In this document: in pieces, positions 1 to 64,000 of the stretch
Layout: each line of letters begins with the position of its first letter
Numbering within the stretch: position 1 is the first letter of the stretch
Sequence record: PZ583739.1
Source: a phage
Length of the DNA: 64,000 nucleotides
Strand: one strand, 5' to 3'
Made by a program: the position numbers and the translations under genes
The notes under the pieces: model-generated
Databases searched by the model: none
What the model was told of the DNA's origin: nothing
The model's input: only the letters and a program-made list of their open reading frames with translations

Positions 1-1325
1 GTAGGGCCTTGTTTAGGAGCCGAATCATCATCAACCTCATACCAGCGCTGATTACCTTTCTTAACACCCATCTTGAATTTATTATAGTAGTTCTTATCAC
101 CATAACGAGACTTAAGCTGTTTGATTAACTGCAGCCCCATTTGAGCGAATTCTTCGGTCTCAACAACACCCAACATAAAGTCAGCTGTATGAGCAATACC
201 AAAGGATTCTGCGATGTCAGCCATATCAATCTCAGCTGCAACGTTCGCGCCCCTGGTTGTCTGCGCTGCAGTCCACAGGACCACATTTTTCTCGACTGCC
301 AGACCACGAAGTTCTTCTGCAACCATCTTAATCAGACCGTAACTATTTTCGGTAAACGTTTTCAGTCTTGAGCTTGCACAGATTGCCAGGTAGTCAACAA
401 TAATCACATCTGGTACAAACCCTTGCTTCAGCTTGTACTCGTTCAGTAATGCACGGAAGGTGTCCGCATGAGCACCGCCAGTTGGATATTGTTTTATCTT
501 CAGAGTCCCAAGAGTCCCGGAAGCACGCCATTTTTCCATCTTAGCTTTATATTCCGCCCATGACACATGACCTTCATCAATATCATCCAGAGATACATCC
601 AGCAAGTTGGCATCAATACGTTTGGCACATACTTCTTCAGCCATTTCCATGCTTATATAAAGCACATTATGACCAGTCTGAAGATAGTCAGCGGCTAACG
701 AACAAAGTCCAAGGGATTTGCCGACGTTCGTCCCGGCCAGTAAAACGTTCTCTGTACCGTACTCAACCCCACCCTTTGTGATTTTATTCAGGATGTTAAT
801 ACGGAACGGAACCTTCTTCGATTTGTTCAGATAAGTCTGGAATCGAGCTTCGTAATCGTTTAACCAGTCATGGCCCAGAGCGGAGTCAAAACAGATAGAC
901 AATGCATCGCGCATGATGTCGGGGATAGCACCAATATCCGGGATTCGTTTATCACGTTTATCTTTAGGAAGTTCGGCATTACTCTGGATTTCGATAATCC
1001 TGGATGTGGCATTGAACATCGCAGACTTCTGTACATACTTCTCGGTTTCTTTAACCAACCAGTCCTGGTCTTCTGGAGTATCGGCCAGGACTCCTAAGAG
1101 TTTCTTTGTGCCTTCATATTCGACTTCAGAAAGGTCAGAACTGTCGAGCGCGATATCAAGTGCAGTCTTAGTTGGTACCGCTTGATATTCTTTTACGTGT
1201 TCGTTAATCGTATTAAAAAGGGTCTTTGCAGGACCCTTTTCAAAATATGTGTTATTCAGATATGGCCAGACTTTAACAAAATATTCCTTGTTAAAGAGTA
1301 GCTGGGATAAAATAGTTTCTACCAC
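1..1325 (-). CDS. 41: Replicative DNA helicase gp41 (DnaB-like), N-terminal ~441 codons; 3' end lies beyond the window
   Basis: Hand translation of minus strand from GTG at 1325: MVETILSQLLFNKEYFVKVWPYLNNTYFEKGPAK...MFNATSRIIEIQSNAELP...IPDIGAIPDIMRDALSI, collinear with T4 gp41 N-terminus. Absent from ORF track because it runs off the edge and starts with GTG. Start overlaps stop of gene 40. Confidence 0.85.
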   Translation of the reverse strand, partial: MVETILSQLLFNKEYFVKVWPYLNNTYFEKGPAKTLFNTINEHVKEYQAVPTKTALDIALDSSDLSEVEYEGTKKLLGVLADTPEDQDWLVKETEKYVQKSAMFNATSRIIEIQSNAELPKDKRDKRIPDIGAIPDIMRDALSICFDSALGHDWLNDYEARFQTYLNKSKKVPFRINILNKITKGGVEYGTENVLLAGTNVGKSLGLCSLAADYLQTGHNVLYISMEMAEEVCAKRIDANLLDVSLDDIDEGHVSWAEYKAKMEKWRASGTLGTLKIKQYPTGGAHADTFRALLNEYKLKQGFVPDVIIVDYLAICASSRLKTFTENSYGLIKMVAEELRGLAVEKNVVLWTAAQTTRGANVAAEIDMADIAESFGIAHTADFMLGVVETEEFAQMGLQLIKQLKSRYGDKNYYNKFKMGVKKGNQRWYEVDDDSAPKQGP

Positions 1326-1663
1326 TTCCACCACCTCTTTTTCATTTTAATCTTATCAATTTCATCTTGTATTTGCATTGTAACACACTTTTCTACATGC
1401 ACAGCAAGCTCCGCTTTGCGGTCTTCGGAAGGGGTGCCGAAATCAACTGAAACTTTTCCAGATGGTTCAATTTTAATTCCGGTTACGTACACAATGTGAC
1501 TGGACCCATCAGGGAGTGATAACAGAATTTCCTGTCGTACAGTTCCCATGGATTGCCGGATAATCTCCAAACTTTTTTCGTAGTAAGGTACAGAAGGAGC
1601 CTTAGCTCCCTCCGCATCTTTCTCGAAATTATCTAAATCAGATAAATCGATATCATTCATCAA
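1319..1663 (-). CDS. 40: gp40-like small protein (head vertex assembly factor in T4), 114 aa
   Basis: Position between uvsX and 41 as in T4; size matches; sequence identity not verified. Confidence 0.5.
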   Translation of the reverse strand: MMNDIDLSDLDNFEKDAEGAKAPSVPYYEKSLEIIRQSMGTVRQEILLSLPDGSSHIVYVTGIKIEPSGKVSVDFGTPSEDRKAELAVHVEKCVTMQIQDEIDKIKMKKRWWKW

Positions 1664-2831
1664 GGTCTTCCATCATATCTAAATCGTTTTCGATATCTGC
1701 AGCGGACGGTTTTGTCTTACCTTCAGGAGCAGAGTATTTTTCAACCTTGGAGGCAATAAGCGCATCAACTTCGGCATCAACAACAGCATTGCTATCGATT
1801 GCACCCAGTTGGTAATGGCGTTTGATTGCATCACGGAAAGGTTCGTGTTTAAACAGCGGCCCCCAGAATTCGGTGCAGTTAGTATCTTTTGCGCGCCATG
1901 ATTTTTCTTCGCGGACCATTTCCCCGGTCTCAACATCAAGATATTCACGGTTATACCAACCAACTTTTGGTTTAACCACAAATCCGATTTCTATTGCCAT
2001 ATCAAGCAGGCCAGAATACGGGTCAATACCGCCATCGAATTTTACATCAATGAAGAATTTACTTTTCTCTTTGACCATACGAGATTTTTCGGCGTTCAGA
2101 ACAAATTGGAAGCCTTCAAGTTCTTTACCAGTTTCTTTAATCTGACGTTTACCGATAATGAATACAGTGTCCGCGGAATACATAACACCTGTGCCACCGG
2201 TCATAACGGTTTTACTGTACATCTCAATCGTCTCGATTGTATGGTTAACCGCGACACAAGGAATATCCTTGATACTAAAATAAGGGGTAACAATACGGAA
2301 CAGAGATTTCAGGGATTTAGCACGAGTCATATCGCCAACGACTTTTTCGTTCATCGCATCTTCTGTTTCTTTTTTCGACGCCATGTTACCGATTGAGTCA
2401 ATAAAGATAATGACTTTTTCACCACGCTCAATTGCTTCAAGCTGGTTAACCATATCAACTTTCAATTGTTCAACCGACTGGATTGGTGTATGGATAACAC
2501 GCTCCGGGTCTACTTTCATTGCACGAAGATATGCTTCTGTGATACCAAATTCTGAATCATAGAACAAACAGATTGCGTCGGGGTATTTGTTCATATATGC
2601 AGAGACCATCGTTAAACCCATATTGGATTTAAAGTGTTTTGACGGACCAGCAAAAATAGTCAAACCTGACTGCATACCACCATCTAGTGCACCGCTGATT
2701 GCAATGTTCAGCATCGGGATTTTTGTACGAACTACATCTTTATCATTAAAGAACTTGGACTTGGTAAGAGTCGCAGTCATTTTGGATGTAGAAGCTTTAA
2801 TCAAACGGGATTTCAAATCTGCAATAGACAT
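1653..2831 (-). CDS. uvsX: UvsX recombinase (RecA/Rad51-like)
   Basis: 392 aa; MSIADLKSRLIKASTSKMTA...GLTIFAGPSKHFKSN (Walker A)...near-collinear with T4 UvsX over full length. Confidence 0.96.
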   Translation of the reverse strand: MSIADLKSRLIKASTSKMTATLTKSKFFNDKDVVRTKIPMLNIAISGALDGGMQSGLTIFAGPSKHFKSNMGLTMVSAYMNKYPDAICLFYDSEFGITEAYLRAMKVDPERVIHTPIQSVEQLKVDMVNQLEAIERGEKVIIFIDSIGNMASKKETEDAMNEKVVGDMTRAKSLKSLFRIVTPYFSIKDIPCVAVNHTIETIEMYSKTVMTGGTGVMYSADTVFIIGKRQIKETGKELEGFQFVLNAEKSRMVKEKSKFFIDVKFDGGIDPYSGLLDMAIEIGFVVKPKVGWYNREYLDVETGEMVREEKSWRAKDTNCTEFWGPLFKHEPFRDAIKRHYQLGAIDSNAVVDAEVDALIASKVEKYSAPEGKTKPSAADIENDLDMMEDLDE

Positions 2832-2884
2832 TCATTTTTTCCATAGGCACCATTATATTTTTCTCACAGGTTTAAGATAGGATA

Positions 2885-2911
2885 ATTATATCACTGTATT
2901 TTCAGAGCAAT
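2885..2911 (-). promoter_or_regulatory. Candidate MotA-dependent middle promoter upstream of uvsX
   Basis: Minus strand reads TTGCTCTGA (MotA-box-like) then 11 nt then TATAAT. Confidence 0.3.
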
Positions 2912-3173
2912 TAACGATTGAATCCACGATTAATTGCACGTTCAACAATCTTCCGGGTCTGACGTTTGTCCCACCAGTACATAAAACCAATACCAAATGC
3001 AGACAACAGCCATAGGCTAATCAATAACATACCAATCATAATATTCTTCTCGCAGTTCAGAGCAATTTAGTAAACGTTACCACGTTTCCAGTTTTCTTCA
3101 TTCAAATGCTTATTACGCTTTTCTAATAGCAACAAACCAATTACTGTTACAACAATCAGAAGTAATAATAACA

Positions 3174-3677
3174 TCAGTTAATACCTTGGCGTGCTTTCTC
3201 TTTAGCCACACATTTATTAATATAGCTCAGACGGTTTTGAGCAGAACGCTGATACATATCGCGGTACTCATTAGCTTTTGGAGAACCCGTCTCCGCTGCC
3301 TGATAAGCTTCTGCGCGCATGATGTTTATCTGCATATTGATATATGACATGCAGACCTGTGAAATCTGGTTAACAGTATCCAGGTCATTTTGTCGCTTAG
3401 TTTCTGCTTCCAGCTTGGCAATGATTTCGTCATGCTTCGCAGCTTGCTCGCGTTTGTACTCAATTTCTTGTTGAGCATATTTCGCGCAGTTGTTTCCACA
3501 TTGATTGTTGTCGCGTTTGTAGATAAGTCCAGTACCGCCTTTGAAATCAAAGGAACCATTATGCACCTGACGGTCTGCAGCAATTCGCGCTTTACCAATC
3601 TCGTTGGCATTAACAACATCACCCTGGTAAGCACAACCAGATAGCAGCATAACAGCTGCGATAGCTAACTTTTTCAT
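3174..3677 (-). CDS. Predicted lipoprotein, 167 aa
   Basis: N-terminus MKKLAIAAVMLLSGC (signal peptide + lipobox); RBS GAGGAAA upstream of ATG at 3677; ORF-track start at 3704 is a longer extension. Confidence 0.55.
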   Translation of the reverse strand: MKKLAIAAVMLLSGCAYQGDVVNANEIGKARIAADRQVHNGSFDFKGGTGLIYKRDNNQCGNNCAKYAQQEIEYKREQAAKHDEIIAKLEAETKRQNDLDTVNQISQVCMSYINMQINIMRAEAYQAAETGSPKANEYRDMYQRSAQNRLSYINKCVAKEKARQGIN

Positions 3678-3827
3678 TGTATTTTCCTCAATTAAAACAT
3701 TCATAGCGGGCTTGGAGCCCCAAAAATACCCAACCCAAAATTAAAGTTGGAATCATATGCGGAGTCATTATTGCCCAATAGATTGACATACTAAAAAATG
3801 CAATCAGTACAATAATTGTAATTATCT

Positions 3828-4070
3828 TCATTTTGCTTCCTTGATGATAATTACTTGTGCGTTTGATTTACGTTCAGCAACGAGTGCCCAGATAAATGCA
3901 ATAAACCATCCGACCATTGTCCAACCTAACAGGAGGTTAACAAAGAAGATTCCACAATTACTTTTGGTACCACGCAGCAGCGCGATAATCCACGGCAGAA
4001 AATATGCCAGTGCAGCCAGGAAGAAAGAACCCGCACCAAGAACAACAGTACCCGCAATTAATGTTTCCAT
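3828..4070 (-). CDS. imm: Small two-TM membrane protein, Imm-like by position (superinfection immunity)
   Basis: 80 aa, two hydrophobic helices, lies immediately upstream of gene 43 where T4 imm lies; homology not verified. Confidence 0.45.
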   Translation of the reverse strand: METLIAGTVVLGAGSFFLAALAYFLPWIIALLRGTKSNCGIFFVNLLLGWTMVGWFIAFIWALVAERKSNAQVIIIKEAK

Positions 4071-4139
4071 TTTAATATCCTTAAGTTATTCATCAGTTGA
4101 TGAGGTAATCATACGGCAATCCATTGCCGTTGTAAACAC

Positions 4140-6854
4140 TTAAAAGTCAAACATATCAAAAAGAGTTGCTTTCTTTTCGTAATCAACCTTTGCAGCTTCA
4201 GAGAAACCTGTTAATGGCTTAACAAAAGTCTTCTGGAACAGTATGTTGTAGTCCATCCACTGCAGAACCTGGTCACGGATTTCAATCGGGAGTTCAATCC
4301 CAGATGGCCATGCAATCACGGTTTCACCAAACGGGTTACCGACTTTAAGAGGAAGTACATACACCTTTTCCCCTTCCATGATTTGTGGAACAGTCTTCAG
4401 ACCTTTAGTTGCACGCATATATGCAAGCACACCTTTGATATGAGCCGGGCACTTAAATCCAGGGAAACCGCCTTCATTATATTTCTGGATGTTGTTAACC
4501 GATGATACACCTGCGATGGTCATGTAGTTAAGCTCATTAAATTCCTTATTGAATTCCTTGAAGTATGTCTGCAGAGATTCTTCACCTTCTTGCAGCATAC
4601 GGCGGATACATTCTTTCAGAGCTTTCTGACATGCCTTTGGAGTACTCGACTTTTGAGTTTCCAGACCCATGATTTTCAATTTCGGAACAGCATATCGTGT
4701 GCCTTCCATATCGTACACGTTCAGTGCATAACGCTTCTTCGCCGTCCAGAATCCACCCACACCCTTAGAACCCAGCGGAGGACATGCAATCGCTTCACGG
4801 TCCATAAACATAAGGTGCTGTTTGTTGTTCATGTATTCAGCCAGCTCACGGAAAGCTTTATCGATTGCCGGTTCCAGACGGTCTTTCGCAAACTTGTCCA
4901 TGAAGTCAACCAGGTGGTTTGTATCACGGAATTTAGATTCGCCACCAACCTTTTTAATCAGGTTATCGCACTGGATATAAATGGAGTCAGTATCGCCATA
5001 GAACACATAAGTTTCGCCGCTTGTCCCACAGACACTATCGAAGTATTCGTTAACTTTACGCTCAATCCACTGCAATGCAAGTTGTCCGAAAGATGTAATC
5101 GCGGTTGCATTTCGCAGGTCAAAGTAACGGAACCAGATATTGCCCAGAGCGCCATAACAACTGTTGATAAGCAGTTTACGGTTAATCTGTGCGGTCATGC
5201 CTGCAACTTCTTCCATCTGCGCTTTGTACAACATACCATTCAGGACTGTTTGATTCAGACCATGCAGGGCCGTTTTCATATTGTCATCAAAGTCATGACG
5301 ATAATCAACTTCTGGTTCGGTTGTGCCAGTTCCTGGATTACGCAGAGCTTCCTTAATCAGTTCACCATTACGTTGAGCCGCAAGCATATAGCCTTTGTGC
5401 TCTTTACGCTGATTAAACACCTTGGTGACTTCTGTCGGAATAATACCCGCAACATCTTTAAAATACATCATACCATTTGGAGCACAACTAAATGTATCAG
5501 ATGGACGGTCAGCAGTTCCTGCGATGTATTCATACATCGGCGCTGGGGCAAATGAACCGGCAATCGTTTCTGGACTGATATTAATCTGTCGGATGATGCT
5601 TGGATACAGAGATGTTAAGTCACAGCTCATCACATATTTGTACGCGTTCGGAATAGGTTCCTTAACAAATGCACCAGGGAACGATTGACGAACATGCGAT
5701 TTGGTTTCCGGAATGACTTTGTTTTGAGTCTTCAGGCTGTTAAAGATAATCGCATCCCAAGTTTTGATTGGGCTGAATACAGACTGAATCTGCATTTTTG
5801 CGTAATAACCCATTGACTGACTCAGGTTAATAAACTGCCGCTTACGGTCAATCTGCACAACACGATAAACGTCGATGATGTTATAAGAAATATACCGCTG
5901 GTGATTTGATTCACGCAGTTTAGAAATCGGACCATCATACGGGAGTTTACCAACACCCAGTTCAGATTCCGCAACATAATCCAACGAATAAGACGGTTGG
6001 TTTGTGAAGCTGAACTTTTTATACAGGTCCAGATAATCCAGAACAGAGATACCCAGAATCTGAATGATTTCTTGTTCTTCACCAAAGCCGTTGTTAATGA
6101 CCTTAACTTTTGTACGACGATGTGGGCTCAGACGTTTTGCCGTAGCTTCACCAAATACATTTTTAAGACGGTTGTAGATATATGGAATATCAAACTTCTC
6201 GATGTTCCAACCGGTTAACATAACCGGAGTTTTCTCGTTCCAGAATACCAAATACTGCTGGAGCATTTCTTCTTCTGAATCGAAAGCCATATAAACAATT
6301 TTTTCCAGGATTTCTTCAGGGACTTCATCACCACCGTCTTCCTGCAGCTTAGCAGCAATATCAATAGACCATTGCTCCACAGTGGCGTATGGTGAGCCCA
6401 AAAGGTCAAAGACATAGAATTTATCGTCTACCGAATCATAGTGCGTCAGGGCATCAATAGGGTGACGTGCTTCAGACGGTTCAGGGAACCCATCAGGAGA
6501 TGTCACCTCGATATCGAAGTTAGCAACACGGATTTTACTTGAATCATATTTGATTTCGTGTGGGTAACGGTCGGACAAGTATGCGAGTTTAAAGTCATCC
6601 ATACCCATAACTTCGAGGCCCATGTCATTCATTCGCTTCATCCACTGGGATGCATCACGCATGGAATCGAATTCTTTTTTCACACAACCTTTATTATAGA
6701 TGTCTGTATACTTTGCAGCCTGGCCTTCCCGGGCGTGCATAAACAAGCATGGGGCATAAGGGATTTCACGAACACGTTCATGACCATTCTTGTCAATATA
6801 TCGTTCGAGTAGGTTGTCACCGATTTGTTCGATAGTTAAATAAAATTCTTGCAT
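4140..6854 (-). CDS. 43: DNA polymerase gp43 (family B, with 3'-5' exonuclease)
   Basis: 904 aa; exo motifs FDIEV, Pol motifs DLTSLYPSII, KLLINSCYG, YGDTDS; C-terminal ...KKATLFDMFDF as in RB69/T4 gp43. Confidence 0.98.
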   Translation of the reverse strand: MQEFYLTIEQIGDNLLERYIDKNGHERVREIPYAPCLFMHAREGQAAKYTDIYNKGCVKKEFDSMRDASQWMKRMNDMGLEVMGMDDFKLAYLSDRYPHEIKYDSSKIRVANFDIEVTSPDGFPEPSEARHPIDALTHYDSVDDKFYVFDLLGSPYATVEQWSIDIAAKLQEDGGDEVPEEILEKIVYMAFDSEEEMLQQYLVFWNEKTPVMLTGWNIEKFDIPYIYNRLKNVFGEATAKRLSPHRRTKVKVINNGFGEEQEIIQILGISVLDYLDLYKKFSFTNQPSYSLDYVAESELGVGKLPYDGPISKLRESNHQRYISYNIIDVYRVVQIDRKRQFINLSQSMGYYAKMQIQSVFSPIKTWDAIIFNSLKTQNKVIPETKSHVRQSFPGAFVKEPIPNAYKYVMSCDLTSLYPSIIRQINISPETIAGSFAPAPMYEYIAGTADRPSDTFSCAPNGMMYFKDVAGIIPTEVTKVFNQRKEHKGYMLAAQRNGELIKEALRNPGTGTTEPEVDYRHDFDDNMKTALHGLNQTVLNGMLYKAQMEEVAGMTAQINRKLLINSCYGALGNIWFRYFDLRNATAITSFGQLALQWIERKVNEYFDSVCGTSGETYVFYGDTDSIYIQCDNLIKKVGGESKFRDTNHLVDFMDKFAKDRLEPAIDKAFRELAEYMNNKQHLMFMDREAIACPPLGSKGVGGFWTAKKRYALNVYDMEGTRYAVPKLKIMGLETQKSSTPKACQKALKECIRRMLQEGEESLQTYFKEFNKEFNELNYMTIAGVSSVNNIQKYNEGGFPGFKCPAHIKGVLAYMRATKGLKTVPQIMEGEKVYVLPLKVGNPFGETVIAWPSGIELPIEIRDQVLQWMDYNILFQKTFVKPLTGFSEAAKVDYEKKATLFDMFDF

Positions 6855-6939
6855 TTGATTTCCTTTATAGTCGAGTGATTGACTTTTGTTTTATGACTTG
6901 ACGCTATTATACTACAAAAGGGACCGAAGTCCCTTTGCT

Positions 6940-7167
6940 TTAAATTTCTATTGTACGACGTTCGATAGTCGGATTACCATTTTCATCTTTAGTTCTAACC
7001 ATAGCCTGGAAGACTCTCTGACCAGGATGCAATAATTTATTGAGTTCCTTTTGAAATTCTATTTGAAGTTCTTCGGAAAGGTCAAAAATAGTTTGAGTTG
7101 GGGAAAGTCCGTATACTTCTTTAAGGCGTTCACATGTTTCAATTTCATGCTTCATATCAATTACCAA
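6940..7167 (-). CDS. Hypothetical protein, 75 aa
   Basis: ORF between gene 43 and regA, co-directional; no recognisable motif. Confidence 0.4.
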   Translation of the reverse strand: MVIDMKHEIETCERLKEVYGLSPTQTIFDLSEELQIEFQKELNKLLHPGQRVFQAMVRTKDENGNPTIERRTIEI

Positions 7168-7525
7168 TTGTATATTTGGCTACGAGCTTCCAGTCGTCTT
7201 TTTGTTTGAATGAGATAACACGGAAGTTGTTTGTTACTGCGAACAATTCATTATGCTCTTCTTCTTTGATAGCAATTAAGCCCCAGTCTTCGAGCAGTTG
7301 AGCAATGGAATCACGGCGCTGATAGTCTTCGCCGTCAATATCCACCTGACGACCATCCATGCGCAGCATTTCTTTGAAGTGAACAATATAGTAACGACCT
7401 TGCTTTTGGAGGATGTGGCAGCTCTGGTACAGTACACGGTCTTTATTATTTGCGATGCCCATACGGGTCAGAGTTTCTTTAACTTTCAGGAAGTCTTCAG
7501 GTTGCTTTAATGTAATTTCAATCAT
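7157..7525 (-). CDS. regA: RegA translational repressor
   Basis: 122 aa; MIEITLKQPEDFLKVKETLTRMGIANNKD...NNFRVISFKQK, near-identical to T4 RegA. Confidence 0.96.
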   Translation of the reverse strand: MIEITLKQPEDFLKVKETLTRMGIANNKDRVLYQSCHILQKQGRYYIVHFKEMLRMDGRQVDIDGEDYQRRDSIAQLLEDWGLIAIKEEEHNELFAVTNNFRVISFKQKDDWKLVAKYTIGN

Positions 7526-7526
7526 T

Positions 7527-8105
7527 TTACCATTCCAATATTTGTTTTTTAATTTCTTTTTGTTCTTTCACATTACTGGTAACGGTCTTTAAGAATTCAT
7601 CCGTTACCAGACCTTTTGTCTTTTTCAAAACATCTTTAAGACTACCTTTGACTTTCAATGTTTCCATATACATCAAAGCATCATCTGCATTAATTGTATA
7701 ATATTTCATCAAAAGCTTTAACACAAGCTGGACGTTGACTACATCCGGTTCAGCCTTGGCCCATTTGCCATAACGCTTGCCTTGTGGAACTGCATGCAAC
7801 AAATAATTATAATGCTGCTGGTCTGTTAACCCGGAACCGATTAAGTTCATCACGTTCACCTGCATGATGCAATCAACATGTTGACTCAATGCGTTATCCA
7901 GCCAGAATTTATTGTAGTTTTCTGATTGAATAAGGTTCCGTGGTTTTTTGCTAACGGTTATGTCGTTAAGAATCGCGAACAATTCATTTTCTGCTTTCTC
8001 TTTGTATGAATCGGACAATTCCTGAATTTTGTTAAAGTCGCGTGATTTCCACGCAACCTCATGTTCGTTTAATTGAACGTCATCATCAAAGAGACTTACA
8101 GCCAT
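7527..8105 (-). CDS. 62: Clamp-loader small subunit gp62
   Basis: 192 aa; MAVSLFDDDVQLNEHEVAW...GKRYGKWAK...; collinear with T4 gp62; ATGA-type overlap with gene 44 stop. Confidence 0.93.
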   Translation of the reverse strand: MAVSLFDDDVQLNEHEVAWKSRDFNKIQELSDSYKEKAENELFAILNDITVSKKPRNLIQSENYNKFWLDNALSQHVDCIMQVNVMNLIGSGLTDQQHYNYLLHAVPQGKRYGKWAKAEPDVVNVQLVLKLLMKYYTINADDALMYMETLKVKGSLKDVLKKTKGLVTDEFLKTVTSNVKEQKEIKKQILEW

Positions 8106-9073
8106 TTCATTTCCCCAGCCAGTTGAGCAAACAGATAAGTCAAGTGTACTTCGGTATTGGCCGCAATGCCATGATACTGATTATTCTCACCTACAATCTC
8201 ATACATGCGGATGATACTTGCACCAGTCAGTTTGCCATACATTTCATCAGCCAGCTTTGCAATGAAGCTTGAATAATCATTTGCATGCTTAGGAGCCAAG
8301 CCACGGAGAACTTTAAAGTTACGGTCCTTAAGGGCATCAATCACATCATCAATTGGTGTGCGATTGTTTGTCACGATACTCAGAATACCAGAATCGATAA
8401 CACCCTTTGCAGAGTAACGGTCAAGCTCGTTAATTGTCTTACGCAGGTCCGGGAAGTTATGCTTAACCAGAGCAGCAACAACTTTCAGGTCTTCGATTTC
8501 AACGCCTTCGTTTTTACATACCGCGACTGCACGATGAATCATCTCTTTCATCATGGTAGTCTGGTCAGCCGGAGTTGCTTCACCGAATTTAATGACGCGA
8601 CAACGAGACTGCAACGGAGTGATGATACCATCGATATTGTTCGCGGTCATAATGATTGAACAGTTACTCGAATAAGCTTCCATAAAGCTACGGAGGTGCC
8701 GTTGTGATTCAGCCAGACCTGCACGGTCGAACTCATCGATAACGATTACCTTGCGGCGACCTTCGATTGATTTGGATGATGCAAAGCGAGTCAATTCATT
8801 ACGCACAAAGTCAATTCGGCAATCGGAGCCGTTAACAAACAGCATATCAGAATTCGTATCTGCACACATAGCTTTTGCAACTGTTGTCTTACCAGTACCA
8901 GGGGAACTACTGACCAGAATCAAGTTAGGAATCAAACCTTTTTTAACAATCGCCTCTAATGTTTCTTTATCATGGGCCGGGAGAATACACTCTGATAATG
9001 TACCTGGGCGATATTTTTGTTCCCACATGAAGTCGGATTCATTGACTGTCAAACCGTTAATTACTGTTGCCAT
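8096..9073 (-). CDS. 44: Clamp-loader ATPase gp44 (AAA+)
   Basis: Start trimmed to ATG at 9073 (MATVINGLTV...) with RBS GAGGA; Walker A SPGTGKTT, IVIDEFD, SRC motif; collinear with T4 gp44. Confidence 0.93.
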   Translation of the reverse strand: MATVINGLTVNESDFMWEQKYRPGTLSECILPAHDKETLEAIVKKGLIPNLILVSSSPGTGKTTVAKAMCADTNSDMLFVNGSDCRIDFVRNELTRFASSKSIEGRRKVIVIDEFDRAGLAESQRHLRSFMEAYSSNCSIIMTANNIDGIITPLQSRCRVIKFGEATPADQTTMMKEMIHRAVAVCKNEGVEIEDLKVVAALVKHNFPDLRKTINELDRYSAKGVIDSGILSIVTNNRTPIDDVIDALKDRNFKVLRGLAPKHANDYSSFIAKLADEMYGKLTGASIIRMYEIVGENNQYHGIAANTEVHLTYLFAQLAGEMKWL

Positions 9074-9110
9074 TATTATTTTCCTCATATTAGTTTCTAC
9101 TTTGTACTCC

Positions 9111-9128
9111 ATGGGGCCGAAGCCCCAT
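9111..9128 (-). promoter_or_regulatory. Intercistronic C(UUCG)G tetraloop hairpin between genes 45 and 44
   Basis: Minus-strand RNA AUGGGGC-UUCG-GCCCCAU; 7-bp stem, UUCG loop. Confidence 0.5.
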
Positions 9129-9131
9129 TTA

Positions 9132-9827
9132 TTAATCTTGGAATTCGTGGCTAGAGCCTTGTTCCATTGCAATCACATAGCTTGCTTGTGTGCCTTCAAA
9201 CTTCGTAGCAAATTTATCATCTTTCGCCCAAAGCATAACACGGTAATCAGCCGGAATCATTTTCATATTCAGTTTGTTAATGATAAATTTAAACGCTGCA
9301 TCGCCTTCGTAATCGCCACACACCAGGGAATACAATGGACGCGCTAATTCTTTATCTTCGAGCTGGTTATAACCATGGATAACAATCTTACCGTCTTTGT
9401 TGGTGATTGCAAAAGTGTCCAGAGACAAACCACCAGCCACACGCAGAAGCTGCTGCAGGTCACTGCCTTTCAGGTCGAAGATAACCTTAGCTACCGGGAA
9501 AGGAATCTTCTTAGCAGGGAACACGATAGTGCTCGGGTCAGCTGCAGGCCAGTGAATCGTTGAACGTTGGTCTTTGATAATGATATTCGATGCATCTTCA
9601 GACAGAGATACTTCAGCTTGGTCAGTTACCAGGCCCAGGATACTTAAGAAGCCGTTCAGGTCATAAATTGCCGCTTCAAAGTCGATTGTATCATTGATTT
9701 CAGATTCACCATATGACGCTCCAGTTACAGAACGAGTTAGGATGGTATTGCCTGGTTTAAGCATAATGCCAGAGTAGATGGAGGTGAAGTTTTTCAAAAC
9801 TGCGATGGTGTCACGACTAAATTTCAT
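9132..9827 (-). CDS. 45: Sliding clamp gp45
   Basis: 231 aa; MKFSRDTIAVLKNFTSIYSGIMLKPG...FWPAADPST...LQQLLRV; collinear with T4 gp45. Confidence 0.95.
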   Translation of the reverse strand: MKFSRDTIAVLKNFTSIYSGIMLKPGNTILTRSVTGASYGESEINDTIDFEAAIYDLNGFLSILGLVTDQAEVSLSEDASNIIIKDQRSTIHWPAADPSTIVFPAKKIPFPVAKVIFDLKGSDLQQLLRVAGGLSLDTFAITNKDGKIVIHGYNQLEDKELARPLYSLVCGDYEGDAAFKFIINKLNMKMIPADYRVMLWAKDDKFATKFEGTQASYVIAMEQGSSHEFQD

Positions 9828-10711
9828 TTCATTTTCCTATTAACATAATAATTTGACCAGGACCGGATTGCACCCTGATAGTTTTCATCATTAAACCCAT
9901 GTTCAATGGCGTGTTTTCTAAACTTAATATACCCTGGTTGGCCTAAAGCATTCCACAATGCTTTAAGTTCATCTTCATACTGTAACCAGGTTCCTCTTGC
10001 TTTAGATTTCCTAAATTTTTCTTTAAATTCAGGGTTGGCATTTCGTTCGGTTGCTCGTTTTGAAGCCTTTATTCTATTATCTGAATTATTCCAATATTCA
10101 GTAATTGATTTTAAATATTTTTCATATACTTCAGATGTATTCATTATAGCTTTGAATTTTAAAGCATACTCAACATCTTTATAACGATTTTTGACTTCAA
10201 CAGACCTTGCTTGTCGAGCTTCGTCAGTCCAATATTCTTTTTGGAAGTCTTTAATTGCTTGAATGTGCTTATCTGAAATTGAACAATCTTTACGAACACC
10301 AACATAATCAGATGTAAGTTCAGATGGATGTAATTTAACAACTTTACCCGTTTTCAAGTTTCGGTATGGAGCATATCCAGGAGCATCATAGCGGCTTTTG
10401 TCGTGTGCATACGTTTTATTAAAGTATTTCTCATTGGTTACAGCTTTAACTGACATTTGAAAAATATTTTCTATTTTCCTTGGGTCCTGTTTTGTTTCCC
10501 CAATGATAGTAACAATATAGTCACCGCTATCAATTAATTCATTATACAGCGTAGTATATTTTGAATTCGGAGAACCTGTATAAATTTTATTATTTTTATC
10601 GAGAATATTTTGGCCATTAAATGTCGTATCAACCTTTGAACCAATATAATAACAAGGGAATTCATTATTTTGTTCCCTTGTTATAAAGGTTATTTTATAA
10701 ATCAAATTCAC
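9824..10711 (-). CDS. GIY-YIG family homing endonuclease (Seg-like), free-standing
   Basis: N-terminus LIYKITFITREQNNEFPCYYIGSK fits the GIY-(10-11 aa)-YIG motif; inserted between 45 and rpbA; basic C-terminal half. Confidence 0.7.
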   Translation of the reverse strand: MNLIYKITFITREQNNEFPCYYIGSKVDTTFNGQNILDKNNKIYTGSPNSKYTTLYNELIDSGDYIVTIIGETKQDPRKIENIFQMSVKAVTNEKYFNKTYAHDKSRYDAPGYAPYRNLKTGKVVKLHPSELTSDYVGVRKDCSISDKHIQAIKDFQKEYWTDEARQARSVEVKNRYKDVEYALKFKAIMNTSEVYEKYLKSITEYWNNSDNRIKASKRATERNANPEFKEKFRKSKARGTWLQYEDELKALWNALGQPGYIKFRKHAIEHGFNDENYQGAIRSWSNYYVNRKMK

Positions 10712-11139
10712 GCAACAACTGCCATTTGTTTGCGGATAGCTTCCGGAAGAGATTCAATATACTCTGGAAGTTGCGCAGCAATAATAGAACCAGCTTGGAC
10801 CAGGTGGTCGTCGAAGTCAACACAGTAATCATCTTCGAGACGTTCGGAACCGTCACGGTCGATAACCAGTTTAGCACCAGCAGCCAGTGAATCGTTGTAG
10901 TGATTACGCATCAGTTCAATCCACTTATCAGATACATCAGTATCAATCACACCGTACAGCATGAATTTAATTTCTTGCGGCAGAGACTGCAGACGGGCAG
11001 CAGATGCTTCATCACATGCCAGGACCCAGGATTTGCGGATGCGGTTTTGGTTGTGTGGGTTAGCGTCGGTGCGGATGGTTTTAACTTGGATATCTTTAGC
11101 AGTTACGTTGTTCATAATATTCTCTCTATTCATTATCAA
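10708..11139 (-). CDS. rpbA: RpbA-like RNA polymerase-binding protein
   Basis: Position between 45 and 46; segment TIRTDANPHNQNRIRKSWVLACD...LQSLPQEIKFMLYGVIDTDVSDKWIELMRNHYNDS recalled from T4 RpbA; true start uncertain. Confidence 0.65.
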   Translation of the reverse strand: MIMNRENIMNNVTAKDIQVKTIRTDANPHNQNRIRKSWVLACDEASAARLQSLPQEIKFMLYGVIDTDVSDKWIELMRNHYNDSLAAGAKLVIDRDGSERLEDDYCVDFDDHLVQAGSIIAAQLPEYIESLPEAIRKQMAVVA

Positions 11140-11331
11140 TTAATCAAAGTATTCATATGCAAACCAGGCATTGTGTCTGTTCGCGATTATTTTAACATAT
11201 TCTTCACCGAAAGCGTTTTGTAAGTCACGTTCAGTAACAAGGTGTTCATCTTTCGAAAAGGTATTAACTAACACATACCGTTTAATTTCAGGGACAGCCA
11301 GTAAATGCTGCCCGGTTAAGAAGTCAGCCAT
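11140..11331 (-). CDS. Hypothetical protein, 63 aa
   Basis: Trimmed to ATG at 11331 with RBS AGAGG; the ORF-track extension overlaps gene 46. Confidence 0.4.
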   Translation of the reverse strand: MADFLTGQHLLAVPEIKRYVLVNTFSKDEHLVTERDLQNAFGEEYVKIIANRHNAWFAYEYFD

Positions 11332-11365
11332 AATAGCCTCTATTATAACATCCTTGTTTAAAGCA

Positions 11366-13048
11366 TTATTCCATAACAGTGAATCGACCAACTTTTTTCA
11401 TCTGGAGATGTTGCCCGTATGCTTCCGGGTCATGGTCTCGGTGACTGATAATAAAGATGTTGGTGTCTTCCAATTTGTTCAGGATGGTAGCAATTGCTTT
11501 AACACCCTCTACATCAGTGGCCGAGTCAAAAACTTCATCCAGAATTAAGGTGTTAATATTAACACCAGATACTTTCGCAGCAATATCACGCCATGTAAAC
11601 AGCAATGCAATATCGATACGAGCTTTTTCACCCTGGCTAAATGATGCATAGCTGAAGTCTTCACGTCCACGAGATTTAATCGTTTCGTTGAACTCTTCGT
11701 CTAACGTAAAACTATAATCAGCTTCCATAACTTTAAGGTAAGCGTTTATCTGCTTATTAAAGATAGGAATATATTTCTTAATAATCGCACCTTTGATACC
11801 GGAATCTTTCAACATATCCGTTAGGATACCACGTTGATATTTTTCCATCACAAGGTCAGATTTCTGTTTGACTATTTTATCAAGCTGGTCTTGAAGCATT
11901 TTAATGTCTGCTGCATGGTCGATGAATTCTGACTTAGCTTGCTCGATTAATGCTTTAACCTTTTTAGCTTTTTCGACAGTCTGGACTAAGGTTTGTTTCT
12001 TAGTTTGAATGTCTTGAGCTATTGTACGTTGTTTTTGTCTTGCAGCAGAATACACATCAAATTGCTCCTGAACAGCATTCTGACGAGCTTTATGCTTATC
12101 AGCTGATGCATTACATTCTTCAATCTTTGACTCAATCCTGGCGACAATAGGGTCTCCTGGATGCAACTGACTGGCACAAGTCTGACAACAACCACCTTTC
12201 TCGTACAGACCAACAACCTTTCGGTAATCGTCTATCTTCGACTTAATCAGAAATGATTCCTGCTTTAACTTCGTGAGTTCATGCTCAGGGTCTTCTCCCA
12301 AGATTATCTCGGTCAGTCTTGTTGTTGCTTCTTCGATAGTTGTCTTGATTCCACGTGCTTCTGTGGCAAGTTCATCATACATCGTTTGCAGCCGCAACAG
12401 ATTATCACCTGATAATTTTCTTTGACGGTCTTCGTTGTCCTGATAGATTTTAATCTGTTGAACAATCCCGTCATGCTGCACATCCATCACCTGGATTTGA
12501 CTATTGACTTCGCGGATAAGAGATTTGTTCAGCTTATCCATATCGGCCAGTACAGAAACCTCTAAAAGGTCTTCGACAAGTTTTCTTCTTGCAGGAGTGG
12601 ATAGGCCCATAAAAGGGGTATATCCAGCTGTGCCGAGTACGACAATCTGTTTGAAGCTTGCATAGGACATTCCGATGAGCTGTTCAAATTCCGCTTGGAA
12701 GTCTTTACTGCTGGCAGATTCATCAAGACGTTTACCGCCACAAGAGATTTCAAAAACATTGGGTTTTTGCCCGCGTTTGATATAGTATTCTTTTCCATCA
12801 TATTCCATCCACAATTCAACGAGCATATCTTTTTTGTTGCTCGAGTTAATCAACTGGCCTTTCTTTACATCACGGAAAGGCTTACCGAACATAGCAAAGG
12901 TAACCGCTTCAAGGAACGTAGATTTACCCGCACCATTCTTGCCGGTGACCAGAGTTTTTTGGACTTTATCCAGTTCAACAGTAATCGGTTGAGCACCAAC
13001 CGACATAATATTTTTATAGATAACTTTCTTAAGCTTAAAAGTCTTCAC
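11366..13048 (-). CDS. 46: Recombination endonuclease subunit gp46 (Rad50/SbcC-like ATPase)
   Basis: 560 aa; Walker A GKNGAGKST, central coiled coil with CxxC zinc hook, signature/Walker B near C-terminus. Confidence 0.95.
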   Translation of the reverse strand: MKTFKLKKVIYKNIMSVGAQPITVELDKVQKTLVTGKNGAGKSTFLEAVTFAMFGKPFRDVKKGQLINSSNKKDMLVELWMEYDGKEYYIKRGQKPNVFEISCGGKRLDESASSKDFQAEFEQLIGMSYASFKQIVVLGTAGYTPFMGLSTPARRKLVEDLLEVSVLADMDKLNKSLIREVNSQIQVMDVQHDGIVQQIKIYQDNEDRQRKLSGDNLLRLQTMYDELATEARGIKTTIEEATTRLTEIILGEDPEHELTKLKQESFLIKSKIDDYRKVVGLYEKGGCCQTCASQLHPGDPIVARIESKIEECNASADKHKARQNAVQEQFDVYSAARQKQRTIAQDIQTKKQTLVQTVEKAKKVKALIEQAKSEFIDHAADIKMLQDQLDKIVKQKSDLVMEKYQRGILTDMLKDSGIKGAIIKKYIPIFNKQINAYLKVMEADYSFTLDEEFNETIKSRGREDFSYASFSQGEKARIDIALLFTWRDIAAKVSGVNINTLILDEVFDSATDVEGVKAIATILNKLEDTNIFIISHRDHDPEAYGQHLQMKKVGRFTVME

Positions 13049-13254
13049 AAAAGATTCCTTTTAATGTATCTTTTAGACCATTCTATCATATCATCATAAT
13101 CTAAAAAGCATTCATCAAATTCAGCCATGCAAACCACTCCCTGCGCCGTTTTTGATGTGATATAAATTATTCCGACATATCTAGAATCTTCTTCGGTATA
13201 ATCAATATTTGCTACAAATTCATCATCAAGATTAAATTCAAAAGTCTTCATCAT
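13045..13254 (-). CDS. Hypothetical protein, ~69 aa
   Basis: Small ORF between 47 and 46, overlapping stops/starts typical of T4 operons. Confidence 0.4.
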   Translation of the reverse strand: MMKTFEFNLDDEFVANIDYTEEDSRYVGIIYITSKTAQGVVCMAEFDECFLDYDDMIEWSKRYIKRNLL

Positions 13255-13501
13255 AATAAGCATCCTTGATGCATGATTCAGCCATATGAATTAATGTCTC
13301 TGGAGTATCATCTTCCATTACATTAAAGCTAAATTCCACGGCCCAATCGGTGACTACATAGACTTTGATAAGTTGACCAGTTTCCCGGTCAGTGATAGCT
13401 TCAAACCAATACTTAATAGTATTCGGTTGATTATCGTCGTCAACCACAGCACATTCGCGGATATGTTCAAGACCCGCTTCATTAAAATCATAAAGTCTCA
13501 C
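13238..13501 (-). CDS. Hypothetical protein, 87 aa
   Basis: Small acidic ORF between 47 and 46. Confidence 0.4.
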   Translation of the reverse strand: MRLYDFNEAGLEHIRECAVVDDDNQPNTIKYWFEAITDRETGQLIKVYVVTDWAVEFSFNVMEDDTPETLIHMAESCIKDAYYDEDF

Positions 13502-14517
13502 GGTTGCACCTCAAGGTATAATTTGTTGGCCAATGCTTTGAGAGCTTTTGATTCTTTCTCATTGGCGTCAGGTAATGCATCGATATATTCTGCCATCATA
13601 TCTGTTAAGCGTTTTATGTCTAACTCTTCATCAGAGTCTGATGTGTCAACACTGTTATCAACCTTATTGACAACACGCAATTCATGCACACGCTTTTCTA
13701 ATTCAGATTCGAACTTGGTCAGGTCTTTATCGACTTTTTCTACAATAACACGGACTGATAAGTCTTTGAAGTCGTCGTAGTTAATAGTTTCGTTTGGATA
13801 GAAAATCTTCCGATGCCAGGTGGTTTCATTCGGAATAAATTTCATCTCTTTGGTTTCGGTATCAAATTCCCAGAACCCGCGTGGGTCGTTCTCGTCACCT
13901 GCTGTTAATGTCCATGGTGTCCCGATGTACTTAACGTTTGCAGCTTCTGAAATTGTGTGGAAGTGACCAGACCAAACTTGCTTGTACTTCTTAAGGAAAT
14001 CAGGCTCAAGTCCGTGGGATTTCAATCCTTTATAGAAATAAAACCCGGTTAATTCCCAGTGACCGATGCAATATTCAGCCCCAGAAGTTTTGATATGTTG
14101 GTGAATGTCAGTTGCGTTCTCGTCACACATCCATGGAATCATATCAATCTGACAACCGTCAAAATCAACAGTCGTTGGCTTATCGTAGATTTTAACATGG
14201 TCATACTTATTCAGGAGTTCAGTGATAGCATTAGGATGAATCTTATTCTTCAGATTCATGTCATGGTTCCCGACTATCGTGTGCATAGTAATTCCTGCTT
14301 CACGAAGGAGTTCCATAATCTCACGGCTGAATTCCATCGTCTTATGCGTTACGGCCTTACGGACGTCAAAAATATCCCCATATTGAATCCAGACTTTAAT
14401 CCCATTCGCTTTGGAATATGCAATCGCCTGTAAAATACCATCGCGTTGAATGTTTTGAGCCCATGGGTCGTCAGCTTTGACACCTAAGTGCCAATCACCT
14501 AAATTTAAAATTTTCAT
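13498..14517 (-). CDS. 47: Recombination nuclease gp47 (Mre11/SbcD-like phosphoesterase)
   Basis: Start trimmed to MKILNLGDWHLG; motifs GDWH, GDIFD, GNHD, GHFH; collinear with T4 gp47. Confidence 0.94.
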   Translation of the reverse strand: MKILNLGDWHLGVKADDPWAQNIQRDGILQAIAYSKANGIKVWIQYGDIFDVRKAVTHKTMEFSREIMELLREAGITMHTIVGNHDMNLKNKIHPNAITELLNKYDHVKIYDKPTTVDFDGCQIDMIPWMCDENATDIHQHIKTSGAEYCIGHWELTGFYFYKGLKSHGLEPDFLKKYKQVWSGHFHTISEAANVKYIGTPWTLTAGDENDPRGFWEFDTETKEMKFIPNETTWHRKIFYPNETINYDDFKDLSVRVIVEKVDKDLTKFESELEKRVHELRVVNKVDNSVDTSDSDEELDIKRLTDMMAEYIDALPDANEKESKALKALANKLYLEVQP

Positions 14518-14657
14518 AAGCCAAGCACCGTTATCGCAATGCAAAATAAAATTACTGAAATGAACCCGTCAGGAGTAGAAAAGAATCCTATCCAACAAGC
14601 TCTTGTGAATGTGTAGAATGCCATGAATAACACGACATATCCTAAAAATAATTCCAT
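14514..14657 (-). CDS. Small hydrophobic protein, 47 aa
   Basis: Hand translation MELFLGYVVLFMAFYTFTRACWIGFFSTPDGFISVILFCIAITVLGL; RBS GGAGAG; stop overlaps gene 47 start; below ORF-track size cutoff. Confidence 0.3.
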   Translation of the reverse strand: MELFLGYVVLFMAFYTFTRACWIGFFSTPDGFISVILFCIAITVLGL

Positions 14658-14700
14658 ATACTCTCCTCAGTTGGTTCATTTTATCATCCCGAATATAAAG

Positions 14701-14724
14701 CAAAAAAGGAAGCGCTAGGCTTCC
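14701..14724 (-). terminator. Rho-independent terminator
   Basis: Minus-strand hairpin GGAAGCcuagcGCUUCC followed by UUUUUU. Confidence 0.55.
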
Positions 14725-14946
14725 TTTCCAATTAATACACCATACAGAGGTTCATGAGAAGACCTGAACTTGATAGGCTTATAGGTAATAGTACCTTCAT
14801 TTTCTGCTTTAATGCGAGCGGCTTCAAATTGAAGTATCATCTCATTTTTGTCAGATTTAATCTTATCAAAATCCGTCGAATTCGTCATTCATATAGCCTC
14901 TTAAAAATCCGGGTGTTCGTCTTTCATTAGCCACCTGTCCATGTTA

Positions 14947-15147
14947 TCATCGTTGCCACCATTTCTTAAGTTGATGAGAATCGACCCAAACCTTGGCTAC
15001 AGGCTCAATCTTAAAAATACCATCAGAATATTGGCCCATCATTTTGTATTCGGTTTCGGTCTGCTTGATACAGATATTACCATATGAGCGAAGTCTGAAA
15101 GCGGCTCCAACAAGAAGCCGTTTAAAAGGTTTATTTACTAATGCCAT
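14947..15147 (-). CDS. Hypothetical protein, 66 aa
   Basis: ORF in 47-55 interval (where T4 carries alpha-gt). Confidence 0.35.
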   Translation of the reverse strand: MALVNKPFKRLLVGAAFRLRSYGNICIKQTETEYKMMGQYSDGIFKIEPVAKVWVDSHQLKKWWQR

Positions 15148-15442
15148 TTACGATTTCCCAAATTTGTTTGCGAGTAGAATCCCACATCAACTTAATCAGG
15201 TCTTCCGTAACGGGTTGGCGGTAAATCCCACGCAGTTTAACTAAAGCGTATTTGTATGCTTCAAAATTGTTTTCCAGCACTGCGCCTTGAGCATGCTTAT
15301 TCAGTCGTGCAATTTCACGAGCATTCTTTTTCAGAATCTTTGCCGCTTGACTCTGTGCTTCGAGTGCGTTCGCTTCTTCGAGACGTTCCTGTGCTTCTTC
15401 AATCTGCTTATCGGTCAGTTGAGAAATATCTGGAGCTTGCAT
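15131..15442 (-). CDS. Hypothetical protein, 103 aa
   Basis: ORF in 47-55 interval; helical, no motif recognised. Confidence 0.4.
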   Translation of the reverse strand: MQAPDISQLTDKQIEEAQERLEEANALEAQSQAAKILKKNAREIARLNKHAQGAVLENNFEAYKYALVKLRGIYRQPVTEDLIKLMWDSTRKQIWEIVNGISK

Positions 15443-15443
15443 A

Positions 15444-15677
15444 TTAATCCTTGGGAGTTAACTCAATTGTAAAATATAGATTAGCATTATCCACATGATA
15501 ACGGTAATCAACGTTATTATCCGGCGAAGTAAATTCCAGATTCCGGACGTTTAAAGGGTCGATATCAATTGGAAGACCTTTTATGTCTCGCAGATAAAGT
15601 TTAATGAAATATGGGAGCGCAGTAAAGTCTTCCTCGATTTTATCTAAAAAATCGGTAATATCAAATTGATGTTCCAT
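15444..15677 (-). CDS. Hypothetical protein, ~77 aa
   Basis: ORF immediately upstream of gene 55; start trimmed to first ATG. Confidence 0.35.
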
Positions 15678-16218
15678 ATAAAAAATCCAAATCACCTTCT
15701 TTATCTTTGGCGCTCTTATCAGACCCTGGCGCTTTAACTAAAGAGGATTCGTACTGTGTCATTTTGTCATAGATGTCCTGGATAAATGTTTCATCAGCCA
15801 GAGCCACCATATCGTCGTCACGTGAATCATACACGTTATGAACGAAGTAGCTATATTTCTTTGCCATTTCTTTACGTTCTTTTTTGATACGCTGAACGAA
15901 AGCATTGAAGCAAGCCATTGTTATGTAAGCATGTGGATTATCGTATTTTGTTTCGTCGAAGTTATGAAGACCTTTTATTGCGGCCTCAATTCCGTCTGCA
16001 ATCATTTCTTGCTTCCAGGATTGGGTATATCCGGAGAAGTTGAAACGTTTGCTAAGACCTTCGGCTATAAGCATAATTGCCAGACCAATAACATCGTTCT
16101 GGCGAATAATTTTATTCGGGTCGGTGTTCGCATTCAGCTTCTGTTTCCACTCCGAAATAGCTTTCAGAAGCTCTTTATTATTTACATAGTTATTCTTGGT
16201 TAATTTAATTTCGTTCAT
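15661..16218 (-). CDS. 55: Late-transcription sigma factor gp55
   Basis: 185 aa; [16 protein letters not shown]...[35 protein letters not shown]..., near-identical to T4 gp55. Confidence 0.96.
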
Positions 16219-16241
16219 ATCGCCTCGCTTAGTATATGAAT

Positions 16242-16270
16242 ATTATATCATCCTTAATACAAAGCATTAG
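16242..16270 (-). promoter_or_regulatory. Candidate middle promoter upstream of gene 55
   Basis: Minus strand: TGCTTTGTA (MotA-box-like), 13 nt, TGaTATAAT. Confidence 0.3.
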
Positions 16271-16533
16271 CGAAGTAAACAGTAAGCCTGAAAGACCTTC
16301 TCCATAATTGCCTTAAATTCATGAATGTCAATATAAGGGATAACCTCGGCATCACTAATGAATTCCATCAGACGGTCATGCTCGTTGCGGTATTGTCCTT
16401 CATTCAACATGCCGATATGGGACTCCCAAGAGCCATACCCTTCTGCGTGTGGGAAGAATGTTATTTTCATGAATTCATCCACCCAAAACGTTCCCAGGTC
16501 CTGGATGGATATCATTGTATGATTGATGTGCAT
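16267..16533 (-). CDS. Hypothetical protein, 88 aa
   Basis: ORF in 55-nrdG interval. Confidence 0.35.
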   Translation of the reverse strand: MHINHTMISIQDLGTFWVDEFMKITFFPHAEGYGSWESHIGMLNEGQYRNEHDRLMEFISDAEVIPYIDIHEFKAIMEKVFQAYCLLR

Positions 16534-16799
16534 CAGTACACCAATTGAGCAGCTTCTAAAACATCATCAAGCTTATCAAACTGGTCAATATAATCAATCC
16601 CACCAACTTCATCTTTAGCATACAACCAATATTGGTGAAATTCGTATTCAATAATAAAGTGGTCACCCTCAATCTGGAGAACCCCATCACCATTAAATTG
16701 AACTGCATAACCCGTAAAGCGAACATCATTCAGGAGTTCTTCTTTCATAGTAATCATTTCCAAGTTTTTATCGTAATTAGAGAGTTTTATTTTAATCAT
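16533..16799 (-). CDS. Hypothetical protein, 88 aa
   Basis: ORF in 55-nrdG interval. Confidence 0.35.
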   Translation of the reverse strand: MIKIKLSNYDKNLEMITMKEELLNDVRFTGYAVQFNGDGVLQIEGDHFIIEYEFHQYWLYAKDEVGGIDYIDQFDKLDDVLEAAQLVY

Positions 16800-17055
16800 T
16801 TAAGTAGTCCAGGAATTCGTCTAATGTCATGCCTTCCGCCCAAGCTTCCCAAGCATCGATTTTAGTGTACTTGGTTTTAGTACACATAGGATAGATTCTG
16901 AATTCATATCCCATTGAAATGAAATAATTTAAAGTCCTTTGTAAATAGTAACCTTGACTAATTTTATGAGCGCGGCGAATTCCATTAGCATACGTATGTT
17001 TGTATGATACTATTACCGCAACACCTTCAGGTAATTCAATAGCAGGACACATCAT
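16792..17055 (-). CDS. Hypothetical protein, 87 aa
   Basis: ORF in 55-nrdG interval. Confidence 0.35.
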   Translation of the reverse strand: MMCPAIELPEGVAVIVSYKHTYANGIRRAHKISQGYYLQRTLNYFISMGYEFRIYPMCTKTKYTKIDAWEAWAEGMTLDEFLDYLND

Positions 17056-17402
17056 TTCGCGCCCTTAATAATTTTCAGGTCAACAAAACCTTTCTTACGT
17101 TGGGAGTTCATGCGCTTGATGGCTTTGTCAGAAACTTCTTTGTTTTCGCGTGGAAGCGGCAGACCAAACGCTACTACATCAAATTCATTCAGGATATACT
17201 GAACAAGGCTTTCACGAATACGCGCTTTACCCATTGTCTGACCTTCTGCAATAATCAACTTCTGTACATCGCCTTCCCACTGGTCCAGAATCTCAGGGGT
17301 AACGAAACCAGATTTCATCAGAGTGTTAACTTTAGCAAATGCGAAATTAGCGATGGTGTTAGTGATAGATGCAGTCATGATATATTCCTCAGTCTCATTC
17401 AA
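17052..17402 (-). CDS. Hypothetical protein, 116 aa
   Basis: ORF in 55-nrdG interval. Confidence 0.4.
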   Translation of the reverse strand: MNETEEYIMTASITNTIANFAFAKVNTLMKSGFVTPEILDQWEGDVQKLIIAEGQTMGKARIRESLVQYILNEFDVVAFGLPLPRENKEVSDKAIKRMNSQRKKGFVDLKIIKGAK

Positions 17403-17450
17403 TTAAAATTTTATTATCCTGGGGTCATTATACCATGACCCCGCTGGTTT

Positions 17451-17648
17451 TTACTGCGCTTTTGCGCCTTTCCAACCTTCATACATCATCGCGGCGGAAA
17501 TTAATATTGCTCCTGCACATTTTGAATAATAGAGATTCCAAAACCAGTTCAGAAAAACTTCATCATCAATACCTTGAGCTATCATATTTTCAAAGAACTG
17601 ACGACGAGATTCAGCAATTCGCTGTGATAATTTAGATTCAGGATTCAT
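17451..17648 (-). CDS. Hypothetical protein, 65 aa
   Basis: ORF in 55-nrdG interval. Confidence 0.3.
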   Translation of the reverse strand: MNPESKLSQRIAESRRQFFENMIAQGIDDEVFLNWFWNLYYSKCAGAILISAAMMYEGWKGAKAQ

Positions 17649-17780
17649 TTAAATTTTCCAGTTACCGTTTTCATCAATAAATTCAATCCAGTCATTTACT
17701 GACCACTTAGTTGTATCGCCTTTTGGAGCAGAATTTAAAGTGTATAATCCTTGTTTAAAAAGCATTCGTTTGATATTCAT
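17649..17780 (-). CDS. Hypothetical protein, 43 aa
   Basis: ATG at 17780 preceded by RBS GAGGAAAAC; the longer ORF-track version overlaps the upstream gene. Confidence 0.3.
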   Translation of the reverse strand: MNIKRMLFKQGLYTLNSAPKGDTTKWSVNDWIEFIDENGNWKI

Positions 17781-17787
17781 GTTTTCC

Positions 17788-18081
17788 TCAGCTGTAACGA
17801 TAACACTCGTTTGATTTACGTTTTGCAACACGATGAGAAGTATTATAATCCAAATCATCCTCAACGTATACATCTTTTTTCAACTGACGAACTTCTTTAC
17901 GCAGTTGACGATTCATCTCATTCTTGACTTCTGAATCAACGCCACGCATACGCTTCCATTTGTCTGAACGGAAGATATTTTCTTCAACTTGTTCCTGACT
18001 TACACCATCAGGCGCCTGACGACGCCCTGAATAATAAAAATCTTTTACAGACAATTCTTTGCGACGAATAGTTTTACCCAT
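17788..18081 (-). CDS. Hypothetical basic protein, 97 aa
   Basis: Lys/Arg-rich ORF in 55-nrdG interval. Confidence 0.4.
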   Translation of the reverse strand: MGKTIRRKELSVKDFYYSGRRQAPDGVSQEQVEENIFRSDKWKRMRGVDSEVKNEMNRQLRKEVRQLKKDVYVEDDLDYNTSHRVAKRKSNECYRYS

Positions 18082-18083
18082 AG

Positions 18084-18338
18084 TTACCTCAGCAGTTTGT
18101 ATCCAATAAGATTTTTAATGTACTGGATATCTTTGACATCCAAATCCAACTTAAGGTCTTTCAGACGGTCACCCAGGGTCAAAAAGGTTACATGTTTCCA
18201 ATTCTTCACTGGGCAACAATAAGTCTTAGGACCATTTGCAATTTCAATATTCTTATCAGTGACGGTGAGAAAAATCAGGCGCTCATCATCCAGATTAAGG
18301 GTAATGATATTTTTCATTGAGTGTAATTTCAGGCTCAT
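18084..18338 (-). CDS. Hypothetical protein, 84 aa
   Basis: ORF in 55-nrdG interval. Confidence 0.35.
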   Translation of the reverse strand: MSLKLHSMKNIITLNLDDERLIFLTVTDKNIEIANGPKTYCCPVKNWKHVTFLTLGDRLKDLKLDLDVKDIQYIKNLIGYKLLR

Positions 18339-18517
18339 TTTTTACCTTCCTTTGCCACTGCACAAAATACACCACGGTCACATACCATCAAGGGTGCATC
18401 AGGCCAACCCAAAATGCGATACCATACATCCAGACTTGATAATTGAGTTACTTGGACCACATGGCCATTTACCGAATAATACTGGTTAACTTTAATTTCT
18501 TTACCGTTAATAGTCAT
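18335..18517 (-). CDS. Hypothetical protein, 60 aa
   Basis: ORF directly downstream of early promoter at 18549-18577. Confidence 0.35.
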   Translation of the reverse strand: MTINGKEIKVNQYYSVNGHVVQVTQLSSLDVWYRILGWPDAPLMVCDRGVFCAVAKEGKK

Positions 18518-18548
18518 TATGTTTTCCTCATCAGTGGTTGATGGGATA

Positions 18549-18577
18549 ATGATACATCATTCAAAGGAGCTTGTACA
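18549..18577 (-). promoter_or_regulatory. T4-type early promoter
   Basis: Minus strand: GTGTACA, 17 nt, TATCAT, followed by TATCCC; A-tract upstream of -35. Confidence 0.45.
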
Positions 18578-18585
18578 CCCCTTTT

Positions 18586-18903
18586 TTAATCTTCAATTAA
18601 GTCCTGGTCATACCCCAGGGATATCAGTTTTGTTTTAAAGGCAGGAATATTGGTCATTTTTTCATCATTGACAAAAATCACCGGGTAACGAATGTTAAGG
18701 GTAGGATATCCAGCACGCTTAGCAAGAGACACGATTAAAGGCCTGTCATAAGCGATTTCAGAGCCTTGTTTGTTAAGGACTGAATAGAATGTATAAGGAA
18801 GGTTTAAGGAGCCCAGAAGGCTCCTGACGTGCATACAACCGGGGCATCGACCGACTTCTTCGGGGATACCATAGATTTCAATCTTAGTCGAGTTTTGGCC
18901 CAC
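18586..18903 (-). CDS. Glutaredoxin/thioredoxin-like protein (NrdH-like)
   Basis: 105 aa; CPGC redox motif near N-terminus; position upstream of nrdG/nrdD. Confidence 0.5.
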   Translation of the reverse strand: MGQNSTKIEIYGIPEEVGRCPGCMHVRSLLGSLNLPYTFYSVLNKQGSEIAYDRPLIVSLAKRAGYPTLNIRYPVIFVNDEKMTNIPAFKTKLISLGYDQDLIED

Positions 18904-19183
18904 AGGAAATCACTCCTTGGTAGTTCCAGGTTTTAATAACTTCTTCATCGCTGGCAGTTGCGTACGGGACATAAACCTGTACCAGGAAACCCGTGTCATC
19001 GAAAGAGAAATAAACCGTCGGTTTGATTCCATGAATCTCTGATAGAGCATAGATGTCTTTAAGGTCTTCTTCCTTACCGACAAAGAATTCCGGGTTCAGG
19101 TCGCAGTCATGGAAGTACCATTCATCACCGAACTTGTCCCATGCGGTCCAATTAGTAGTTACATATTCTTCAAAACGTTTCAT
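18884..19183 (-). CDS. Hypothetical protein, 99 aa
   Basis: ORF upstream of nrdG. Confidence 0.4.
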   Translation of the reverse strand: MKRFEEYVTTNWTAWDKFGDEWYFHDCDLNPEFFVGKEEDLKDIYALSEIHGIKPTVYFSFDDTGFLVQVYVPYATASDEEVIKTWNYQGVISCGPKLD

Positions 19184-19419
19184 TCTTTCACCTTCATCAT
19201 TTTTGCAATGGTACTATGGATAGCCTGGATTCGTTTGTTGAATTCAGAGCTTTCGAGGCCAGGATTGGTGCTTAACCAACCGATGATAACAAACAGCAAA
19301 CCAAACGGGATAGCCAGAATAAGCAGACAAACGATGAACAACACAAGCGTTATGTTTGCCAGAATATCTGCTGCAGCATTTCTAAATTTATCCATATTTA
19401 CCCTTAATTGATTAACCAA
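19180..19419 (-). CDS. Small membrane protein, 79 aa
   Basis: One long hydrophobic helix (LVLFIVCLLILAIPFGLLFVIIGWL). Confidence 0.4.
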   Translation of the reverse strand: MVNQLRVNMDKFRNAAADILANITLVLFIVCLLILAIPFGLLFVIIGWLSTNPGLESSEFNKRIQAIHSTIAKMMKVKE

Positions 19420-19509
19420 GCATTGATAAGCACTAAACTATACTGCGAATAAAATTCTGGACCAAAATGAAAAATCATATCATTTATAGTACCCATAATG
19501 TAATTCAAT

Positions 19510-19980
19510 TTAATCATGTTTCCACACCCCATCGGTATTTGACCAAAGTCGCTGATTATCTGACCCTCGCCACAGTTTTTTGGTCGGAAGATTTTTCTCA
19601 TACTTCCCATCAATAATAACATCAACATATTTAAGCATTTCTAGTTGTTTAATATCTTCAAACTTATATCCTGTCCACATCCAAATGCTTTTATTGGGAT
19701 AAAGATTTTTAATAGTTTGAACCACAGAGTGAATAACATCTCGGTTATCAGGATAGAGAGGGTCTCCTCCAGTTATAGTTAATCCTTCTATATAATCATT
19801 ATTCAAACATTCAATTAATTGTTCTAGTGTTTCACCAGTGAATGGAACGCCATTTCTAGCATTCCATGTTGATTTATTATAACACCCTTCGCATTTATGC
19901 AAACAACCTGTAACGAAAAGAACGACCCTACAACCAGGGCCATTCACAAAATCGCAAGGATAAATTCTATCATAATTCAT
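19510..19980 (-). CDS. nrdG: Anaerobic ribonucleotide reductase activating protein NrdG (radical SAM)
   Basis: 156 aa; CDFVNGPGCRVVLFVTGCLHKCEGCYN radical-SAM cluster motif. Confidence 0.92.
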   Translation of the reverse strand: MNYDRIYPCDFVNGPGCRVVLFVTGCLHKCEGCYNKSTWNARNGVPFTGETLEQLIECLNNDYIEGLTITGGDPLYPDNRDVIHSVVQTIKNLYPNKSIWMWTGYKFEDIKQLEMLKYVDVIIDGKYEKNLPTKKLWRGSDNQRLWSNTDGVWKHD

Positions 19981-21794
19981 TGATGTTTAACCCTATGCAT
20001 GATTTCTTTATTTTTGCCAAGATTAAACCCGCGTTCGTTCGGATTTCCCAAATAGCCACATGTTCTTCTTATTGTGTTCATCTTTTTAGGGTCAGTTTCT
20101 CCACAAATGGAACAAACAAATCCGTTTTCAGTAGGAGTCATTTCATGAGTACTTCCACACGTAAAACATTTATCTACTGGCATATTAACACCAAAATAAT
20201 CTAAATGTTGTGCAGCATAATCCCATGCAGCCTCAAGACCTTTTAGGTTATTTTTCATATCAGGAAGTTCAACATAAGAAATGTGACCACCTGTCGCAAT
20301 GAAATGATATGGGGCTTCACGAGAAATCTTTTCAAACGGGGTAATATTTTCTTCTACTGAAACGTGGAAACTGTTAGTGTACCAGCCTTTATCGGTAACA
20401 TCTTTTACACTTCCATATTTTTCGGCATCGAGTTTACAGAAGCGATAACACAGGTTTTCAGCAGGAGTAGAATACAAGCTAAAAGCAAATCCGGTTCTTT
20501 CGGTCCACTGCTTAAGACGAGCATTCATTTTAGTCAAAATTTCCTGTCCAATATCACGACCGACAAGAATATTCAATTCGTGAATACCGATGTATCCTAA
20601 AGACACTGAACTTCTGCCATTTTTAAATAACTCAATTATATCGTCATCAGGTTTAAGACGAACCCCAAATGCACCTTCTTGGTAAAGAATAGGAGCAACA
20701 GTCGCTTTAACTCCTTTTAAGGAACTAATTCTACACATCAAAGCTTCAAAACATAAATCCATTCGCTCATTGAATAATTCATCAAATTTCTGTTCATTGA
20801 ATTGTGTTCCAATATAAGAATCTAATGCAATGCGAGGAAGATTCAGTGTTACAACACCAAGATTATTACGTCCATCAAGAATTTCATTACCAGTCGAATC
20901 TTTCCATACGCTCAAGAAACTACGGCAACCCATTGGAGAAACAGGAATAGATGAACCGGTGATAGCTTTATTGTTCTTAGCCGAAATGATGTCAGGATAC
21001 ATTCTTTTGCTTGCACACTCTAAAGCAAGCTGCTTAATATCATAGTTCGGGTCGTCTTTATAAAGATTAACACCTTCTTCAACAAACATAACAAGTTTAG
21101 GGAAAATAGGAGTTATCCCATCGCGACCAAGACCTTTGATACGATTTTTCAGAATTGCTTTCTGAATCATTCGTTCAGTCCAGTCAGTTCCCGTGCCAAA
21201 CGTAATTGTCACAAAAGGCGTTTGCCCATTTGAACTAAAGAGCGTATTTACTTCATATTCATAAGCTTGGAATGCATCATATACGTCTTTTTCTGTTTTA
21301 GATTGAGCATAATTCAATGCATCAGTGATTTGCCATTTTTCTGCATCTTCAATATGTTTTGCGTATGTACGTTTAACATAAGGAGAAAATACTTTGTCTA
21401 CATTAGCAAAAGTCGTTCCACCATATTGGTGAGAAGCAACCTGTGCAGTAATTTGTGCCATAATTGCAGTAGCAACACCAATTGATTTAGGAGTTTCAAT
21501 CTGCGCATTACCGAGCTTAAACCCGTTCTCAAGCATTCCTTTTAAATCTACTAAACAGCAATTAGTAAATGGAAGAGCGGGGGAATAATCAATATCATGG
21601 AAATGAATAATTCCACTTTCATGTGCTTTCATAATAAAAGACGCGACCATATTTTTGGCAATGTGTTTAGATACAATACCAGCCATAAGGTCCCGTTGAG
21701 TTGGAAAAACACGAGAATCTTTATTAGCATTCTCGTTTAAAAGGTCTTTATTAGTTTTATGAATCAATCCTTCAATTTCGTTTTCAATTGTCAT
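19977..21794 (-). CDS. nrdD: Anaerobic ribonucleoside-triphosphate reductase NrdD
   Basis: 605 aa; C-terminal glycyl-radical motif RRTCGYLG and Zn-ribbon CxxC...CxxC. Confidence 0.95.
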   Translation of the reverse strand: MTIENEIEGLIHKTNKDLLNENANKDSRVFPTQRDLMAGIVSKHIAKNMVASFIMKAHESGIIHFHDIDYSPALPFTNCCLVDLKGMLENGFKLGNAQIETPKSIGVATAIMAQITAQVASHQYGGTTFANVDKVFSPYVKRTYAKHIEDAEKWQITDALNYAQSKTEKDVYDAFQAYEYEVNTLFSSNGQTPFVTITFGTGTDWTERMIQKAILKNRIKGLGRDGITPIFPKLVMFVEEGVNLYKDDPNYDIKQLALECASKRMYPDIISAKNNKAITGSSIPVSPMGCRSFLSVWKDSTGNEILDGRNNLGVVTLNLPRIALDSYIGTQFNEQKFDELFNERMDLCFEALMCRISSLKGVKATVAPILYQEGAFGVRLKPDDDIIELFKNGRSSVSLGYIGIHELNILVGRDIGQEILTKMNARLKQWTERTGFAFSLYSTPAENLCYRFCKLDAEKYGSVKDVTDKGWYTNSFHVSVEENITPFEKISREAPYHFIATGGHISYVELPDMKNNLKGLEAAWDYAAQHLDYFGVNMPVDKCFTCGSTHEMTPTENGFVCSICGETDPKKMNTIRRTCGYLGNPNERGFNLGKNKEIMHRVKHQ

Positions 21795-22264
21795 TTTAAA
21801 CTCTTTCTAAGCTGCTTCTTAAATGAAGCCATTAATTGTGTTTTGGTGTCAGATTCATTATAAGTCATACCATTCAAAAGCATTTCCCGAATCATTTCTT
21901 CTTTCCCCAGACGACCGAACTCTTTGGCTTTGTCTGCCACAAAATTAGGGTGAATATTGTTTTCGGTATAATCAGATTTCAGATAGACAAGCAAACTCTC
22001 TAACCATTCCAGGTAGTCAACATCGCGACTTTTCAGACCCGAACGGCTGAACTTATGCTTCATTTGTCCTTCTGTCCCATTGCACAGATTGCATAGTAAC
22101 CCGCGAACCTTACCAGCTTTTGGCCCGTTCAATTCGTGGTCATGGTCAAGATGGTTGGCCTGAACATCGGAGTCCAAATCACGGTGGCAAATTGGACACT
22201 TACCAGCTTGTGCATCATAAAGTTTTTGTTTTTCTTCTTTGTATAATTTGCCAGTCAACAACAT
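21791..22264 (-). CDS. 49: Endonuclease VII (Holliday junction resolvase) gp49
   Basis: 157 aa; MLLTGKLYKEEKQK...HLDHDHELNGPKAGKVRGLLCNLCN...; near-identical to T4 endo VII. Confidence 0.95.
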   Translation of the reverse strand: MLLTGKLYKEEKQKLYDAQAGKCPICHRDLDSDVQANHLDHDHELNGPKAGKVRGLLCNLCNGTEGQMKHKFSRSGLKSRDVDYLEWLESLLVYLKSDYTENNIHPNFVADKAKEFGRLGKEEMIREMLLNGMTYNESDTKTQLMASFKKQLRKSLK

Positions 22265-22393
22265 AATAAACCCTTACCATTATTAGATAAGGGTATTTAT
22301 TAATATCCTAATAGTTTAGCAGTGCAACTTAGCACTAACAACAATCCGAATAAAACAACTCCGACCCAAAATACCGTAATAAGAGCATCCATA

Positions 22394-22570
22394 TCAGACC
22401 CCGTAGAACGAGCGATGTAACCGTTTAAATTGACGAATCATCTTTTTGGTAGGACGAGTATACAATCCCACACAGGTGGCCATAAACTGGTCAGTAGGAC
22501 TTCCTTTGATAAGGAGTTTCCAGACCTTGCCACCGTTTAACTTTTCGGTATAGACTAATGCAGTTTTCAT
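22394..22570 (-). CDS. Hypothetical protein, 58 aa
   Basis: Hand translation MKTALVYTEKLNGGKVWKLLIKG...; start ATG overlaps upstream stop (TAATG); below ORF-track cutoff. Confidence 0.3.
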   Translation of the reverse strand: MKTALVYTEKLNGGKVWKLLIKGSPTDQFMATCVGLYTRPTKKMIRQFKRLHRSFYGV

Positions 22571-22842
22571 TAAACAATCCTAAAACAAGGATAATGGCAG
22601 TCAACGTTACCATTATCAATTATCATATACTCAGTGATACAGGCCCATGACCCTTCAATTTCTATGGTATCAAAAAGGTATTCATCTGTTTCAACAACGT
22701 CCCAAACATTACATTCAACATCAGGGTCAAAACGTTGTCTTAACGCCTGGATAACATCGCCATTTTTAAATCCTGCGTCTTGAAGCTCTTTCATAAAACC
22801 TGATTGAGCAGCAGCATGAATATTAACAATTTCTAAAAACAT
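22570..22842 (-). CDS. Hypothetical protein, 90 aa
   Basis: ORF downstream of gene 49. Confidence 0.4.
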   Translation of the reverse strand: MFLEIVNIHAAAQSGFMKELQDAGFKNGDVIQALRQRFDPDVECNVWDVVETDEYLFDTIEIEGSWACITEYMIIDNGNVDCHYPCFRIV

Positions 22843-23015
22843 TAAAAGGCCTCATCAGAAAAGCGGAGTTGAGCTTCAAGCCAATGAATGTAGTCAGCTG
22901 CAGCAAAAATTAAAGCAGATTCTTCATCGGGTAACTTACGAGAATCCGACAATTCGTAAAGCGAATGCTCAATCAGACGGCCTTTATGACGGCCAACTTC
23001 AATTTTGGTACTCAT
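22842..23015 (-). CDS. Hypothetical protein, 57 aa
   Basis: Hand translation MSTKIEVGRHKGRLIEHSLYELSDS...; stop overlaps next start (TAATG). Confidence 0.3.
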   Translation of the reverse strand: MSTKIEVGRHKGRLIEHSLYELSDSRKLPDEESALIFAAADYIHWLEAQLRFSDEAF

Positions 23016-23131
23016 ATCCAAACTCCATATCGATTAAATCATTGTTTGAAGGTTCATTATACTCTATTTCGGAATCGTTGTAAACAGGTTCCTCTGGCTC
23101 GACAGTTTCAAATCTACATACAAACCAAGGT

Positions 23132-23812
23132 TTATTCATTATTCTTTTTCCTAGCATCAGAAGCAGCTTTTCTTCTAGCTCTGGTCCTTTCTAAATCAGC
23201 GGCAATCAAATTAGCTATATTAGTAACCGGATTACCAAATTCATCATAAGTAATATATTTCCAAGCATATCCAAATGTATGATTTCTCTCATTAAGAAGG
23301 CATCTTTTAATAGCACTGCCTGCTTTATAAATTGAAAGAAATTTAGCTGCATCTGGTAAATAATCAAAGGTTTCTACCAATTCACCTGAACTTAAATCAA
23401 ATGCGCCAAAAAGCTCAATGGTGTATTTACTCCTATCAAGACTGGCTTTAGCTTCATGCTTTAAGTGGTTTATTTCTTTTAGAATTTTAAGGTCTAATTG
23501 TCCTGGTATTTTATCTATCTGTACACCCATTCTAGATAAAGCATATCCCATTTTATAGTTTCCTGATTTGGCCAACCAATAGTGGGCCATAATATGGCTT
23601 TCTATACTTAGATTTACAAGATTCCATTTAGACGTTTTAAATTCAGGAAATAACGATTTAGGTAATATATGGTGAGACTCGGTTTTACCTTTTATTAAAG
23701 GTCCGGAAGACTCTATTAAAGAGAAATAGTTTTCAGCAAATTGCCTTATTGGCAATTTGCTTTTAAGAAGTTCTTTAATTTCGTCTAAGGTTTTAGTAGG
23801 CTTAACGGTCAC
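23132..23812 (-). CDS. HNH homing endonuclease (Mob-like), free-standing
   Basis: 226 aa; ESHHILPKSLFPEFKTSKWNLVNLSIESHIMAHYW matches the HNH motif of T4 Mob endonucleases. Confidence 0.65.
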   Translation of the reverse strand: MTVKPTKTLDEIKELLKSKLPIRQFAENYFSLIESSGPLIKGKTESHHILPKSLFPEFKTSKWNLVNLSIESHIMAHYWLAKSGNYKMGYALSRMGVQIDKIPGQLDLKILKEINHLKHEAKASLDRSKYTIELFGAFDLSSGELVETFDYLPDAAKFLSIYKAGSAIKRCLLNERNHTFGYAWKYITYDEFGNPVTNIANLIAADLERTRARRKAASDARKKNNE

Positions 23813-24110
23813 ACCAATAACAACTTACTTCAAAATCAGGCTCGCCGTCGTCCCAGTACCAAGGACCAACCGGATGCCAATCGCCATGCTTATCTTCTTC
23901 ATATACTTCAGATTCAAGGCCAACGTATTGCCATTGGACTTCATAAGCAGTGCCACCAATTACAACAGTGTTCTCACCATACGGGTTAGCCACAGCAAAG
24001 TCAATACCTTCTTCTTTCGCCAGGGCTACCATGTATTCATAGAGTTTATGTTCCAGGTCGTCTTCTTTACCGTCACCCAGATAAATTGTTTGTCCGTCTA
24101 ATTCACTCAT
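23802..24110 (-). CDS. Hypothetical acidic protein, 102 aa
   Basis: ORF upstream of HNH gene; C-terminal CYWC. Confidence 0.4.
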   Translation of the reverse strand: MSELDGQTIYLGDGKEDDLEHKLYEYMVALAKEEGIDFAVANPYGENTVVIGGTAYEVQWQYVGLESEVYEEDKHGDWHPVGPWYWDDGEPDFEVSCYWCDR

Positions 24111-24296
24111 AATTCCACCATAAATTCGTCAATCATTTAAAGTTCCAGAATGAAGCACCGACCAGAAATAAAGGCCAACAAATCATAGACGTCAGCCACC
24201 AACAAAAATCACCTGCACCGAAATCATCTAATTTAGCTAGGGTCTTAGCATAGCCAATACCGATGATAAGATACAAAACACCCAACATTAATTCAA

Positions 24297-24560
24297 TCAT
24301 TTGAAATATGCTCGCAGTTGGTCAAAGCCACCAATATGACTTCCATCAGGGGCAAATACTTGCGGCATGGTCAAACCAATTTGAGATTCGCGACCAAGCG
24401 CAACCAGGAGTTGAGCAATCTTCTCATCATCAAACACACCTTTTTCCGGCATAACATTGATGAACTCGTAAGGTTGTTTTTTAACGTCAAGTAGACGTTT
24501 TGCATTATCGCAGAAAACGCAACGATGGATGTTTGAATCATAGCCATATACTTTAAACAT
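24297..24560 (-). CDS. nrdC: Thioredoxin/glutaredoxin NrdC
   Basis: 87 aa; [24 protein letters not shown]...[26 protein letters not shown], near-identical to T4 NrdC. Confidence 0.93.
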
Positions 24561-24798
24561 CTTGAATTCCTAATACTTGTTTGAATACTTCAGAGCGGTC
24601 GAGCTCTGTTCCAGTTTCTTTAAGGTGTGCATTTCTGATATCATGCACTTCAGTAAGGATATTATTATACGAACGAGTTAAAGCAGATTTCAATACTGAA
24701 TAACTATCCGGAAATTTACCGTGTTCTTTATAATAGGCCAGAGTTAATTCACGGACCACTCTTTCGGCGGTCTCAACATATTCTTTACGCTTTGCCAT
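24553..24798 (-). CDS. Hypothetical protein, 81 aa
   Basis: ORF upstream of nrdC. Confidence 0.4.
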
Positions 24799-24964
24799 TT
24801 TCTTCTCGCGGACTGATTACAAGTGATTTACCATCAAGTGCTTCCAGGATGTCTGACACTAAATTATCTGGCATGGGCTGGACTTCACAAATTTGTTTTG
24901 CAAAGTCATCGATACCAAGAGCACACTTTTCTTTAAGCCTTTTTAATTCATCTAAATTAATCAT
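24785..24964 (-). CDS. Hypothetical protein, ~59 aa
   Basis: Trimmed to ATG at 24964 ([13 protein letters not shown]...), overlapping upstream stop ATGATTAA. Confidence 0.3.
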
Positions 24965-25295
24965 TTTCTTCTCGCTCAAATTTATGTTTACAATGTCTGC
25001 ATTTATAACGAAGATTACTAGTCTGCCAATGGACCAACTGGACCTGTTCAGTTCCACATTCTGGACAGTTAGGAACACGTTTAGAAGCACGTTCACGGCG
25101 ACGAACTATAGCCATTACCATATCCCAATCGGGAACCTGACTATAATCGTCACAACCATGAATCTTTCCTAACTGCACAAGGTCAACACCCTCAGCGTTT
25201 TCAATAAATTTTAAAAGACCTTTATTAACCCCCGCGGCGGGGGTCCATTCTGGAAATGCAGTTTCTGCAATATCTTCAGCTAAACGTTGTTTCAT
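24957..25295 (-). CDS. Hypothetical Cys-rich protein, 112 aa
   Basis: C-terminal CPECG...CRHCKHKF (zinc-ribbon-like). Confidence 0.4.
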   Translation of the reverse strand: MKQRLAEDIAETAFPEWTPAAGVNKGLLKFIENAEGVDLVQLGKIHGCDDYSQVPDWDMVMAIVRRRERASKRVPNCPECGTEQVQLVHWQTSNLRYKCRHCKHKFEREEND

Positions 25296-26281
25296 TTCAG
25301 CAGCTCCAGAGCCTGTTCCAGTTTATCCAGACGATTGGTTGATTCTTCCCAAAGTCGCTTGGCTTTAGTATAGTCTTCAGTTGCCTTTTTATTAACAGCA
25401 AGAGCTTTATTATACGCCGTTTCCAGAGCAACAATTTCAGGCGCTTTTTGTTCCACTGGCTCATTATTCAGATTATCAATCAGGTCTTCAAGGGTGGTTT
25501 CTTGCGGTGCATTCATAATTTCCTCACTTTTCTTTTTATAAATTTCTGCAACAGTTGGTTGTTTTGCGCATTTAACTTCACGCAATGTCACCACAATTTT
25601 CCAACCTTTCCAACCATGAGTACTGGTGATAGGGTCTACTTTAATTTTTTCAACAGTGCGCATATAGTTAAGGGCACACTGCATCTGTGAAGTAAGCGTG
25701 CTCGCAGCATCAAAATACTTTTTGACATTTTCTGGAGTAGCCGCTGGCGTAAAGAACGCATACTTAACTGTAATAATTACCTGATTTTCACCAGACTCTT
25801 TAACATTTATCATGTGCTCAGCCAAATGGGAGATAGTGCGATAATCGCTACCCATCAATTTTGTCGCTGATTTGATGATAGACATTTTGTTATCTCTGAA
25901 TTCACGAGCCCAGCAATTTGCGAATTCAGAAACAGTATAGCCTTGTTTATCAAGGTAGTATTTTTCAACATCACCAAACCAATGATATCCAATTGTACCT
26001 TTACCATGTCTGGATTCAACGCCAAACTTATTAAGAAGGTCTTTATTAACCAGGTATGCCAGGACTCGGGAACCTTTAAAAGTTTTCTTGATATCATCGT
26101 TACCAGCACGACTCGCAATAGTTGCAATGTCTTTCTTGAAGCGACCAGATGCAACAATCGTCGAGTCAATCTGATTTAACCAGAAATTGATAATTAAAAG
26201 GATAGCCGATTCACCTATTAATGGTTTTACTTTTGTGTCGATAGTGGTGTTAAAGGCCCGGATATATTCGTTACGTGTCAT
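25292..26281 (-). CDS. Hypothetical protein, 329 aa
   Basis: Large ORF; C-terminal coiled coil ...LDKLEQALELLK. Confidence 0.5.
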   Translation of the reverse strand: MTRNEYIRAFNTTIDTKVKPLIGESAILLIINFWLNQIDSTIVASGRFKKDIATIASRAGNDDIKKTFKGSRVLAYLVNKDLLNKFGVESRHGKGTIGYHWFGDVEKYYLDKQGYTVSEFANCWAREFRDNKMSIIKSATKLMGSDYRTISHLAEHMINVKESGENQVIITVKYAFFTPAATPENVKKYFDAASTLTSQMQCALNYMRTVEKIKVDPITSTHGWKGWKIVVTLREVKCAKQPTVAEIYKKKSEEIMNAPQETTLEDLIDNLNNEPVEQKAPEIVALETAYNKALAVNKKATEDYTKAKRLWEESTNRLDKLEQALELLK

Positions 26282-26339
26282 AGTGTTCTCCTCATAAAGT
26301 AGGAATTCATTATACTCCCTCCATCCCTGGAAGTAAACA

Positions 26340-27275
26340 TTATTTTAATGCTTTGATTGCCGCTTGCAATTTATTGCGTTGTTTTTCCATATTCTTGATG
26401 CGATTCAGAACATCCTGGATACCCTTTTTCTCATCTTCAATCAGACCATTTAAGCGGTTAACTGATTCCCGGATAGCATCAGCATGATAGCTCTCAATAG
26501 GCTTCATTGGTGGGTTAAAGATTTCAAGAGAGCTGTTTGGCTGGATTTTCCATTGATACATATTTTTAACTTCCAGTGGTGAAATTTTAGTCTGGTCGTA
26601 AGATTTAAACTGACCTGCAAATGCTGGGCCATATGATGCGGTAGGGATACGTTCCATTTCTGGTTCCTTTTTATCTTCTGGTTCATTTTTCTCTTGATAA
26701 GGAGCATAAGATAAAAGATATTCTTTAGTCAATTTAATATCAATGGCTATAGTTTTGAGGAATTTTTCCGTTTGGTGGATATAATTTGTATCTTCATCAA
26801 ACGTGTACGATTCAACAGCATGGCGCATATAAAACAGCGCAATACCCATAACCTCTTTAAAGTTATGACAAAGAGCAACATCGCCCTTGGTAGTTGGTTT
26901 GAACTTAATCTGTACACCATCATTCTTAATATTGATAATCAAGTTGTCAGAGTTAAAATTATAGTTCTTGATGTTAACCGGAGCTTTGCGAATACGAAAT
27001 CCGCCGGCCAGAATTTCCTTGATACTCTTACGAACCGTGGCACCAAACAAAAACGCTGGGCGACGGCAGTAATCATTCAGAGAGTTAATTCTTACAATAC
27101 GTTGACCATACCCCTGGGTAGCAGAACCTGATTTGATTTTGCCAAAGTTAACCAAAGAATTCATTGCGATAAGACGAGTCACACGACCGTCATGTGGTTC
27201 ATAACTACTAGCGTATTCTTTACGTGTTTTAATTTTCATATCATAGTCCAAATAATTTTTCATAGAATTTAGCAA
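26340..27275 (-). CDS. Hypothetical protein, 311 aa
   Basis: Large ORF; C-terminal coiled coil ...QRNKLQAAIKALK. Confidence 0.5.
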   Translation of the reverse strand: MLNSMKNYLDYDMKIKTRKEYASSYEPHDGRVTRLIAMNSLVNFGKIKSGSATQGYGQRIVRINSLNDYCRRPAFLFGATVRKSIKEILAGGFRIRKAPVNIKNYNFNSDNLIINIKNDGVQIKFKPTTKGDVALCHNFKEVMGIALFYMRHAVESYTFDEDTNYIHQTEKFLKTIAIDIKLTKEYLLSYAPYQEKNEPEDKKEPEMERIPTASYGPAFAGQFKSYDQTKISPLEVKNMYQWKIQPNSSLEIFNPPMKPIESYHADAIRESVNRLNGLIEDEKKGIQDVLNRIKNMEKQRNKLQAAIKALK

Positions 27276-27456
27276 TAGGCCAACACACCATCATAATTGC
27301 CAAAACAAACCAAAGCAGAGGCCATACTAGTGTAATGAATACTGCATCATAGCTTGATTCAATTTCGATTGGATTCCAATCACCCGATTTATGAATGATA
27401 ATGGTCGTCATGAATCCTAGCACAAAGTAAAGGAGAATAAAACCTACAATTTCCAT
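27241..27456 (-). CDS. Small membrane protein, 71 aa
   Basis: Two hydrophobic helices. Confidence 0.35.
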   Translation of the reverse strand: MEIVGFILLYFVLGFMTTIIIHKSGDWNPIEIESSYDAVFITLVWPLLWFVLAIMMVCWPIAKFYEKLFGL

Positions 27457-27540
27457 ATTAACCTACAATATTTGAGAATATCAGCCACAGAATACCTGTG
27501 GCAACGATTGCATAACCAAGAACAGCAAGCCATTCCATAA

Positions 27541-28389
27541 TTAATCCTTAAGCAATTCAATAACGTTCATCAGTTTCTGACGTTCGGCTTTCGCTGCGCT
27601 ATTCAGTCCTGACAGACGGAAAATTTCATCATCTTGCTGCTGGATGGTGATGTTAAGCTCTTCAATCTGTTTAGTGAAAAGCTCAATTTGCTCTGAATAT
27701 TTTTCATTGCTTCGCACTGGAACAGGTTCCATTTTAGGAGCTTGTTCAATGGGGCTCTCGACTTCAACTTGGTCTTTAATTTGACATAGTTTAATACGCT
27801 GGACGCCTCCAGTTTTAACATCATAAAAGGTAAGAATGCCGTGACATTCCAGTACAGACAATGCCAAACGAAGATGGAATTTCCAATTATCATATTGACA
27901 TCCACTAAAAGAAGAAATACTGTATTCACCTTCTTTTTGACCTTTAATAACATTAAATAGTTTATAATCTAAAGAATTATTGGTTTTAAAGGTCATTTGT
28001 TTATCTTGACCGCTTGCTAAACGAGCGCCTAATGCCAATAAACGGCGCTGGTTTTTCCAAAGGTCTTTAACCACTTCATCAAACGTCATGGTGCTAATCG
28101 CACGACCATAAAGGTCATAGCCTTTATTATAATTTTTAAGTAGAATTTTGGCATTAGCACGAGACAACATACCTGAACGATGAAGAGATTTCATGACTCG
28201 GTCTTCTAATGTAAGAAGACCAGTGGTCTTTTCAAAGATTTTAGTGAATTCAGCGGAATTAGTACAAACATTGAACTTATTCCACATCATATATAAAACA
28301 TTTAAAACCACATCTTTAGTGCTTGGAATACTGTTAAATTTAACAACTTTTTTAACTTCAGAACGAATTTCATTAATTGCTTGTGACAT
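27541..28389 (-). CDS. Hypothetical protein, 282 aa
   Basis: Large ORF; C-terminal coiled coil ...RQKLMNVIELLKD. Confidence 0.5.
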   Translation of the reverse strand: MSQAINEIRSEVKKVVKFNSIPSTKDVVLNVLYMMWNKFNVCTNSAEFTKIFEKTTGLLTLEDRVMKSLHRSGMLSRANAKILLKNYNKGYDLYGRAISTMTFDEVVKDLWKNQRRLLALGARLASGQDKQMTFKTNNSLDYKLFNVIKGQKEGEYSISSFSGCQYDNWKFHLRLALSVLECHGILTFYDVKTGGVQRIKLCQIKDQVEVESPIEQAPKMEPVPVRSNEKYSEQIELFTKQIEELNITIQQQDDEIFRLSGLNSAAKAERQKLMNVIELLKD

Positions 28390-28452
28390 AATAATTTCCT
28401 CAATAGATTAATCAAAGGTCAGAACCATTATACCATCCTTGGTATAAAGCGT

Positions 28453-28977
28453 TTATGCGAGAACCGTCTTTAAACGCTCTTCAAACTTCTGAAGGAGTAC
28501 CTGGCGCTCTGCTCTTTGTTTGGTATAGGTTTCAATACGCTCTGAAGTGAGATTGTATTGTTCATTAACTGATTCCCGCATGAATTCAGGAATCTCTTTA
28601 CATGCTTTGATTTCATTGAACTTATCAAGCACCGCTTGTTGTTCAGCAATCAGACCATCATAATATTGGATATCTGATTTGATGTTTTGTACATCAGATT
28701 CAGTAGGCATATTTTTCTTTGCTCTTGTCGCCTGATACTCAGCATTAGTCTCTCTTGACCAGAACAAAGAGCGGTTTTTGTTGGTGTTTTTATACACATC
28801 AACAATACCAACTGAATCAACAGTCACAATCCAGTTCCAGGCGTTTTTATAAGTCTGACCACCTGATACTGTAATCTCACCTGCACGAGCAACATCATTA
28901 AAGAACTTACTTTGTGCTTCTGATTTAAAATTACCATTATTGTAATTAATCAGATTAAAGATTGATTTGGCTTCCAT
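28453..28977 (-). CDS. Hypothetical protein, 174 aa
   Basis: ORF directly downstream of early promoter at 29014-29042. Confidence 0.45.
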   Translation of the reverse strand: MEAKSIFNLINYNNGNFKSEAQSKFFNDVARAGEITVSGGQTYKNAWNWIVTVDSVGIVDVYKNTNKNRSLFWSRETNAEYQATRAKKNMPTESDVQNIKSDIQYYDGLIAEQQAVLDKFNEIKACKEIPEFMRESVNEQYNLTSERIETYTKQRAERQVLLQKFEERLKTVLA

Positions 28978-29013
28978 TTTATTCTCCAGTATTTGGTAAC
29001 TCAGTATGGGAAC

Positions 29014-29042
29014 ATTATACGTCTATCCCCATACTATGTACA
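29014..29042 (-). promoter_or_regulatory. T4-type early promoter cassette (PeSL-like)
   Basis: Minus strand: GTGTACA, 17 nt, TATAAT, then conserved leader GTTCCCATACTGAGTTACCAAATA. Confidence 0.5.
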
Positions 29043-29045
29043 CAT

Positions 29046-29348
29046 TTAATTAAAAGTTCTTTCAGTATTTTCACCGCTGAACCAGACGCTCTTAACGGCT
29101 TGCTGGGCGCGATGGAGCTGCTCTGCCATATAAACATCAAGGGCCTCAGCTTTACGTGTCCTGTGAGCTTCTGCGGCGACCATTTGCAGCTTATCCATCA
29201 TGATAAGAGCTTTACATTTCTCCTTCAGAGCATATCGCTTCTTCTCTTCTGGAGTTTTGACCATTCCTCTTAACTTGTGCATTTTCAACTTAAAATGGTC
29301 AGCAGATTTCAGACATGCCTCAATCATGTCAAGTTCATACTTTTTCAT
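29046..29348 (-). CDS. Hypothetical protein, 100 aa
   Basis: Helical basic ORF. Confidence 0.4.
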   Translation of the reverse strand: MKKYELDMIEACLKSADHFKLKMHKLRGMVKTPEEKKRYALKEKCKALIMMDKLQMVAAEAHRTRKAEALDVYMAEQLHRAQQAVKSVWFSGENTERTFN

Positions 29349-29354
29349 AATTCC

Positions 29355-29561
29355 TCACTTGCGACGACGTTTTGGTAATGGTTTAGGGAAGAACATTGCT
29401 TTACCTGCAGGGGTCAAAGTCACACGCAAAGCATTACCAATACCAAGGGATGCTTTAACCAGACCTTTGGCTTTTAACTCACCAAATGCTTGACGTTGTT
29501 CAGGGTCACGAGTGTTAACCATCAGACCTTTTTCACCAGCAGCTTTGATTAATTCTAACAT
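29355..29561 (-). CDS. Hypothetical protein, 68 aa
   Basis: ORF directly downstream of early promoter at 29603-29631. Confidence 0.4.
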   Translation of the reverse strand: MLELIKAAGEKGLMVNTRDPEQRQAFGELKAKGLVKASLGIGNALRVTLTPAGKAMFFPKPLPKRRRK

Positions 29562-29602
29562 TTTATTCTCCGTTTGTTTATTTGGTAACTCAGTATGGAA
29601 TC

Positions 29603-29631
29603 ATTATGTCCTAAGACAAGAGGCTTGTACA
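29603..29631 (-). promoter_or_regulatory. T4-type early promoter cassette (PeSL-like)
   Basis: Minus strand: GTGTACA, 17 nt, CATAAT, then GATTCCATACTGAGTTACCAAATAAAC. Confidence 0.5.
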
Positions 29632-29679
29632 CAATATACTAAATAAAAATACTTAATAAAACCATAAAGGAGAAAGTTT

Positions 29680-30426
29680 ATGATTTTGTCCGGAAGAACT
29701 ATTGATGAACTCAATGAAAAAGTCCAGGCCGCCTTGGCTGATAATTGGTATTTGTTTGGTTCTACTGTGGTGTTGCCAAATACACCTACGGATAGCAAAG
29801 AACGTTTTTTCCAAACTATGTCCAACTCGGAAACTCAGATACCGGGCCCGCCTGGACCAAAAGGAGAACCGGGTGTGTCCGGGCCCAAAGGAGACCCAGG
29901 CGGGGCTGGAAAATCTTCTTATCAGATATGGCTTGACTTGGGGAATACAGGAACTGTTGATGATTTTTTAACTGATACAGCGGGAAAGAGGGAAAAATCC
30001 GAGGTGTTTTGGAGTGGTATAAACGTTCTATTAACTAATGGTGCGACTTCAAACATAATTAGTATTTTAAAGGGGATTCCGCCGACAGCAGGGACTCTAT
30101 CTCCGTTTTTTAGAACCGCTGATGATAAGTTGTGGCCATATAACCAAGACAGAAGCCTAATGTTTAAACTCAACCTTATTGGTAATTTTACAGGAGCCTC
30201 GCAAGCTCGAAGTATAACATTAAATTTCGTTGGAACCAACGGAAACACTTATATACAGAATCGTCCGGAAAATGCTACAGATATTTTGTCTTTTACGACG
30301 TTCTTTAGCATTGATAAAGATGGGGCAATGGCAACCAATGGTACAGCTATAACTGTTACGCCAAATGGCGGCAACTTTACAATAACCTCTGCATTGTTAG
30401 TAGCCGAACAAACAGTGACTTCGTAA
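29680..30426 (+). CDS. Collagen-repeat fibre-like protein, 248 aa, on the opposite strand to its neighbours
   Basis: Strong RBS AAAGGAGAAAG 7 nt before ATG; seven Gly-X-Y triplets (GPPGPKGEPGVSGPKGDPGGAG) followed by KSSYQIWLDLGNTGTVDDFL, a motif I associate with phage tail-fibre proteins; Asn/Thr/Gly-rich C-terminus. Confidence 0.6.
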   Translation: MILSGRTIDELNEKVQAALADNWYLFGSTVVLPNTPTDSKERFFQTMSNSETQIPGPPGPKGEPGVSGPKGDPGGAGKSSYQIWLDLGNTGTVDDFLTDTAGKREKSEVFWSGINVLLTNGATSNIISILKGIPPTAGTLSPFFRTADDKLWPYNQDRSLMFKLNLIGNFTGASQARSITLNFVGTNGNTYIQNRPENATDILSFTTFFSIDKDGAMATNGTAITVTPNGGNFTITSALLVAEQTVTS

Positions 30427-30448
30427 ACAAAAAAGGGCCAGATGGCCC
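30427..30448 (-). terminator. Rho-independent terminator (hairpin may also stop the plus-strand gene)
   Basis: GGGCCagauGGCCC hairpin with U6 on minus strand; lies between converging genes 29680-30426 (+) and 30449-30688 (-). Confidence 0.5.
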
Positions 30449-30688
30449 TTAGATTGCACTCCAAAAATTATGGAATCTTATAGTATTGATAGCCCAGTTA
30501 GCAAACCTGCGAGTTTGCTTGGAAGTTGGTTTGCATGTGTACTTGATATTGACCCGACGACCAGTTTCACGACAGACTGCTTCGAGATACCAGCGGCGAC
30601 CTTTATGAGGTCTTCCATATGATAAGAAGACCTTGATTTCCTGGTTATCGATAATAAGAGTTGTGGTTGTCAAGATATACCTCTTCAA
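30449..30688 (-). CDS. Hypothetical basic protein, 79 aa
   Basis: ORF downstream of nucleotidyltransferase gene. Confidence 0.35.
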   Translation of the reverse strand: MKRYILTTTTLIIDNQEIKVFLSYGRPHKGRRWYLEAVCRETGRRVNIKYTCKPTSKQTRRFANWAINTIRFHNFWSAI

Positions 30689-31655
30689 CGAACTTGTTCC
30701 AGAACTTCATGTCCACCTTCTCAGGCATACCGTTCTTATGAGCCTGGATGGCCAGGACTTCGACTTCATCGACAGTATTTTCCAACAGGCCTTGGACGAC
30801 TTTGAAAGGCATATCGCCAGCTTTGATTGCTTTAATAATAGAAGCGTTTTTGAGCGGATAAACCAGGTCACCAGTTTGATAGATTTCCTTCAACTGGTAT
30901 CCAGCACGATAAGCATGGCTCAGAGCTTTCCAGTCAATACCTTCATTGGCTTCAGCCTTACGAGCACGTTCACCATATTCTGCATCGAGCTTATTCAGAG
31001 ATTGCTTAAGCTCAATTAAAGACAGGGTGGTTTGGTACTTACGTCCAAGAACAGTATAGAACGTTTGAGGGCCTGTTTTCTCATGATTATGGAATACCCA
31101 TTCACAGAACTCATTTTCAGGGAGTCTGTGTTTGATATCTTCTACCTTAGTTCGACGTTGCTTAGTTGAACCGTCTTCTTGATAATCAACCCACTGTTCA
31201 GGAATCTGGTTAACGATTGCCAGTACACCACGTAGAGCGGCCAATCGAGAACCTTTAACACCATATTTGGAAGCTTGCTTACGGACATAACCCAAATAGG
31301 CTTTCATGTTAGTTGTATAGAACCGTGAACGGTTATCCTGGATAAACTTCCATACATCTGGTAAATCGGATTTGACAACCAGGTCAGCCGGGGTGTGAAT
31401 CATATCCAGAGCAACGGTTTCGCCTTCGGCCGCCAGTTTAAAGAAATATTTCAGACTATAAAGTTCATGGTCAACATCATCTTTTGTATTTTTGGTGGCC
31501 GTGTTATTCGTGTTCAGGTTGGTATGGTTCATCGCCGTCCCAAGTAGAATATCACGAGGATGTGGAACAAAGATTTCTTTAAAATCGACATCAGATTCTG
31601 AGGTACTTGTTCCATAAAGGTGGCTACCGAAGTAGCCTTTCATAACTGTTCTCAT
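30645..31655 (-). CDS. Predicted Pol-beta-superfamily nucleotidyltransferase, 336 aa
   Basis: Start trimmed to ATG at 31655 with RBS GAGGA; N-terminal GSHLYGTSTSESDVDF fits the GS-x(9-13)-DxD NTase signature. Confidence 0.55.
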   Translation of the reverse strand: MRTVMKGYFGSHLYGTSTSESDVDFKEIFVPHPRDILLGTAMNHTNLNTNNTATKNTKDDVDHELYSLKYFFKLAAEGETVALDMIHTPADLVVKSDLPDVWKFIQDNRSRFYTTNMKAYLGYVRKQASKYGVKGSRLAALRGVLAIVNQIPEQWVDYQEDGSTKQRRTKVEDIKHRLPENEFCEWVFHNHEKTGPQTFYTVLGRKYQTTLSLIELKQSLNKLDAEYGERARKAEANEGIDWKALSHAYRAGYQLKEIYQTGDLVYPLKNASIIKAIKAGDMPFKVVQGLLENTVDEVEVLAIQAHKNGMPEKVDMKFWNKFVEEVYLDNHNSYYR

Positions 31656-32104
31656 TTTTTGTCCTCGAAGTGGATTACAGGACACATCTTAGATTTACGA
31701 GCTTTAATGTATTGAATAACGATGTTTTCTTTAGTTTCCTTTCCTTCACGTTTGGCTAGAATACGTTGCCATTCCTTTTCTTCTTTATGTAAATCATACC
31801 AGGACCATAAATTCATTAGACCATACATTAAACCAAATGCTACCGCCAGAATAAGAGCCAGTGTAGCTAGTCCTAAAATAAACCCTAAGCCTAAACCGAC
31901 CGGGGTGCTTAATACAAAGAAATGCTCTAATACACCAGCCCCAGCGACAGTTAATCCAAAACCCATACTACCTGCAGCAACAGCACAAACAAAACAGGCC
32001 CAAACCATTTTCCAGAAATAAGCACACAATGAGTGTGGGCGAGAATTGCGGTCATAAAATTTATCGTGGAAACGAGCATGCCAAGAGTTTGTATTGATAA
32101 TCAT
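31652..32104 (-). CDS. Multi-pass membrane protein, 150 aa
   Basis: Three or four hydrophobic helices (Gly/Ala/Leu-rich), charged C-terminal tail; stop overlaps NTase start. Confidence 0.45.
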   Translation of the reverse strand: MIINTNSWHARFHDKFYDRNSRPHSLCAYFWKMVWACFVCAVAAGSMGFGLTVAGAGVLEHFFVLSTPVGLGLGFILGLATLALILAVAFGLMYGLMNLWSWYDLHKEEKEWQRILAKREGKETKENIVIQYIKARKSKMCPVIHFEDKK

Positions 32105-32114
32105 AATATTTTCC

Positions 32115-32675
32115 TTAAGAGTTCATAGTTGGGATAACAGAGTTCAGATAAGAGACTAAAACTTTTAGCTCGTCTTTAGTAAATACCACTTCATTAAAAC
32201 CGTCGTGGGTCTGGGTCAGGGATAGCAAATCACGACCCTCGTGTTGATACACGGTTAATTCAGTATCATAATTCAGTTCTTCTTCATCACCTTCAAATGT
32301 TTCACTAGAACGAATCACCGCATCTTGACCAGGGACTTTCCATTCAACTTCTGGCTTGCATTCTTCCTGGAACAGTTTAAAAATACATTTAAAGAATTTA
32401 TCAGAATCGCTAATGCTCAGACATTTTTCATCTGTTTCAATATTAAACCCGCCATCGTGCTTATAAATGCGAGCGCATACATCATCGTTAATATCAAATA
32501 CACCACTAAAACTACCGTTAAGATATTCATCTTTATCCAAAACCTTTAAATCATAAAGCGGCTTGATATCTTGGATAGTCAGTACGATTTTATCGTCTTC
32601 TTGACAAAGCTCAATTGCGTTATTAACTACTTCAGCGGTCAGTTCGCCAAACAATTCAGTTGTTTCAATAATCAT
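32115..32675 (-). CDS. Hypothetical acidic protein, 186 aa
   Basis: ORF upstream of the membrane protein/NTase pair. Confidence 0.45.
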   Translation of the reverse strand: MIIETTELFGELTAEVVNNAIELCQEDDKIVLTIQDIKPLYDLKVLDKDEYLNGSFSGVFDINDDVCARIYKHDGGFNIETDEKCLSISDSDKFFKCIFKLFQEECKPEVEWKVPGQDAVIRSSETFEGDEEELNYDTELTVYQHEGRDLLSLTQTHDGFNEVVFTKDELKVLVSYLNSVIPTMNS

Positions 32676-32685
32676 TTTCTGTTCC

Positions 32686-32922
32686 TCAACGGTTATGTTT
32701 TAAAATACTATAAAGCGCTTCTACTTGGCTTGCATCCAGGTAAATAACATCATCATCTTGCTCAATGGAAATCCCACCAGTATTACCTTTAACAAAATTA
32801 CATTCGCACACTTCAACTGGGCGGTATACGTCACCAACTGGATGCTCAGGCTCCAGAACAATCACACCATTTTCAGAATTACCACTTGGGTCATATAAAC
32901 TCATCTCATGCTCCTGTGCCAA
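32686..32922 (-). CDS. Hypothetical protein, 78 aa
   Basis: Small ORF. Confidence 0.35.
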   Translation of the reverse strand: MAQEHEMSLYDPSGNSENGVIVLEPEHPVGDVYRPVEVCECNFVKGNTGGISIEQDDDVIYLDASQVEALYSILKHNR

Positions 32923-33158
32923 CAGTTTCGTGGCTCACGTTTAAAAATTTCATCATGCATTGATTGACAACCAACACAATATATCACACCTTTAATCGCT
33001 TGTCTCCGCGCTTCAGGAATTTTTTCGTCGCAGTCAAAACAGAATTCAGCAGACTCCCTTTCAACTGCAACTTGTGCTCTCGCATGGGTGATAGCGGCTT
33101 GGACAACCGCTTCCATCTCTAACTGTTCAGCACCATCTTTTGCAAATCCAACAGCCAT
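32901..33158 (-). CDS. Hypothetical zinc-ribbon protein, 85 aa
   Basis: CFDCD...CVGC motif pair. Confidence 0.4.
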   Translation of the reverse strand: MAVGFAKDGAEQLEMEAVVQAAITHARAQVAVERESAEFCFDCDEKIPEARRQAIKGVIYCVGCQSMHDEIFKREPRNCWHRSMR

Positions 33159-33340
33159 TATGCTTTCAACCCATTCAGATACTCAACCAATGCTGCTTTA
33201 GAATTCGCTAAATCTCGTTTACACTGCTCTATTCCGGAATATGAATAGCCTTCACAATGTTCTACTGCACTATCATAAGAATCGCGTTCAATAGTAGTAG
33301 CGAGTTTAAGGATTTGTTCAATCTGTTCAGTAGTTAACAT
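33158..33340 (-). CDS. Hypothetical protein, 60 aa
   Basis: Small ORF. Confidence 0.3.
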   Translation of the reverse strand: MLTTEQIEQILKLATTIERDSYDSAVEHCEGYSYSGIEQCKRDLANSKAALVEYLNGLKA

Positions 33341-33344
33341 AATA

Positions 33345-33581
33345 TCACCAGTATTTTTTGATGGTAGAAATTAATTCTTGGACTTGAGTAGTTTTCAGTT
33401 TACACCCGCAACCCTTTAGGGTGTCTTTAAGGAGCCATGGTTCCTTGAGCTCATCCTTTTCCAGGCGGATTCTATATCCGCGGTAATCAGCAAATATGCT
33501 TCTGTCATCAAATATCTTAATTTCAAGAATATGATTATTGGTTTCATATTCCAATGAAACCATGGTATTTGTAAGTTTCAT
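33345..33581 (-). CDS. Hypothetical protein, 78 aa
   Basis: Small ORF. Confidence 0.35.
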   Translation of the reverse strand: MKLTNTMVSLEYETNNHILEIKIFDDRSIFADYRGYRIRLEKDELKEPWLLKDTLKGCGCKLKTTQVQELISTIKKYW

Positions 33582-33784
33582 TATTCCACCACATATGATA
33601 ATGAGAAAATTGCTGATGAAAGATGGGTAGCATCTTCTTCACACAGTTCAAATGGAGCTTTCTGTAAGAGTTCAACCACTTCTTCATCAGTGGCACTGTC
33701 CATAAAGATTGCATAATCATTAAGATAGATAACAACCTCATCACCAGTATTAACTGCATCAATCTTGATATTTTTAATTCTCAT
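33581..33784 (-). CDS. Hypothetical protein, 67 aa
   Basis: ORF directly downstream of early promoter at 33813-33842. Confidence 0.35.
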   Translation of the reverse strand: MRIKNIKIDAVNTGDEVVIYLNDYAIFMDSATDEEVVELLQKAPFELCEEDATHLSSAIFSLSYVVE

Positions 33785-33812
33785 TGTGTTCTCCTCAGTA
33801 GTTGATGGGATA

Positions 33813-33842
33813 ATAGTACACCCTTTTTATGAGGATGTAAAC
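33813..33842 (-). promoter_or_regulatory. T4-type early promoter
   Basis: Minus strand: GTTTACA, ~17-18 nt, TACTAT, then TATCCC. Confidence 0.4.
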
Positions 33843-33851
33843 ACCCTAAAT

Positions 33852-33885
33852 GAAAAAAAAAGGTCCACCCGAAGGCAGACCTTTT
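33852..33885 (-). terminator. Rho-independent terminator with UUCG tetraloop
   Basis: Minus-strand RNA GGUCUGCC-UUCG-GGUGGACC followed by U9. Confidence 0.65.
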
Positions 33886-33888
33886 GAA

Positions 33889-34272
33889 TTACTCTAGTGT
33901 TAACAGATACTTAGTCTGAAAGAAAACTCCAACGATATCGTCCAGAGTCGATTGAATAGCCTTGGGTACAACTTTATAGACTCTTTCCGAGCTTTTAATC
34001 ATTTCATCTAAAAACAAAATTGTATCTTTCGGCAAGTCCGAGGCGGACGGTAATGCAGCTTTGTATTGTTTCCCGCTGTAACCTAACCATTGCTCACTGA
34101 ACTGGTCGAGTGGACCTTGGATTTCTGTGAAGTAGAAATCATAAGCTTTATGGCGGGCGTAACTTTTGGTTTCAAGATGGGCGGACTTAAAATAAGCCAA
34201 AGAGACTAACAACCACCCAATATATGAATCCACCTCAGACCCACGACCCGTTACGAAATCATCAAATTTCAT
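33889..34272 (-). CDS. Hypothetical protein, 127 aa
   Basis: ORF downstream of rI. Confidence 0.4.
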   Translation of the reverse strand: MKFDDFVTGRGSEVDSYIGWLLVSLAYFKSAHLETKSYARHKAYDFYFTEIQGPLDQFSEQWLGYSGKQYKAALPSASDLPKDTILFLDEMIKSSERVYKVVPKAIQSTLDDIVGVFFQTKYLLTLE

Positions 34273-34555
34273 CTTCCAATTTTACCTTCATTAATTTAGC
34301 GTACTCTCTCGCCGCAGCTTTACCATCGCTTTTGCAGGTAATTTCAGTTTCGCATTGGCTTTTGTTGTTCCATTCAGTCTTGATAAACGCCCAGAACTGT
34401 TCGGATTGGTGCACGCTTGGTTCTTTGAATTGCGAATAAATCTTCATCGCACTATCTGCATATTGGGTAAACTTCCCATCTGTTGCAGAGGACAGATTTG
34501 GACCTAAACAGCCCAGGATTATTAGACTTAATGAAAGTCCTCGAATAAGGTCCAT
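34262..34555 (-). CDS. rI: RI lysis-inhibition antiholin-like periplasmic protein
   Basis: 97 aa; N-terminal signal/anchor, then SEQFWAFIKTEW...C...C...YAKLMKVKLEDEI resembling T4 RI; adjacent to tk as in T4. Confidence 0.6.
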   Translation of the reverse strand: MDLIRGLSLSLIILGCLGPNLSSATDGKFTQYADSAMKIYSQFKEPSVHQSEQFWAFIKTEWNNKSQCETEITCKSDGKAAAREYAKLMKVKLEDEI

Positions 34556-34627
34556 AAGGACTCCTATTGTTGGTCATGATTACGCTTTGCAGCCTTAACA
34601 TAGCGGAATACTAGTTAGTAACTGTAT

Positions 34628-34903
34628 TTATAGACGTTTAAAATTAAAGCAGTACTCTGAAAATAAACCTGCAAAATTACGTTCAACCCAGACCCGTTGT
34701 TTTGGACTGGTAATCGTTGACAAATAGTATGCTTGTTGCAGGCTTATTCCGTTTTTATTAGGGCACTCTTTGTTGAACGAGTGATAGGTACTTGCAACGA
34801 TTTCGACTTCGCGCTCATACCTTTCCTGGTCCTGTTGCATAGGAACAAAAACCAAAACCAGGAATATCAAAATAGAGATATACGTCCAAACCTTGTATAC
34901 CAT
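34628..34903 (-). CDS. Hypothetical membrane-anchored protein, 91 aa
   Basis: N-terminal hydrophobic helix; between tk and rI. Confidence 0.4.
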   Translation of the reverse strand: MVYKVWTYISILIFLVLVFVPMQQDQERYEREVEIVASTYHSFNKECPNKNGISLQQAYYLSTITSPKQRVWVERNFAGLFSEYCFNFKRL

Positions 34904-34910
34904 GTGAACC

Positions 34911-35483
34911 TCAGCTTGTTAATTCGAGCCAATGTTTTCTGCACAAAGATACGTACGATTCATTCCCACCGACCAATACTTGCTCGCCGTCCTTTACAGC
35001 AGCACCGTCGATTACTCGAGCGGTCATGGTTGCTTTCCGGCCGCAATGACAGACGCCCTTTAATTCAACCAGTTTATCCGAAATAGCCAGAAGTCTGGCC
35101 GAACCGGGAAATAATTGACCCCGAAAATCTGTTCTTAGCCCGTAACACATAACGGGGATATTGTAATTATCAACCACTTGAGCTAACTGGTCAATTTGCT
35201 CTGGTAACAAAAATTGAGCTTCATCGACCAGGACACAATGGATATCCTTTTGAGACTCGGCCCATTTATAGAATTCAAACAGGTTCATGTCGGCCGTTAC
35301 CAGGTTTGCTTCCTGGCTAATACCGATGCGTGATTTAATTTCGCCTTCCGAGTCCCGATTATCAATAACAGGTTTTAGCAAAAGCACACTCATTCCACGC
35401 TCTTTATAGGAATAAGCTGCAGTCAGCAATGAAGCTGTTTTGCCTGCATTCATTGCTGCGTAATGATAAATTAAACTCGCCAT
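34911..35483 (-). CDS. tk: Thymidine kinase
   Basis: 190 aa; P-loop MNAGKT, ...VDEAQF..., C-terminal zinc-binding CHCGRKA...C. Confidence 0.95.
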   Translation of the reverse strand: MASLIYHYAAMNAGKTASLLTAAYSYKERGMSVLLLKPVIDNRDSEGEIKSRIGISQEANLVTADMNLFEFYKWAESQKDIHCVLVDEAQFLLPEQIDQLAQVVDNYNIPVMCYGLRTDFRGQLFPGSARLLAISDKLVELKGVCHCGRKATMTARVIDGAAVKDGEQVLVGGNESYVSLCRKHWLELTS

Positions 35484-35492
35484 ATCACCTTC

Positions 35493-35678
35493 TTAAAGCG
35501 TATTCACATAAGCTATTAATTCGTTTTCTTTCGCATCAAATCGATTGGCAAATTCTTCCTGATGGTCGGCATCTATCGGGCCATATTCATCATAAAAAGC
35601 ATTTGCTTCCGTATGCTCATCCAAAAGCTCATGGATAAGCTCAAATAATCTACTTTTCTGACTAATGCTTAAACTCAT
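35493..35678 (-). CDS. Hypothetical acidic protein, 61 aa
   Basis: Small ORF upstream of tk. Confidence 0.35.
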   Translation of the reverse strand: MSLSISQKSRLFELIHELLDEHTEANAFYDEYGPIDADHQEEFANRFDAKENELIAYVNTL

Positions 35679-35881
35679 TTCGGTTCCCCATATCGCACAA
35701 ATTTAGGATGTTCGCAATAACCAGAATGAAAACCTTCACCCTTATGATTAGAACATCCTTTATTAGAACAGTACCACCAGTAATCATATTCGCAATTCAT
35801 TTCATCATTGCATAAAGCTGCGATTACTGGCCATTCACATTTTTCACATTTGGCCGTTTTAAGAATTCGGGCTTGGCTCAT
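35675..35881 (-). CDS. Hypothetical Cys-rich protein, 68 aa
   Basis: CEKCEW...CNDEMNCEYDYWWYCSNKGC (zinc-binding-like). Confidence 0.4.
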   Translation of the reverse strand: MSQARILKTAKCEKCEWPVIAALCNDEMNCEYDYWWYCSNKGCSNHKGEGFHSGYCEHPKFVRYGEPK

Positions 35882-36332
35882 AATCCACCACTATTAAATC
35901 AATATCAGGAGTAAACATGTCGATTAATTTAGAAACCTTATCCCAATCGCCGCCAGCAATACCACAACCAATACGAGGAATATAAATTACCGGTTTAAAC
36001 AAAAGGGTTTCTGCCTGTAGATTTAATTCTATCATACAATTTACTAAAGCGCCATAATCAAGATTAGGGCCCGGTTCATATTGGGTGTACAAATTATAGC
36101 ACATACCAAACCCAGTAGGTTTATGTTTAAAAACAATAGACATATCACCGAGTTTTCCTCTGTAACCATAGTCGGTTGAGGTTTTATCTATTTCTAAAAC
36201 TTTTGGATAAGCCTTCGCCAACTGTCCAGCTACGCCAGAACCCATTGTGTGAAAGCAGTTGCAACCATGTGCAATAATATTGCCTTGAAGAAAGAGGGCG
36301 ACGATATCGCCCTTAATATACTGGGTAATCAT
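35859..36332 (-). CDS. Macro-domain protein (predicted ADP-ribose binding/hydrolase)
   Basis: 157 aa; GDIVALFLQGNIIAHGCNCFHTMGSGVAGQL resembles the macro-domain N-terminal core; Gly-rich loop GCGIAGGDW later. Confidence 0.6.
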   Translation of the reverse strand: MITQYIKGDIVALFLQGNIIAHGCNCFHTMGSGVAGQLAKAYPKVLEIDKTSTDYGYRGKLGDMSIVFKHKPTGFGMCYNLYTQYEPGPNLDYGALVNCMIELNLQAETLLFKPVIYIPRIGCGIAGGDWDKVSKLIDMFTPDIDLIVVDYEPSPNS

Positions 36333-36688
36333 TTAGAGTTCAATCCTCTATTATATGAATCCACTAACCTGTCAACCATACTGGTGCAGGCCGCCTTATA
36401 TTTTGCACTTGACAGAATGCAATCCATTTCAAATAGTTTCTTTTCATATTTGTTGGATAATACATTCTTTTTCAAAAGCGTATGTTCAACATCATTTTGG
36501 CCATCTTTATAGGCTGCGGTGAGCTTGGCACTGAACCGGATTACACAATCCACATTGCTTGATGCGCAATAATCTTTAGCCGTCCTCGTTGCATATTCTA
36601 CGATGCTGTTGTTGTCGTCGCTCTGTACTGAAGCTATTCCTCCCATGCTGAATACTAACCCTATGGCTAAAGTGATAACTCTTACCAT
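36329..36688 (-). CDS. Secreted hypothetical protein, 119 aa
   Basis: N-terminal signal peptide MVRVITLAIGLVFSMGGIASVQS. Confidence 0.45.
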   Translation of the reverse strand: MVRVITLAIGLVFSMGGIASVQSDDNNSIVEYATRTAKDYCASSNVDCVIRFSAKLTAAYKDGQNDVEHTLLKKNVLSNKYEKKLFEMDCILSSAKYKAACTSMVDRLVDSYNRGLNSK

Positions 36689-36690
36689 TT

Positions 36691-37233
36691 TTAATCCACC
36701 GTTTTTAATAGGCCTCGTGATTTTAAGTAGTTAGCTTTTTCTAGGACCTGTGAAGCATACGTATTACCAGCTTTCACATTCCATCCTGCGTTATATGATG
36801 ATAGTGTTTTTCTTATATCCCCCTTATGAATATTCAACCAGTATGAAAGCTCAATATAAGCCCAGCGCGCACTGTTCTCTCTCTTGCTTATCATCTTGAT
36901 TATTTCTTTATCTGTCATTGTCCACCCAACCTGTTTCACGCGTTCGCGCACGGTTGGAAGATAATTTTGGAATATACCATATGCATGATGCTTATCTTTA
37001 TTTAATCCAGTATTAACCCCAGCAGAACTTTCCTGCCAGGTTAAACCAGCCATGATATATCCCAAACCATTACGTTGGTGTGGATTTTCTTTGTACTTGC
37101 CATTTTTCTGGAACTGCTCTCCAAACGCATAAGCATATTGGAGGTTCCCCATTTGTTCATTACTGAAAGTAGGCTCTACGCTATGGGCAGACATACTAAC
37201 TGTCAATAGTAAGGTGGCGATTACTTTTTTCAT
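36691..37233 (-). CDS. Secreted lytic-transglycosylase-like protein (SLT fold), 180 aa
   Basis: Signal peptide MKKVIATLLLTVSMSAHS; GLTWQESS...AYGIFQ matches the family-1 SLT E-S...G-hydrophobic-x-Q pattern. Confidence 0.5.
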   Translation of the reverse strand: MKKVIATLLLTVSMSAHSVEPTFSNEQMGNLQYAYAFGEQFQKNGKYKENPHQRNGLGYIMAGLTWQESSAGVNTGLNKDKHHAYGIFQNYLPTVRERVKQVGWTMTDKEIIKMISKRENSARWAYIELSYWLNIHKGDIRKTLSSYNAGWNVKAGNTYASQVLEKANYLKSRGLLKTVD

Positions 37234-37243
37234 GAATTCCCCA

Positions 37244-37702
37244 TTAGATATAAATCACTTTTGTGCTAATTTTTCCTTCCAGACGATTAGAGTTAACAAA
37301 CGCCATACGACAACACATGGTCGGAGACTTCCCAGGAAGAGCTGGGTTAACTGTCATTCCTAACCATAGGTTCTTGTCTGTGATTTCCAGACGAAGTGGA
37401 CGGTAGTTCACATTCGGGTCAATTTGTGCTTCAACTTCCGGGAGCGGTTTCATCTCCAGGAATTCAACGATTTCTTTTACATGTGGTGTGATTTTTCCAA
37501 ACAAGTCAAAAACATATTGTTCATCAATTTCACGTTGGATTGCACGGTCCAACAGGTGCGGACTGTACTTAATGAAGAATGCCTCAAGGCCTGCTTCTTT
37601 ACAAGCCTTGTTGATAGCATTATTAATTTTGAGGAACTCCGTTTCAAAAATGCGACGAAGTTTATTGCGGCGAATGTAAACACTTGAATCGATAGTAGTC
37701 AT
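37244..37702 (-). CDS. regB: RegB endoribonuclease
   Basis: Trimmed to ATG at 37702 with RBS GGAG; MTTIDSSVYIRRNKLRRIFETEF...YSPHLLDRAIQREIDEQYVFDLF...CRMAFVNSNRL, collinear with T4 RegB (152 aa). Confidence 0.9.
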   Translation of the reverse strand: MTTIDSSVYIRRNKLRRIFETEFLKINNAINKACKEAGLEAFFIKYSPHLLDRAIQREIDEQYVFDLFGKITPHVKEIVEFLEMKPLPEVEAQIDPNVNYRPLRLEITDKNLWLGMTVNPALPGKSPTMCCRMAFVNSNRLEGKISTKVIYI

Positions 37703-37729
37703 GATTATCTCCTTTTGTTTGATGGGATA

Positions 37730-37758
37730 ATCATAACTCATTTCAACCTGCTTGTACA
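37730..37758 (-). promoter_or_regulatory. T4-type early promoter driving regB
   Basis: Minus strand: GTGTACA, 17 nt, TATGAT, then TATCCC. Confidence 0.5.
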
Positions 37759-38338
<580 letters not shown>

Positions 38339-38342
<4 letters not shown>

Positions 38343-38572
38343 TTCACTTCCTCGCCAGTTGCGATATCATATTCTACCAAACGAAGGCCTTCAGTCCAAC
38401 CTTGCACGGAGATATAGGTAGTCGGGTAAATCATTTCTTTACCATTCCACCGACCGCCATCCCAGACTTCCAGAAAGTCTTGTTCACCTGGCCCATTAAA
38501 CCATTCAACAAATCTTTTCAGAGCTTCATCAGAGCCTTCAATTGTCAATTTAGACATATTTTTTCCAGTCAC
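38339..38572 (-). CDS. Hypothetical protein, 77 aa
   Basis: Small ORF. Confidence 0.35.
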
Positions 38573-38849
38573 TAATTAATCGCACATCCTGGTCATAGGT
38601 CAGGAGGCTACGAGTGATAATACCCTTACACGGTCCAGAAATAAATTCCAGAGTAAAGTAAGGAACCAACTTCATCAAGCGAATACTCGGAGCAGTGCAA
38701 CGAAATCTGGACCCAATAAAAGGCCCAGACAAAAACACATACTCAAAGAAATTTGCTTTATTAAAGATTTCAAAATTCTTTACGAAATCTTCTGACCTAA
38801 CCTTTGGAATAAAATAGATTTGGTCAAAAAGCTCTTCATGGGTCATCAT
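38550..38849 (-). CDS. Hypothetical protein, 99 aa
   Basis: Small ORF. Confidence 0.35.
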   Translation of the reverse strand: MMTHEELFDQIYFIPKVRSEDFVKNFEIFNKANFFEYVFLSGPFIGSRFRCTAPSIRLMKLVPYFTLEFISGPCKGIITRSLLTYDQDVRLISDWKKYV

Positions 38850-39442
38850 TGCATTCCTATCACAAAGAACAGAGGACGTGTGGTTTGATTGGTTTCTTCA
38901 CATGATGCACGACAGCAATAATGCACAACCTTTATGTGGGCATCGTAAATCTTATCCATATCAGGTGTTTTAACAGGCTCATCAATTATATACAGAACCC
39001 GTGAAAGTGATAATCCACGGAATTTGCATGCAGTGTTACCAATAAAACTACGAACAGAATCAGTGTACAAACGGTGCTTAATACTTTCTGTATGGTTATT
39101 AAAATATTCCTTTCGGATTGCAGTAGCCGAAACATTAGCATATGCCGTGTTATTAGACAAAATAACAATAGAGCCGCCATCAGCTAACCATTCCGTAGCA
39201 AAAATGGATACTGCTTTAGTTTTACCAGATTGACGCCCACCATCAAGTTTTAAGGTGCAGCATTCTTTAAACAAGGTTTGTGAATCGGGTACATAAAACC
39301 CACTATTACAAATGTGTTCTACTCTAGCATCAGAATGGTTTGCAAAAGCATTCATCAGGGATAGATAACTACCGGTTAAAAACGTTTTCATAATTGTCTC
39401 TTTTAAGTGGTGGGGCCATTCCTTGGCACATAATTCGTCCAT
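38846..39442 (-). CDS. Predicted P-loop NTPase, ~198 aa
   Basis: Walker A GGRQSGKT and Walker-B-like LYIIDEP; start uncertain. Confidence 0.45.
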   Translation of the reverse strand: MDELCAKEWPHHLKETIMKTFLTGSYLSLMNAFANHSDARVEHICNSGFYVPDSQTLFKECCTLKLDGGRQSGKTKAVSIFATEWLADGGSIVILSNNTAYANVSATAIRKEYFNNHTESIKHRLYTDSVRSFIGNTACKFRGLSLSRVLYIIDEPVKTPDMDKIYDAHIKVVHYCCRASCEETNQTTRPLFFVIGMQ

Positions 39443-39554
39443 GTATCCGTATGTAAACCCTTTACCGCACTTGGGCTCGACCTTATTACAGGTAGGGAAA
39501 GGTCCATCACTCAGAGGACGCGACGTTCATGAGGAGAGGGTCGGCTTGCCTTTA

Positions 39555-39854
39555 TTAGAAAGAACCAGAACCTTTAATTGTGTTCTGGCGACCTTTATTT
39601 TCTAATTCAGAATGGTCAATTTCATATGCTTGTGCTACGCCAAAGGCCTTTTTAACTTTAGCTAAAGAACCTTTAGATGTAACAATATTAAAAGTATTGC
39701 CTTTAGTAAAATCAACCGAATCCACTTGCACGCCCTGTTTACCGAGGCTTGCTACAATAGCATCAACATATTGTTGGTCTAAATTACCTTGGACTCCGAT
39801 TTGAAATGCTTTAGGAGCTTTAGCTTCTGTGATAAATTCTTTATAAGTTAACAT
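39555..39854 (-). CDS. Internal-protein-like small protein with CTS-like N-terminus
   Basis: First ATG gives MLTYKEFITEAKAPK..., resembling the T4 internal-protein capsid targeting sequence MKTYQEFIAEA. Confidence 0.45.
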   Translation of the reverse strand: MLTYKEFITEAKAPKAFQIGVQGNLDQQYVDAIVASLGKQGVQVDSVDFTKGNTFNIVTSKGSLAKVKKAFGVAQAYEIDHSELENKGRQNTIKGSGSF

Positions 39855-39902
39855 TTTATATTCTATTGTTTGGTTGATAAAATCAGTATACAACCTTTTT
39901 AG

Positions 39903-40319
39903 TTAAGCGTACACTGCTTTCCCATAGTATTTGTACCAGGTAGGCTTTTGAGAAATTTTCTCATTCAGTCTGGCTTGACTGATTTCAATTGACCAGATTG
40001 ATGGTTGATAATCATTCTTCCATTCATCAGGAATATCATTTAAATCTTGGGTAGAAATATCTTTTATGTTAAACCCTCGCTTTAAACATTCCGCAATAAG
40101 TTCTTGATGGCGGTTTTTAAGGAACAAAAGTTTATCATAAAAGAAGGTGACATGACCAGTCCCTAAAAGAAAAGATGATGGGATTTTAAAGTCAGAAACC
40201 TTTTTACCATTTTGTACATGTTTGCGAACCGCACCAAACACGCGAGGAAGCTCACGATATTCAGCCATAAGGTGTTGGTCAGCAAGTTCAGATACCAGGG
40301 TTAAGTTAATACGTGTCAT
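39903..40319 (-). CDS. denV: Endonuclease V (pyrimidine-dimer DNA glycosylase) DenV
   Basis: 138 aa; [35 protein letters not shown]...[13 protein letters not shown], near-identical to T4 DenV. Confidence 0.96.
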
Positions 40320-40345
40320 GTTTGTTCTCCGTAGTTGATAGGGTC

Positions 40346-40374
40346 ATTATAACCCTATCATTTGGAGATGTACA
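40346..40374 (-). promoter_or_regulatory. T4-type early promoter upstream of denV
   Basis: Minus strand: TGTACA, 17 nt, TATAAT, then GACCCT. Confidence 0.45.
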
Positions 40375-40644
40375 TCATTTCTTAGAGTATTGACCCATAA
40401 GTTTAGCGATATCACCCAATTTCTGATTAAACAAATAATCCACTTCTTTACCAGATTTATCTACAATTTGCCACTGGCCACTTCCTTTGTTACCAAAGGT
40501 CCAATCACCAACTTTAAATGAAGTTCCATTAACTTTTTTAATAGAAGTAAACTCAAAGCCTTCTTTCTTAGCTAAAAATGCCATGCGGCTTTCATCTGAT
40601 TCATTTAATACAGATTCAGCCAAAAATTCTTGATACGTTTTCAT
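40375..40644 (-). CDS. Capsid internal protein (IPII/IPIII-like) with capsid targeting sequence
   Basis: 89 aa; N-terminus MKTYQEFLAES matches T4 CTS; located between denV and e as ipII/ipIII are in T4. Confidence 0.7.
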   Translation of the reverse strand: MKTYQEFLAESVLNESDESRMAFLAKKEGFEFTSIKKVNGTSFKVGDWTFGNKGSGQWQIVDKSGKEVDYLFNQKLGDIAKLMGQYSKK

Positions 40645-40647
40645 ATT

Positions 40648-41142
40648 TTACCTTTTGTATGCGTCAAAAGTTCCAGTACGGAAAGTTTCGATAACTCGTT
40701 TTGCCCTATTCGGAGTCTGGACTTTATACCATCTTGAGTCAGCTAGTTCCTTAGCAGCAGCTTCCCATGATTTAGCCTTCAGAAGTCGCATACCCTTAGG
40801 AAAACCAGCTACCCCAGCAACACCCATCTGGAATACCATATTAATGAGTGCACAGCGACGAACTTCATCCAGTACATCATAAACAGGTTTTAAGACAGGA
40901 TGTCTCAAGATTCCAGCTTTAGCTTTTTCGACCGAACGATTAAACAATGTTTCAGCTTCGTGTTGGGTTATGCGACCATTGCAGACGCGACCCATGAGCT
41001 TGTCGAGCTCAGCACGAGCAACATCTTTTGATGGGTTCTTAGTTATCAGTTGCCCGATACCAATGGTCCAATAGCCTTCAGTATCTTTATACAAATCCAA
41101 CTTACAACCTTCATCTATACGTAACATTTCGAATATATTCAT
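40648..41142 (-). CDS. e: Lysozyme (endolysin, T4 gene e)
   Basis: 164 aa; [32 protein letters not shown]...[12 protein letters not shown]...[16 protein letters not shown], near-identical to T4 lysozyme. Confidence 0.98.
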
Positions 41143-41168
41143 AATACCCCCTTATATAGGAGTATTTA

Positions 41169-41630
41169 TTATCCGAAAATTTGAGTCATTACCTTGTACA
41201 TCGATTTGCCCATCACGTACTGCCATTGGCTCGGTTTAATCAGAGCAAATGCATCAAACTCTGGGACCGAACTGCCATCCGGGAAGGTATGATAGGCAGA
41301 GCATTTACTGTGTCTGAATTGCTCATGCTCGACAGGAACCGTATACAAAAACAGGTGAAGGTTTTTGTTATCTGAATAACGGAACTCACCGAGGTCTTTT
41401 AAGAATGCCGGGTCGTATTGGGTAAACCCAGTTTCTTCTTCGGTTTCACGAATAGCCGCTTCAATCGGGGATTCACCAGCTTCCACATGACCCTTAGGGA
41501 TGTCCCATTTGTGTGCTGGCATACCTGGTTTACGAGAACCGGTCACACGACCCATGAATAACTCTTTATCTTCAGTCATGAAAATAATGCCAGCAGATAA
41601 TTCTTTCACCTTGTTTTTCTTACTCATCAT
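41169..41630 (-). CDS. nudE: Nudix hydrolase NudE
   Basis: Nudix box GHVEAGESPIEAAIRETEEETG; start trimmed to ATG at 41630. Confidence 0.9.
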   Translation of the reverse strand: MMSKKNKVKELSAGIIFMTEDKELFMGRVTGSRKPGMPAHKWDIPKGHVEAGESPIEAAIRETEEETGFTQYDPAFLKDLGEFRYSDNKNLHLFLYTVPVEHEQFRHSKCSAYHTFPDGSSVPEFDAFALIKPSQWQYVMGKSMYKVMTQIFG

Positions 41631-41856
41631 CACGTTCCCAAGATTTTTTAAAGATTTCGCCCATAATAATTTCAATACGTGTTTCTGTTGAAGGCGATTC
41701 ACTATCAGAAGTTTGAACTTTATATTCAGAAATAGGGCGGAACATATCTAAGTCAGTTTCTAAATCATCTTTGATTTTCTCTTCTGATGTACCTGTGTCA
41801 TAGGAATACAGATAAGAATCACATGACTCAGATTTAATATAAATCGCAATACTCAT
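41620..41856 (-). CDS. Hypothetical acidic protein, 78 aa
   Basis: Start overlaps upstream stop (AAATGA). Confidence 0.4.
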   Translation of the reverse strand: MSIAIYIKSESCDSYLYSYDTGTSEEKIKDDLETDLDMFRPISEYKVQTSDSESPSTETRIEIIMGEIFKKSWERDDE

Positions 41857-42440
41857 TTACGGCATTCCTCAATAAAAGAGTTCAATGTATTTTTCTTATT
41901 GATATCGTCATATAGCTTTTTAACTTTAGAAATACGAAAAGGTACTTCAATAGCCATAGTCCATAAAAATGATGCAATAAGTCCAACAGCAGCAGAAGAA
42001 AGGCACGCGCCCATTACAGCTACAGGTGCTTCATTTTTACCTGTCAAGAAAAACAACAGGATTGGTAAAAATAAGATTCCAGTCCACGCATAAAACCTGG
42101 AACAAATTAACTTATCAAATTCATCTTTCCAGGTACGAAATCCATATTTCTTGCTATAAGAAATTAATGGGTCGGGTGTCTGTTCTTTGAGTGGTTCTGG
42201 TTGATACCCATTAATGATGTATCCCATTTTATATTCCTTAATTAAAAGCTCTTTAACATGACGATTGCATCGCGACCAATCAACATTTTCCACCTTGATT
42301 CCTTCATCACCATCATCAAGGTTCGCCCAATATTTTTTGGTAATCATAAATTCATCTCTTGATACAATTATACCTGTATTTTCTGCCCGGCGGATGAAGT
42401 TTACATCAACACCCATACAACCGGGTTCATAAAGGGCCAT
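41853..42440 (-). CDS. Membrane protein with soluble N-domain, two TM helices and C-terminal ...FIEECRK tail
   Basis: 195 aa; hydrophobic helices ILFLPILLFFL and VAVMGACLSSAAVGLIASFLW; tail motif shared with 45448-46676 proteins. Confidence 0.45.
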   Translation of the reverse strand: MALYEPGCMGVDVNFIRRAENTGIIVSRDEFMITKKYWANLDDGDEGIKVENVDWSRCNRHVKELLIKEYKMGYIINGYQPEPLKEQTPDPLISYSKKYGFRTWKDEFDKLICSRFYAWTGILFLPILLFFLTGKNEAPVAVMGACLSSAAVGLIASFLWTMAIEVPFRISKVKKLYDDINKKNTLNSFIEECRK

Positions 42441-43126
42441 TACCAGCCCTCCATAGGGAATTCCAGATATACTTGAGCATTAACGCGGATTTCATTTGTA
42501 ATCTTTTTAACACGGTCGGTATTACGAGACACACGACCAAACCAGCGCCAACCGTTACTTACTGCACGAGAACCTGTATGCCATGTCTGCCAATCAAACT
42601 GGAGCAACGTGCGGTCAGGAGCATCCCACTTGGTTAATTCATTGGACTCAATTTTTTCCAGAACTTCTTTATGCCACTGGCGATAGATAAGTTCGCCTTC
42701 AGGAATCTGACTAAATTGGGCAGTTCCGGTCGCAAAATAAGTAGGACACACATCAGCGTTAACAAGACCAAGAATATGTTCAGAATGGTAACGAGGATTA
42801 TCATAATCAGGTTGCCCTGCAGTAATAAAGTGTTGACCAACCGGAATATCCTGGCGCGGTACATCATCATGGTGATAACCTGGGATAGCAGGATACCAAC
42901 CAGGCATTAACATATGTACACGAGAATCGAATACGACATTTTCATTAGTCCAATCAATCGGAAGATTGGCAATAAAACTACGAGTGATTGGGCCGCCTTT
43001 ATCCCAAGCAAAACTCAAATCGCAGTTAAAGAACATTGGTTCATTTTTGATTTGATCGTTTTGAACATCGTGAGCAAAACCACTTACGGCACGAGCTCGG
43101 CTATTAAACACTTTAGAACTATTCAT
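42440..43126 (-). CDS. Hypothetical protein, 228 aa
   Basis: Trp/His-rich ORF; TIR AATGAGGAAAATATT-ATG. Confidence 0.5.
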   Translation of the reverse strand: MNSSKVFNSRARAVSGFAHDVQNDQIKNEPMFFNCDLSFAWDKGGPITRSFIANLPIDWTNENVVFDSRVHMLMPGWYPAIPGYHHDDVPRQDIPVGQHFITAGQPDYDNPRYHSEHILGLVNADVCPTYFATGTAQFSQIPEGELIYRQWHKEVLEKIESNELTKWDAPDRTLLQFDWQTWHTGSRAVSNGWRWFGRVSRNTDRVKKITNEIRVNAQVYLEFPMEGW

Positions 43127-43153
43127 AATATTTTCCTCATTGATTGTGGGACC

Positions 43154-43182
43154 ATTGTGTCATAGTCCCACTTGGATGTACA
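43154..43182 (-). promoter_or_regulatory. T4-type early promoter
   Basis: Minus strand: GTGTACA, 17 nt, CACAAT, then GGTCCC. Confidence 0.4.
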
Positions 43183-43185
43183 CAC

Positions 43186-44145
43186 TTATTTTGCGAAAGG
43201 ACGAATTAAATGTTGGTTAGCTTTAAAACGTTTAACATAGTCTTCGTGCCCCAGGGTGTTGTACATATTAACCACTTCCTGGTAATGTTCCCAGGCATAC
43301 TCACGGAACCATCCAGAAGTAATGGAGGTGCAGACTTTTTCCAGCGCAATATGGAAGCTCACGGATGGAGAGATATTGAACTCATTAGGAACCTGCGAAC
43401 GCTCCAGAGCGAGCACACATGCTTCTTCATAAACCCCTGCCAGTTTAATAACATCAGGGAGTGCTTCAAATTTTTCACGCGAGGTCATGACTTCTGAATC
43501 ATCCTTCATATAGAACTTATATGCAGGCTTATCAGCAAGCGCCACGGCCTCGTGGATGGAGTCATGGTCAAGGGTATAGATTGTATCATTAAAGAAAGTT
43601 TTCTTGCCCACGTCTAGTTTAGGGTGACTGTATGACAGTGTCTCTGCCTGACGCTGCAGCATGATTTTCTGCAGTTCATCATTAAGAACAATACCCTTAT
43701 TGCGAAGGTAATTAATATGACTCATGGTCTTCAGGAAGAATGGATTGTTCTTCAGGTAACGATGAGATAATTTAATTGCCAGACAAATATCAGGAGTTGC
43801 CCAGTAAAAACCTGTAAGACGATCTTTTTTAATATGATTTTCAGCATATTTCAGGAGACGATAACTTGAGGTGAAATCTTCGTCTTGAAGCTCACCAGTA
43901 ATTTCTCGTACGTTGGTCAGGGCACGGACAATATAAGCTTCAAAATAGGTTTCTTTGCCATTGTACATACATTTAAAAGCTTGGACGTTAGGGTTATCCA
44001 CAGGAACATGAGCACCGAACATACGTGCTTTAAAGTGGTTCCAGGAGCCTTGGTCAGCGATAAAGTCCCAATCAGAGTTTTCAATTTTCTGACTTTCAAT
44101 CAGACCAGCGTTATGTAATGCACGAGAACCAATAACTAACATCAT
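43186..44145 (-). CDS. Hypothetical protein, 319 aa, possible nucleotidyltransferase fold
   Basis: N-terminal IGSRALHNAGLIESQKIENSDWDF loosely fits GS...DxD; TIR AATGAGGAAAATATT-ATG. Confidence 0.45.
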   Translation of the reverse strand: MMLVIGSRALHNAGLIESQKIENSDWDFIADQGSWNHFKARMFGAHVPVDNPNVQAFKCMYNGKETYFEAYIVRALTNVREITGELQDEDFTSSYRLLKYAENHIKKDRLTGFYWATPDICLAIKLSHRYLKNNPFFLKTMSHINYLRNKGIVLNDELQKIMLQRQAETLSYSHPKLDVGKKTFFNDTIYTLDHDSIHEAVALADKPAYKFYMKDDSEVMTSREKFEALPDVIKLAGVYEEACVLALERSQVPNEFNISPSVSFHIALEKVCTSITSGWFREYAWEHYQEVVNMYNTLGHEDYVKRFKANQHLIRPFAK

Positions 44146-44159
44146 AATATTTTCCTCAT

Positions 44160-44326
44160 TAGTAAAGACGAGTTACTTCATATTTTCCAAGTGCCGATTT
44201 TTTCGCTTCAATTCGTGAGGCAGCAAGATTGGCGGCCTCTAGTGAAGAAAATTGAACCACTTGAGAAGTATTCTGTCTTACTCCACCTTGCGGGTGAGTG
44301 ACAAAAACAATAAGAACATTATACAT
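44160..44326 (-). CDS. Hypothetical protein, 55 aa
   Basis: Hand translation MYNVLIVFVTHPQGGVRQNTSQVV...; same TIR AATGAGGAAAATATT-ATG; directly downstream of promoter 44355-44383. Confidence 0.3.
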
Positions 44327-44354
44327 AATATTTTCCTCATTAGTTGACGAGATA

Positions 44355-44383
44355 ATGATACTACGTTTCTTTAGGCTTGTACA
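44355..44383 (-). promoter_or_regulatory. T4-type early promoter
   Basis: Minus strand: GTGTACA, 17 nt, TATCAT, then TATCTC. Confidence 0.45.
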
Positions 44384-44429
44384 CTAAATTTCTGCACATA
44401 AGTCCTCCTATCACATCCTTGTGATAATT

Positions 44430-44654
44430 TTAGCAGCTACTCGGGTGCCAGATTTTACCGTCAGGTTGAGCAACAAAGGTGCGACCAGCGTCTTCGCCAT
44501 AGCAAGAGCTGTACAACCAGTCTTCGAGACGAACCTCACCATCATATTCGTCAAGCTCAATACCGAAATCTTGAGCGTTAGCCATATCTTTTACTTTCTT
44601 ATACAATGCAGCCAGTTCAAGTGCTGCTTTTTCTAATTCATTAATATCAGACAT
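44430..44654 (-). CDS. Small protein, 74 aa, C-terminal ...KIWHPSSC (divergent member of the WVSSSxxC family)
   Basis: N-terminal helix plus C-terminal W-x-x-S-S-C tail; first of four tandem paralogues. Confidence 0.45.
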   Translation of the reverse strand: MSDINELEKAALELAALYKKVKDMANAQDFGIELDEYDGEVRLEDWLYSSCYGEDAGRTFVAQPDGKIWHPSSC

Positions 44655-44663
44655 TTTTATTCC

Positions 44664-44861
44664 TTAGCATTCGTAAGAGGAGGACACCCAAGAGGTACCA
44701 CTAATTGTAATACAACCATTATAAAGCGTGATATGTCGTTCTAGGTCACGAACACCATCGATATAGATATCAGCTTCTTCGCGTTCTTCTTTGCAAATCT
44801 GGATAACGTTTTCAATAGCTGCCGCAGCAGTACGGATTGCACAATCTAATTCACGAGACAT
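44664..44861 (-). CDS. Small protein, ~65 aa, C-terminal ...SWVSSSYEC
   Basis: Trimmed to ATG at 44861 with RBS AAGGAA; tandem paralogue. Confidence 0.45.
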   Translation of the reverse strand: MSRELDCAIRTAAAAIENVIQICKEEREEADIYIDGVRDLERHITLYNGCITISGTSWVSSSYEC

Positions 44862-44869
44862 AACATTCC

Positions 44870-45151
44870 TTAACATTCAGAAGAGGAGGACACCCAACCG
44901 CCTTTTTCCAGGTCAGTTGTATAGTCATGAGTATTAACAATAGCCCATTCAGGATGGCCATGTTCTTCCCAATGAGCAAGGTCGGCTTTCAGGGCGCCAG
45001 GAGAATAATAGTCACCGCCCATACCGCGAGCAGGGTATATATTAAAATGAGTCTCATATTTGTTTGCAATTTCCTCGGCACGACGAATAGCTTTATGGAT
45101 GTCATTTACTGCGTTAGCCAGTTCTTTATTTTTACGGTAATCATTCATCAT
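44870..45151 (-). CDS. Small protein, 93 aa, C-terminal ...GGWVSSSSEC
   Basis: Tandem paralogue; helical N-terminus. Confidence 0.45.
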   Translation of the reverse strand: MMNDYRKNKELANAVNDIHKAIRRAEEIANKYETHFNIYPARGMGGDYYSPGALKADLAHWEEHGHPEWAIVNTHDYTTDLEKGGWVSSSSEC

Positions 45152-45160
45152 AGAGTTTCC

Positions 45161-45451
45161 TTAGCACATTGCCGAAGAGGAGACCCAAGCACCAACTGTA
45201 ACGACACCGTTTTCAACTTCGCCGCCGTTGTTTTCAATTTCATCTTTAAACCACTTGGAGCATTCATAACCGACAGGATAATATGTACGGCCTGAACCAT
45301 AATCACCGGTACCGAATTGGATACCGTATTCATCTGCGATTTCTTCGCAGTGTTTTTCAATTTCAGAGGTCTTATTTAGAAGAGAATAGATAGCTTTTTC
45401 TGCAGATTTTTCATCATAATACTTGGGGATAGCAATTTCAATTTTATTCAT
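45161..45451 (-). CDS. Small protein, 96 aa, C-terminal ...GAWVSSSAMC
   Basis: Tandem paralogue. Confidence 0.45.
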   Translation of the reverse strand: MNKIEIAIPKYYDEKSAEKAIYSLLNKTSEIEKHCEEIADEYGIQFGTGDYGSGRTYYPVGYECSKWFKDEIENNGGEVENGVVTVGAWVSSSAMC

Positions 45452-45801
45452 GATTTACATTCCTTAATAAAGGTTTCAAGGTCATTACGTTTTGTTTTGT
45501 CTAGGAACTTATTATACTCAGCCATTGCTGAAGCATATCTCTTCCGACTAGGAGCATTCAAGGCGTTTGTGTGACAGATATCATACACAACAGGGATAAA
45601 ATAAGCCACAACAGCCGGAGCAATTATCATAAAGAAGCCCATATCAATAGGCATGACTCCCTCGATTGCAGCCATAACCGTGGTCATTACCAGACCAACC
45701 AAACCGCCAAGCATGGCGGTGACAATCCCTAATAATAAACTGGCACCAATATCATATTCAGCCAATTGATAAACATGTGATGCAAGACTAGGCCGTTCCA
45801 T
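45448..45801 (-). CDS. Two-TM membrane protein with C-terminal ...FIKECKS tail, 117 aa
   Basis: ATG at 45801 with strong RBS AAGGAGG; hydrophobic helices; tail motif shared with neighbours. Confidence 0.45.
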   Translation of the reverse strand: MERPSLASHVYQLAEYDIGASLLLGIVTAMLGGLVGLVMTTVMAAIEGVMPIDMGFFMIIAPAVVAYFIPVVYDICHTNALNAPSRKRYASAMAEYNKFLDKTKRNDLETFIKECKS

Positions 45802-46147
45802 TACGAACCTCCTTAATAAATTCTTCGGCACATTTAATTTTGTGCTCTTCTTGCAGGGAAACACATTTTTGTTCCCACTCTTTAACTCGCCCACGATATC
45901 CTTTATTCATATGATTTTGATGCCACACGTTTATCAATATCATGCTCAGGACTGTAATAAAAGGTGCTGCAATTATTAGTGACCAGGCGACTCCAACACT
46001 AATGATATTCATATCCCCACAAAGCACCATCATTATAACCCCAACGATGCACATGGACAAAGCTCCAAATGGAGGCATAAGGTCTTTATCAATCTTGTCT
46101 GCGTACACAAATTTTTCTGGTTTACTTGGCAGATATAGCGTTCGCAT
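45788..46147 (-). CDS. Two-TM membrane protein with C-terminal ...EEFIKEVRN tail, 119 aa
   Basis: ATG at 46147 with RBS AAAGGGG; two hydrophobic helices. Confidence 0.45.
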   Translation of the reverse strand: MRTLYLPSKPEKFVYADKIDKDLMPPFGALSMCIVGVIMMVLCGDMNIISVGVAWSLIIAAPFITVLSMILINVWHQNHMNKGYRGRVKEWEQKCVSLQEEHKIKCAEEFIKEVRNGTA

Positions 46148-46676
46148 TTTGAACCCCTTTAGCATATTCACGACATTCAGCAATAAAACGATTAAGCTTA
46201 CGTTTCCGTTTACGACTCTCTAATGTGTACTCAGCCGCCAAATCAAGAAGCTCATCTTTATCATAATTTTTAATATCAGTATAAGTTGGTCGGCGGTCAA
46301 CCATTCCAAAGTGGTCACCATTTTCCAACATCAAATAACACACCAAATGGTCACCATCGTCCGCATTAATAAGTTGCCTATAATCATCTGGGTCATTTAA
46401 CGCATATACTGAATAACGTAGTCCACCGAATTCCACTCGTTGAATACCCAGATTTACATCAATAATTTCCAAGGCATCTGCGAAAGAAAGGTCTTCAGCT
46501 AAAGCAAAAATAAAAGGCAATTTGGTAGTATCGCCGCGACTTGTCGTTCTTCTTAAGAAATCATTGGAATAACCCAGGTCTTGGCGAATTCTGTAAAGAA
46601 CCGTGTTAGTTTCAGTGGCAAGACCACTACCACTAAACCAGTCTACATTTGATATAAGGTCAGTATATAAGCTCAT
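46122..46676 (-). CDS. Hypothetical soluble protein, 184 aa, C-terminal region ...NRFIAECREY...
   Basis: ATG at 46676 with RBS GGGAGAGGAG; preceded by hairpin 46697-46713. Confidence 0.45.
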   Translation of the reverse strand: MSLYTDLISNVDWFSGSGLATETNTVLYRIRQDLGYSNDFLRRTTSRGDTTKLPFIFALAEDLSFADALEIIDVNLGIQRVEFGGLRYSVYALNDPDDYRQLINADDGDHLVCYLMLENGDHFGMVDRRPTYTDIKNYDKDELLDLAAEYTLESRKRKRKLNRFIAECREYAKGVQNANAISAK

Positions 46677-46719
46677 AATATTCTCCTCTCCCAATTAGGG
46701 GGCAAAGCCCCCTTTTATC

Positions 46720-47313
46720 TTACTTAAGTGAATTGATGTATTCTTCAATGTCAGCGGACGTGGTATCCACACCAACCTGTGGGCCTTTGAAGGTTTCAAC
46801 ACGCATCAGGGTGTCTTCAATATCAATCTTAGTCAATGCAGCGATTTCAACAACATCATCTGCGGTTGCAATACCCAGTGCAGACACCTTACGGGTTTCG
46901 CGGATGTATTCCAGTTTAACAGCTAGTTCCTGACGAGAGTCATCCAGCTCTTTAACTTTCAATTTAATTTCATTACGCATTTCAACATAATCATCTGCCT
47001 TCTTACGAAGTTGTTTAGCAGTGCGACGATACAGGAGACCCAGTTTAGCATGGACCTGGACATCAGCACCATCAGCAATCAGTTTACGAATTTCACGCTC
47101 TTTTGAAGCGGCGAGCTGGTCTTTTTCATTCGCTAACTCGCGGATGCGTTTTTCTTCATTAACAGACTTAACGTGGGCAGTCTGGAGCTCAGTAATCTTA
47201 TCAATCAGGGTAGAAGCAGCTTTAGTATACTGGTCTTCAATAGACAGGTTTTGCGCCATTGCAGTACCCAGTTTGGAGCGGATGAATTCAACAATTTTCT
47301 TTAAAGTATTCAT
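46720..47313 (-). CDS. Hypothetical coiled-coil protein, 197 aa
   Basis: Long charged heptad-like helical sequence; no motif recognised. Confidence 0.45.
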
Positions 47314-47385
47314 GGTATTTCCTTCAGATGGTTAAAGTTTTATTATCCAGGGAACATACTATCATGTTCCCATTAAAGCACTAAT

Positions 47386-47691
47386 TTAGATTTTGTTTTC
47401 CTGCACACCATAATAAAGTTCATCAGACACGATATCCAGGATGCGGCGAACATATTCATCATGGTATTGGCAGTCAAAATCAAATGCAACAGTAGTTTCC
47501 GCTTCACGAGTGAATTTAACTTGCACATTCAGGTGATTAACAACGTTAGTTAATTTATCAGTAAAGAACTCTTTTGCTACCGCCTGTTGGACTTGCACTT
47601 TGAACTTGGTGTTACGAATCATATTTTCAGCAGATGCGAAATTACCAGTTTTATCAAAGTCAACAAGCGCCAGGTTGATGATGAATTTCAT
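47386..47691 (-). CDS. Hypothetical protein, 101 aa
   Basis: RBS GGAG; directly downstream of promoter 47733-47761. Confidence 0.45.
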   Translation of the reverse strand: MKFIINLALVDFDKTGNFASAENMIRNTKFKVQVQQAVAKEFFTDKLTNVVNHLNVQVKFTREAETTVAFDFDCQYHDEYVRRILDIVSDELYYGVQENKI

Positions 47692-47732
47692 TTTATTCTC
47701 CAGTGTTTTATTTGGTAACTCAGTATGGAATC

Positions 47733-47761
47733 ATTATGCCTTAAAGCAGGGGGCTTGTATA
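47733..47761 (-). promoter_or_regulatory. T4-type early promoter cassette (PeSL-like)
   Basis: Minus strand: GTATACA, 17 nt, CATAAT, then GATTCCATACTGAGTTACCAAATAAA; -35 sits inside the GGGGGcuuguauaCCCCC hairpin. Confidence 0.5.
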
Positions 47762-47773
47762 CCCCCTTTTTAA

Positions 47774-48205
47774 TTAAATTTCAAATTCTTTTCGGAAGTT
47801 GGAAGCATAAGACTGAACTGATGCTTTGTTGAATCCAAACTCACGCACAATCATATCAATAACAGCTCTGCGAGCAGCACCATTAGACATATTAACAGTT
47901 TTGAACATATCATAGCATAAATCTTTGTTGCTCATACCGGAGCGTTTAGGTGCTTTTGGTTCAGCTTTAGGAGTAGGTTTAACTTCTGGTTTAACCTGTC
48001 CATCATTCAGACCTTTAAAAATTTTACCTGCCAGAGTTGCCAGTTTAGCAGCTTCGCCACGAGTGATACCAAATACTGCCGGGTTAAATGAAATACCTTC
48101 AGCTGTCAGACGTTTGAAGAACATACGTGCTGCGGATTGTGCTTCAGCTTCAGAAGAGTTGTTTAATGCCAGTTTAACATACTTAACCAGTTTTGAAGTT
48201 TTCAT
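47774..48205 (-). CDS. Hypothetical protein, 143 aa, paralogue of 48289-48714
   Basis: Trimmed to ATG at 48205 (MKTSKLVKY...); C-terminal ...AARRAVIDMIV...VQSYASNFRKEFEI. Confidence 0.45.
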   Translation of the reverse strand: MKTSKLVKYVKLALNNSSEAEAQSAARMFFKRLTAEGISFNPAVFGITRGEAAKLATLAGKIFKGLNDGQVKPEVKPTPKAEPKAPKRSGMSNKDLCYDMFKTVNMSNGAARRAVIDMIVREFGFNKASVQSYASNFRKEFEI

Positions 48206-48247
48206 TTTATTATCCCGTTTGTTTATTTGGTAACTCAGTATGGGATA

Positions 48248-48276
48248 ATTATACACTATCCCACCTGGAAGTAAAA
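48248..48276 (-). promoter_or_regulatory. T4-type early promoter cassette (PeSL-like)
   Basis: Minus strand: GTTTTAC, 17 nt, TATAAT, then TATCCCATACTGAGTTACCAAATAAA. Confidence 0.5.
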
Positions 48277-48288
48277 CACTTTTCTCAA

Positions 48289-48714
48289 TTATTTTTGAGC
48301 TTTGCGGAAGTTGGAAGCATATGACTGAACAACAGTCTTTTTGATATCATGGGTGGTAACCAGAACATCAATCAGAGCACGACGAGCTGCATTATCATTC
48401 ATATCAATTTCTGCAAATGCCTGGAAGCAAATGTCACGAGCGTTACCAGATTTGGACTGGATTTTTTCTTCTTTAACTTCTTCAATTGGGAATTCAATCA
48501 TTTCAGCTTGGATTAATTCAATAATAGATTCTTTTGACTGTTTGGTGTTTACCTTCAGTTCAGAATTAAGGGACTTGGCGATGGCAACAATCTGGGTTGA
48601 AGTCAGATGGATAAGTGCATCTTCACGAATGCAGATTTCACATACTTCGTCGGCAACCATTTTGTTAGTGATGCGGGTAACAGAGAATGCAGAGGTCAGG
48701 GTCAGAAAGTTCAT
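48289..48714 (-). CDS. Hypothetical protein, 141 aa, paralogue of 47774-48205
   Basis: Trimmed to ATG at 48714 (MNFLTLTSAF...); C-terminal ...AARRALIDVLV...VQSYASNFRKAQK. Confidence 0.45.
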   Translation of the reverse strand: MNFLTLTSAFSVTRITNKMVADEVCEICIREDALIHLTSTQIVAIAKSLNSELKVNTKQSKESIIELIQAEMIEFPIEEVKEEKIQSKSGNARDICFQAFAEIDMNDNAARRALIDVLVTTHDIKKTVVQSYASNFRKAQK

Positions 48715-48765
48715 TTTATTTCTCCAAAGTTTTGTTTGATTCAGTGTGTAACTCAATATGGAATC

Positions 48766-48794
48766 ATTATGCACCCGGTCAATTCGGATGTACA
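48766..48794 (-). promoter_or_regulatory. T4-type early promoter cassette (PeSL-like)
   Basis: Minus strand: GTGTACA, 17 nt, CATAAT, then GATTCCATATTGAGTTACACACTG. Confidence 0.5.
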
Positions 48795-48830
48795 CTACTT
48801 TTTGAAGAAAATTTCAAATTTATTCAGGGT

Positions 48831-48854
48831 ATAAAAAAGCCCGCATTGCGGGCT
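48831..48854 (-). terminator. Rho-independent terminator
   Basis: Minus-strand hairpin AGCCCGCaaugGCGGGCU followed by U6. Confidence 0.6.
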
Positions 48855-48855
48855 G

Positions 48856-49410
48856 TTAGTTCTTATAAAAACGGAACGGATTTATATGAAAGGCGAGCAT
48901 AGCCTTAGGGATGGGTCGGGACAGAAGGCTCTTGAGCTTCCAGCCACAATAAACACGCAGATAAAAGGTGATTCCACCGACCTTAAGATAAGGAACAGAA
49001 GCAAAAACACCCCAGGCATTGTCCGTCCACATAAAGAGCCATCCATGATGAGCTTTATCCGGGGAACCAGATTCGACATCAGGATTACCTTTATAATGGA
49101 ATTCTGAATTGCAATCACGACCGAGCTTGTGGTAAGCAAAATTGTATGCTTTGTTTCGCCAGAGCCAGGCTACTCGTTGAAAGTAAACACCTAATGGCCA
49201 TTTTCGGATTTTTGACCAACGTTTGACATGACCTCGGTCACCATCAATCGGATTATCATAAGTCATCATCCAATCAAATCCGAACGGAAGTTTACCAGTC
49301 TTTTTATTATGGAACGGAACTACAAATGGAGCCAGGATAACGGCCAGAATCATGGAGATAAAATCCAGCGGAACTAACAGAATCCAACTCAAATATTTTA
49401 ACAGTTTCAT
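48856..49410 (-). CDS. Membrane protein, ~184 aa
   Basis: Trimmed to MKLLKYLSWILLVPLDFISMILAVILAPFVVPF (N-terminal TM); Trp/His-rich; TATAAATC (late-promoter-like, 7/8) lies 20 nt upstream. Confidence 0.45.
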   Translation of the reverse strand: MKLLKYLSWILLVPLDFISMILAVILAPFVVPFHNKKTGKLPFGFDWMMTYDNPIDGDRGHVKRWSKIRKWPLGVYFQRVAWLWRNKAYNFAYHKLGRDCNSEFHYKGNPDVESGSPDKAHHGWLFMWTDNAWGVFASVPYLKVGGITFYLRVYCGWKLKSLLSRPIPKAMLAFHINPFRFYKN

Positions 49411-49432
49411 ACGTTTCTCTTTAGTTGATTTA

Positions 49433-49461
49433 TAAAAAAGCCCCAACCTTTCGGAAGGGGC
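49433..49461 (-). terminator. Rho-independent terminator
   Basis: Minus-strand hairpin AGCCCCuuccgaaagguuGGGGCU followed by U6. Confidence 0.55.
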
Positions 49462-49499
49462 TATACCTTGTCGGGGTTCCACCTGCAAGGCAAGTGTTC

Positions 49500-49883
49500 T
49501 TATCCGCGAGCGAATGCCATTGCAGCGCGTTCGTTGGCACGGTCGGTGATGTTCAAGAATTTATCACGAGCGATTTCGATTGGAGCGCCAACCCAGTCAG
49601 CGGCACCATTACCTGGAGACTGTTTAGGACGAACCATATAAGTTGAAACTTTGGAACCGGCTAGTTTAGCACCTGGTGCTGCTGCGTTTTTAACGTCTTT
49701 GGCTTTGATACCAAACCCAGTTACGATACCCCAAGAAACACCATTAACTGGTTTCTTGAACATAACACGGTCACCAATTGAAACACCGGCTTTTTCTGGA
49801 GCCACTAAAGAAAATTTGCCAGCTTCAGTCAGTACGGATTCGGTGATGGTATTGCGATTTAAAAATTCTGCATATGTAAGCAT
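49500..49883 (-). CDS. Small protein with CTS-like N-terminus (internal-protein candidate), 127 aa
   Basis: MLTYAEFLNRNTITESVLTEA...; late promoter TATAAATA 32 nt upstream. Confidence 0.5.
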   Translation of the reverse strand: MLTYAEFLNRNTITESVLTEAGKFSLVAPEKAGVSIGDRVMFKKPVNGVSWGIVTGFGIKAKDVKNAAAPGAKLAGSKVSTYMVRPKQSPGNGAADWVGAPIEIARDKFLNITDRANERAAMAFARG

Positions 49884-49914
49884 TTTGTTTTTCCATTATT
49901 AGGGTTGTTGTTAA

Positions 49915-49922
49915 TATTTATA
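49915..49922 (-). promoter_or_regulatory. T4 late promoter TATAAATA
   Basis: Exact TATAAATA on minus strand 32 nt upstream of ATG at 49883. Confidence 0.55.
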
Positions 49923-50120
49923 TTCCATAGTACCGGATGCACCATCCGCTCGGATTTCTCATACTACCGGGCGCACCGCCCGCTCTGGAAAAACTCCGTA
50001 AAAGGGTGCGCCGTTTCTGCTGTGATATAAGGGGACATCAACAAATCGTAAAGATTTATTAATGTCAGTCCTTAAACAGGGAACATCAGTCCGACGACTT
50101 ACCGGTAGCGACCCGGTTTC

Positions 50121-50360
50121 TCATTCAATTGTAATAGCTAATTTGACTTTAACAACCTTATAATTGGAATCAAGGTCATTGAATTCCATAAAATTTGTTG
50201 CTAATCTGCGAGTCGGGAAACTTAGATATTTATTATGAGCCGGAGGAGCGGTTAATGCAAACCATGGGACTTGTTTATCATTTGCATCAAACTCGTCAAA
50301 GCTATAAACCAGCTCGTTGTTGGTTATATCCATAACCGCGTAGGATTCGTTAATAACCAT
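50121..50360 (-). CDS. Hypothetical protein, 79 aa
   Basis: Trimmed to ATG at 50360 with RBS GAGGA; the ORF-track N-terminal extension runs into tRNA-Arg. Confidence 0.4.
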   Translation of the reverse strand: MVINESYAVMDITNNELVYSFDEFDANDKQVPWFALTAPPAHNKYLSFPTRRLATNFMEFNDLDSNYKVVKVKLAITIE

Positions 50361-50375
50361 AATATCCTCAGTAAT

Positions 50376-50452
50376 TGGTCGGGGTGGTGGGATTCTAACC
50401 CACAACCTACGGTTTAGAAGACCGTTGCTCTATACAATTGAGCTACACCCCG
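50376..50452 (-). tRNA. tRNA-Arg (anticodon UCU), CCA encoded
   Basis: Hand-folded cloverleaf: acceptor CGGGGTG/CACCCCG, anticodon stem ACGGT/ACCGT, loop CTTCTAA, T-arm GTGGG-TTAGAAT-CCCAC, discriminator A + CCA. Confidence 0.8.
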
Positions 50453-50454
50453 GG

Positions 50455-50528
50455 TGGCCCCATCCGGACTTGAACCGGAAACCTGCCAGTTATGAGCCGG
50501 ATGCTCTAACCAATTGAGCTACAGGGCC
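50455..50528 (-). tRNA. tRNA with CAU anticodon (Met, or Ile if lysidine-modified)
   Basis: Hand-folded: acceptor GGCCCTG/TGGGGCC, D-arm GCTC-AATTGGTTA-GAGC, anticodon loop CTCATAA, T-arm TCCGG-TTCAAGT-CCGGA. Confidence 0.8.
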
Positions 50529-50533
50529 TAAAA

Positions 50534-50800
50534 TTAAATTACAAATCCAGCGGGAGCATTATCATCTTTTGCCATGTGCTGAATTGTATGATAAGTCATT
50601 TCTTCCGGAGCAACCAGATAAGCCGCAACGTTAACTAGTGGAATTATTTTTGGTTTAGCGAATGTGCTATCGGCAATTGCCATAAAGGACTCGCCGTCGG
50701 TCTCAACTTCGCCAAATTGACATTCATATGAAATAGAACAACGTTTGGTAGTTGTTGTCTTGGTTTCCGGGTCATAAAAAGCTAATTTTAATACTAACAT
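50534..50800 (-). CDS. Hypothetical protein, 88 aa
   Basis: ATG at 50800 with RBS GAGGTG; immediately upstream of the tRNA pair. Confidence 0.4.
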   Translation of the reverse strand: MLVLKLAFYDPETKTTTTKRCSISYECQFGEVETDGESFMAIADSTFAKPKIIPLVNVAAYLVAPEEMTYHTIQHMAKDDNAPAGFVI

Positions 50801-50921
50801 AAGCACCTCAAGTAAAATTAAGTAAAGTAAGTTTGATTAATAGCACATGCTATTATGAAAGGTTCTTTGAGGGAAGAACCTTTGGTAATAGAGGGTACTT
50901 ATTAATAATAACGCGTTTTTG

Positions 50922-51398
50922 TTAAAGCATATCAAGCCCTTTAACAGATGGGATTCGGATTTCTTCTTCGATTATATATAGCTTAACATAAGAAATTACA
51001 CGCATGAAATCGCCATCATATTCGCAAGCCATACCAAGGAGCTCAGTAAGGGCTTCATTCAAATAGTATGCTTCTTCATCATCATTCAACAAGGCTTCTA
51101 AGTCTTGGATACCAAGAACTTTATCCAAAAATTCATAAGTCAACTGGCCAGATTTTACGCCAGATGCAATGTGGGCGATAACCAAGTGCTTAACCACATC
51201 CCATTCTGAATTACCACATTTGTTGCGGTTGTTACAATGCGAACCATGGAAAAGTTCCAGGATATATTTGTACTGCTGGATTTCTTGTTCTTCTACGCCA
51301 AATACCGTTTGGGTTTTATAGTTGTCACCATCATTTTCCCAGGTTTCAATTTCAATCACATAACCTTTAGGGATGGTCTGACCAAATTTGATATTCAT
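50922..51398 (-). CDS. Hypothetical protein, 158 aa
   Basis: ATG at 51398 overlaps upstream stop (ATGA). Confidence 0.45.
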   Translation of the reverse strand: MNIKFGQTIPKGYVIEIETWENDGDNYKTQTVFGVEEQEIQQYKYILELFHGSHCNNRNKCGNSEWDVVKHLVIAHIASGVKSGQLTYEFLDKVLGIQDLEALLNDDEEAYYLNEALTELLGMACEYDGDFMRVISYVKLYIIEEEIRIPSVKGLDML

Positions 51399-51784
51399 TC
51401 GCATGTTCCTTCATCAACAATAGTATGCGTATTGGCATTAACAATCTGCCACCAGTCAAAACGGTTGGAACCATAACAAGGCTTCTTCTCGTTTTCTTTA
51501 ATGATATCACGCAGTTCATCTTCAGTCGCAGCCTTTGCGATTAAGTCAGCATAACCGCCACGAGGATAATAGCTATCACCAGCAAAGAGCAAAAAGTTTG
51601 TTTTGATATTCTTGAATTCTTCAAGAGTAATAACTGTTCCATTTGGTTGAACAATATCTACATAACTATACCCTAATTTTTGAGCTTCATCTACTGCTTC
51701 AAGCAGGGTGTCATGCGCCCACCCAATTTGGCAATCTGGTTTTTCAGATGGATTTGCCTGATAATCCGCGTACACTTTATACAT
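51395..51784 (-). CDS. Hypothetical protein, 129 aa
   Basis: ATG at 51784 with RBS AAGGTG. Confidence 0.45.
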   Translation of the reverse strand: MYKVYADYQANPSEKPDCQIGWAHDTLLEAVDEAQKLGYSYVDIVQPNGTVITLEEFKNIKTNFLLFAGDSYYPRGGYADLIAKAATEDELRDIIKENEKKPCYGSNRFDWWQIVNANTHTIVDEGTCE

Positions 51785-51785
51785 T

Positions 51786-51971
51786 TTACTCACCTTTGGA
51801 GATTTTATCCATAACGAAAGAGATTGAACCAATTAAAAATGCAACTACTAAAGAGATTATATTCTCAGAAGTTGAAAGCATATTCAACATAAAGCCAGCA
51901 AACATGCTAAAACCAAAAGCGGTAACAGCAACAAGGGCAGTAACATTTCTAATTAATTCGCAACGTTTCAT
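51786..51971 (-). CDS. Small membrane protein, 61 aa
   Basis: Two hydrophobic helices. Confidence 0.4.
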   Translation of the reverse strand: MKRCELIRNVTALVAVTAFGFSMFAGFMLNMLSTSENIISLVVAFLIGSISFVMDKISKGE

Positions 51972-52032
51972 TTTATTCTCCTCATATTTTGATAGGGTTA
52001 TAGTATCTCAACTAGAACCCGTTGTAAACAAT

Positions 52033-52257
52033 TTATTCCACACCAGCAGCTTTCAAAAGTTTTTTAAGATTGGCAGTACCTTGAGCGGAAAATGTGACTT
52101 TGCCACCTTTTTCACCGATGCTACCGGTCAATTTAGCAAGTTTATCACTTGGAATTTTTTTAAAATCAGCCAGTGTACCATCAAAGGTTTTTGTAACAAC
52201 TGGCAGTTCATCTTCGTGTCTTTTAGCTTCGGTAATAAATTCTTGATAAGTTTTCAT
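52033..52257 (-). CDS. CTS-tagged capsid internal protein candidate, 74 aa
   Basis: N-terminus MKTYQEFITEA; own early promoter. Confidence 0.65.
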   Translation of the reverse strand: MKTYQEFITEAKRHEDELPVVTKTFDGTLADFKKIPSDKLAKLTGSIGEKGGKVTFSAQGTANLKKLLKAAGVE

Positions 52258-52287
52258 TTTGATTCCTATTGTTTATTTGATGAGATA

Positions 52288-52316
52288 ATTATACAATATC
52301 CCATTCAAAAGTACAC
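52288..52316 (-). promoter_or_regulatory. T4-type early promoter
   Basis: Minus strand: GTGTAC, 17 nt, TATAAT, then TATCTC. Confidence 0.45.
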
Positions 52317-52571
52317 TTATTTTTTAGGGATACGGTAGTAACGCATCTCAACATCTTTCTGCTTGTACCACTTTTTGATAAGGTCTTCAGAACCTTTAAT
52401 AGTAACGATGTCATAGCGACCATCATGCGATACTTCAGCACTTAACTGCATGAAGTTGTCTAGTGAACGACGCAATTCCTCATTAGAAAAACTACCACGC
52501 GGGGAACCAACATAAGCAAACTCAACTTTTGCATCTGCGGCTTCGTTAATAAATTCTTGATAAGTTTTCAT
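52317..52571 (-). CDS. CTS-tagged capsid internal protein candidate, 84 aa
   Basis: N-terminus MKTYQEFINEA; own early promoter. Confidence 0.65.
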   Translation of the reverse strand: MKTYQEFINEAADAKVEFAYVGSPRGSFSNEELRRSLDNFMQLSAEVSHDGRYDIVTIKGSEDLIKKWYKQKDVEMRYYRIPKK

Positions 52572-52596
52572 GTTGTCTCCAGTAGTTGATGAGATA

Positions 52597-52626
52597 ATTA
52601 TACTGCAGTTATCCCATCGCGTATAC
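52597..52626 (-). promoter_or_regulatory. T4-type early promoter
   Basis: Minus strand: GTATAC, 18 nt, TATAAT, then TATCTC. Confidence 0.4.
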
Positions 52627-52627
52627 T

Positions 52628-52870
52628 TTATTTTAAGTCTTCCAGACGTTTTTTCATCTTGGTGCCGTTCTTAGCAATCTCGCCTGCATCAGAACAAAGA
52701 GCAAGGAGAGCTTTAACTTTACCCTGGTCGCCTTTAAAAGATGATGCATCTACTGAATCAGCAAGTTCTTTGATACGTGCAAACAGGCGCTCTGCTTCAG
52801 CAAGGGCTTGACCAAGTTTAACTTCCATACCATGGGAAGATTCTGTTATAAATGTTTGATAAGTTTTCAT
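52628..52870 (-). CDS. CTS-tagged capsid internal protein candidate, 80 aa
   Basis: N-terminus MKTYQTFITES. Confidence 0.65.
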   Translation of the reverse strand: MKTYQTFITESSHGMEVKLGQALAEAERLFARIKELADSVDASSFKGDQGKVKALLALCSDAGEIAKNGTKMKKRLEDLK

Positions 52871-52878
52871 TTGAAATC

Positions 52879-53151
52879 CTATTTTAGATAAATTGCATAT
52901 TTTTTATAACCAGCCGTCTCATGGCGAAGACCCTTGTCATTGGCAAAACGCTCAATGTTATTAATTTGGTTCTGGTCAAGTTCTGAAATGTCAAACGCGA
53001 AAAAGTTGCGTTTGTTGCCAATTGTTATATGGTCAGTTAAGTCAATGCTATACAGGTGATTGATATTGTCAATCATAGCTTTGACCGCTTTACTAATTTT
53101 TACTTCTTCATTCAGTTGTGACTCGTTGAAAAATTCATTGAAAGTTTTCAT
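52879..53151 (-). CDS. CTS-tagged capsid internal protein candidate, 90 aa
   Basis: N-terminus MKTFNEFFNES; late promoter TATAAATA 10 nt upstream of the ATG. Confidence 0.6.
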   Translation of the reverse strand: MKTFNEFFNESQLNEEVKISKAVKAMIDNINHLYSIDLTDHITIGNKRNFFAFDISELDQNQINNIERFANDKGLRHETAGYKKYAIYLK

Positions 53152-53159
53152 AAGAAACC

Positions 53160-53492
53160 TTATTTATAAAGTTTTGCCAGTTCTTTACGTCCGCGAGCAG
53201 ACATAATAAATTGTTCATCGCCAATTTTAAAATAAGCCATACCACCGTCAACAGCGATACCAATTTCTTTAGTACCTTCTTTGCCTTTCCACTTGCCACC
53301 AGATTTCAGGACAGCTTCAACTGCAGCTTTGGAATATTTGGACGTTTGAAAACGTTCATTACCAATCTGAAAGAAAACACCATCTGCATTTTTGGATAAA
53401 CCAAATTTCAGAGAGCCTTCACTATCATCAATTGATTTGGTCTCATTGATGGCGGATTCGGCTAAAAACTCGTTGTAAGTCTTTATGTTCAT
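53160..53492 (-). CDS. CTS-tagged capsid internal protein candidate, 110 aa
   Basis: N-terminus MNIKTYNEFLAES; own early promoter. Confidence 0.6.
   Translation of the reverse strand: MNIKTYNEFLAESAINETKSIDDSEGSLKFGLSKNADGVFFQIGNERFQTSKYSKAAVEAVLKSGGKWKGKEGTKEIGIAVDGGMAYFKIGDEQFIMSARGRKELAKLYK
53161..53168 (-). promoter_or_regulatory. T4 late promoter TATAAATA
   Basis: Exact TATAAATA on minus strand overlapping the stop of the upstream gene. Confidence 0.5.
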
Positions 53493-53523
53493 TTTAACTC
53501 CGTTTGTTCATTGGTGTAGGAAC

Positions 53524-53552
53524 ATAATACTGCACCTACACTCATTTGTACA
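53524..53552 (-). promoter_or_regulatory. T4-type early promoter
   Basis: Minus strand: GTGTACA, 17 nt, TATTAT, then GTTCCT. Confidence 0.45.
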
Positions 53553-54243
<691 letters not shown>

Positions 54244-54244
<1 letters not shown>

Positions 54245-54921
54245 TATATTACCTTATTAATTTTATCAAAAAGTTCTTCGAGTGTGCCATCGTTTTTAAT
54301 AACAATGTCACTAGCTAGTGGTGGAAGTCCAGCTTCCGTAATGTGTGTATCAGTAGAATGATTTGCTTCATCGCGTTCTACAAAGATTATTGTAGCACCC
54401 ATCGCCCGAAGCGAATCAAGTTCGTTCTTTTGGCGAACATCTGGGACAACGTAATATTTATATCCAGAATAGAGGTTGTCAAGATAGTCGCAGGCAAAAG
54501 TTTTAATCCAAAACATGCTGTCGAACTCTGTACAAACAATATCAGTTCCAAGGGTCTGCATGAAACGTCTAACTGTCCAGGGCTCAACATTATTTAGTGT
54601 GTGAAATTCAATAATTTTACGAACCATATCCGGATTCGGAAGGTCAAGATTGTATTGTTGTTTCAACCATTCAAGAGCATCAACCAGAAGAATATAAGCT
54701 TCGGTGTTGTTCATTATCAAGGTTTTTTCACGGTCATAACCTTGCCCATCAAAATTTTCCAGGGTCAAATTGTGTGGCAGGTCTTGACGAATCCACGCTT
54801 TATAAAGCGCTTCTTTAATCGGACCAGCAAGCTGCCACTTTGTTCCGTTTTGACTAATAACATAATCAGCAGTCGTATCTTTACCACTGCGTTTTTTACC
54901 CACAATCGCAATTAATTTCAT
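54244..54921 (-). CDS. 1: Deoxynucleoside monophosphate kinase gp1
   Basis: 225 aa; P-loop GKKRSGKDTTADYV; ...RAMGATIIFVERDEANHSTDTHITEAGLP as in T4 gp1. Confidence 0.92.
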
Positions 54922-55517
54922 ACGTTTCTCATAGATGGATGCATTGACTTAGACCTGATTTCCTGTTGCATTGCTGCATTACTATCAATCTGTGGTCTAC
55001 CTTCTATTATTATACCATCAATTTCTACAGCAAAAGACTTAAAGTTAAAAGTTGCTGTTGCATTGATAGCCGGGTCAGAATCTTCTTTATATGAGTACTG
55101 AATCTCTGACAGGTCGGACGGCCATGCTCCATAGTAATGGATTGACATGACAATTTTGTCCTTGTTGTTATCTAAGATATGAAGCGTGACCGCTTCGGGA
55201 CGACCCTTCGGATGCCATGCTTTTGATTCGTGTGTGATGTAGTTATTGAGCGAGAGCATCCATTTATAAATGTCAAGCCATGCTCTTAGGTCTTTGTCAC
55301 ACAGAAAGTTAACAATCAGCGGGTCGAATTCTATTGTACTACCAGGAAGACTGGAGCGATTTATACCTTGTGTTCCGCCCGGAACATCCGTCACAGGAAT
55401 GTGAACTCCAGGGAGGGTAACATCTTGAACATTGAGTTTAAAGGTCTGTGTGAGGTTTGAATCGCTTACCTCTAATATAAAGTTAGTCGTGTTAGTTTGA
55501 TTATATAAACCTGACAT
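54918..55517 (-). CDS. 3: gp3-like tail completion / sheath stabiliser protein
   Basis: Assigned by position between genes 1 and 2 (T4 order 1-3-2-4); start trimmed to first ATG (MSGLYNQ...); homology not verified. Confidence 0.5.
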   Translation of the reverse strand: MSGLYNQTNTTNFILEVSDSNLTQTFKLNVQDVTLPGVHIPVTDVPGGTQGINRSSLPGSTIEFDPLIVNFLCDKDLRAWLDIYKWMLSLNNYITHESKAWHPKGRPEAVTLHILDNNKDKIVMSIHYYGAWPSDLSEIQYSYKEDSDPAINATATFNFKSFAVEIDGIIIEGRPQIDSNAAMQQEIRSKSMHPSMRNV

Positions 55518-55602
55518 AGTGCACCTTGTTTGCTTTAAAACAATCAGTGTTATAATGGTTCTAGACCTTTTGTCCTTACCAATAACACTGACCGACAATA
55601 GA

Positions 55603-56277
55603 TTATTTTATTAATGTGTTAAGTCTTAGCTTAGTCATAAACGGATAACGTTCCAACATTGGCTTTACCCAGTATCGAGGATGCAATTCCTTTTTATATG
55701 CTAGGACCAACTCTCGAGCTTGCTCGATGGTATCAACTCCGAAGTTTTTGCACATTTCTTGCCTATCTTTTTCCCACCGGCGCTTTCTCAATTCATCCTG
55801 AATCTCTTTATTTTTAAAATGTCCATTATTGCGAGAATGTTTTGTACCCTTGGTTGGACTGTAATGTCTTCCTTTGACAAACCCATCCGGAACATCTTCC
55901 CATGGAAATAGTTTTATCGATTTTACACCATTATTAAAGTAAACTTTACCGGTTTGGCTTTTAGAAATATTGTCAGCGTGTCTGCGTCTTAACCAGCCAA
56001 ATAATTTATTATTGCGTTTCAAATACTTGCTTGACTGGCTCATAGATGTGGCAGCAAAACTTAAACCTGGATTTGTAGGATATATTTTAACCAATAGTTG
56101 ATGGGCTACATAATGTTCTTCGGGAGTCAAATCGACTAAGTTATCCGGAGCATTTGAACCACCCATACATTTCGGAATGATGTGATGAGATTCTTTATAT
56201 GAAATCAGGACCCTGTTACGGGCCCTTTCAATTAACGATGAATATATAAACTGATAATTCAAAGTGAATTTCTCCAT
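55603..56277 (-). CDS. HNH homing endonuclease, free-standing, inserted between genes 3 and 2
   Basis: 224 aa; [31 protein letters not shown] is a canonical HNH motif; basic C-terminal DNA-binding-like region. Confidence 0.75.
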
Positions 56278-57086
56278 ACTTTCTGTGAAGAAAATCTTTT
56301 GCCTTTTGAAAAAAACTGCTGAAGGGGGAGTAATACCACATTTGCCCAGTCGCTGGGCTTGATTTCAGTAATAGTACCTTTTATATTGCCAGGTATATAT
56401 GCTTTAATCATCTGGTCAGCCCCTTTAAATCCCTTCACTTTTGACCAATCAATCTTCAGATGAGTCTTGTTCGTAATCGTAGGAGTATTAGCATATTGCT
56501 TAAGAAGTTCCTCAAGGAACTCTTGACGTGCCTTCGGTGGAATATAGTGCAAGTTCAAACCATACATCAAATTGTGCTTACCTAGCCCAAGATAAATGAT
56601 TAACGGATATTTGTCCCAGTACGGAAGAGTATCCTTATGCTTTGCATCATAGATATAAGCATAAATCTTACCCGGTTGAGGTTTAGCCGTTACGTGGCCC
56701 CGAACTGATTTCTTAATTGTCTCTGCGAACCATCTGGCAGATTTGGTGTTGCTTGCGGCGCCTTCGTTAGCAATCTTATCTCTTATGCTCTTTCTAAAGC
56801 TATTCACCATTATCAGCTGACGTTCAGCCTTCGTAAGTTTACCGGCAGGTTTCTTTTTGAGCTTGGATACTTTATAAGCAGTCTGAATTCTCGAATGATA
56901 TCTTGACATGCTTTTGGTAAAGGTCGAATAGTTGATTCCTTTCTCTTCAGCAAACTTCTTCGAGGTCATTCCCTTTTCTTTTGCTGTATAAAATTCAACC
57001 CCTATCTCAACCCATTGTTGTTCGGATTTACTGGGTTTCGGACCTGGTTTATCTGCAGATTCATTGATAAATGTAAAAATACTCAT
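56259..57086 (-). CDS. 2: DNA end-protector protein gp2
   Basis: 275 aa from ATG at 57086 (ATGA overlap with upstream stop); size and position match T4 gp2. Confidence 0.75.
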
Positions 57087-57811
57087 CCTTTCCATCCTTC
57101 TATAAAATTAATCAAATCATTTTTTAAATAGTATGGTAAGGTTTCTGTATAGCCATCGACCATAATATCTTTATTCAAATAACCTCTGTCTTTTATATAT
57201 AATACAGATATTGCGGATTCTAACATTTTGGCTTGTGCACCCAGTTCAAATTCTCGATAATATAATTTGGAACTAATGCATTTGGAAAAATGATTTTGCT
57301 GCCACAATCTAAAATCATGATTGGAAGTTATACCATACTTTAAAGCAGTTCCGCCTGGATATTCTATTTTATTAACATAAACAATAGCAGGTTTCTTTGC
57401 GTTAAATCCTTTGTGACAACAGTTTGGACATCCTTTGTTTTTTGTTGTAAAGTTGTTTAGATTTGTAATCCAACTGGTTGAACACGTAGAACACTTTATA
57501 TAGGCTTTTGATTTTGTAAAAGTTGAATATGTGGTATCCCATTTATCAAAACTATACAATGGATTCACGGAATTTATTCTTGTGATTGCATCTAATTCAG
57601 ATATTAATTTGCTTTCACCATAAGAACGTTTTAAATTACAATTAGAACACCAACTTTTTGTTTTTAACTTATGCTTTAAAACAGTTGCTTTGTATTTGCA
57701 TGTTTCTTCACATATAAAGCACTTTACAAATATCAAAGTTTTTGATTTATTAAAATCGCCTTGTCCCACTATCTCGCCATTTGTGATGTTAAAATCTGAA
57801 CAATCGTACAT
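57083..57811 (-). CDS. Cys-rich putative endonuclease, inserted between genes 2 and 4
   Basis: 242 aa; N-terminal CxxC pairs ([13 protein letters not shown]) and second cluster CSTCS...CPNCCH; C-terminal [21 protein letters not shown] is GIY-YIG-like; genes 2 and 4 are adjacent in T4. Confidence 0.4.
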
Positions 57812-58263
57812 TATAAACCCTTATATCCCATTTTTCTAAGTGCATCTTCAGTAATCAATCTAAACTGGATGCCCATTTTATCGGCTACGGCCTGCGCTGC
57901 TTTCCACTTATCCTTGTTAACGGCCCAAGTGTACATTTCGTTCATAAACCTCTTCTTACTTGCAGCGGTCGTATTGACTGGTTTTGCCGGCGGCCTTGTT
58001 TCCTTTTTGGGTTTGACCTCAAAGAAAAACTGTTGTCCATTTGAGAATTTCACCCACATATCCATGTAATATCTGCGTTTTTTACCATCCGCATTACTGA
58101 AATATGGAATAATTACGGTCTCAGAGCCCCATTGTATCACATCTGGATGATTATCTAACCAATTAAATACAAATTTTTCCCAATTTGACCTGTATGTGAT
58201 TTTCTTCCAGTCTCCTTTGTACTTGGCAACGTTTTTTGGCTGCCACTTCCCGGAGTATGCCAT
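57811..58263 (-). CDS. 4: Head completion protein gp4
   Basis: 150 aa; position and size as T4 gp4; late promoter TATAAATA 29 nt upstream. Confidence 0.8.
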   Translation of the reverse strand: MAYSGKWQPKNVAKYKGDWKKITYRSNWEKFVFNWLDNHPDVIQWGSETVIIPYFSNADGKKRRYYMDMWVKFSNGQQFFFEVKPKKETRPPAKPVNTTAASKKRFMNEMYTWAVNKDKWKAAQAVADKMGIQFRLITEDALRKMGYKGL

Positions 58264-58291
58264 ATAGCCTCCTAATAAATATTGATATACT

Positions 58292-58299
58292 TATTTATA
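58292..58299 (-). promoter_or_regulatory. T4 late promoter TATAAATA for gene 4
   Basis: Exact TATAAATA on minus strand. Confidence 0.55.
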
Positions 58300-58303
58300 A
58301 ATG
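58296..58303 (+). promoter_or_regulatory. Late-promoter-like TATAAATG for gene 53 (divergent from gene 4 promoter)
   Basis: 7/8 match to TATAAATA on plus strand, overlapping the minus-strand promoter in a near-palindrome; 8 nt before the ATG. Confidence 0.35.
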
Positions 58304-58311
58304 GAGGCTTT

Positions 58312-58914
58312 ATGCTTTTTTCATTTTTTAACCCAATTGATTATGATGCTAAAACAATCAGAAAAAACTCGGCATCATTAACGAAAGAAGACGTCTTAAG
58401 CATCCCGATGACTGACATCTTCAGAAACTATCGTGCCTATTTTGATAAGGTTGCGGTTAATTATACACCGAAAACATATTACATCGCTGGAGCTCCAAGA
58501 CCTGAAGAACTTGCATATCAGCTCTATGGTAATACTCAACTCTATTGGGTTCTCCTTATGCTTAATGATATCTATGACCCGTATTATGGTTGGATATGTT
58601 CACAAGAATCATCGTATCAGGCATCAGTTCAACGCTATTCGAATATAGGTGGTAATCAGGTTCTTTATCATGTAAATGAAGATGGTGAAAAATTCTGGAA
58701 TCTTGTTTCTTATCCTGATAATCCGTACACCTGGTATGATAAAGGTGATAAGAATAAATTGTACCCACAATATGAAGGTCCATTAGCTGCAGTAGATATC
58801 TATGAAGATGCTATTCGTAAAAATGAATATAAACGAGAAATAAAGATAATCGACCCTAATGATATCGAATCATTTATTTCGGCATTAATCCGTGAGATGG
58901 AGAAGTCATTATGA
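58312..58914 (+). CDS. 53: Baseplate wedge protein gp53
   Basis: ATG at 58312 with RBS GGAGG; MLFSFFNPIDYDAKTIRKN...PMTDIFRNYRAYF...YHVNEDGEKFWNLVSYPDNPYTWYDKGDK, collinear with T4 gp53. Confidence 0.9.
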   Translation: MLFSFFNPIDYDAKTIRKNSASLTKEDVLSIPMTDIFRNYRAYFDKVAVNYTPKTYYIAGAPRPEELAYQLYGNTQLYWVLLMLNDIYDPYYGWICSQESSYQASVQRYSNIGGNQVLYHVNEDGEKFWNLVSYPDNPYTWYDKGDKNKLYPQYEGPLAAVDIYEDAIRKNEYKREIKIIDPNDIESFISALIREMEKSL

Positions 58915-60653
58915 TTAATATGTCAGATAATGTAAGTTGGTTCGTCGGTGTTGTCGAAGACCGAATGGACCCACTTCAACAAGGCCGAGTCCGTGTCCGT
59001 GTATGGGGTATGCATCCATATGAGAAATCACAAGGGCCTGTAAAAGGTATCAGAACTGAAGACCTGCCATGGATGTCTGTACTGATGCCAACATCATCTG
59101 CATCAGTTTCTGGTATTCAAACTGCAATGACCGGTATGGTGCCAGGGACTCAGGTATATGGTCACTTTTTAGACAAGTGGAAACTCAACGGGCTTGTTAT
59201 TGGTACGTATGGTTCAGCCTCAAGACAAAAAGCAAATCCCAACGAAGGCTTCTCTGACCCCACAGGACAATATCCACTTTATGTAGGTAATGATGCTGCT
59301 GCGCTCAACCGTGGCGGTGAGGTTGGTTATGATGCAACTTCGAACGTAATTCAGGATGCAAACACCGATGTAGGTATTAACCCTGATGGCCTTGATTTGA
59401 GTCAAGTTAAGCCAGATGATAATCCTAATTTCACAATTGAAAATATGCTTCACCGTGATGAAGGTCTTCGTTTGAAAGTATATTGGGACACCGAAGGTTA
59501 TCCTACTATAGGTATAGGACACTTAATTGCACCACAACCTATTAGAGATATGAATCAGATAAACAAAATATTATCTAATCAAATAGGCCGTGAAGTTAAA
59601 GGTAACCCTGGTGCAATATCAATGGACGAGGCTTCTAAGTTATTCCAGGAAGACCTTAAAAAAGTTCAAAACGATATAGGCCGGCATAGTGTTGTAGGCC
59701 CGGTTTACAATAAAGAAAACCGTTCGAGACAAATGGCTCTTGAAAACATGGCTTTCCAAATGGGATTGGGTGGGCTTGCTAAATTTAAAACGATGCTCGC
59801 TGCAATGTTAGCCGGAGATTATAAGAAAGCATTTGATGCCGCCCGTGATTCTGTATGGTTTAACCAAACTAAAGGCCGTGCATCAAGGGTATCAATGATT
59901 ATCCTCACAGGTAATATGGAATCATATGGTATTATGGCCCCTAAAGAAAGGTCATTTAAAGGGCGTTCATATAGGATGATTCAAACCTTTGCAGCCCCTG
60001 CAAATTCTGACCCAGCCGACCCGTGGACTCCAGAAGATACGAGGATTTTGTTTAAAGAGCCAGAATCCAGTTACAAGGGCGAATATCCTTACGTGCAGAC
60101 AATGCAAACTGAAGGCGGTCATATTCAGGAATTCGATAACACCCCTGGACAAGAACGTTATCGACTGATTCACCCGACCGGTTCCTATGAGGAAGTTGCA
60201 CCAGATGGTCGTAAGACTTCGAAGACAGTGGCTGATGGATATTATATGACCCAGGGCGATTCGAGTACTTACGTTGGCGGTAATAATAAAGTCAACGTTG
60301 GTGGTGATGAAACCTATTATAATATGGCTAACGTTCGTCGTCAGACCGATGGAAACGAAAGCATTCATATTCGTGGGAATGAAACCAAAACCATTGAAGG
60401 TGACGGTACAATTATCGTCAAAGGTAATGTAAGTATTCTGGTCGAAGGTAATGCTGAAATAACTGTTAAAGGTGACGCAAAAACTCTTGTCGAAGGTAAC
60501 CATGATTATACGGTAAATGGTAATGTCAAATGGTCCGTTAATGGAAACGTTGATATGACCGTGGCTGGCAATTGGTCCGAAACAATGTCAACAATGAGTT
60601 CTATTGCATCTGGTCAATATACTATTGATGGTTCGAGGATTGACATTGGCTAA
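58911..60653 (+). CDS. 5: Baseplate hub / tail lysozyme gp5
   Basis: 580 aa; OB-fold N-domain, central lysozyme domain (LRLKVYWDTEGYPTIGIGHL) and C-terminal beta-helix VxGxxxxx repeats. Confidence 0.96.
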   Translation: MINMSDNVSWFVGVVEDRMDPLQQGRVRVRVWGMHPYEKSQGPVKGIRTEDLPWMSVLMPTSSASVSGIQTAMTGMVPGTQVYGHFLDKWKLNGLVIGTYGSASRQKANPNEGFSDPTGQYPLYVGNDAAALNRGGEVGYDATSNVIQDANTDVGINPDGLDLSQVKPDDNPNFTIENMLHRDEGLRLKVYWDTEGYPTIGIGHLIAPQPIRDMNQINKILSNQIGREVKGNPGAISMDEASKLFQEDLKKVQNDIGRHSVVGPVYNKENRSRQMALENMAFQMGLGGLAKFKTMLAAMLAGDYKKAFDAARDSVWFNQTKGRASRVSMIILTGNMESYGIMAPKERSFKGRSYRMIQTFAAPANSDPADPWTPEDTRILFKEPESSYKGEYPYVQTMQTEGGHIQEFDNTPGQERYRLIHPTGSYEEVAPDGRKTSKTVADGYYMTQGDSSTYVGGNNKVNVGGDETYYNMANVRRQTDGNESIHIRGNETKTIEGDGTIIVKGNVSILVEGNAEITVKGDAKTLVEGNHDYTVNGNVKWSVNGNVDMTVAGNWSETMSTMSSIASGQYTIDGSRIDIG

Positions 60654-60663
60654 TATACTTCCA

Positions 60664-61185
60664 ATGAGCACTGACCTAGGAGACTCCATGGAAGGAGCCT
60701 CAATCGATGTTACGTTTACAGCTCAATTAGAAACAAACGAAACATTAGTCGAAATAAATATAACTGAATATGAGGCCACCCCTGGCGTTAATGTTGAGGG
60801 TAATCATCTTTATGGTGTTTATGAATCCGTGTTCGGATTTGCAGATGATGCGCTTAAATACCGACTTAACGATGAATTCAAAACTGCCGGTTCATGGGAA
60901 GACCTTCCTACCGATAAGAGTACTCAATTGTATCTCTGGAGGGCCCCAGCGAGCCTCCAGAAGGTCTTTTCATACACGGTAACCCTAACCTATGACTTTC
61001 AAGAAGAGAGCTCTGGTGGAGACACAGGGAGCTCTGGTGGCAGTAATAGCCGTGCAGGTAATGAGACCGACCCACCTCCTGCTCCAGTAAGAAAAACAAT
61101 GACAAAAGTTTACACAAAAACTATCGTTGGCAACTGGTCAAGATGGGCAGATAAACTGCGTTCATACGTATACGCGAGGGATTAA
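60664..61185 (+). CDS. 5.1: gp5.1-like hypothetical protein
   Basis: ORF between 5 and 5.4; start trimmed to ATG at 60664; Gly/Ser-rich segment. Confidence 0.45.
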
Positions 61186-61478
61186 TGGCTGGATTAAGTT
61201 TCAATCAATGTGTTACAGCAGGCCACGAAGCATGGCCACCGACTGTAATTAATGCAACTCAAGGTAAAGTATTCACCGGGGGAATTCCGGTGTTAGTTGC
61301 CGGAGACCCTATTACCGAGCATACCGAAATTAAAAAACCATATGAAACTCACGGTGGAGTAACACAACCGCGCACATCAAAAGTATTTGTTACCGGTAAG
61401 AAAGCTGTTCAAATGGCAGACCCGATTTCATGTGGTGATACTGTCGCACAAGCTTCAGGGAAGGTGTTCATAAAATGA
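61185..61478 (+). CDS. 5.4: PAAR-repeat spike-tip protein gp5.4
   Basis: 97 aa; PAAR-like motifs ([20 protein letters not shown]); position after gene 5. Confidence 0.85.
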
Positions 61479-62152
61479 ACAAAGAATTTAATTTTGTATA
61501 TGTAACTACAAACCTAGAAAATGGTAAAAAGTATATAGGCAAACATTCTACTGACGATATGTTTGATGGATATTACGGCACAGGGGAGCTTATCAAAAAG
61601 GCTTATAAAAAATATGGAAAGGATTCGTTTGAGACAAAAATAATAAAATTTTTTGATACTGAAGATGAAGCTTACGACTACGAAGAATTTTTAGTAGACG
61701 AATCTATAATTTATGATGATAGATATTATAATATAGATTTGGGTGGCAAAGGAAGTATGCGAGGAAGAAAGCATAAGGAATCTTCAAAAAAGCAAACATC
61801 AGACAAAATGAAGGGTAGGCCAAAGCCACCTAGAAGTAAAGAACATATTGAAAATTTTGAAAAAGCTATGGCCAAAAGGAGAAAACCTAAGCTACCTCCA
61901 AAACCGAGGGTTTTTGTTAGAGGAGAAGAGCATCCTTTATATAAAAGACCAAGACCTCAATCTGTTATTGACCTATGCAAACTTAATAATAGAAAACACC
62001 CCATTTGGCAATCATATGATATTTTATTCAAATTATGGAAAGAAAATGATAAGCCAGGTTGGAGAAAAATGACACGATTGGCCATTGAAAACGGATTTCC
62101 AAATACGGCTTATGACAAAATGATAAAACAATTTAAACAGGATTCAGAATAA
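61475..62152 (+). CDS. GIY-YIG homing endonuclease (Seg-like), inserted between 5.4 and 6
   Basis: 225 aa; [19 protein letters not shown] fits GIY-x10-YIG; basic Lys/Arg/Pro-rich C-terminal half; AT-rich relative to neighbours. Confidence 0.8.
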
Positions 62153-64000
62153 TGGCTACTCCTACGAATTACCAATTAACAAGAACCGTTAACGCTATCC
62201 CAAAAGTATTTGTGGGAGCTACGTTTGAAGAAATTAAAAAGAACATCATCGACTGGTTATCAAGCCAGGATGAATTTAAGGATTATGATTTCGTCGGTTC
62301 GCGAATGAATATCCTGATTGATATGCTTGCATACAATACATTGTATATGCAACAGTTTGCTAACACGGCAGTTTACGAATCATTTATCGGAACTGCAAAC
62401 TTAAGGTCTTCGGTTGTTCAGGCGGCACAGGATAATGGATATCTTCCATCTTCACGTTCGGCCGCAAAGACTTCGGTTATGCTGACATGTTCTCATGCTC
62501 TGCAACCATCGAATATCGAAATCCCACGAGGAACTAAATTCCTGGCCTATGCTCGTGATACATCAGCTGACCCTTATGTTTTTGTTACCACGGAAAACGT
62601 TATTGCGGTTAAAGATATTAACAACCAATACCTTCCGATTGTATCTCTAGCCCAGGGTCGTATTATTCGTACAGAACTTTTATATGACCCGAAACAACCT
62701 ATTCTTATTCGCGACCCGGATATCGACCGCAAAGAAGTTAAGTTATATGTGAACGGTGTTGAGTGGGTTGACTGGACGAACAAATCAATGGTCCATGCTG
62801 GTTCGACTTCCACCATATTTTATATGCGTGAAACAATCGATGGCTATACTGAATTTTTCTTCGGTGAAGGTGAATCCACCAAATCCGTAGCCGGCGGCGT
62901 TATGGAAGCCAACTATATTGGCGGTCTCAAACCTGTGCAAGATTCGACAATTGTTATTGAATATCTTCGCACCTCAGGGGCAGATGCAAACGGTGCTGTT
63001 GATTTCAGTTATGCCGATACTTTGTCTTATATCACAGTGGATAAAATTACTGAAAACTACAATGACGACCCTGATTATGTCGGTGCTGATGGTGGTGGTG
63101 ACCCAGAAGATATCGAACGTATCCGTGAACTGGCTGTTGTTAAACGTGAAGCGCAGATGCGTGCTGTCACCGGAACAGATTATGATACCTTCGTATCTGA
63201 AAGATTTGGTTCAATCGTGCAAGCCGTACAGACGTTTACAGACGCAAATAAGCCTGGGTATGCGTTTATATCAGTTAAGCCTAAATCGGGCTTGTATCTC
63301 ACTGCAGTGCAGCGTGAGGACATCCAGAACTACCTTAGTGAGTTCAACGTATCAACAATTACACCATCGGTAATTTCTCCGGATTATTTGTTCCTTAAAC
63401 ATAATATCAAAGTATCTTATGCGCTGAACAAATTACAAGAATCTGAACAATGGTTGCAAGCACAAATCATTAATCAGATTGACCGTTATTATATCGATGA
63501 AGTTGAAATCTTTAACAGAAGTTTTGCTAAGTCAAAAATGCTTACGTATGTGGATAATACTGACCATAGTATTCTTGGTTCGTCTGCAACCATTTCGATG
63601 GTGCGTGAAGTCCTGAACTTCTTTAAGACTCCAGAATCCGGCATTAAATACTATAACCAGTATGGCAACCGTTCAGTCGAATCAAGTGAATTTGAATTTG
63701 TTCCGACCACGGGTGAAGCCTATAACGTTCGCATTGTTGCAACTGATAAAGATTCTCGTGGTGATGGTAAAATGGTAATTGGTCCATTCCGCCCGGGTGA
63801 TGTTATTGAAAACGTAAACATCCACCCTTACCTACAAGATGACTTTAATAAAATGGAAGCTCCGGCTGACCAAACAGTTTATTACGCAATTGGCGAAATT
63901 GACTATTACTCTGATTATATTTTTTGGGATATCGCCGCGATTGGATTGACCTCCGAACGCTTTGAAGTTCAATCAATCGAACTTTATGCAAGTCCTAACC
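62152..64000 (+). CDS. 6: Baseplate wedge protein gp6, N-terminal ~616 codons; 3' end beyond window
   Basis: Hand translation from ATG at 62152: [36 protein letters not shown]...ANLRSSVVQAAQDNGYLPSS...GADGGGDPEDIERIRELAVVKRE..., collinear with T4 gp6; absent from ORF track because there is no stop in the window. Confidence 0.9.
   Translation, partial: MATPTNYQLTRTVNAIPKVFVGATFEEIKKNIIDWLSSQDEFKDYDFVGSRMNILIDMLAYNTLYMQQFANTAVYESFIGTANLRSSVVQAAQDNGYLPSSRSAAKTSVMLTCSHALQPSNIEIPRGTKFLAYARDTSADPYVFVTTENVIAVKDINNQYLPIVSLAQGRIIRTELLYDPKQPILIRDPDIDRKEVKLYVNGVEWVDWTNKSMVHAGSTSTIFYMRETIDGYTEFFFGEGESTKSVAGGVMEANYIGGLKPVQDSTIVIEYLRTSGADANGAVDFSYADTLSYITVDKITENYNDDPDYVGADGGGDPEDIERIRELAVVKREAQMRAVTGTDYDTFVSERFGSIVQAVQTFTDANKPGYAFISVKPKSGLYLTAVQREDIQNYLSEFNVSTITPSVISPDYLFLKHNIKVSYALNKLQESEQWLQAQIINQIDRYYIDEVEIFNRSFAKSKMLTYVDNTDHSILGSSATISMVREVLNFFKTPESGIKYYNQYGNRSVESSEFEFVPTTGEAYNVRIVATDKDSRGDGKMVIGPFRPGDVIENVNIHPYLQDDFNKMEAPADQTVYYAIGEIDYYSDYIFWDIAAIGLTSERFEVQSIELYASPN

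Follow-up and report, generated by a model that had tools for sequence, protein, structure and literature searches.

Three adjacent proteins in the nrdC-rI interval of a T4-like phage match NrdC.4, NrdC.5 and NrdC.6, diverged paralogues with a possible counter-defense role

Three large proteins encoded side by side in a T4-like phage are, by sequence, the Gaprivervirus orthologues of T4 NrdC.4, NrdC.5 (DUF7235), and NrdC.6. Profile and structure comparisons support the view that these families, along with T4 NrdC.3, are diverged paralogues of a single family, with heads that are homologous independently of the C-terminal coiled coil. The most likely role of the three proteins, as we infer it, is that of accessory early counter-defense factors. 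The full reading, to which we lean by a narrow margin, is that the three are orthologues of members of one T4-like-phage family in which coiled-coil tails would self-associate while diversifying heads inhibit host factors.

The window, i.e., the whole 64,000-nucleotide stretch of DNA analyzed here (record PZ583739.1), comes from a Gaprivervirus-type, T4-like phage with 98% identity to vB_EcoM_RZ. A first-pass annotation had described three large open reading frames (ORFs) in the nrdC-rI interval and quoted their C-terminal sequences; the ORFs, their coordinates (Table 1), and the quoted sequences are all exact, and the three genes, on the minus strand, do lie between nrdC (24297-24560) and rI (34262-34555). 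The T4 genes it had suggested for comparison, nrdC.10 and nrdC.11, are the wrong ones, as the three ORFs match T4 NrdC.4, NrdC.5, and NrdC.6 instead, and the gene order nrdC.4/nrdC.5/nrdC.6 is the same in the window as in T4, SP18, and RZ. NrdC.3 is present in T4 and absent from this phage. No Rfam family or tRNA was found in the region. Two promoter-like sites were identified (Table 1): the one directly upstream of nrdC.4 we take to be a putative promoter similar to the T4 early type, and the one upstream of nrdC.6 presumably resembles the T4 middle promoters that depend on MotA, its box differing from TGCTTtA at one position.

Table 1. Coordinates of the three genes, their C-terminal helix coding regions, and promoter-like sites in the window.
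Feature	Position	Strand	Description
NrdC.4 orthologue	25292..26281	-	329 aa
NrdC.4 C-terminal helix coding region	25295..25441	-	Residues 281-329, ...RLDKLEQALELLK; AF2 helix 281-328 and heptads
Promoter-like TTTACT-N17-TATAAT	26309..26337	-	Directly upstream of nrdC.4; consensus scan, 10/12 matches
NrdC.5-family protein	26340..27239	-	299 aa from ATG; frame open to TTG 27275 (311 aa)
NrdC.5-like C-terminal coiled coil coding region	26343..26489	-	Residues 263-311 (311-aa numbering), ...QRNKLQAAIKALK; heptads
NrdC.6 orthologue	27541..28389	-	282 aa
NrdC.6 C-terminal helices coding region	27544..27708	-	Residues 228-282, ...ERQKLMNVIELLKD; AF2 helices 228-258 and 264-281; heptads
Promoter-like CGCTTTA-N12-TATAAT	28427..28451	-	Upstream of nrdC.6; sequence reading

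The outer two assignments rest on sequence similarity. The 329-aa ORF shares 49% identity with T4 NrdC.4 over 334 aa, i.e., its full length (E 6e-115), and matches phrog_1435 (E 5.4e-138); Pfam family PF26897 is assigned to it via its homologues, with all 61 of 61 homologue clusters carrying the domain. Likewise, the 282-aa ORF is 47% identical to T4 NrdC.6 across 201 aligned residues (window residues 50-245, E 5e-52), including the invariant motifs NYNKGYDLYGR and NQRRLLALGARLA, matches phrog_2257 (E 2.5e-121), and is linked to PF26899 through its homologues (104/104 clusters). The middle ORF is more divergent from its T4 counterpart, with 27% identity over 302 aa by BLASTP (E 5e-24), but both proteins match DUF7235 (PF23882) over its full length, at E 7.6e-128 and 426.7 bits for the middle ORF (cut-off 30; profile positions 1-307 of 307) and E 5.3e-126 and 420.6 bits for T4 NrdC.5, and both belong to phrog_2351 (E 9.9e-107 and 1e-168, respectively). 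They also have a common C-terminal ending (...QR.KL..A...L[KN]) and the same flanking genes, nrdC.4 and nrdC.6. Unlike T4 NrdC.5, the middle ORF falls in the Gaprivervirus/Dhakavirus branch of the family; a tblastn search with the NrdC.5-like protein of Mosigvirus found no matches outside Mosigvirus. Translation of the middle gene probably begins at ATG 27239 (MKIKTRKEY..., 299 aa), since nearly all homologues begin there and this codon lies one base past the stop of an upstream 71-aa ORF.

NrdC.5 is the member of this group with a described activity. When supplied in trans, T4 nrdC.5 allows a T4 deletion mutant to plate again on E. coli that has Dsr1 of ECOR17 (Srikant, Guegler and Laub, eLife 2022; PMC9391042), and T4 tolerates removal of its nrdC.1-6 block, with no growth defect in laboratory hosts (PMC9825161). 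Our literature search on anti-Dsr1 factors and on DUF7235 returned nothing beyond the 2022 eLife paper, and Dsr1 is still called poorly characterized in a 2026 paper. Because a family member, T4 NrdC.5, disarms Dsr1, all three proteins are plausible counter-defense candidates, and NrdC.4 and NrdC.6 would, by analogy, be inhibitors of defense systems. The anti-Dsr1 activity itself is perhaps not conserved in the middle protein of this phage, given that it retains only 27% identity to T4 NrdC.5. In related phages, the genes show frameshifts, splits, and an internal duplication, and phage Manna has a natural NrdC.6::NrdC.4 chimera, all of which is consistent with an accessory role. A functional analogy, and only that, can be drawn to DSAD1 of phage SPbeta, another phage protein acting against a defense-associated sirtuin. 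DSAD1 inhibits the SIR2 defense protein DSR2 rather than Dsr1, SPbeta is a Bacillus phage unrelated to T4, and we take the likeness as a lead and not as a sign of family membership.

In the explanation we propose, NrdC.3/4/5/6 are diverged members of a single family that is restricted to the T4-like phages (Straboviridae). They would share a common plan: the N-terminal head is basic and largely helical and is followed by a small alpha/beta domain (beta-beta-alpha-beta-beta), a linker that is disordered and rich in indels, and, at the C-terminus, an amphipathic helix of 45-55 residues in which unbroken heptads end in A-[IL]-x-x-L-K. The proteins would be transcribed in the early or middle period from the nrdC block, which is dispensable in laboratory hosts. 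In the mechanism we propose, each would self-associate through its C-terminal coiled coil, probably as a parallel dimer in NrdC.5 and NrdC.6, and its fast-evolving globular head would then bind and neutralize a factor of the host. In the NrdC.5 lineage, this target would be the SIR2-type immune protein Dsr1, as genetics has shown for T4 NrdC.5, with direct binding presumed, while NrdC.4 and NrdC.6 would act as sister inhibitors on other targets. The coil would be kept because self-assembly is needed, and the heads would diversify in an arms race.

Alternatively, the proteins could be dimeric nucleic-acid-binding regulators that reprogram host or phage expression early in infection, in which case the anti-Dsr1 effect of NrdC.5 would be indirect. 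We judge this improbable, even though the heads have a strongly basic pI (9.6-10.5), as would suit nucleic-acid binding, and contain a conserved helix plus a small hairpin (SRLLSYLVNKDILxKFG and equivalents) with a superficial resemblance to a winged helix, and even though the genes lie downstream of early-type and middle-type promoter-like sites. A winged-helix or other DNA-binding head was not supported by any of the searches: no DNA-binding or helix-turn-helix family was matched in Pfam or NCBIfam, the best Foldseek match in the PDB had an E of 0.03 with no winged-helix protein among the top matches, and the PDB sequence search was empty for query A3 and yielded only weak matches for A1 and A2 (E > 0.005; designed helical proteins and an Smc coiled coil). 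The absence of a growth defect on laboratory hosts upon deletion of the block (PMC9825161) likewise argues against this reading, as does the fact that the sole known phenotype is tied to a specific defense system (PMC9391042).

The first-pass annotation had suggested that the three proteins could be a divergent paralogous family, and this suggestion is supported by coil-trimmed profiles, collinear AF2 models, shared neighbors in BFVD, and gp092 of Pectobacterium phage PM2. The opposing view, that the proteins are unrelated and their coiled coils convergent and generic, strikes us as very doubtful, although some of the comparisons taken individually would fit it. BLASTP returned no significant match between any two of the three proteins, and pairwise hhalign between narrow family profiles (A1-A3) reached probabilities of only 1.5-8%, so that broader profiles and trimming of the coils were needed for a link to emerge. 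With these, a relationship beyond generic coiled-coil composition was found. T4 NrdC.3 is a clear paralogue of NrdC.4 with the same plan (C-terminus ...LRNAIEVLK): the two share phrog_1435 and align by hhalign at 98% probability (E 2e-14), a probability also reached with the coils excluded, and NrdC.3 is recovered by the NrdC.4 profile at E 7e-8 from a library of 1.84 billion proteins. Among these 1.84 billion representatives, the NrdC.4 profile found 7 proteins only (NrdC.4, NrdC.3, and fragments), with no cellular relatives, NrdC.5, or NrdC.6. Compared with NrdC.3/4 after coil trimming, NrdC.5 aligned over 124-158 collinear columns at 74-89% (E 3e-5 to 2e-6) and NrdC.6 over 144-196 columns at 43-52% (E ~2e-4), the latter falling under the usual confidence threshold; both are far above the negative controls, 11 families of unrelated genes at the same loci, none of which exceeded a score of 23.9 or a probability of 2.3%. 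Direct profile comparison of NrdC.5 with NrdC.6 detected no similarity (0.6%), as convergence would have it, and these two families are joined via intermediates only, with NrdC.3/4 as the hub. A further bridge is PM2 gp092: in a database of 749 ORFs, it was matched by the HMM of NrdC.6 at E 1.8e-5 and by that of NrdC.5 at E 0.009, and neither HMM matched any unrelated ORF at E < 1.

Predicted structures also argue against convergence. The AF2 models of NrdC.4 and NrdC.6 (pLDDT 77.4 and 79.5, respectively) have an identical domain order and collinear secondary-structure strings, with the same order of elements (z = 4.2). In NrdC.4, this order comprises a basic helical head (residues ~1-106), an alpha/beta domain (~107-236), a low-confidence linker (237-280), and the C-terminal helix. 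By Foldseek against BFVD, the NrdC.4 model matches the NrdC.6 model of Sf25 (E 4e-4), and the NrdC.4 and NrdC.6 models have four more full-length neighbors in common (E 2e-8 to 1e-4, TM 0.34-0.50), which are T4-like phage proteins of ~300 aa. The modest TM-scores (0.3-0.5) reflect the multi-domain nature of the models and their flexible linkers. Proteins p120 and p121 of Acinetobacter phage Acj61 are structural neighbors encoded at a syntenic position; they were discarded as a sequence bridge, having no detectable sequence signal. Finally, the three genes are adjacent and of similar length, and their products carry one terminal motif, [AV][ILV]xxL[KN]x{0,1}-COOH, which was defined post hoc and which, of the 194 window ORFs with an ATG start and a length of 60 aa or more, only these three have. 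The set of paralogues varies between phages, with C.3/4/5/6 in T4, C.3/5/6 in Mosigvirus, C.4/5/6 in the window, two in phage Manna, and one in PM2. The neighboring NrdC.8 (28453-28977, 174 aa), which has a helix at its end, was considered as a truncated family member and rejected, as its hhalign probability was at most 0.5% to every family.

The C-terminal heptads noted in the first-pass annotation are real, with a continuous a/d hydrophobic pattern in the last 42 residues of all three proteins and a register that is identical when counted from the C-terminus. Their heptad score was matched by 0 to 53 of 2000 composition-preserving shuffles, i.e., it beats 97-100% of them, and AlphaFold predicts long terminal helices in NrdC.4 and NrdC.6 (Table 1). 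The idea that these ends are similar to each other stands for the last heptad only: A-[IL]-x-x-L-K exceeds heptad-block permutations, whereas the remaining similarity is generic, as convergence would also predict, with the last 49 residues, compared right-justified, giving z of only 0.1-2.5 against such permutations. A specific likeness of the whole coil between families was therefore rejected; up to the last heptad, each family has a coil sequence of its own.

Within each family, in turn, no segment is better conserved at the protein level than the coil. Mean pairwise identity is 0.75 in the NrdC.4 helix (residues 281-329), compared to 0.51-0.61 elsewhere in that family, and 0.75 in the NrdC.5-like coil, and the NrdC.6 helix region has 0.76-0.80 amino-acid identity to T4-type homologues. 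This conservation does not reflect a DNA-level effect such as an embedded promoter or recent recombination, since synonymous differences are abundant in the coil (they occur in the NrdC.4 helix coding region and affect 58-60% of the identical codons in that of NrdC.6) and no DNA repeats were found connecting the three genes. In coiled coils, beta-branched residues at a positions combined with Leu at d are the rule for parallel dimers. The NrdC.5-like coil, for which 0/2000 shuffles matched the heptad score, has V I I I R I at a and L E V M L L at d. The coils of NrdC.5 and NrdC.6 both fit this rule and are therefore likely parallel dimers. The first half of the NrdC.4 helix, with Tyr/Tyr/Trp at a and Ala at d, is no canonical zipper. 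From these sequence patterns, we infer that the coil may serve as an oligomerizing tail, with a dimer as our guess at its stoichiometry from the a/d residue rule. In the T4 reference, NrdC.6 has lost its coiled coil to a 1-nt frameshift, while the copy in the window is intact.

It seems very unlikely that the paralogues instead join through their terminal heptads into a hetero-oligomeric complex acting as one unit: the identical register with common last a/d positions (L, I/L, L) in all families, the adjacent, co-oriented genes, and a coil that is conserved better than any other part of its protein would fit such a complex, but the paralogues present are not the same from genus to genus, the T4 reference NrdC.6 is without any coil, the coils are family-specific upstream of the last heptad, and T4 NrdC.5 alone in trans is enough for Dsr1 rescue, albeit perhaps with other paralogues still in that phage.

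Returning to self-associating proteins with diversifying heads, a stronger version can be formulated, which we regard as an outside possibility. NrdC.3/4/5/6 would be modular inhibitors of immune sensors, in which the coil is a handle for self-assembly or for docking onto a common hub and the interchangeable, rapidly diversifying heads are each directed against a different defense protein, Dsr1 in the case of NrdC.5. Duplication and recombination between heads and tails, as in the NrdC.6::NrdC.4 chimera of phage Manna, would supply new specificities, and nrdC.3-nrdC.6 would constitute an anti-defense island derived from a single scaffold. More generally, if NrdC.3/4/5/6 are one family that includes an anti-Dsr1 member, the other three become concrete candidates against other defense systems, and the combination of a conserved coil with a variable head would, if true, offer a structural handle on how NrdC.5 disarms Dsr1.

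The three ORFs are ordinary members, i.e., orthologues, of known T4 accessory gene families, and our result is in this respect mostly a clarifying one. The nrdC.x genes are annotated as "hypothetical" in T4, the best-studied phage, and are mislabeled as "thioredoxin" in several hundred deposited genomes.

The window comes from a T4-like myovirus, genus Gaprivervirus; over 25000-28600 it shares 98.0% identity with Escherichia phage vB_EcoM_RZ, and 584 phage records match this stretch. Three large ORFs lie here within the nrdC-rI interval, where the first-pass annotation had placed them, and end exactly in the C-terminal sequences it quoted. Sequence comparisons identify them as orthologues of T4 NrdC.4, NrdC.5, and NrdC.6. 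The 329-aa ORF is 49% identical to T4 NrdC.4 (E 6e-115; phrog_1435), and the 282-aa ORF is 47% identical to T4 NrdC.6 (E 5e-52; phrog_2257). The NrdC.5-like ORF is 27% identical to T4 NrdC.5 over 302 aa (E 5e-24), with an end-to-end match to Pfam DUF7235 (426.7 bits, cut-off 30) and to phrog_2351; since T4 NrdC.5 itself falls in both families (5e-126 and 1e-168, respectively), the window protein genuinely belongs to the NrdC.5 family. T4 nrdC.10 and nrdC.11, previously proposed as comparators, encode different proteins: NrdC.10 carries a Walker-A-like GAAGIGKT motif, read straight from its sequence, and NrdC.11 is a nucleotidyltransferase, whose orthologue in the window (30645-31685) matches RlaP.

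Each of the three ORFs is an ordinary member of a catalogued but functionally uncharacterised family. The families are narrow: among 5.8 billion proteins, at 90% identity, there are 61 clusters for NrdC.4, 47 for NrdC.5, and 104 for NrdC.6. They are present in 554, 541, and 742 phage records, respectively, almost all of phages infecting Escherichia, Shigella, and other enterobacteria; the records examined in detail were all Tevenvirinae phages. Homologues of nrdC.2 to nrdC.9 are widely labelled "thioredoxin" in GenBank, a label that seems to have spread from the nrdC prefix of the gene names; in Pfam, PHROGs, and NCBIfam, no thioredoxin family was matched by any of the three proteins.

Features of the nrdC.4-nrdC.6 block and its flanks in the window
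Feature	Position	Strand	Remarks
nrdC	24297-24560		flanks region
NrdC.4 orthologue	25292-26281	minus	ORF, 329 aa
NrdC.5-like	26340-27275	minus	ORF, 311 aa from TTG
Small hydrophobic ORF	27241-27456	minus	71 aa (phrog_7899), between nrdC.6 and nrdC.5-like gene
Small hydrophobic ORF	27459-27539	minus	26 aa (MEWLAVLGYAIVATGILWLIFSNIVG), between nrdC.6 and nrdC.5-like gene
NrdC.6 orthologue	27541-28389	minus	ORF, 282 aa
rI	34262-34555		flanks region
TTTACT-N17-TATAAT	upstream of nrdC.4		promoter-like, consensus match only
CGCTTTA-N12-TATAAT	upstream of nrdC.6		MotA-box-like, consensus match only

The most likely start of the NrdC.5-like gene is the ATG at 27239 (MKIKTRKEY, 299 aa), because nearly all homologues begin there and it lies one base past the stop codon of the 71-aa membrane ORF upstream, a spacing which also suggests translational coupling of the two genes. 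The promoter-like sites before nrdC.4 and nrdC.6 are compatible with early or middle expression.

The possibility raised earlier, that these proteins form a divergent paralogous family, gains support from the globular N-terminal heads. Pairwise BLASTP among the three proteins returned no similarity, and narrow family profiles reached hhalign probabilities of just 1.5-8% between families. The fourth large gene of the T4 block, nrdC.3 (308 aa, ending ...LRNAIEVLK), is clearly related to NrdC.4 by profile comparison (hhalign 98%, E 2e-14); the NrdC.4 profile retrieved NrdC.3 at E 7e-8 among 1.84 billion representatives, and phrog_1435 already includes both. When broader profiles were built from 20 loci and trimmed of the coiled coil, NrdC.3/4 aligned to NrdC.5 with 74-89% probability (E 3e-5 to 2e-6, 124-158 collinear columns) and to NrdC.6 with 43-52% probability (E about 2e-4, 144-196 columns). 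The negative controls, 11 unrelated families drawn from those loci, scored at most 23.9, with probabilities of at most 2.3%. The aligned segments fall on two motifs (SRLLSYLVNKDILxKFG / TRxIAxxxLxDFG / GxLSRxNAKxILKNYNKGYDLYG and ILKSAxKxxxGDxR / LLATAxRI / LLALGARLAxGxDKQM) and take in a conserved helix ahead of the last beta pair. No direct profile signal was detected between NrdC.5 and NrdC.6. Pectobacterium phage PM2 gp092 (309 aa), found at the same position after nrdC.2, was matched by the HMMs of both NrdC.6 (E 1.8e-5) and NrdC.5 (E 0.009) when a database of 749 ORFs was searched; no unrelated ORF there scored below E = 1 with any family HMM.

AlphaFold2 models of NrdC.4 (pLDDT 77.4, pTM 0.63) and NrdC.6 (pLDDT 79.5, pTM 0.67) share one predicted element order: five N-terminal helices followed by a small hairpin, then two or three helices, a beta-beta-alpha-beta-beta unit, a linker at pLDDT <50, and a long terminal helix. 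Their DSSP strings align 4.2 SD above element-order permutations (0/200 reach the score). For both models, every protein returned by Foldseek from BFVD was an uncharacterised T4-like phage protein of about 300-375 aa; the NrdC.4 model matched the NrdC.6 homologue of phage Sf25 (E 4e-4), and both models shared neighbours in Enterobacter phage IME523, Pectobacterium PM2, and Acinetobacter fHyAci03 and Acj61 (E 2e-8 to 1e-4, TM 0.34-0.50). The two Acj61 matches are adjoining genes just beyond nrdC, p120 and p121 (304 and 330 aa; positions 35452-37472 of the Acj61 comparison locus, L019), with no detectable sequence or profile similarity to the family; both matched the NrdC.4 model (E about 1e-7), and the 304-aa gene alone matched the NrdC.6 model (E 1e-4). 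This model likeness suggests that the family extends into Twarogvirinae. In the PDB, sequence searches with the three proteins found no meaningful resemblance, and Foldseek found nothing resembling the NrdC.4/NrdC.6 fold (best E 0.03).

The last 42 residues of NrdC.3 to NrdC.6 form unbroken heptads, in the same register from the C-terminus, and the final heptad, A-[IL]-x-x-L-K, is the top or near-top scoring block in every family pair. With this exception, right-justified profile comparison gave between-family similarities that did not surpass those of heptad-block permutations (z 0.1-2.5), so the tail likeness that first drew attention to these proteins is largely generic, and the true evidence for homology sits in the heads. 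Inside any one family, conservation peaks in the coil (mean pairwise identity 0.72-0.75 vs 0.51-0.71 elsewhere), and a homologue with a head only about 30% identical retains a nearly unchanged tail. This conservation is at the protein level: synonymous differences are abundant (in the NrdC.6 tail they reach 58-60% of the codons for identical residues), and no DNA repeats were found between the genes. The coils of NrdC.5 and NrdC.6 have I/V at a, L at d, and one buried Arg, and may be parallel dimers under the classic rule that I/V at a with L at d is a parallel-dimer pattern; the first half of the NrdC.4 helix is less canonical, its a positions being Y, Y, W and its d positions A.

Varying paralogue sets, damaged or rearranged copies, and the removable nrdC.1-6 block of T4 in a genome-reduction study (PMC9825161) mark nrdC.4-nrdC.6 as accessory genes. 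T4 encodes NrdC.3 to NrdC.6, Mosigvirus SSE1 NrdC.3, NrdC.5, and NrdC.6, the window phage and Dhakavirus NrdC.4 to NrdC.6, and PM2 a single member. The T4 reference NrdC.6 (NC_000866, locus L003 10067-10894; 275 aa) ends in EELIFLFNNMMMKFSDYLD, the -1 frame of its relatives' EELNISIQQYDDEIFRLS..., so that a 1-nt deletion, which is a mutation of the laboratory strain or else a sequencing error, removes the whole coiled coil. The nrdC.5-like gene of Shigella phage SP18 (locus L001 5290-6194) is split into two CDS and nrdC.4 of Escherichia phage G8 (locus L014) into 193-aa and 158-aa ORFs; both look like pseudogenised copies in otherwise intact phages. Sf25 NrdC.6 has an internal duplication, and Manna_094 of Salmonella phage Manna (PP987310, locus L017 6203-7240) is a natural in-frame chimera joining NrdC.6 residues 1-262 to the C-terminal 83 aa of NrdC.4 at a "DEI" common to both, with nrdC.5 and most of nrdC.4 deleted.

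The defence protein Dsr1 carries a SIR2 domain and depletes NAD. The only functional datum for these families is the anti-Dsr1 phenotype of T4 NrdC.5: a T4 clone with deletions could plate neither on ECOR17 nor on MG1655 with the ECOR17 dsr1 gene, and regained plating when T4 nrdC.5 was expressed in trans (Srikant, Guegler and Laub, eLife 2022, PMC9391042). The Dsr1 TPR sensor is reported to recognise phage major capsid proteins (2026 preprint, PMC12803255), and another 2026 paper still terms Dsr1 poorly characterised. Building on the observed orthology, family relationships, architecture, and conservation pattern, we propose that the three window proteins are early counter-defence proteins, in which the coil would mediate self-assembly and a diversifying basic head would directly bind a host target. 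That target would be Dsr1 for the NrdC.5 lineage, if the role carries over to the 27%-identical window orthologue, and NrdC.4 and NrdC.6 may act on other host targets. We found no earlier report, in searchable databases or papers, joining NrdC.5 and NrdC.6 to NrdC.3/4, a link that makes NrdC.3, NrdC.4, and NrdC.6 candidate counter-defence factors, nor any prior nomination of these three as such.

The basic heads (pI 9.6-10.5) would also suit dimeric nucleic-acid-binding regulators, but no HTH signal was detected in Pfam, NCBIfam, or by Foldseek against the PDB. A hetero-oligomeric complex assembled via the common terminal heptad is disfavoured, as paralogue sets vary between phages and T4 NrdC.6 lacks the coil. 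Convergence between unrelated proteins is likewise disfavoured, being countered by the head alignments, the structure models, and the bridging sequence PM2 gp092.

Two further genes were observed near the counter-defence candidates. The gp49-nrdC interval holds a 226-aa HNH-type homing endonuclease (23132-23812, minus strand; phrog_655, 3.5e-28). The T4 nrdC.10 slot is occupied by a 248-aa ORF (29680-30426, plus strand) whose neighbours are all on the other strand; vB_EcoM_RZ has this ORF and SP18 lacks it. It pairs a G-X-Y run of collagen type (GPPGPKGEPGVSGPKGDPGGAG) with a tail-needle-knob domain of the Sf6 type (PF16532, E 8.5e-33; phrog_1030, 1.5e-66), an odd structural-type gene within an early region.

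Follow-up and report, generated by a model that had tools for sequence, protein, structure and literature searches.

The knob of the Sf6 gp9/HS1 needle protein (3RWN, 4K6B; PF16532) is a TNF-like jellyroll in which four residues are in intimate contact with L-glutamate. Homologues of this knob in T4-like phages have already been listed as ‘function unknown’ (Leavitt et al. 2013). In phi24B, the NanS-p esterase gp84 carries a small N-terminal DUF1737 domain, composed of a helix and three strands, ahead of a functional cargo that is cleaved off. An unreviewed 2026 cryo-EM preprint assigned this domain as the capsid-binding domain at the hexon centre and described gp84 as a hexamer on hexons that are flat, in a podovirus capsid of T = 9 (10.64898/2026.04.10.717836). 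SPP1 gp12 is a collagen-like trimer on hexon centres (PMC5292684, PMC7602432). T4 Hoc is a dispensable late adhesin-type protein of the outer capsid with an anchor and exposed binding domains, and Bacillus BclA and complement C1q share a three-part plan in which the N-terminal region attaches, a Gly-X-Y stalk varies in length and the C-terminus forms a jellyroll trimer. Finally, JK_26 of the Rogunavirus Jk06, annotated as ‘DNA polymerase’, contains DUF1737, a collagen tract and a C-terminal beta-rich domain, and its gene, part of the late structural module, has the head protease gene on one side and that for the major head protein on the other.

The protein encoded at 29680–30426 of the window (the whole 64,000-nucleotide stretch of phage DNA analysed) resembles each of these systems in part. 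Its C-terminal 150 residues are homologous to the Sf6 knob (~39% identity) and conserve the four glutamate-contacting residues. Unlike Sf6 gp9/HS1, it has no gp26-type plug or long coiled-coil shaft, carries DUF1737-like and collagen modules before the knob, and belongs to a contractile-tailed, needle-less phage. Profile and fold similarity link its N-terminal domain to that of phi24B gp84; however, the similarity is remote, the cargo is a collagen–knob chain, probably trimeric, rather than an esterase, the Tyr42 ‘tooth’ of the phi24B anchor is not conserved, and the phi24B hexamer would not simply fit a trimer. SPP1 gp12 (6.6 kDa) is comparable as a short, dispensable, trimeric auxiliary protein on the outside of an HK97-fold capsid, but it lacks a knob and differs in layout, with the collagen motif at the N-terminus and a helical C-terminus devoid of any DUF1737-like domain; a sequence relationship with it was not detected. 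Hoc differs in that it is monomeric, is built of Ig-like domains, has its anchor at the C-terminus and is encoded elsewhere. The likeness to BclA and C1q is one of architecture, with no sequence homology shown and a far shorter stalk here (eight triplets). Jk06 JK_26 matched the window protein's N-terminal domain in hhalign (E 3e-5), but it belongs to a siphovirus and has two tandem DUF1737 repeats (24.1 bits, cutoff 24) and a different C-terminal domain without PF16532. The Sf11 decoration protein was set aside, its beta-tulip fold being unrelated.

Gene Identification and Coding Strand

The ORF at 29680–30426 of this T4-like phage is a genuine and conserved gene, as the first-pass annotation had claimed in placing a plus-strand gene within the minus-strand early region. 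Homology searches in Pfam (PF16532), PHROG (phrog_1030, E 1.5e-66) and the PDB (3RWN) all matched its product; NCBIfam and Rfam searches gave zero matches. The dN/dS ratio of 0.155–0.17 against four relatives, based on ~30 substitutions that were mostly at third codon positions, points to purifying selection. The gene was also said to have a strong ribosome-binding site, and AAAGGAG is indeed present and is conserved in RZ, P8, MN04 and AnYang. In nine Gaprivervirus records with 95%–96% nucleotide identity, the gene is annotated as ‘tail needle knob’ or ‘hypothetical’. The description of this ORF as the only plus-strand gene before 58 kb is approximate: the plus-strand late genes 53 and 5 begin at 58312, and there is one other long plus-strand ORF (51748–52338), for which a PHROG search gave no match.

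Two minus-strand ORFs lie antisense to the gene (29922–30248 and 30249–30464), and an alternative reading would make these the real genes and the plus-strand ORF spurious. They follow the local direction of transcription and remain open in RZ and P8, although only because these sequences are 96% identical. However, both begin with GTG or TTG and had zero family matches, and a minus-strand terminator is located upstream of them. The plus frame, in contrast, has family matches with E-values from 1e-33 to 1e-66 and a third-position substitution bias, and its protein is conserved in other phage groups, where identity falls as low as 44%. On the Pfam, PHROG and PDB matches and the substitution pattern, the antisense ORFs are already refuted as the true genes, and we assign them next to no probability.

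Table 1. Coordinates of the gene, its domains and the surrounding signals in the window.
Feature	Position	Strand	Basis or comment
Sigma-70-type early promoter, TGTACA-17-CATAAT	29603..29631	−	Predicted to restart transcription for ORF 29355–29561
Variant T4-type late promoter (probable), ACTAAATA with a TAAATA core	29638..29645	+	Motif, position, orthologues
Replaceable cassette, as delimited by comparison with Gaprivervirus VR7	29650..30444		blastn breakpoints and alignments
Ribosome-binding site, AAAGGAG	29666..29672	+	Read directly; 7 nt before ATG
CDS, collagen-stalked knob protein, 248 aa	29680..30426	+	ATG start; family matches and dN/dS
N-terminal domain, residues 1–50, DUF1737-like beta-alpha-beta-beta, putative virion (capsid) anchor	29680..29829	+	Profile and fold
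Collagen-like tract, residues 56–79, seven Gly-X-Y triplets and GKS	29845..29916	+	Read directly
Linker motif KSSYQIWLDLGNTGTVDDFL, residues 78–97, two short helices	29911..29970	+	Conservation, model
Sf6-type TNF-like knob, residues 99–248	29974..30423	+	PF16532, 3RWN/4K6B, Foldseek
Hairpin common to the convergent minus-strand ORF 30449..30688	30433..30450		7-bp stem, five G–C pairs

Domain Architecture

From the N- to the C-terminus, the protein consists of a DUF1737-like domain of ~50 aa, 7–8 Gly-X-Y triplets, a linker and an Sf6-type knob. The full-length AF2 model, calculated as a monomer, was of low confidence (pLDDT 63.7), and the individual domains were analysed by profile and fold searches. 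PF16532 (Phage_tail_NK) aligned residues 99–244 of 248 with model positions 30–175 of 175 (E 8.5e-33; 113.9 bits vs. a cutoff of 27), and the PDB search returned 3RWN (Sf6 gp9 knob; E 9.4e-32) and 4K6B, both at about 1e-31. In Foldseek, the knob, with pLDDT mostly between 70 and 91, matched 3RWN/4K6B with E 4e-15, a TM score of 0.82 and an rmsd of 2.8 Å over 153 columns. The L-glutamate contacts E146/K200/S248/D250 of Sf6 correspond to E108/K163/S210/D212 here and are invariant in the family alignment, suggesting that the pocket is conserved; glutamate binding itself is a prediction. The fold search also found this knob fold in the phi812 central spike and PRD1 P5, and TNF-like lectins, C1q and ExsFA heads were among the matches. 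Given the homology with trimeric knobs and the Gly-X-Y tract, the protein is probably a homotrimer.

The seven Gly-X-Y triplets reported earlier were found at residues 56–76 (GPP GPK GEP GVS GPK GDP GGA, uninterrupted), followed by the linker motif as described; GKS forms an eighth triplet, and the eight uninterrupted triplets contain six Pro. The tract scored below the cutoff of Pfam Collagen (PF01391; 17.6 bits vs. 27.2) because it is short. Tract length varies widely among the homologues: RB43, CfP1 and Carvaje, at one end, have no triplets, and P0007, at the other, has more than 20. In contrast to this variable stalk, the N-terminal domain is kept from T4-like phages to the siphovirus Carvaje. 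The linker, with the pattern SSYQIWL..GNTGT..DFL, is kept in all full-length homologues, and hundreds of fibre proteins have repeats of it between their collagen tracts; the model predicts helices at 80–86 and 93–101.

The N-terminal domain appears to be a remote relative of DUF1737, below the Pfam threshold. PF08410 (DUF1737) was the top family, of 24,736 in Pfam, for nine of nine diverse N-domains of the family (best E 7.6e-6), and the domain of the window protein scored 17.5 bits in isolation and 13.7 bits within the full protein, against a cutoff of 24. In hhalign, it aligned with an E. coli DUF1737 (probability 91.7%, E 7.7e-7) and with phi24B gp84 (E 3e-5). Its AF2 model (pLDDT 79.6) consists of a strand at 2–5, a helix at 8–20 and strands at ~24–31 and 43–48. 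In a BFVD fold search, ‘DUF1737 domain-containing protein’ was the sole recurring name among those of the top 30 hits that carry one (TMq 0.58–0.80), with weak E-values of 0.02–2. A PDB sequence search with the N-domain profile gave GCN4-like noise only, and Foldseek against the PDB gave nothing below E 2, presumably since no DUF1737 structure was in the copy searched. A search of 5.8 billion proteins with the same profile returned only four same-family fragments, which were frameshifted genes rather than stand-alone domains.

Transcription Signals

The first-pass annotation had found no clear promoter for the gene, but a candidate exists. A probable variant T4-type late promoter box, ACTAAATA, is located 34 nt upstream of the ATG, overlapped by TAAAAATA at 29644–29651. 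An exact TATAAATA was searched for on the plus strand near the gene, with no match; ACTAAATA deviates from it at two positions and is non-canonical, while the TAAATA core is kept. This hexamer is depleted in the window (33 sites vs. 77.6 ± 8.9 expected). The recognisable late genes in the window have AATAAATA or TATAAATA at the same distance upstream, AATAAATA being the box of genes 53 and e. Exact TATAAATA precedes the orthologues in four phages of three genera (MN04, AnYang, PEi26 and fHe-Yen9-01). At the orthologous loci without it, one-mismatch variants of TATAAATA were found, including CATAAATA in RB43 and CfP1 of the RB43 group. Since TATAAATA, CATAAATA or ACTAAATA stands upstream of the homologues, the locus is probably a late-gene island in the early region; for the window phage itself, late timing is what we infer from these boxes.

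An early promoter on the minus strand stands back to back with the candidate late promoter, and in MN04 and PEi26 equivalent early promoters (GTTTACA...TATTAT) adjoin TATAAATA. A plus-strand sigma-70 hit (AAGACA-16-TATACT, 29613–29640) was set aside as weak, its −35 element not being conserved in RZ or P8; the number of hits in the sigma-70 scan was not above that in shuffled sequences.

The hairpin noted earlier as common to the gene and a convergent minus-strand gene is present between the stop codon at 30426 and that of the minus-strand ORF. It has a predicted energy of −12.7 (plus strand) and −14.3 kcal/mol (minus strand), and only in the minus-strand orientation does a U-run come after the stem. 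It is predicted to be a good intrinsic terminator of minus-strand transcription and a weak terminator of plus-strand transcription. The stem is retained in RZ and MN04, where loop bases differ, and unrelated hairpins occupy the same site in PEi26, RB43, CfP1, AnYang and fHe-Yen9-01.

Genomic Setting and Distribution

The window covers the nrdC–tk early region of a Gaprivervirus (T4-like, Straboviridae myovirus). At least five T4-like genera contain full-length homologues, always opposite to the early genes in the nrdC.10/nrdC.11–tk region and always with a hairpin beyond the stop codon. The homologue in siphoviruses (Carvaje) and in a 45-kb phage (RCIP0089) belongs to the late operon, where it comes after the large terminase gene. 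At the same slot, VR7 carries another gene (ORF099c) with its own terminator, and JS98 has ~380 bp without an annotated gene where MN04 has the gene. Because of these differences, the locus is, as judged from genome alignments, a replaceable cassette. The best reading is that the gene is dispensable, since close relatives are without it and Carvaje-like contigs contain frameshifted copies.

These comparisons bear on the earlier proposal of a laterally acquired module, which was upheld in part. The knob-coding half has a dS of 0.158 to Dhakavirus MN04 compared with 0.31–1.15 for the flanking genes, which points to a recent exchange of this half with Dhakavirus, and a recombination breakpoint was found near codon 76. 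Codon usage deviates from that of the neighbours by 2.6 SD. G + C content is ordinary (42.3% vs. 39.2 ± 3.4%), GC3 is identical to that of the neighbours, and base composition was rejected as a sign of foreign origin. Replaceability, knob exchange and codon usage speak for the proposal. Recent foreign import is not supported: the gene is a syntenic, long-standing resident of this hyperplastic region.

Proposed Role and Alternative Explanations

We tentatively propose, at somewhat less than even chances, that the product is a homotrimeric fibre, dispensable and expressed late, which the virion displays on its outer surface, with the capsid as the most likely site. A head fibre would be the most likely form, because the DUF1737 domain described in the preprint binds capsid hexons and the DUF1737–collagen gene of Jk06 adjoins a capsid gene. 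In such a fibre, the knob and the collagen helix would assemble three chains. The knob would be the ligand-binding head, with L-glutamate pockets at the subunit interfaces and a fold common to trimeric lectins and C1q, and the collagen tract a stalk of adjustable length. The N-terminal domain would anchor the fibre to the particle, most likely to the HK97-fold shell, as in phi24B gp84. The product could then act as an accessory adhesin, outside the DNA-delivery machine, that binds reversibly to cell-surface or environmental ligands. Its gene would form an insulated island with its own late promoter, where the minus-strand terminator would halt antisense early transcripts and the early promoter would restart transcription beyond. 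Among the points against this proposal, Hoc takes the hexon centres in T4, and Gaprivervirus RZ carries the gene and also encodes Hoc. For the same reason, absence of Hoc was rejected as support for capsid binding. A wider generalisation, which we regard as doubtful, is that DUF1737-like domains are portable HK97-capsid adaptors carrying varied cargo in myo-, sipho- and podoviruses, and that a subset of T4-like phages bears a second, Hoc-independent head fibre, a collagen-stalked lectin-like knob of TNF fold that would be a hitherto unrecognised adhesin on the capsid, with its head and stalk length swapped through recombination at the collagen/SAYQ linker.

Attachment to the tail, as a trimeric accessory fibre on the baseplate, tail fibres or neck that aids adsorption, seems unlikely, even though the knob has been characterised only at the tips of P22-like tail needles, its fold is shared with the phi812 spike and PRD1 P5, the SAYQ..GNTGT..DFL motif is, like collagen tracts, typical of tail-fibre proteins, and the PHROG matches fall in the ‘tail’ category. 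A tail needle as such was rejected because the gp26-like plug and shaft are missing: only 98 residues (the DUF1737-like domain, collagen and linker) precede the knob, the model has no coiled coil, and there was no needle-family Pfam hit. Nor is the setting P22-like, as the gene of this myovirus is located in the early region and not by the tail genes. The T4-type tail tip is the gp5 spike, encoded in the window at 58911–60650. Furthermore, tails differ between T4-like myoviruses and Carvaje-type siphoviruses, whereas the N-domain and HK97-fold capsids are alike in both, and the similarity to DUF1737 and the parallel with the Jk06 head module point toward the capsid. A ‘tail fibre’ is not borne out: the C-terminus has the fold of the Sf6 needle knob rather than a tail-fibre tip, and the N-terminal anchor resembles a capsid-binding DUF1737. 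The broader idea in the first-pass annotation of a fibre-like, probably trimeric structural or adhesin-type protein is supported.

The protein might instead never join the virion, acting as a soluble late protein, a trimeric lectin-like factor released at lysis that masks receptors or debris or binds a host or environmental ligand. This, too, we consider improbable. The gene is placed among non-structural accessory genes and is often absent, TNF-like lectins are structural neighbours of the knob, and ~2500 DUF1737 proteins are single-domain with no role assigned. In the literature searched, no virion proteome record was found for full-length homologues, and neither a proteome nor a reconstruction of the virion for any T4-like phage with the gene; for fHe-Yen9-01, GuL6 and PP99, virion proteomics gave nothing usable. 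On the other hand, the protein has no signal peptide or other obvious export signal, a conserved N-domain followed by a variable stalk and a head is the layout of anchored fibres (BclA, C1q, SPP1 gp12), and in siphoviruses the gene is part of the structural late operon. Vi01-like (Ackermannviridae) virions purified in CsCl were found to contain a homologue that consists of the knob only (PMC10892097); the Sajous1 virion preparation contained non-structural proteins as well. A decaying or silent cassette, with an intact ORF but little or no expression after loss of the canonical late promoter at the left junction, appears very unlikely. The left breakpoint relative to VR7 (29649/29650) is within the promoter region, which has ACTAAATA rather than TATAAATA and an 11-nt insertion relative to MN04. 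However, the Gaprivervirus records examined share this upstream sequence and have the ORF intact, the low dN/dS argues against silence, and the TAAATA core is kept in a genome that avoids this hexamer. Moreover, AATAAATA drives genes 53 and e, and (a/g)CTAAATA is the late consensus of Aeh1, with (a/g)C at −13/−12 (PMC2988020).

Implications

The label ‘tail needle knob’, which databases propagate, cannot hold for a phage that has no needle, and a conserved, probably late gene has remained without an assigned role in T4-like phages, whose virions are the best studied. If the anchor binds the capsid, phages of therapeutic or food-safety interest (RZ, P8, DK-13, fHe-Yen9-01 and the RB43 group) would bear an extra head-borne adhesin, with possible effects on adsorption, retention in mucus or on surfaces, and immunogenicity, and the N-domain could serve as a ready-made display tag. 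Natural presence/absence pairs, RZ versus VR7 and MN04 versus JS98, make the question directly testable.

Genomic setting and reading frame

The window region resembled Gaprivervirus T4-like phages (RZ, DK-13, P8, VR7, VR20 and others; 90–95% identity) and corresponded to their 'hyperplastic' early region running from nrdC to tk, where transcription is from the minus strand. The plus-strand ORF with a strong ribosome-binding site reported in the first-pass annotation was recovered here, and the homology search matched the plus-frame protein to Pfam Phage_tail_NK (E = 8.5e-33), phrog_1030 (E = 1.5e-66) and PDB entries 3RWN and 4K6B (E ~1e-31). The dN/dS ratio was 0.155–0.17, with most substitutions at third positions. 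These results identify the plus frame as the coding one; antisense ORFs as the real genes were unsupported, since the family matches and dN/dS favoured the plus frame. The gene had been described as the only plus-strand gene before 58 kb; the late genes do begin beyond that point, but one further long plus-strand ORF was found, which had no PHROG match and is probably spurious.

Features in the window around the collagen-stalked knob gene, with comparison sites
Feature	Position	Strand	Remarks
ORF under study	29680–30426	+	248 codons, ATG start; read from sequence
Ribosome-binding site AAAGGAG	7 nt before ATG of ORF 29680–30426	+	Read from sequence
Probable late-promoter box ACTAAATA	29638–29645	+	This phage, RZ and P8; TAAAAATA overlaps
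Sigma-70-type early promoter TGTACA-17-CATAAT	29631–29603	−	Sequence motif; would restart minus-strand transcription beyond the gene
7-bp hairpin	30433–30450	both	In 22-nt gap between the stops of the gene and the convergent ORF
Neighbouring 67-aa ORF	29355–29561		Early minus-strand region; homologue of VR7 gene annotated as similar to RB69 ORF102c
Convergent ORF	30449–30688	−	phrog_8921; VR7 ORF100c homologue
nrdC.11 (nucleotidyltransferase)	30645–31685		Early minus-strand region
Second long ORF, 196 aa	51748–52338	+	
Late genes 53 and 5	from 58312	+	
TAAATA site (example)	58274–58281	+	
TAAATA site (example)	41163–41170	−	
TAAATA site (example)	53161–53168	−	
TAAATA site (example)	58292–58299	−	

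Expression signals

No clear promoter had been recognised previously; the box ACTAAATA, which deviates from the exact TATAAATA, now provides a candidate and is a probable, perhaps weak, late promoter. The exact TATAAATA lies upstream of the gene in MN04, AnYang, PEi26 and fHe-Yen9-01, and CATAAATA in RB43 and CfP1. Of 50 late sites in T4, 32 match the consensus perfectly and nine carry A at position −13, and the Aeh1 late consensus has (a/g)C at −13/−12 (PMC2988020). The TAAATA core was strongly depleted in the window (33 sites vs. 77.6 ± 8.9 expected from shuffles), and the sites preceding recognisable late genes read AATAAATA (53 and lysozyme e) or TATAAATA. This pattern would fit selection against late promoters arising at stray positions.

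Downstream, the gene converges on a minus-strand ORF over a shared hairpin, as first noted. The hairpin energies were −12.7 kcal/mol (plus strand) and −14.3 kcal/mol (minus strand), with a U-run 3′ of the stem on the minus strand only; judging from the sequence, it would be a proper terminator for incoming minus-strand early transcripts. A hairpin immediately followed the stop codon at every locus examined, with sequences unrelated between genera. Together, the late box, the terminator hairpin and the restarting early promoter suggest that the gene is an insulated late island.

Modular organisation of the protein

Four modules were seen in the homologue alignment: an N-domain, a Gly-X-Y tract, a SAYQ-type motif and a knob. 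Residues 1–50 form the conserved N-domain (L-N-x-K-V..L..G-x-x-L-F/W-G...P....R-F-F-Q..S). As reported earlier, seven uninterrupted Gly-X-Y triplets are present (residues 56–76), with KSSYQIWLDLGNTGTVDDFL following an eighth triplet, GKS. Tract length differs among homologues: this phage has 7–8 triplets, MN04 has 9, PEi26, fHe-Yen9-01, P0007 and P0014 have more, and the RB43, CfP1 and siphovirus Carvaje homologues have none. In P0014, the tract is interleaved with additional copies of the SAYQxWL..GNxGT..DFL motif, for which structure modelling predicted two short helices.

The Pfam match of the full protein to DUF1737 was weak (13.7 bits vs. cutoff 24). When nine diverse N-domains were scanned singly, DUF1737 was the top family for all nine among 24,736 families (best E = 7.6e-6). 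In hhalign, the N-domain alignment matched E. coli DUF1737 sequences with 91.7% probability (E = 7.7e-7) and the N-terminus of the phi24B esterase gp84 alone at E = 3e-5 over 48 columns. The AF2 model (pLDDT 79.6) was strand-helix-strand-strand, and a BFVD fold search returned two family members and then named matches that were mostly 'DUF1737 domain-containing protein' (TMq 0.58–0.80), with weak E-values, as expected at 55 residues. The N-domain is probably a remote DUF1737 homologue, not a Pfam member.

The knob model could be superposed on the needle knobs of Sf6 and HS1 (Foldseek E = 4e-15, TM 0.82). In Sf6 and HS1, L-glutamate is intimately contacted by four residues (E146, K200, S248 and D250), whose counterparts here, E108, K163, S210 and D212, are family-invariant. 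Remoter matches were the TNF-like lectins BC2L-C and PLTL, PRD1 P5, C1q heads and ExsFA. The Asn/Thr/Gly-rich C-terminus noted earlier comprises the final strands of this folded domain. A tail needle was ruled out, since the protein has neither a gp26-type plug nor a coiled-coil shaft and T4-type tails terminate in the gp5 spike; the RefSeq product name 'tail needle knob' is a domain-transfer label. The spread of the knob into T4-like phages was already noted by Leavitt et al. (2013), who called its function unknown.

Distribution and exchange

Full-length homologues occurred in 42 phage records, including Gaprivervirus (9 records, 8 phages), Dhakavirus MN04, C6 and AnYang, Kanagawavirus PEi20 and PEi26, Tegunavirus fHe-Yen9-01, Klebsiella phage KLB31, the RB43 group (Pseudotevenvirus; ~20 records) and three Carvaje-type siphoviruses. 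The family is syntenic among T4-like genera, the gene opposing the surrounding early genes in the nrdC.10/nrdC.11–tk region at each locus examined. In Carvaje, the end of the large terminase gene overlaps the homologue; in RCIP0089, the homologue comes after that gene. In many Carvaje-like siphovirus contigs from metagenomes (~10001–10705), the homologue is in two pieces (94-aa N-terminal and 93-aa knob), reflecting a frameshift or assembly error; the gene may be decaying there.

Homology to VR7 is lost at 29649/29650 and picks up again at 30444/30445. The VR7 slot (2495–2873) holds ORF099c, a small minus-strand gene (98 aa) that differs from the one studied here and has a terminator of its own, and the JS98 slot (3248–3627; ~380 bp) has no annotated gene, whereas conspecific MN04 has the gene there. 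The slot next to nrdC.11, between the early promoter and the ORF100c-like gene, is a recombination hot spot. Between this phage and MN04, dS was 0.158 for codons 77–248 vs. 0.31–1.15 for flanking genes, with codons 1–76 saturated; this low dS suggests a recent inter-generic swap of the knob half, the breakpoint lying in the collagen/linker region. Codon usage was 2.6 SD from that of the mostly early neighbours, and G+C content was ordinary rather than foreign. The proposed laterally acquired module is, by dS and the VR7 and JS98 slots, right as an exchanged module, but the exchange occurs inside the T4-like gene pool within an old, syntenic family.

In fHe-Yen9-01 (2501–3319), the homologue occupies another slot, with the mobD-side genes on one side and rI/tk on the other. 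Because reverse orientation, exact TATAAATA and terminator hairpin are retained there, the promoter–gene–hairpin unit appears to move as a single piece.

Possible function and virion location

Our preferred, still tentative, reading is a dispensable, late, trimeric adhesin displayed on the virion surface, which would consist of an anchor, a collagen stalk and a TNF-like knob, the capsid being the most likely attachment site. In an April 2026 cryo-EM preprint, the DUF1737 of phi24B gp84 (one helix and three antiparallel strands) was assigned as a capsid-binding domain and placed, in hexameric form, on the pore at the centre of hexons of the major capsid protein (10.64898/2026.04.10.717836). The N-domain fold search also reached Jk06 JK_26 (NC_007291, 6752–7588, minus strand), which shares the order DUF1737, collagen tract and C-terminal domain (~140 aa), its DUF1737 being present as a tandem pair (24.1 bits, at the Pfam cutoff). 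The gene sits directly beside that of the major head protein, with the head protease encoded on its other side, plausibly a site for head decoration. JK_26 is a candidate head fibre; its annotation as 'DNA polymerase' is likely an error that spread to phrog_22681. SPP1 gp12 is collagen-like and trimeric and binds hexon centres (PMC5292684, PMC7602432), giving a trimer at a six-fold site a precedent; for the protein studied here, a trimer is suggested by homology to trimeric knobs and by the collagen tract.

As a guess at where in the virion the protein would sit, 'head fibre' is better supported than 'tail fibre' by the DUF1737 likeness, JK_26 and SPP1 gp12 taken together. The original fibre or adhesin idea partly holds, but the head is favoured over the tail; a tail or baseplate fibre seems unlikely. 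A soluble late lectin-like protein, as the remote lectin matches of the knob might suggest, seems equally unlikely; a knob-only homologue was detected in CsCl-purified Vi01-like virions, in a preparation that also held non-structural proteins (PMC10892097), which offers modest support for virion association in needle-less phages. A poorly expressed cassette, to which the deviating promoter box might point and with which the retained TAAATA core and low dN/dS sit less easily, appears quite improbable. The gene family was already known and annotated; the new elements are the anchor resembling DUF1737, the architecture with a stalk of variable length, the conserved layout as a late island and the hypothesis of a head fibre.

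For the favoured capsid-attached adhesin, the binding site on a T4-type capsid stays putative, because gene-positive RZ (NC_070780.1) also encodes Hoc. The Hoc-like gene of RZ (13487–14001+) has only ~282 codons vs. 376 in T4, which suggests one Ig-like domain fewer.

Follow-up and report, generated by a model that had tools for sequence, protein, structure and literature searches.

A stand-alone macrodomain with a predicted Gln-type active site, Tk.4, in a T4-like phage: a putative counterpart of the T4 anti-DarT factor AdfM

Introduction

What would a small macrodomain protein do for a T4-like phage? The question is raised by a gene in sequence record PZ583739.1, of which a stretch of 64,000 nucleotides was analysed (the window). 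A preliminary description of this DNA had placed a macro-domain protein in the tk-regB interval and offered two roles for it: tuning the phage's own ADP-ribosylation, or reversing a mark imposed by the host. The window comes from a T4-like phage; in this region Shigella phage SP18, of the genus Gaprivervirus, and its relatives are around 97% identical to it. The matching gene is annotated tk.4 in both SP18 and T4, an identity that had gone unrecognised in the preliminary description.

'Tk.4; contains A1pp phosphatase motif' is a note of long standing in the RefSeq record of T4, and 'macro domain-containing protein' or 'phosphatase' is the label in many phage records. In November 2025 the HIDEN-SEQ preprint described a T4 transposon library screened on a host expressing DarTG2, in which tk.4 was the single significant transposon match (bioRxiv 10.1101/2025.11.20.689424). 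A clean T4 tk.4 knockout was DarTG2-sensitive, and the gene was renamed adfM, for anti-DarT factor, macrodomain; on plain K-12 it is dispensable (bioRxiv 10.1101/2025.11.20.689424). The preprint, which is not peer reviewed, also finds T4 Tk.4 structurally similar to M. tuberculosis DarG and states of the removal of ADP-ribose from DNA by AdfM only that it 'seems likely' (bioRxiv 10.1101/2025.11.20.689424). T4 30.3/AdfN is a NADAR enzyme directed against the guanine-modifying DarTG1 (AdfN paper). Our literature search found no other work on Tk.4 beyond the preprint and no biochemical assay of Tk.4. Thus the T4 annotation had already identified the domain, and the 2025 preprint the function.

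Results

The gene and its neighbourhood

The gene is an ATG-to-stop open reading frame encoding 157 amino acids on the minus strand; the strand had been absent from the preliminary description. The peptide quoted there, GDIVALFLQGNIIAHGCNCFHTMGSGVAGQL, was located at residues 8-38 of the 157-aa protein (36219-36311), and the placement in the tk-regB interval also holds, the gene being flanked by tk (34911-35483) and regB (37244-37759). Read along the minus strand, the order is regB, vs.1, vs, tk.4, a gene for a 68-aa zinc-binding protein, a gene for a 61-aa DUF7438 protein and tk. The features of tk.4 are as follows.

35859..36332, minus strand: tk.4 / adfM coding region, 157 aa; one macro domain and no second domain
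36329..36332, minus strand: ATGA overlap of the vs stop (TGA) and the tk.4 start (ATG), from the ORF coordinates; junction sequence TAGAGGATTGAACTCTAAATGATTAC
36228..36269, minus strand: H22-A35 (HGCNCFHTMGSGVA), first ADP-ribose-binding loop, from invariant columns and hmmalign
36081..36095, minus strand: N80-Q84 (NLYTQ), end of strand E74-84, from the profile-to-PDB alignment and hmmalign
35943..35978, minus strand: P119-W130 (PRIGCGIAGGDW), second Gly-rich diphosphate-binding loop, from alignments and hmmalign
35859..35881, minus strand: 3' end of tk.4, overlapping the next gene (68-aa phage zinc-binding protein) by 23 nt, from the ORF coordinates

The ATGA overlap, together with a GAGGA Shine-Dalgarno-like motif whose end lies 11 nt upstream of the tk.4 ATG, suggests that tk.4 is co-expressed with vs, the two genes being co-transcribed and their translation coupled. 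A consensus scan of 34800-38400 for promoters and terminators gave 11 promoter-like sites where 9.9 were expected, which is chance level. Within tk.4 itself, codons 7-13 (36295-36313, minus strand) hold a hairpin with a perfect stem of 8 bp, AGGGCGAT-ATC-GTCGCCCT, and a T-rich run comes after it. It was flagged as terminator-like; the region has five such sites against 2.6 +/- 1.7 expected, and the hairpin may be due to chance.

The gene tk.3, which lies directly downstream of tk.4 in SP18 (L001:2479-2691) and T4, is absent from the window, a difference of around 209 bp. As a result, tk.4 overlaps its neighbour and the last residues of the protein differ: it ends in ...DYEPSPNS, compared with ...DYESTLPASV in P0001 (159 aa), the closest database cluster at 91% identity. 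The overlapped gene (35675-35881, minus strand) encodes a protein of 68 aa, rich in Cys, that matches 'Phage zinc binding domain' (PF23895) with 102 bits, and the 61-aa DUF7438 protein (35493-35678, minus strand) is encoded between tk.4 and tk. The program-made start of the regB ORF (37244-37759, minus strand) is a GTG, giving 171 aa. An ATG further inside is probably the real start, since the match to Pfam RegB sets in at residue 23 and RegB has 153 aa in T4 and pSs-1.

Fold and class

The protein matches the Pfam Macro family (PF01661) with 32.1 bits, above the gathering threshold of 22, at E=1.3e-7 and over positions 2-117 of the 118 in the model. It also matches PHROG 335 (E=8.7e-69), and tblastn gave matches to it in 2750 phage records. 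On these matches the ORF is judged to be a genuine gene, and a chance ORF is ruled out. An AlphaFold2 model built with 51 homologs (pLDDT 94.9, pTM 0.89) has the three-layer alpha/beta/alpha macro fold. The macro-domain reading of the preliminary description is thus borne out by the Pfam score and by the predicted structure, the latter a check on the fold that had been set beforehand. Both of the Gly-rich diphosphate-binding loops, whose absence had likewise been named in advance as refuting the reading, were also found, M30-G31-S32-G33 and G122-C-G124-I-A-G127-G128. The positions G31-x-G33 and G122-x-G124-x-x-G127-G128 are invariant or nearly so across 52 phage and metagenome and 80 bacterial sequences.

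Sequence searches of the PDB with Tk.4 found BT1257, Poa1p, SCO6735, DarG and TARG1. Structurally, the protein is nearer to ALC1-like members than to the MacroD, viral, PARG or macroH2A types. Taken together, the Pfam, PHROG and PDB matches, the AlphaFold2 model and the Gly-rich loops place Tk.4 in the TARG1/DarG/Poa1p ('ALC1-like') class of macrodomains.

A Gln-type active site

Sixteen positions are invariant in the alignment of 52 homologs, among them H22, N25, N80, Y82, Q84, G122, G124 and W130; in the first loop the invariant residues include H22, G23, N25, C26, G33 and A35. Q84 is kept without exception, in all 52 homologs from phages and metagenomes and in all 80 from bacteria. For comparison with characterised enzymes, SCO6735, BT1257, TARG1 and the two DarG macrodomains, with sequences taken from printed PDB alignments, were aligned to the family HMM with hmmalign. 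The full SCO6735 sequence came from a BT1257 query of the PDB; a query with the C-terminal fragment gave the loop-2 alignment only.

In this register Q84 of Tk.4 aligns with Q85 of SCO6735, K84 of TARG1 and K80 of T. aquaticus DarG. N25 corresponds to N27 of SCO6735 and N22 of DarG, G122 and G124 to G126 and G128 of SCO6735, and A126 to the D125 position of TARG1. Our confidence in the register relies on the aligned residue numbers being those published as structurally equivalent. A seven-sequence MAFFT alignment, which set Y82 opposite the catalytic Lys with the central strand two residues off, was rejected, as the HMM alignment gives the published SCO6735, TARG1 and DarG numbers together and the N-x-x-T-[K/Q] motif agrees with it. 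As read from the alignment, the active site of the Tk.4 family is of the Gln type (N25 and Q84), without the catalytic Lys of DarG and TARG1.

SCO6735 is instructive about what such a site can do. It cleaves thymidine-linked ADP-ribose on DNA and shields cells from DarT, and its proposed mechanism is assisted by water or substrate (SCO6735 paper). Its Q85A and Q85E variants abolish activity and N27S nearly does so (SCO6735 paper); in PhiKZ gp104, N23A lowers activity (PMC13309987). SCO6735 is inactive on guanosine-linked and 2'-OH RNA ADP-ribose. It is also inactive on 5'-phosphate-linked ADP-ribose according to the results section of the paper describing these substrates, which is contradicted by the discussion of the same paper. 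Tk.4 does not conserve K34 and K89, the DNA-positioning lysines of SCO6735: it has S32 in place of K34, and K89 falls in the loop after Q84, where Tk.4 has no conserved basic residue. The basic residues conserved in the Tk.4 family are K60 (100%) and K50 (82%). DNA binding by Tk.4 must therefore differ.

Orthology with T4 Tk.4

With T4 Tk.4 the window protein shares 57% identity over 153 aa (E=4e-69), and the window, SP18, T4, pSs-1 and Bas38 have the gene order regB, vs.1, vs, tk.4, ..., tk in common. By similarity and gene order, we assign the window gene as the syntenic ortholog of T4 tk.4 (adfM). The two proteins are alike in length (155 aa in T4), in consisting of a single macro domain, in the position of their genes between vs and tk, and in sharing all 16 family-invariant residues, N25 and Q84 included. 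They differ in loop 2, which reads IGAGIGKGNW in T4 and IGCGIAGGDW in the window protein; the latter belongs to another allele class. The full-length identity and the synteny support the suggestion that the protein reverses a host-imposed mark, which fits the genetics of the T4 allele on DarTG2 and is a finding already known (bioRxiv 10.1101/2025.11.20.689424).

Comparison with known macrodomains

Tk.4 resembles SCO6735 of Streptomyces coelicolor (PDB 5E3B) and Bacteroides BT1257 (2FG1/2AFC), which, like Tk.4, are of the Gln type, stand alone and have no DarT partner. In addition to the pairs given above, H22 of Tk.4 corresponds to H24 of SCO6735. The loop PRIGCG[IL]AGGxW of both proteins is nearly identical to that of the window protein (loop-2 counterparts PRIGCGLAGGTW in SCO6735 and PRIGCGLAGGKW in BT1257), although overall identity of BT1257 to Tk.4 is only around 27-29%. 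The longer post-Gln loop of SCO6735 is, like K34 and K89, not conserved in Tk.4, and both SCO6735 and BT1257 are cellular whereas Tk.4 is phage-encoded.

In DarG2 (T. aquaticus, 5M31/5M3E; M. tuberculosis, 5M3I) the place of Q84 is taken by the catalytic K80. DarG2 also has a C-terminal DarT-binding domain and an adjacent darT, and Tk.4 has neither; no darT lies beside tk.4 in the window, where the neighbours are vs and the zinc-binding protein gene. The NCBIfam DarG model (NF048014) scored 30.2 bits against a cut-off of 250, and the PADLOC DarG model was matched by the 157-aa protein at positions 4-146 of 329 only, leaving the C-terminal domain unmatched. Tk.4 falls outside DarG on four counts: score, C-terminal domain, catalytic Lys and darT linkage. 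When plasmids were searched by tblastn for relatives annotated as DarG, 44 weak matches came back, none of which bears that annotation.

Human TARG1/OARD1 and yeast Poa1p are of similar size and share the class with Tk.4. The catalytic dyad of TARG1, K84/D125, is Q84/A126 in Tk.4. Poa1p, characterised as an ADP-ribose-1''-phosphate phosphatase, has the HxCNC motif in common with Tk.4. The model for O-acetyl-ADP-ribose deacetylases of the YmdB type (NCBIfam NF001661) scored 12.8 bits against a cut-off of 291. A Thoeris paper was considered as a source of a rival function for the family and rejected, since the macrodomains it mentions are in the host protein ThsA only.

PhiKZ gp104, also named 'AdfM' (Cell Rep 2026, PMC13309987), is like Tk.4 a phage-encoded stand-alone macrodomain acting against DarTG2, its N23 corresponding to N25. 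It strips DarT2-installed ADP-ribose in vitro and is imported into the phage nucleus (PMC13309987). It differs in being Lys-type (FPTK78) and near DarG (E=9e-25 to M. tuberculosis DarG), with a weak similarity of 33 bits to the Tk.4 profile. PhiKZ gp104 appears to be an independent recruitment of another macrodomain subtype under the same name. We note that 'AdfM' now covers two non-orthologous phage macrodomains, the Lys-type, DarG-like PhiKZ gp104 and the Gln-type, SCO6735-like T4 Tk.4.

Relatives in bacteria and other replicons

A scan with one genome per species gave 80 bacterial loci at 32-43% identity. H22, N25, N80, Y82, Q84, G122, G124 and W130 are kept in every one of them. Q84 lay outside the search pattern, and its conservation in bacteria is thus independent evidence. 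In 78 of the 80 the ORF is shorter than 250 aa. No DarT2 homolog was found within 4 kb of any of the 80 by single-sequence tblastn, a search by which very divergent DarTs could be missed, and no recurrent toxin-like neighbour family was seen around them. These stand-alone relatives argue that the Tk.4 family is a widespread stand-alone Gln-type macrodomain and not a detached DarG.

Four or five of the 80 'bacterial' loci, which are MAG contigs and possibly phage-derived, carry nicotinamide phosphoribosyltransferase and ribose-phosphate pyrophosphokinase genes less than 2 kb from the Gln-type macrodomain. These NAD-type neighbours were confirmed with Pfam (L034:2453-3937 and L075:3321-4232, both plus strand; also L007, L028 and L081). 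The pair resembles phage NAD+-reconstitution modules, and Vibrio phage VF16 likewise has a 'phosphatase' next to a ribose-phosphate pyrophosphokinase. More distant Tk.4-like matches (around 30-35% identity) are found on plasmids of around 235 kb from Bacillus thuringiensis, under the annotation 'SLOG family protein'; the distant plasmid matches are H71-H78, H82 and H93, on Bacillus and Cytobacillus plasmids. A Microbacterium phage match (H105) stands under an 'ADP-ribosyltransferase' annotation. The matches so labelled may be fusions or mis-annotations.

Exchange of tk.4 alleles

The idea that Tk.4 evolves faster than its neighbours was rejected: compared with T4 it is 57% identical, and its neighbours are 45-71% identical. 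The segments compared were those of pSs-1 (L083:3454-3955), Bas38 (L084), T4 (L002:4923-5390) and the window (35859-36332). In the Tequatrovirus phages pSs-1 and Bas38 the flanks are 98-100% identical to T4 (vs 100%, vs.1 99%, regB 99%, tk 99%). For their Tk.4 the identity is 58% with the T4 protein and 92-94% with the window/SP18 (Gaprivervirus) allele. At the nucleotide level they match the window at 86% in the tk.4 segment and at 66-70% in the flanks. This combination of T4-like flanks with a window-type tk.4 indicates that tk.4 is exchanged between genera as a single-gene cassette. In the phage collection the window-type allele (at least 90% identical) is present in 310 records, the T4 type in 224 and a third type, 80-90% identical to that of T4, in 159.

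Discussion

We propose, with a probability of roughly 75%, that Tk.4 of the window is an AdfM-type orphan antitoxin which hydrolyses DarT2-installed thymidine ADP-ribose on phage DNA. The fold, class, residues and orthology are established here; that any Tk.4 allele is enzymatically active, and that the window allele shares its target with that of T4, we infer. The gene would be expressed early in infection, together with vs. The host toxin DarT2 would place ADP-ribose on thymidine of single-stranded phage DNA and so block replication. The Tk.4 macrodomain would then bind the DNA-attached ADP-ribose and hydrolyse the N-glycosidic bond, so that ADP-ribose is released and the DNA can be replicated again. 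It would do so as an orphan antitoxin lacking the C-terminal DarT-binding domain of DarG. With a Gln-type site like those of SCO6735 and BT1257, catalysis would rely on the Gln positioning the distal ribose, with assistance from water or substrate, and on no nucleophilic or general-base lysine.

Hydrolysis need not be the whole mechanism, as catalytically dead SCO6735 can inhibit DarT by binding: its Q85A variant inhibits DarT in vitro more than DarG K80A or TARG1 K84A. ICP1 AdfB, moreover, counters DarTG purely through interaction with DarT, and the divergent, swapped tk.4 alleles form a pattern that would suit a protein fitting variable toxin surfaces. It could be argued from this that Tk.4 neutralises DarT2 mainly by binding and occluding the toxin, and that hydrolysis plays a secondary part or none. 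However, the residues that bind ADP-ribose or occupy the catalytic position do not vary from phages through to distant bacteria with no DarT nearby, which points to selection on the ligand or enzymatic site and not on a toxin interface. Tk.4 also lacks the very domain with which DarG binds DarT, as the partial PADLOC match illustrates. We consider such a mechanism unlikely. That Tk.4 is a metabolite enzyme, either a Poa1p-like ADP-ribose-1''-phosphate phosphatase or an O-acetyl-ADP-ribose deacetylase, with the DarTG2 phenotype a side activity, is very unlikely. The labels 'phosphatase' and 'deacetylase' that would favour it are homology transfers and not tests, and the deacetylase model scores far below its threshold. 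The sole reported phenotype of tk.4 is DarTG2-specific, the gene being dispensable on plain K-12 (bioRxiv 10.1101/2025.11.20.689424), and the closest biochemically characterised Gln-type enzyme, SCO6735, works on DNA.

Two further readings keep ADP-ribosylation as the target but change its source. Alt, ModA and ModB transferases are encoded by T-even phages, and a paired writer and eraser in one phage would be a tidy arrangement. Tk.4 might on this reasoning reverse or tune the marks that these enzymes place on host proteins or RNA, the first of the two roles in the preliminary description. The Alt and Mod marks are arginine-linked, however, and we know of no TARG1-class macrodomain that cleaves arginine-linked ADP-ribose. 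The Tk.4 family also spans T5-like, Felix-like, Pseudomonas, Campylobacter and Bacillus phages as well as bacteria, a spread that may count against a link with Alt and Mod. We found no data connecting Tk.4 with Alt or Mod substrates, and in the transposon screen tk.4 was flagged on DarTG2 only (bioRxiv 10.1101/2025.11.20.689424). This role thus finds no support, and we regard it as extremely improbable. The remaining reading holds that the main natural target is another ADP-ribosylating defence of the host, for instance a toxin that modifies RNA or protein, and that DarT2 is one of several substrates. The authors of the AdfN paper have suggested that phage ADP-ribose erasers may counter ADP-ribosylating defences, acting on DNA or RNA, that still await discovery, and two or three divergent tk.4 alleles are in circulation. 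The narrow activity of SCO6735, which fails on guanosine-linked, 2'-OH RNA and (in the results section) 5'-phosphate-linked ADP-ribose, speaks against it, as does the lack of any reported phenotype for Tk.4 against another ADP-ribosylating defence. We judge it highly unlikely.

A more speculative and, in our view, doubtful extension of the DarT2-antitoxin proposal is that the swapped alleles differ in specificity, and that the T-even and PhiKZ AdfM proteins are independent recruitments using different chemistry on the same lesion. If true, the alleles could fit different DarT2 variants or further ADP-ribosyl marks, and the window-type allele would not be functionally interchangeable with that of T4. 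Separately, the T-even (Gln-type) and PhiKZ (Lys-type) AdfM proteins would act on one DNA lesion by different chemistry.

Given the Gln-type active site, neither 'phosphatase' nor 'DarG' is a suitable label for Tk.4. Beyond what was already known, the points that remain are this active site, the use of the name AdfM for two catalytic subtypes and the apparently horizontally swapped allele in this phage. The T-even phages have an anti-DNA-ADP-ribosylation toolkit in which AdfN (NADAR) is set against DarTG1 (guanine) and the AdfM macrodomain against DarTG2 (thymine). Around 310 sequenced phages, including this one, carry the window-type allele, which is 57% identical to that of T4, the sole allele assayed on DarTG2. 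Whether or not the window-type allele protects equally matters for phage therapy and for the prediction of host range.
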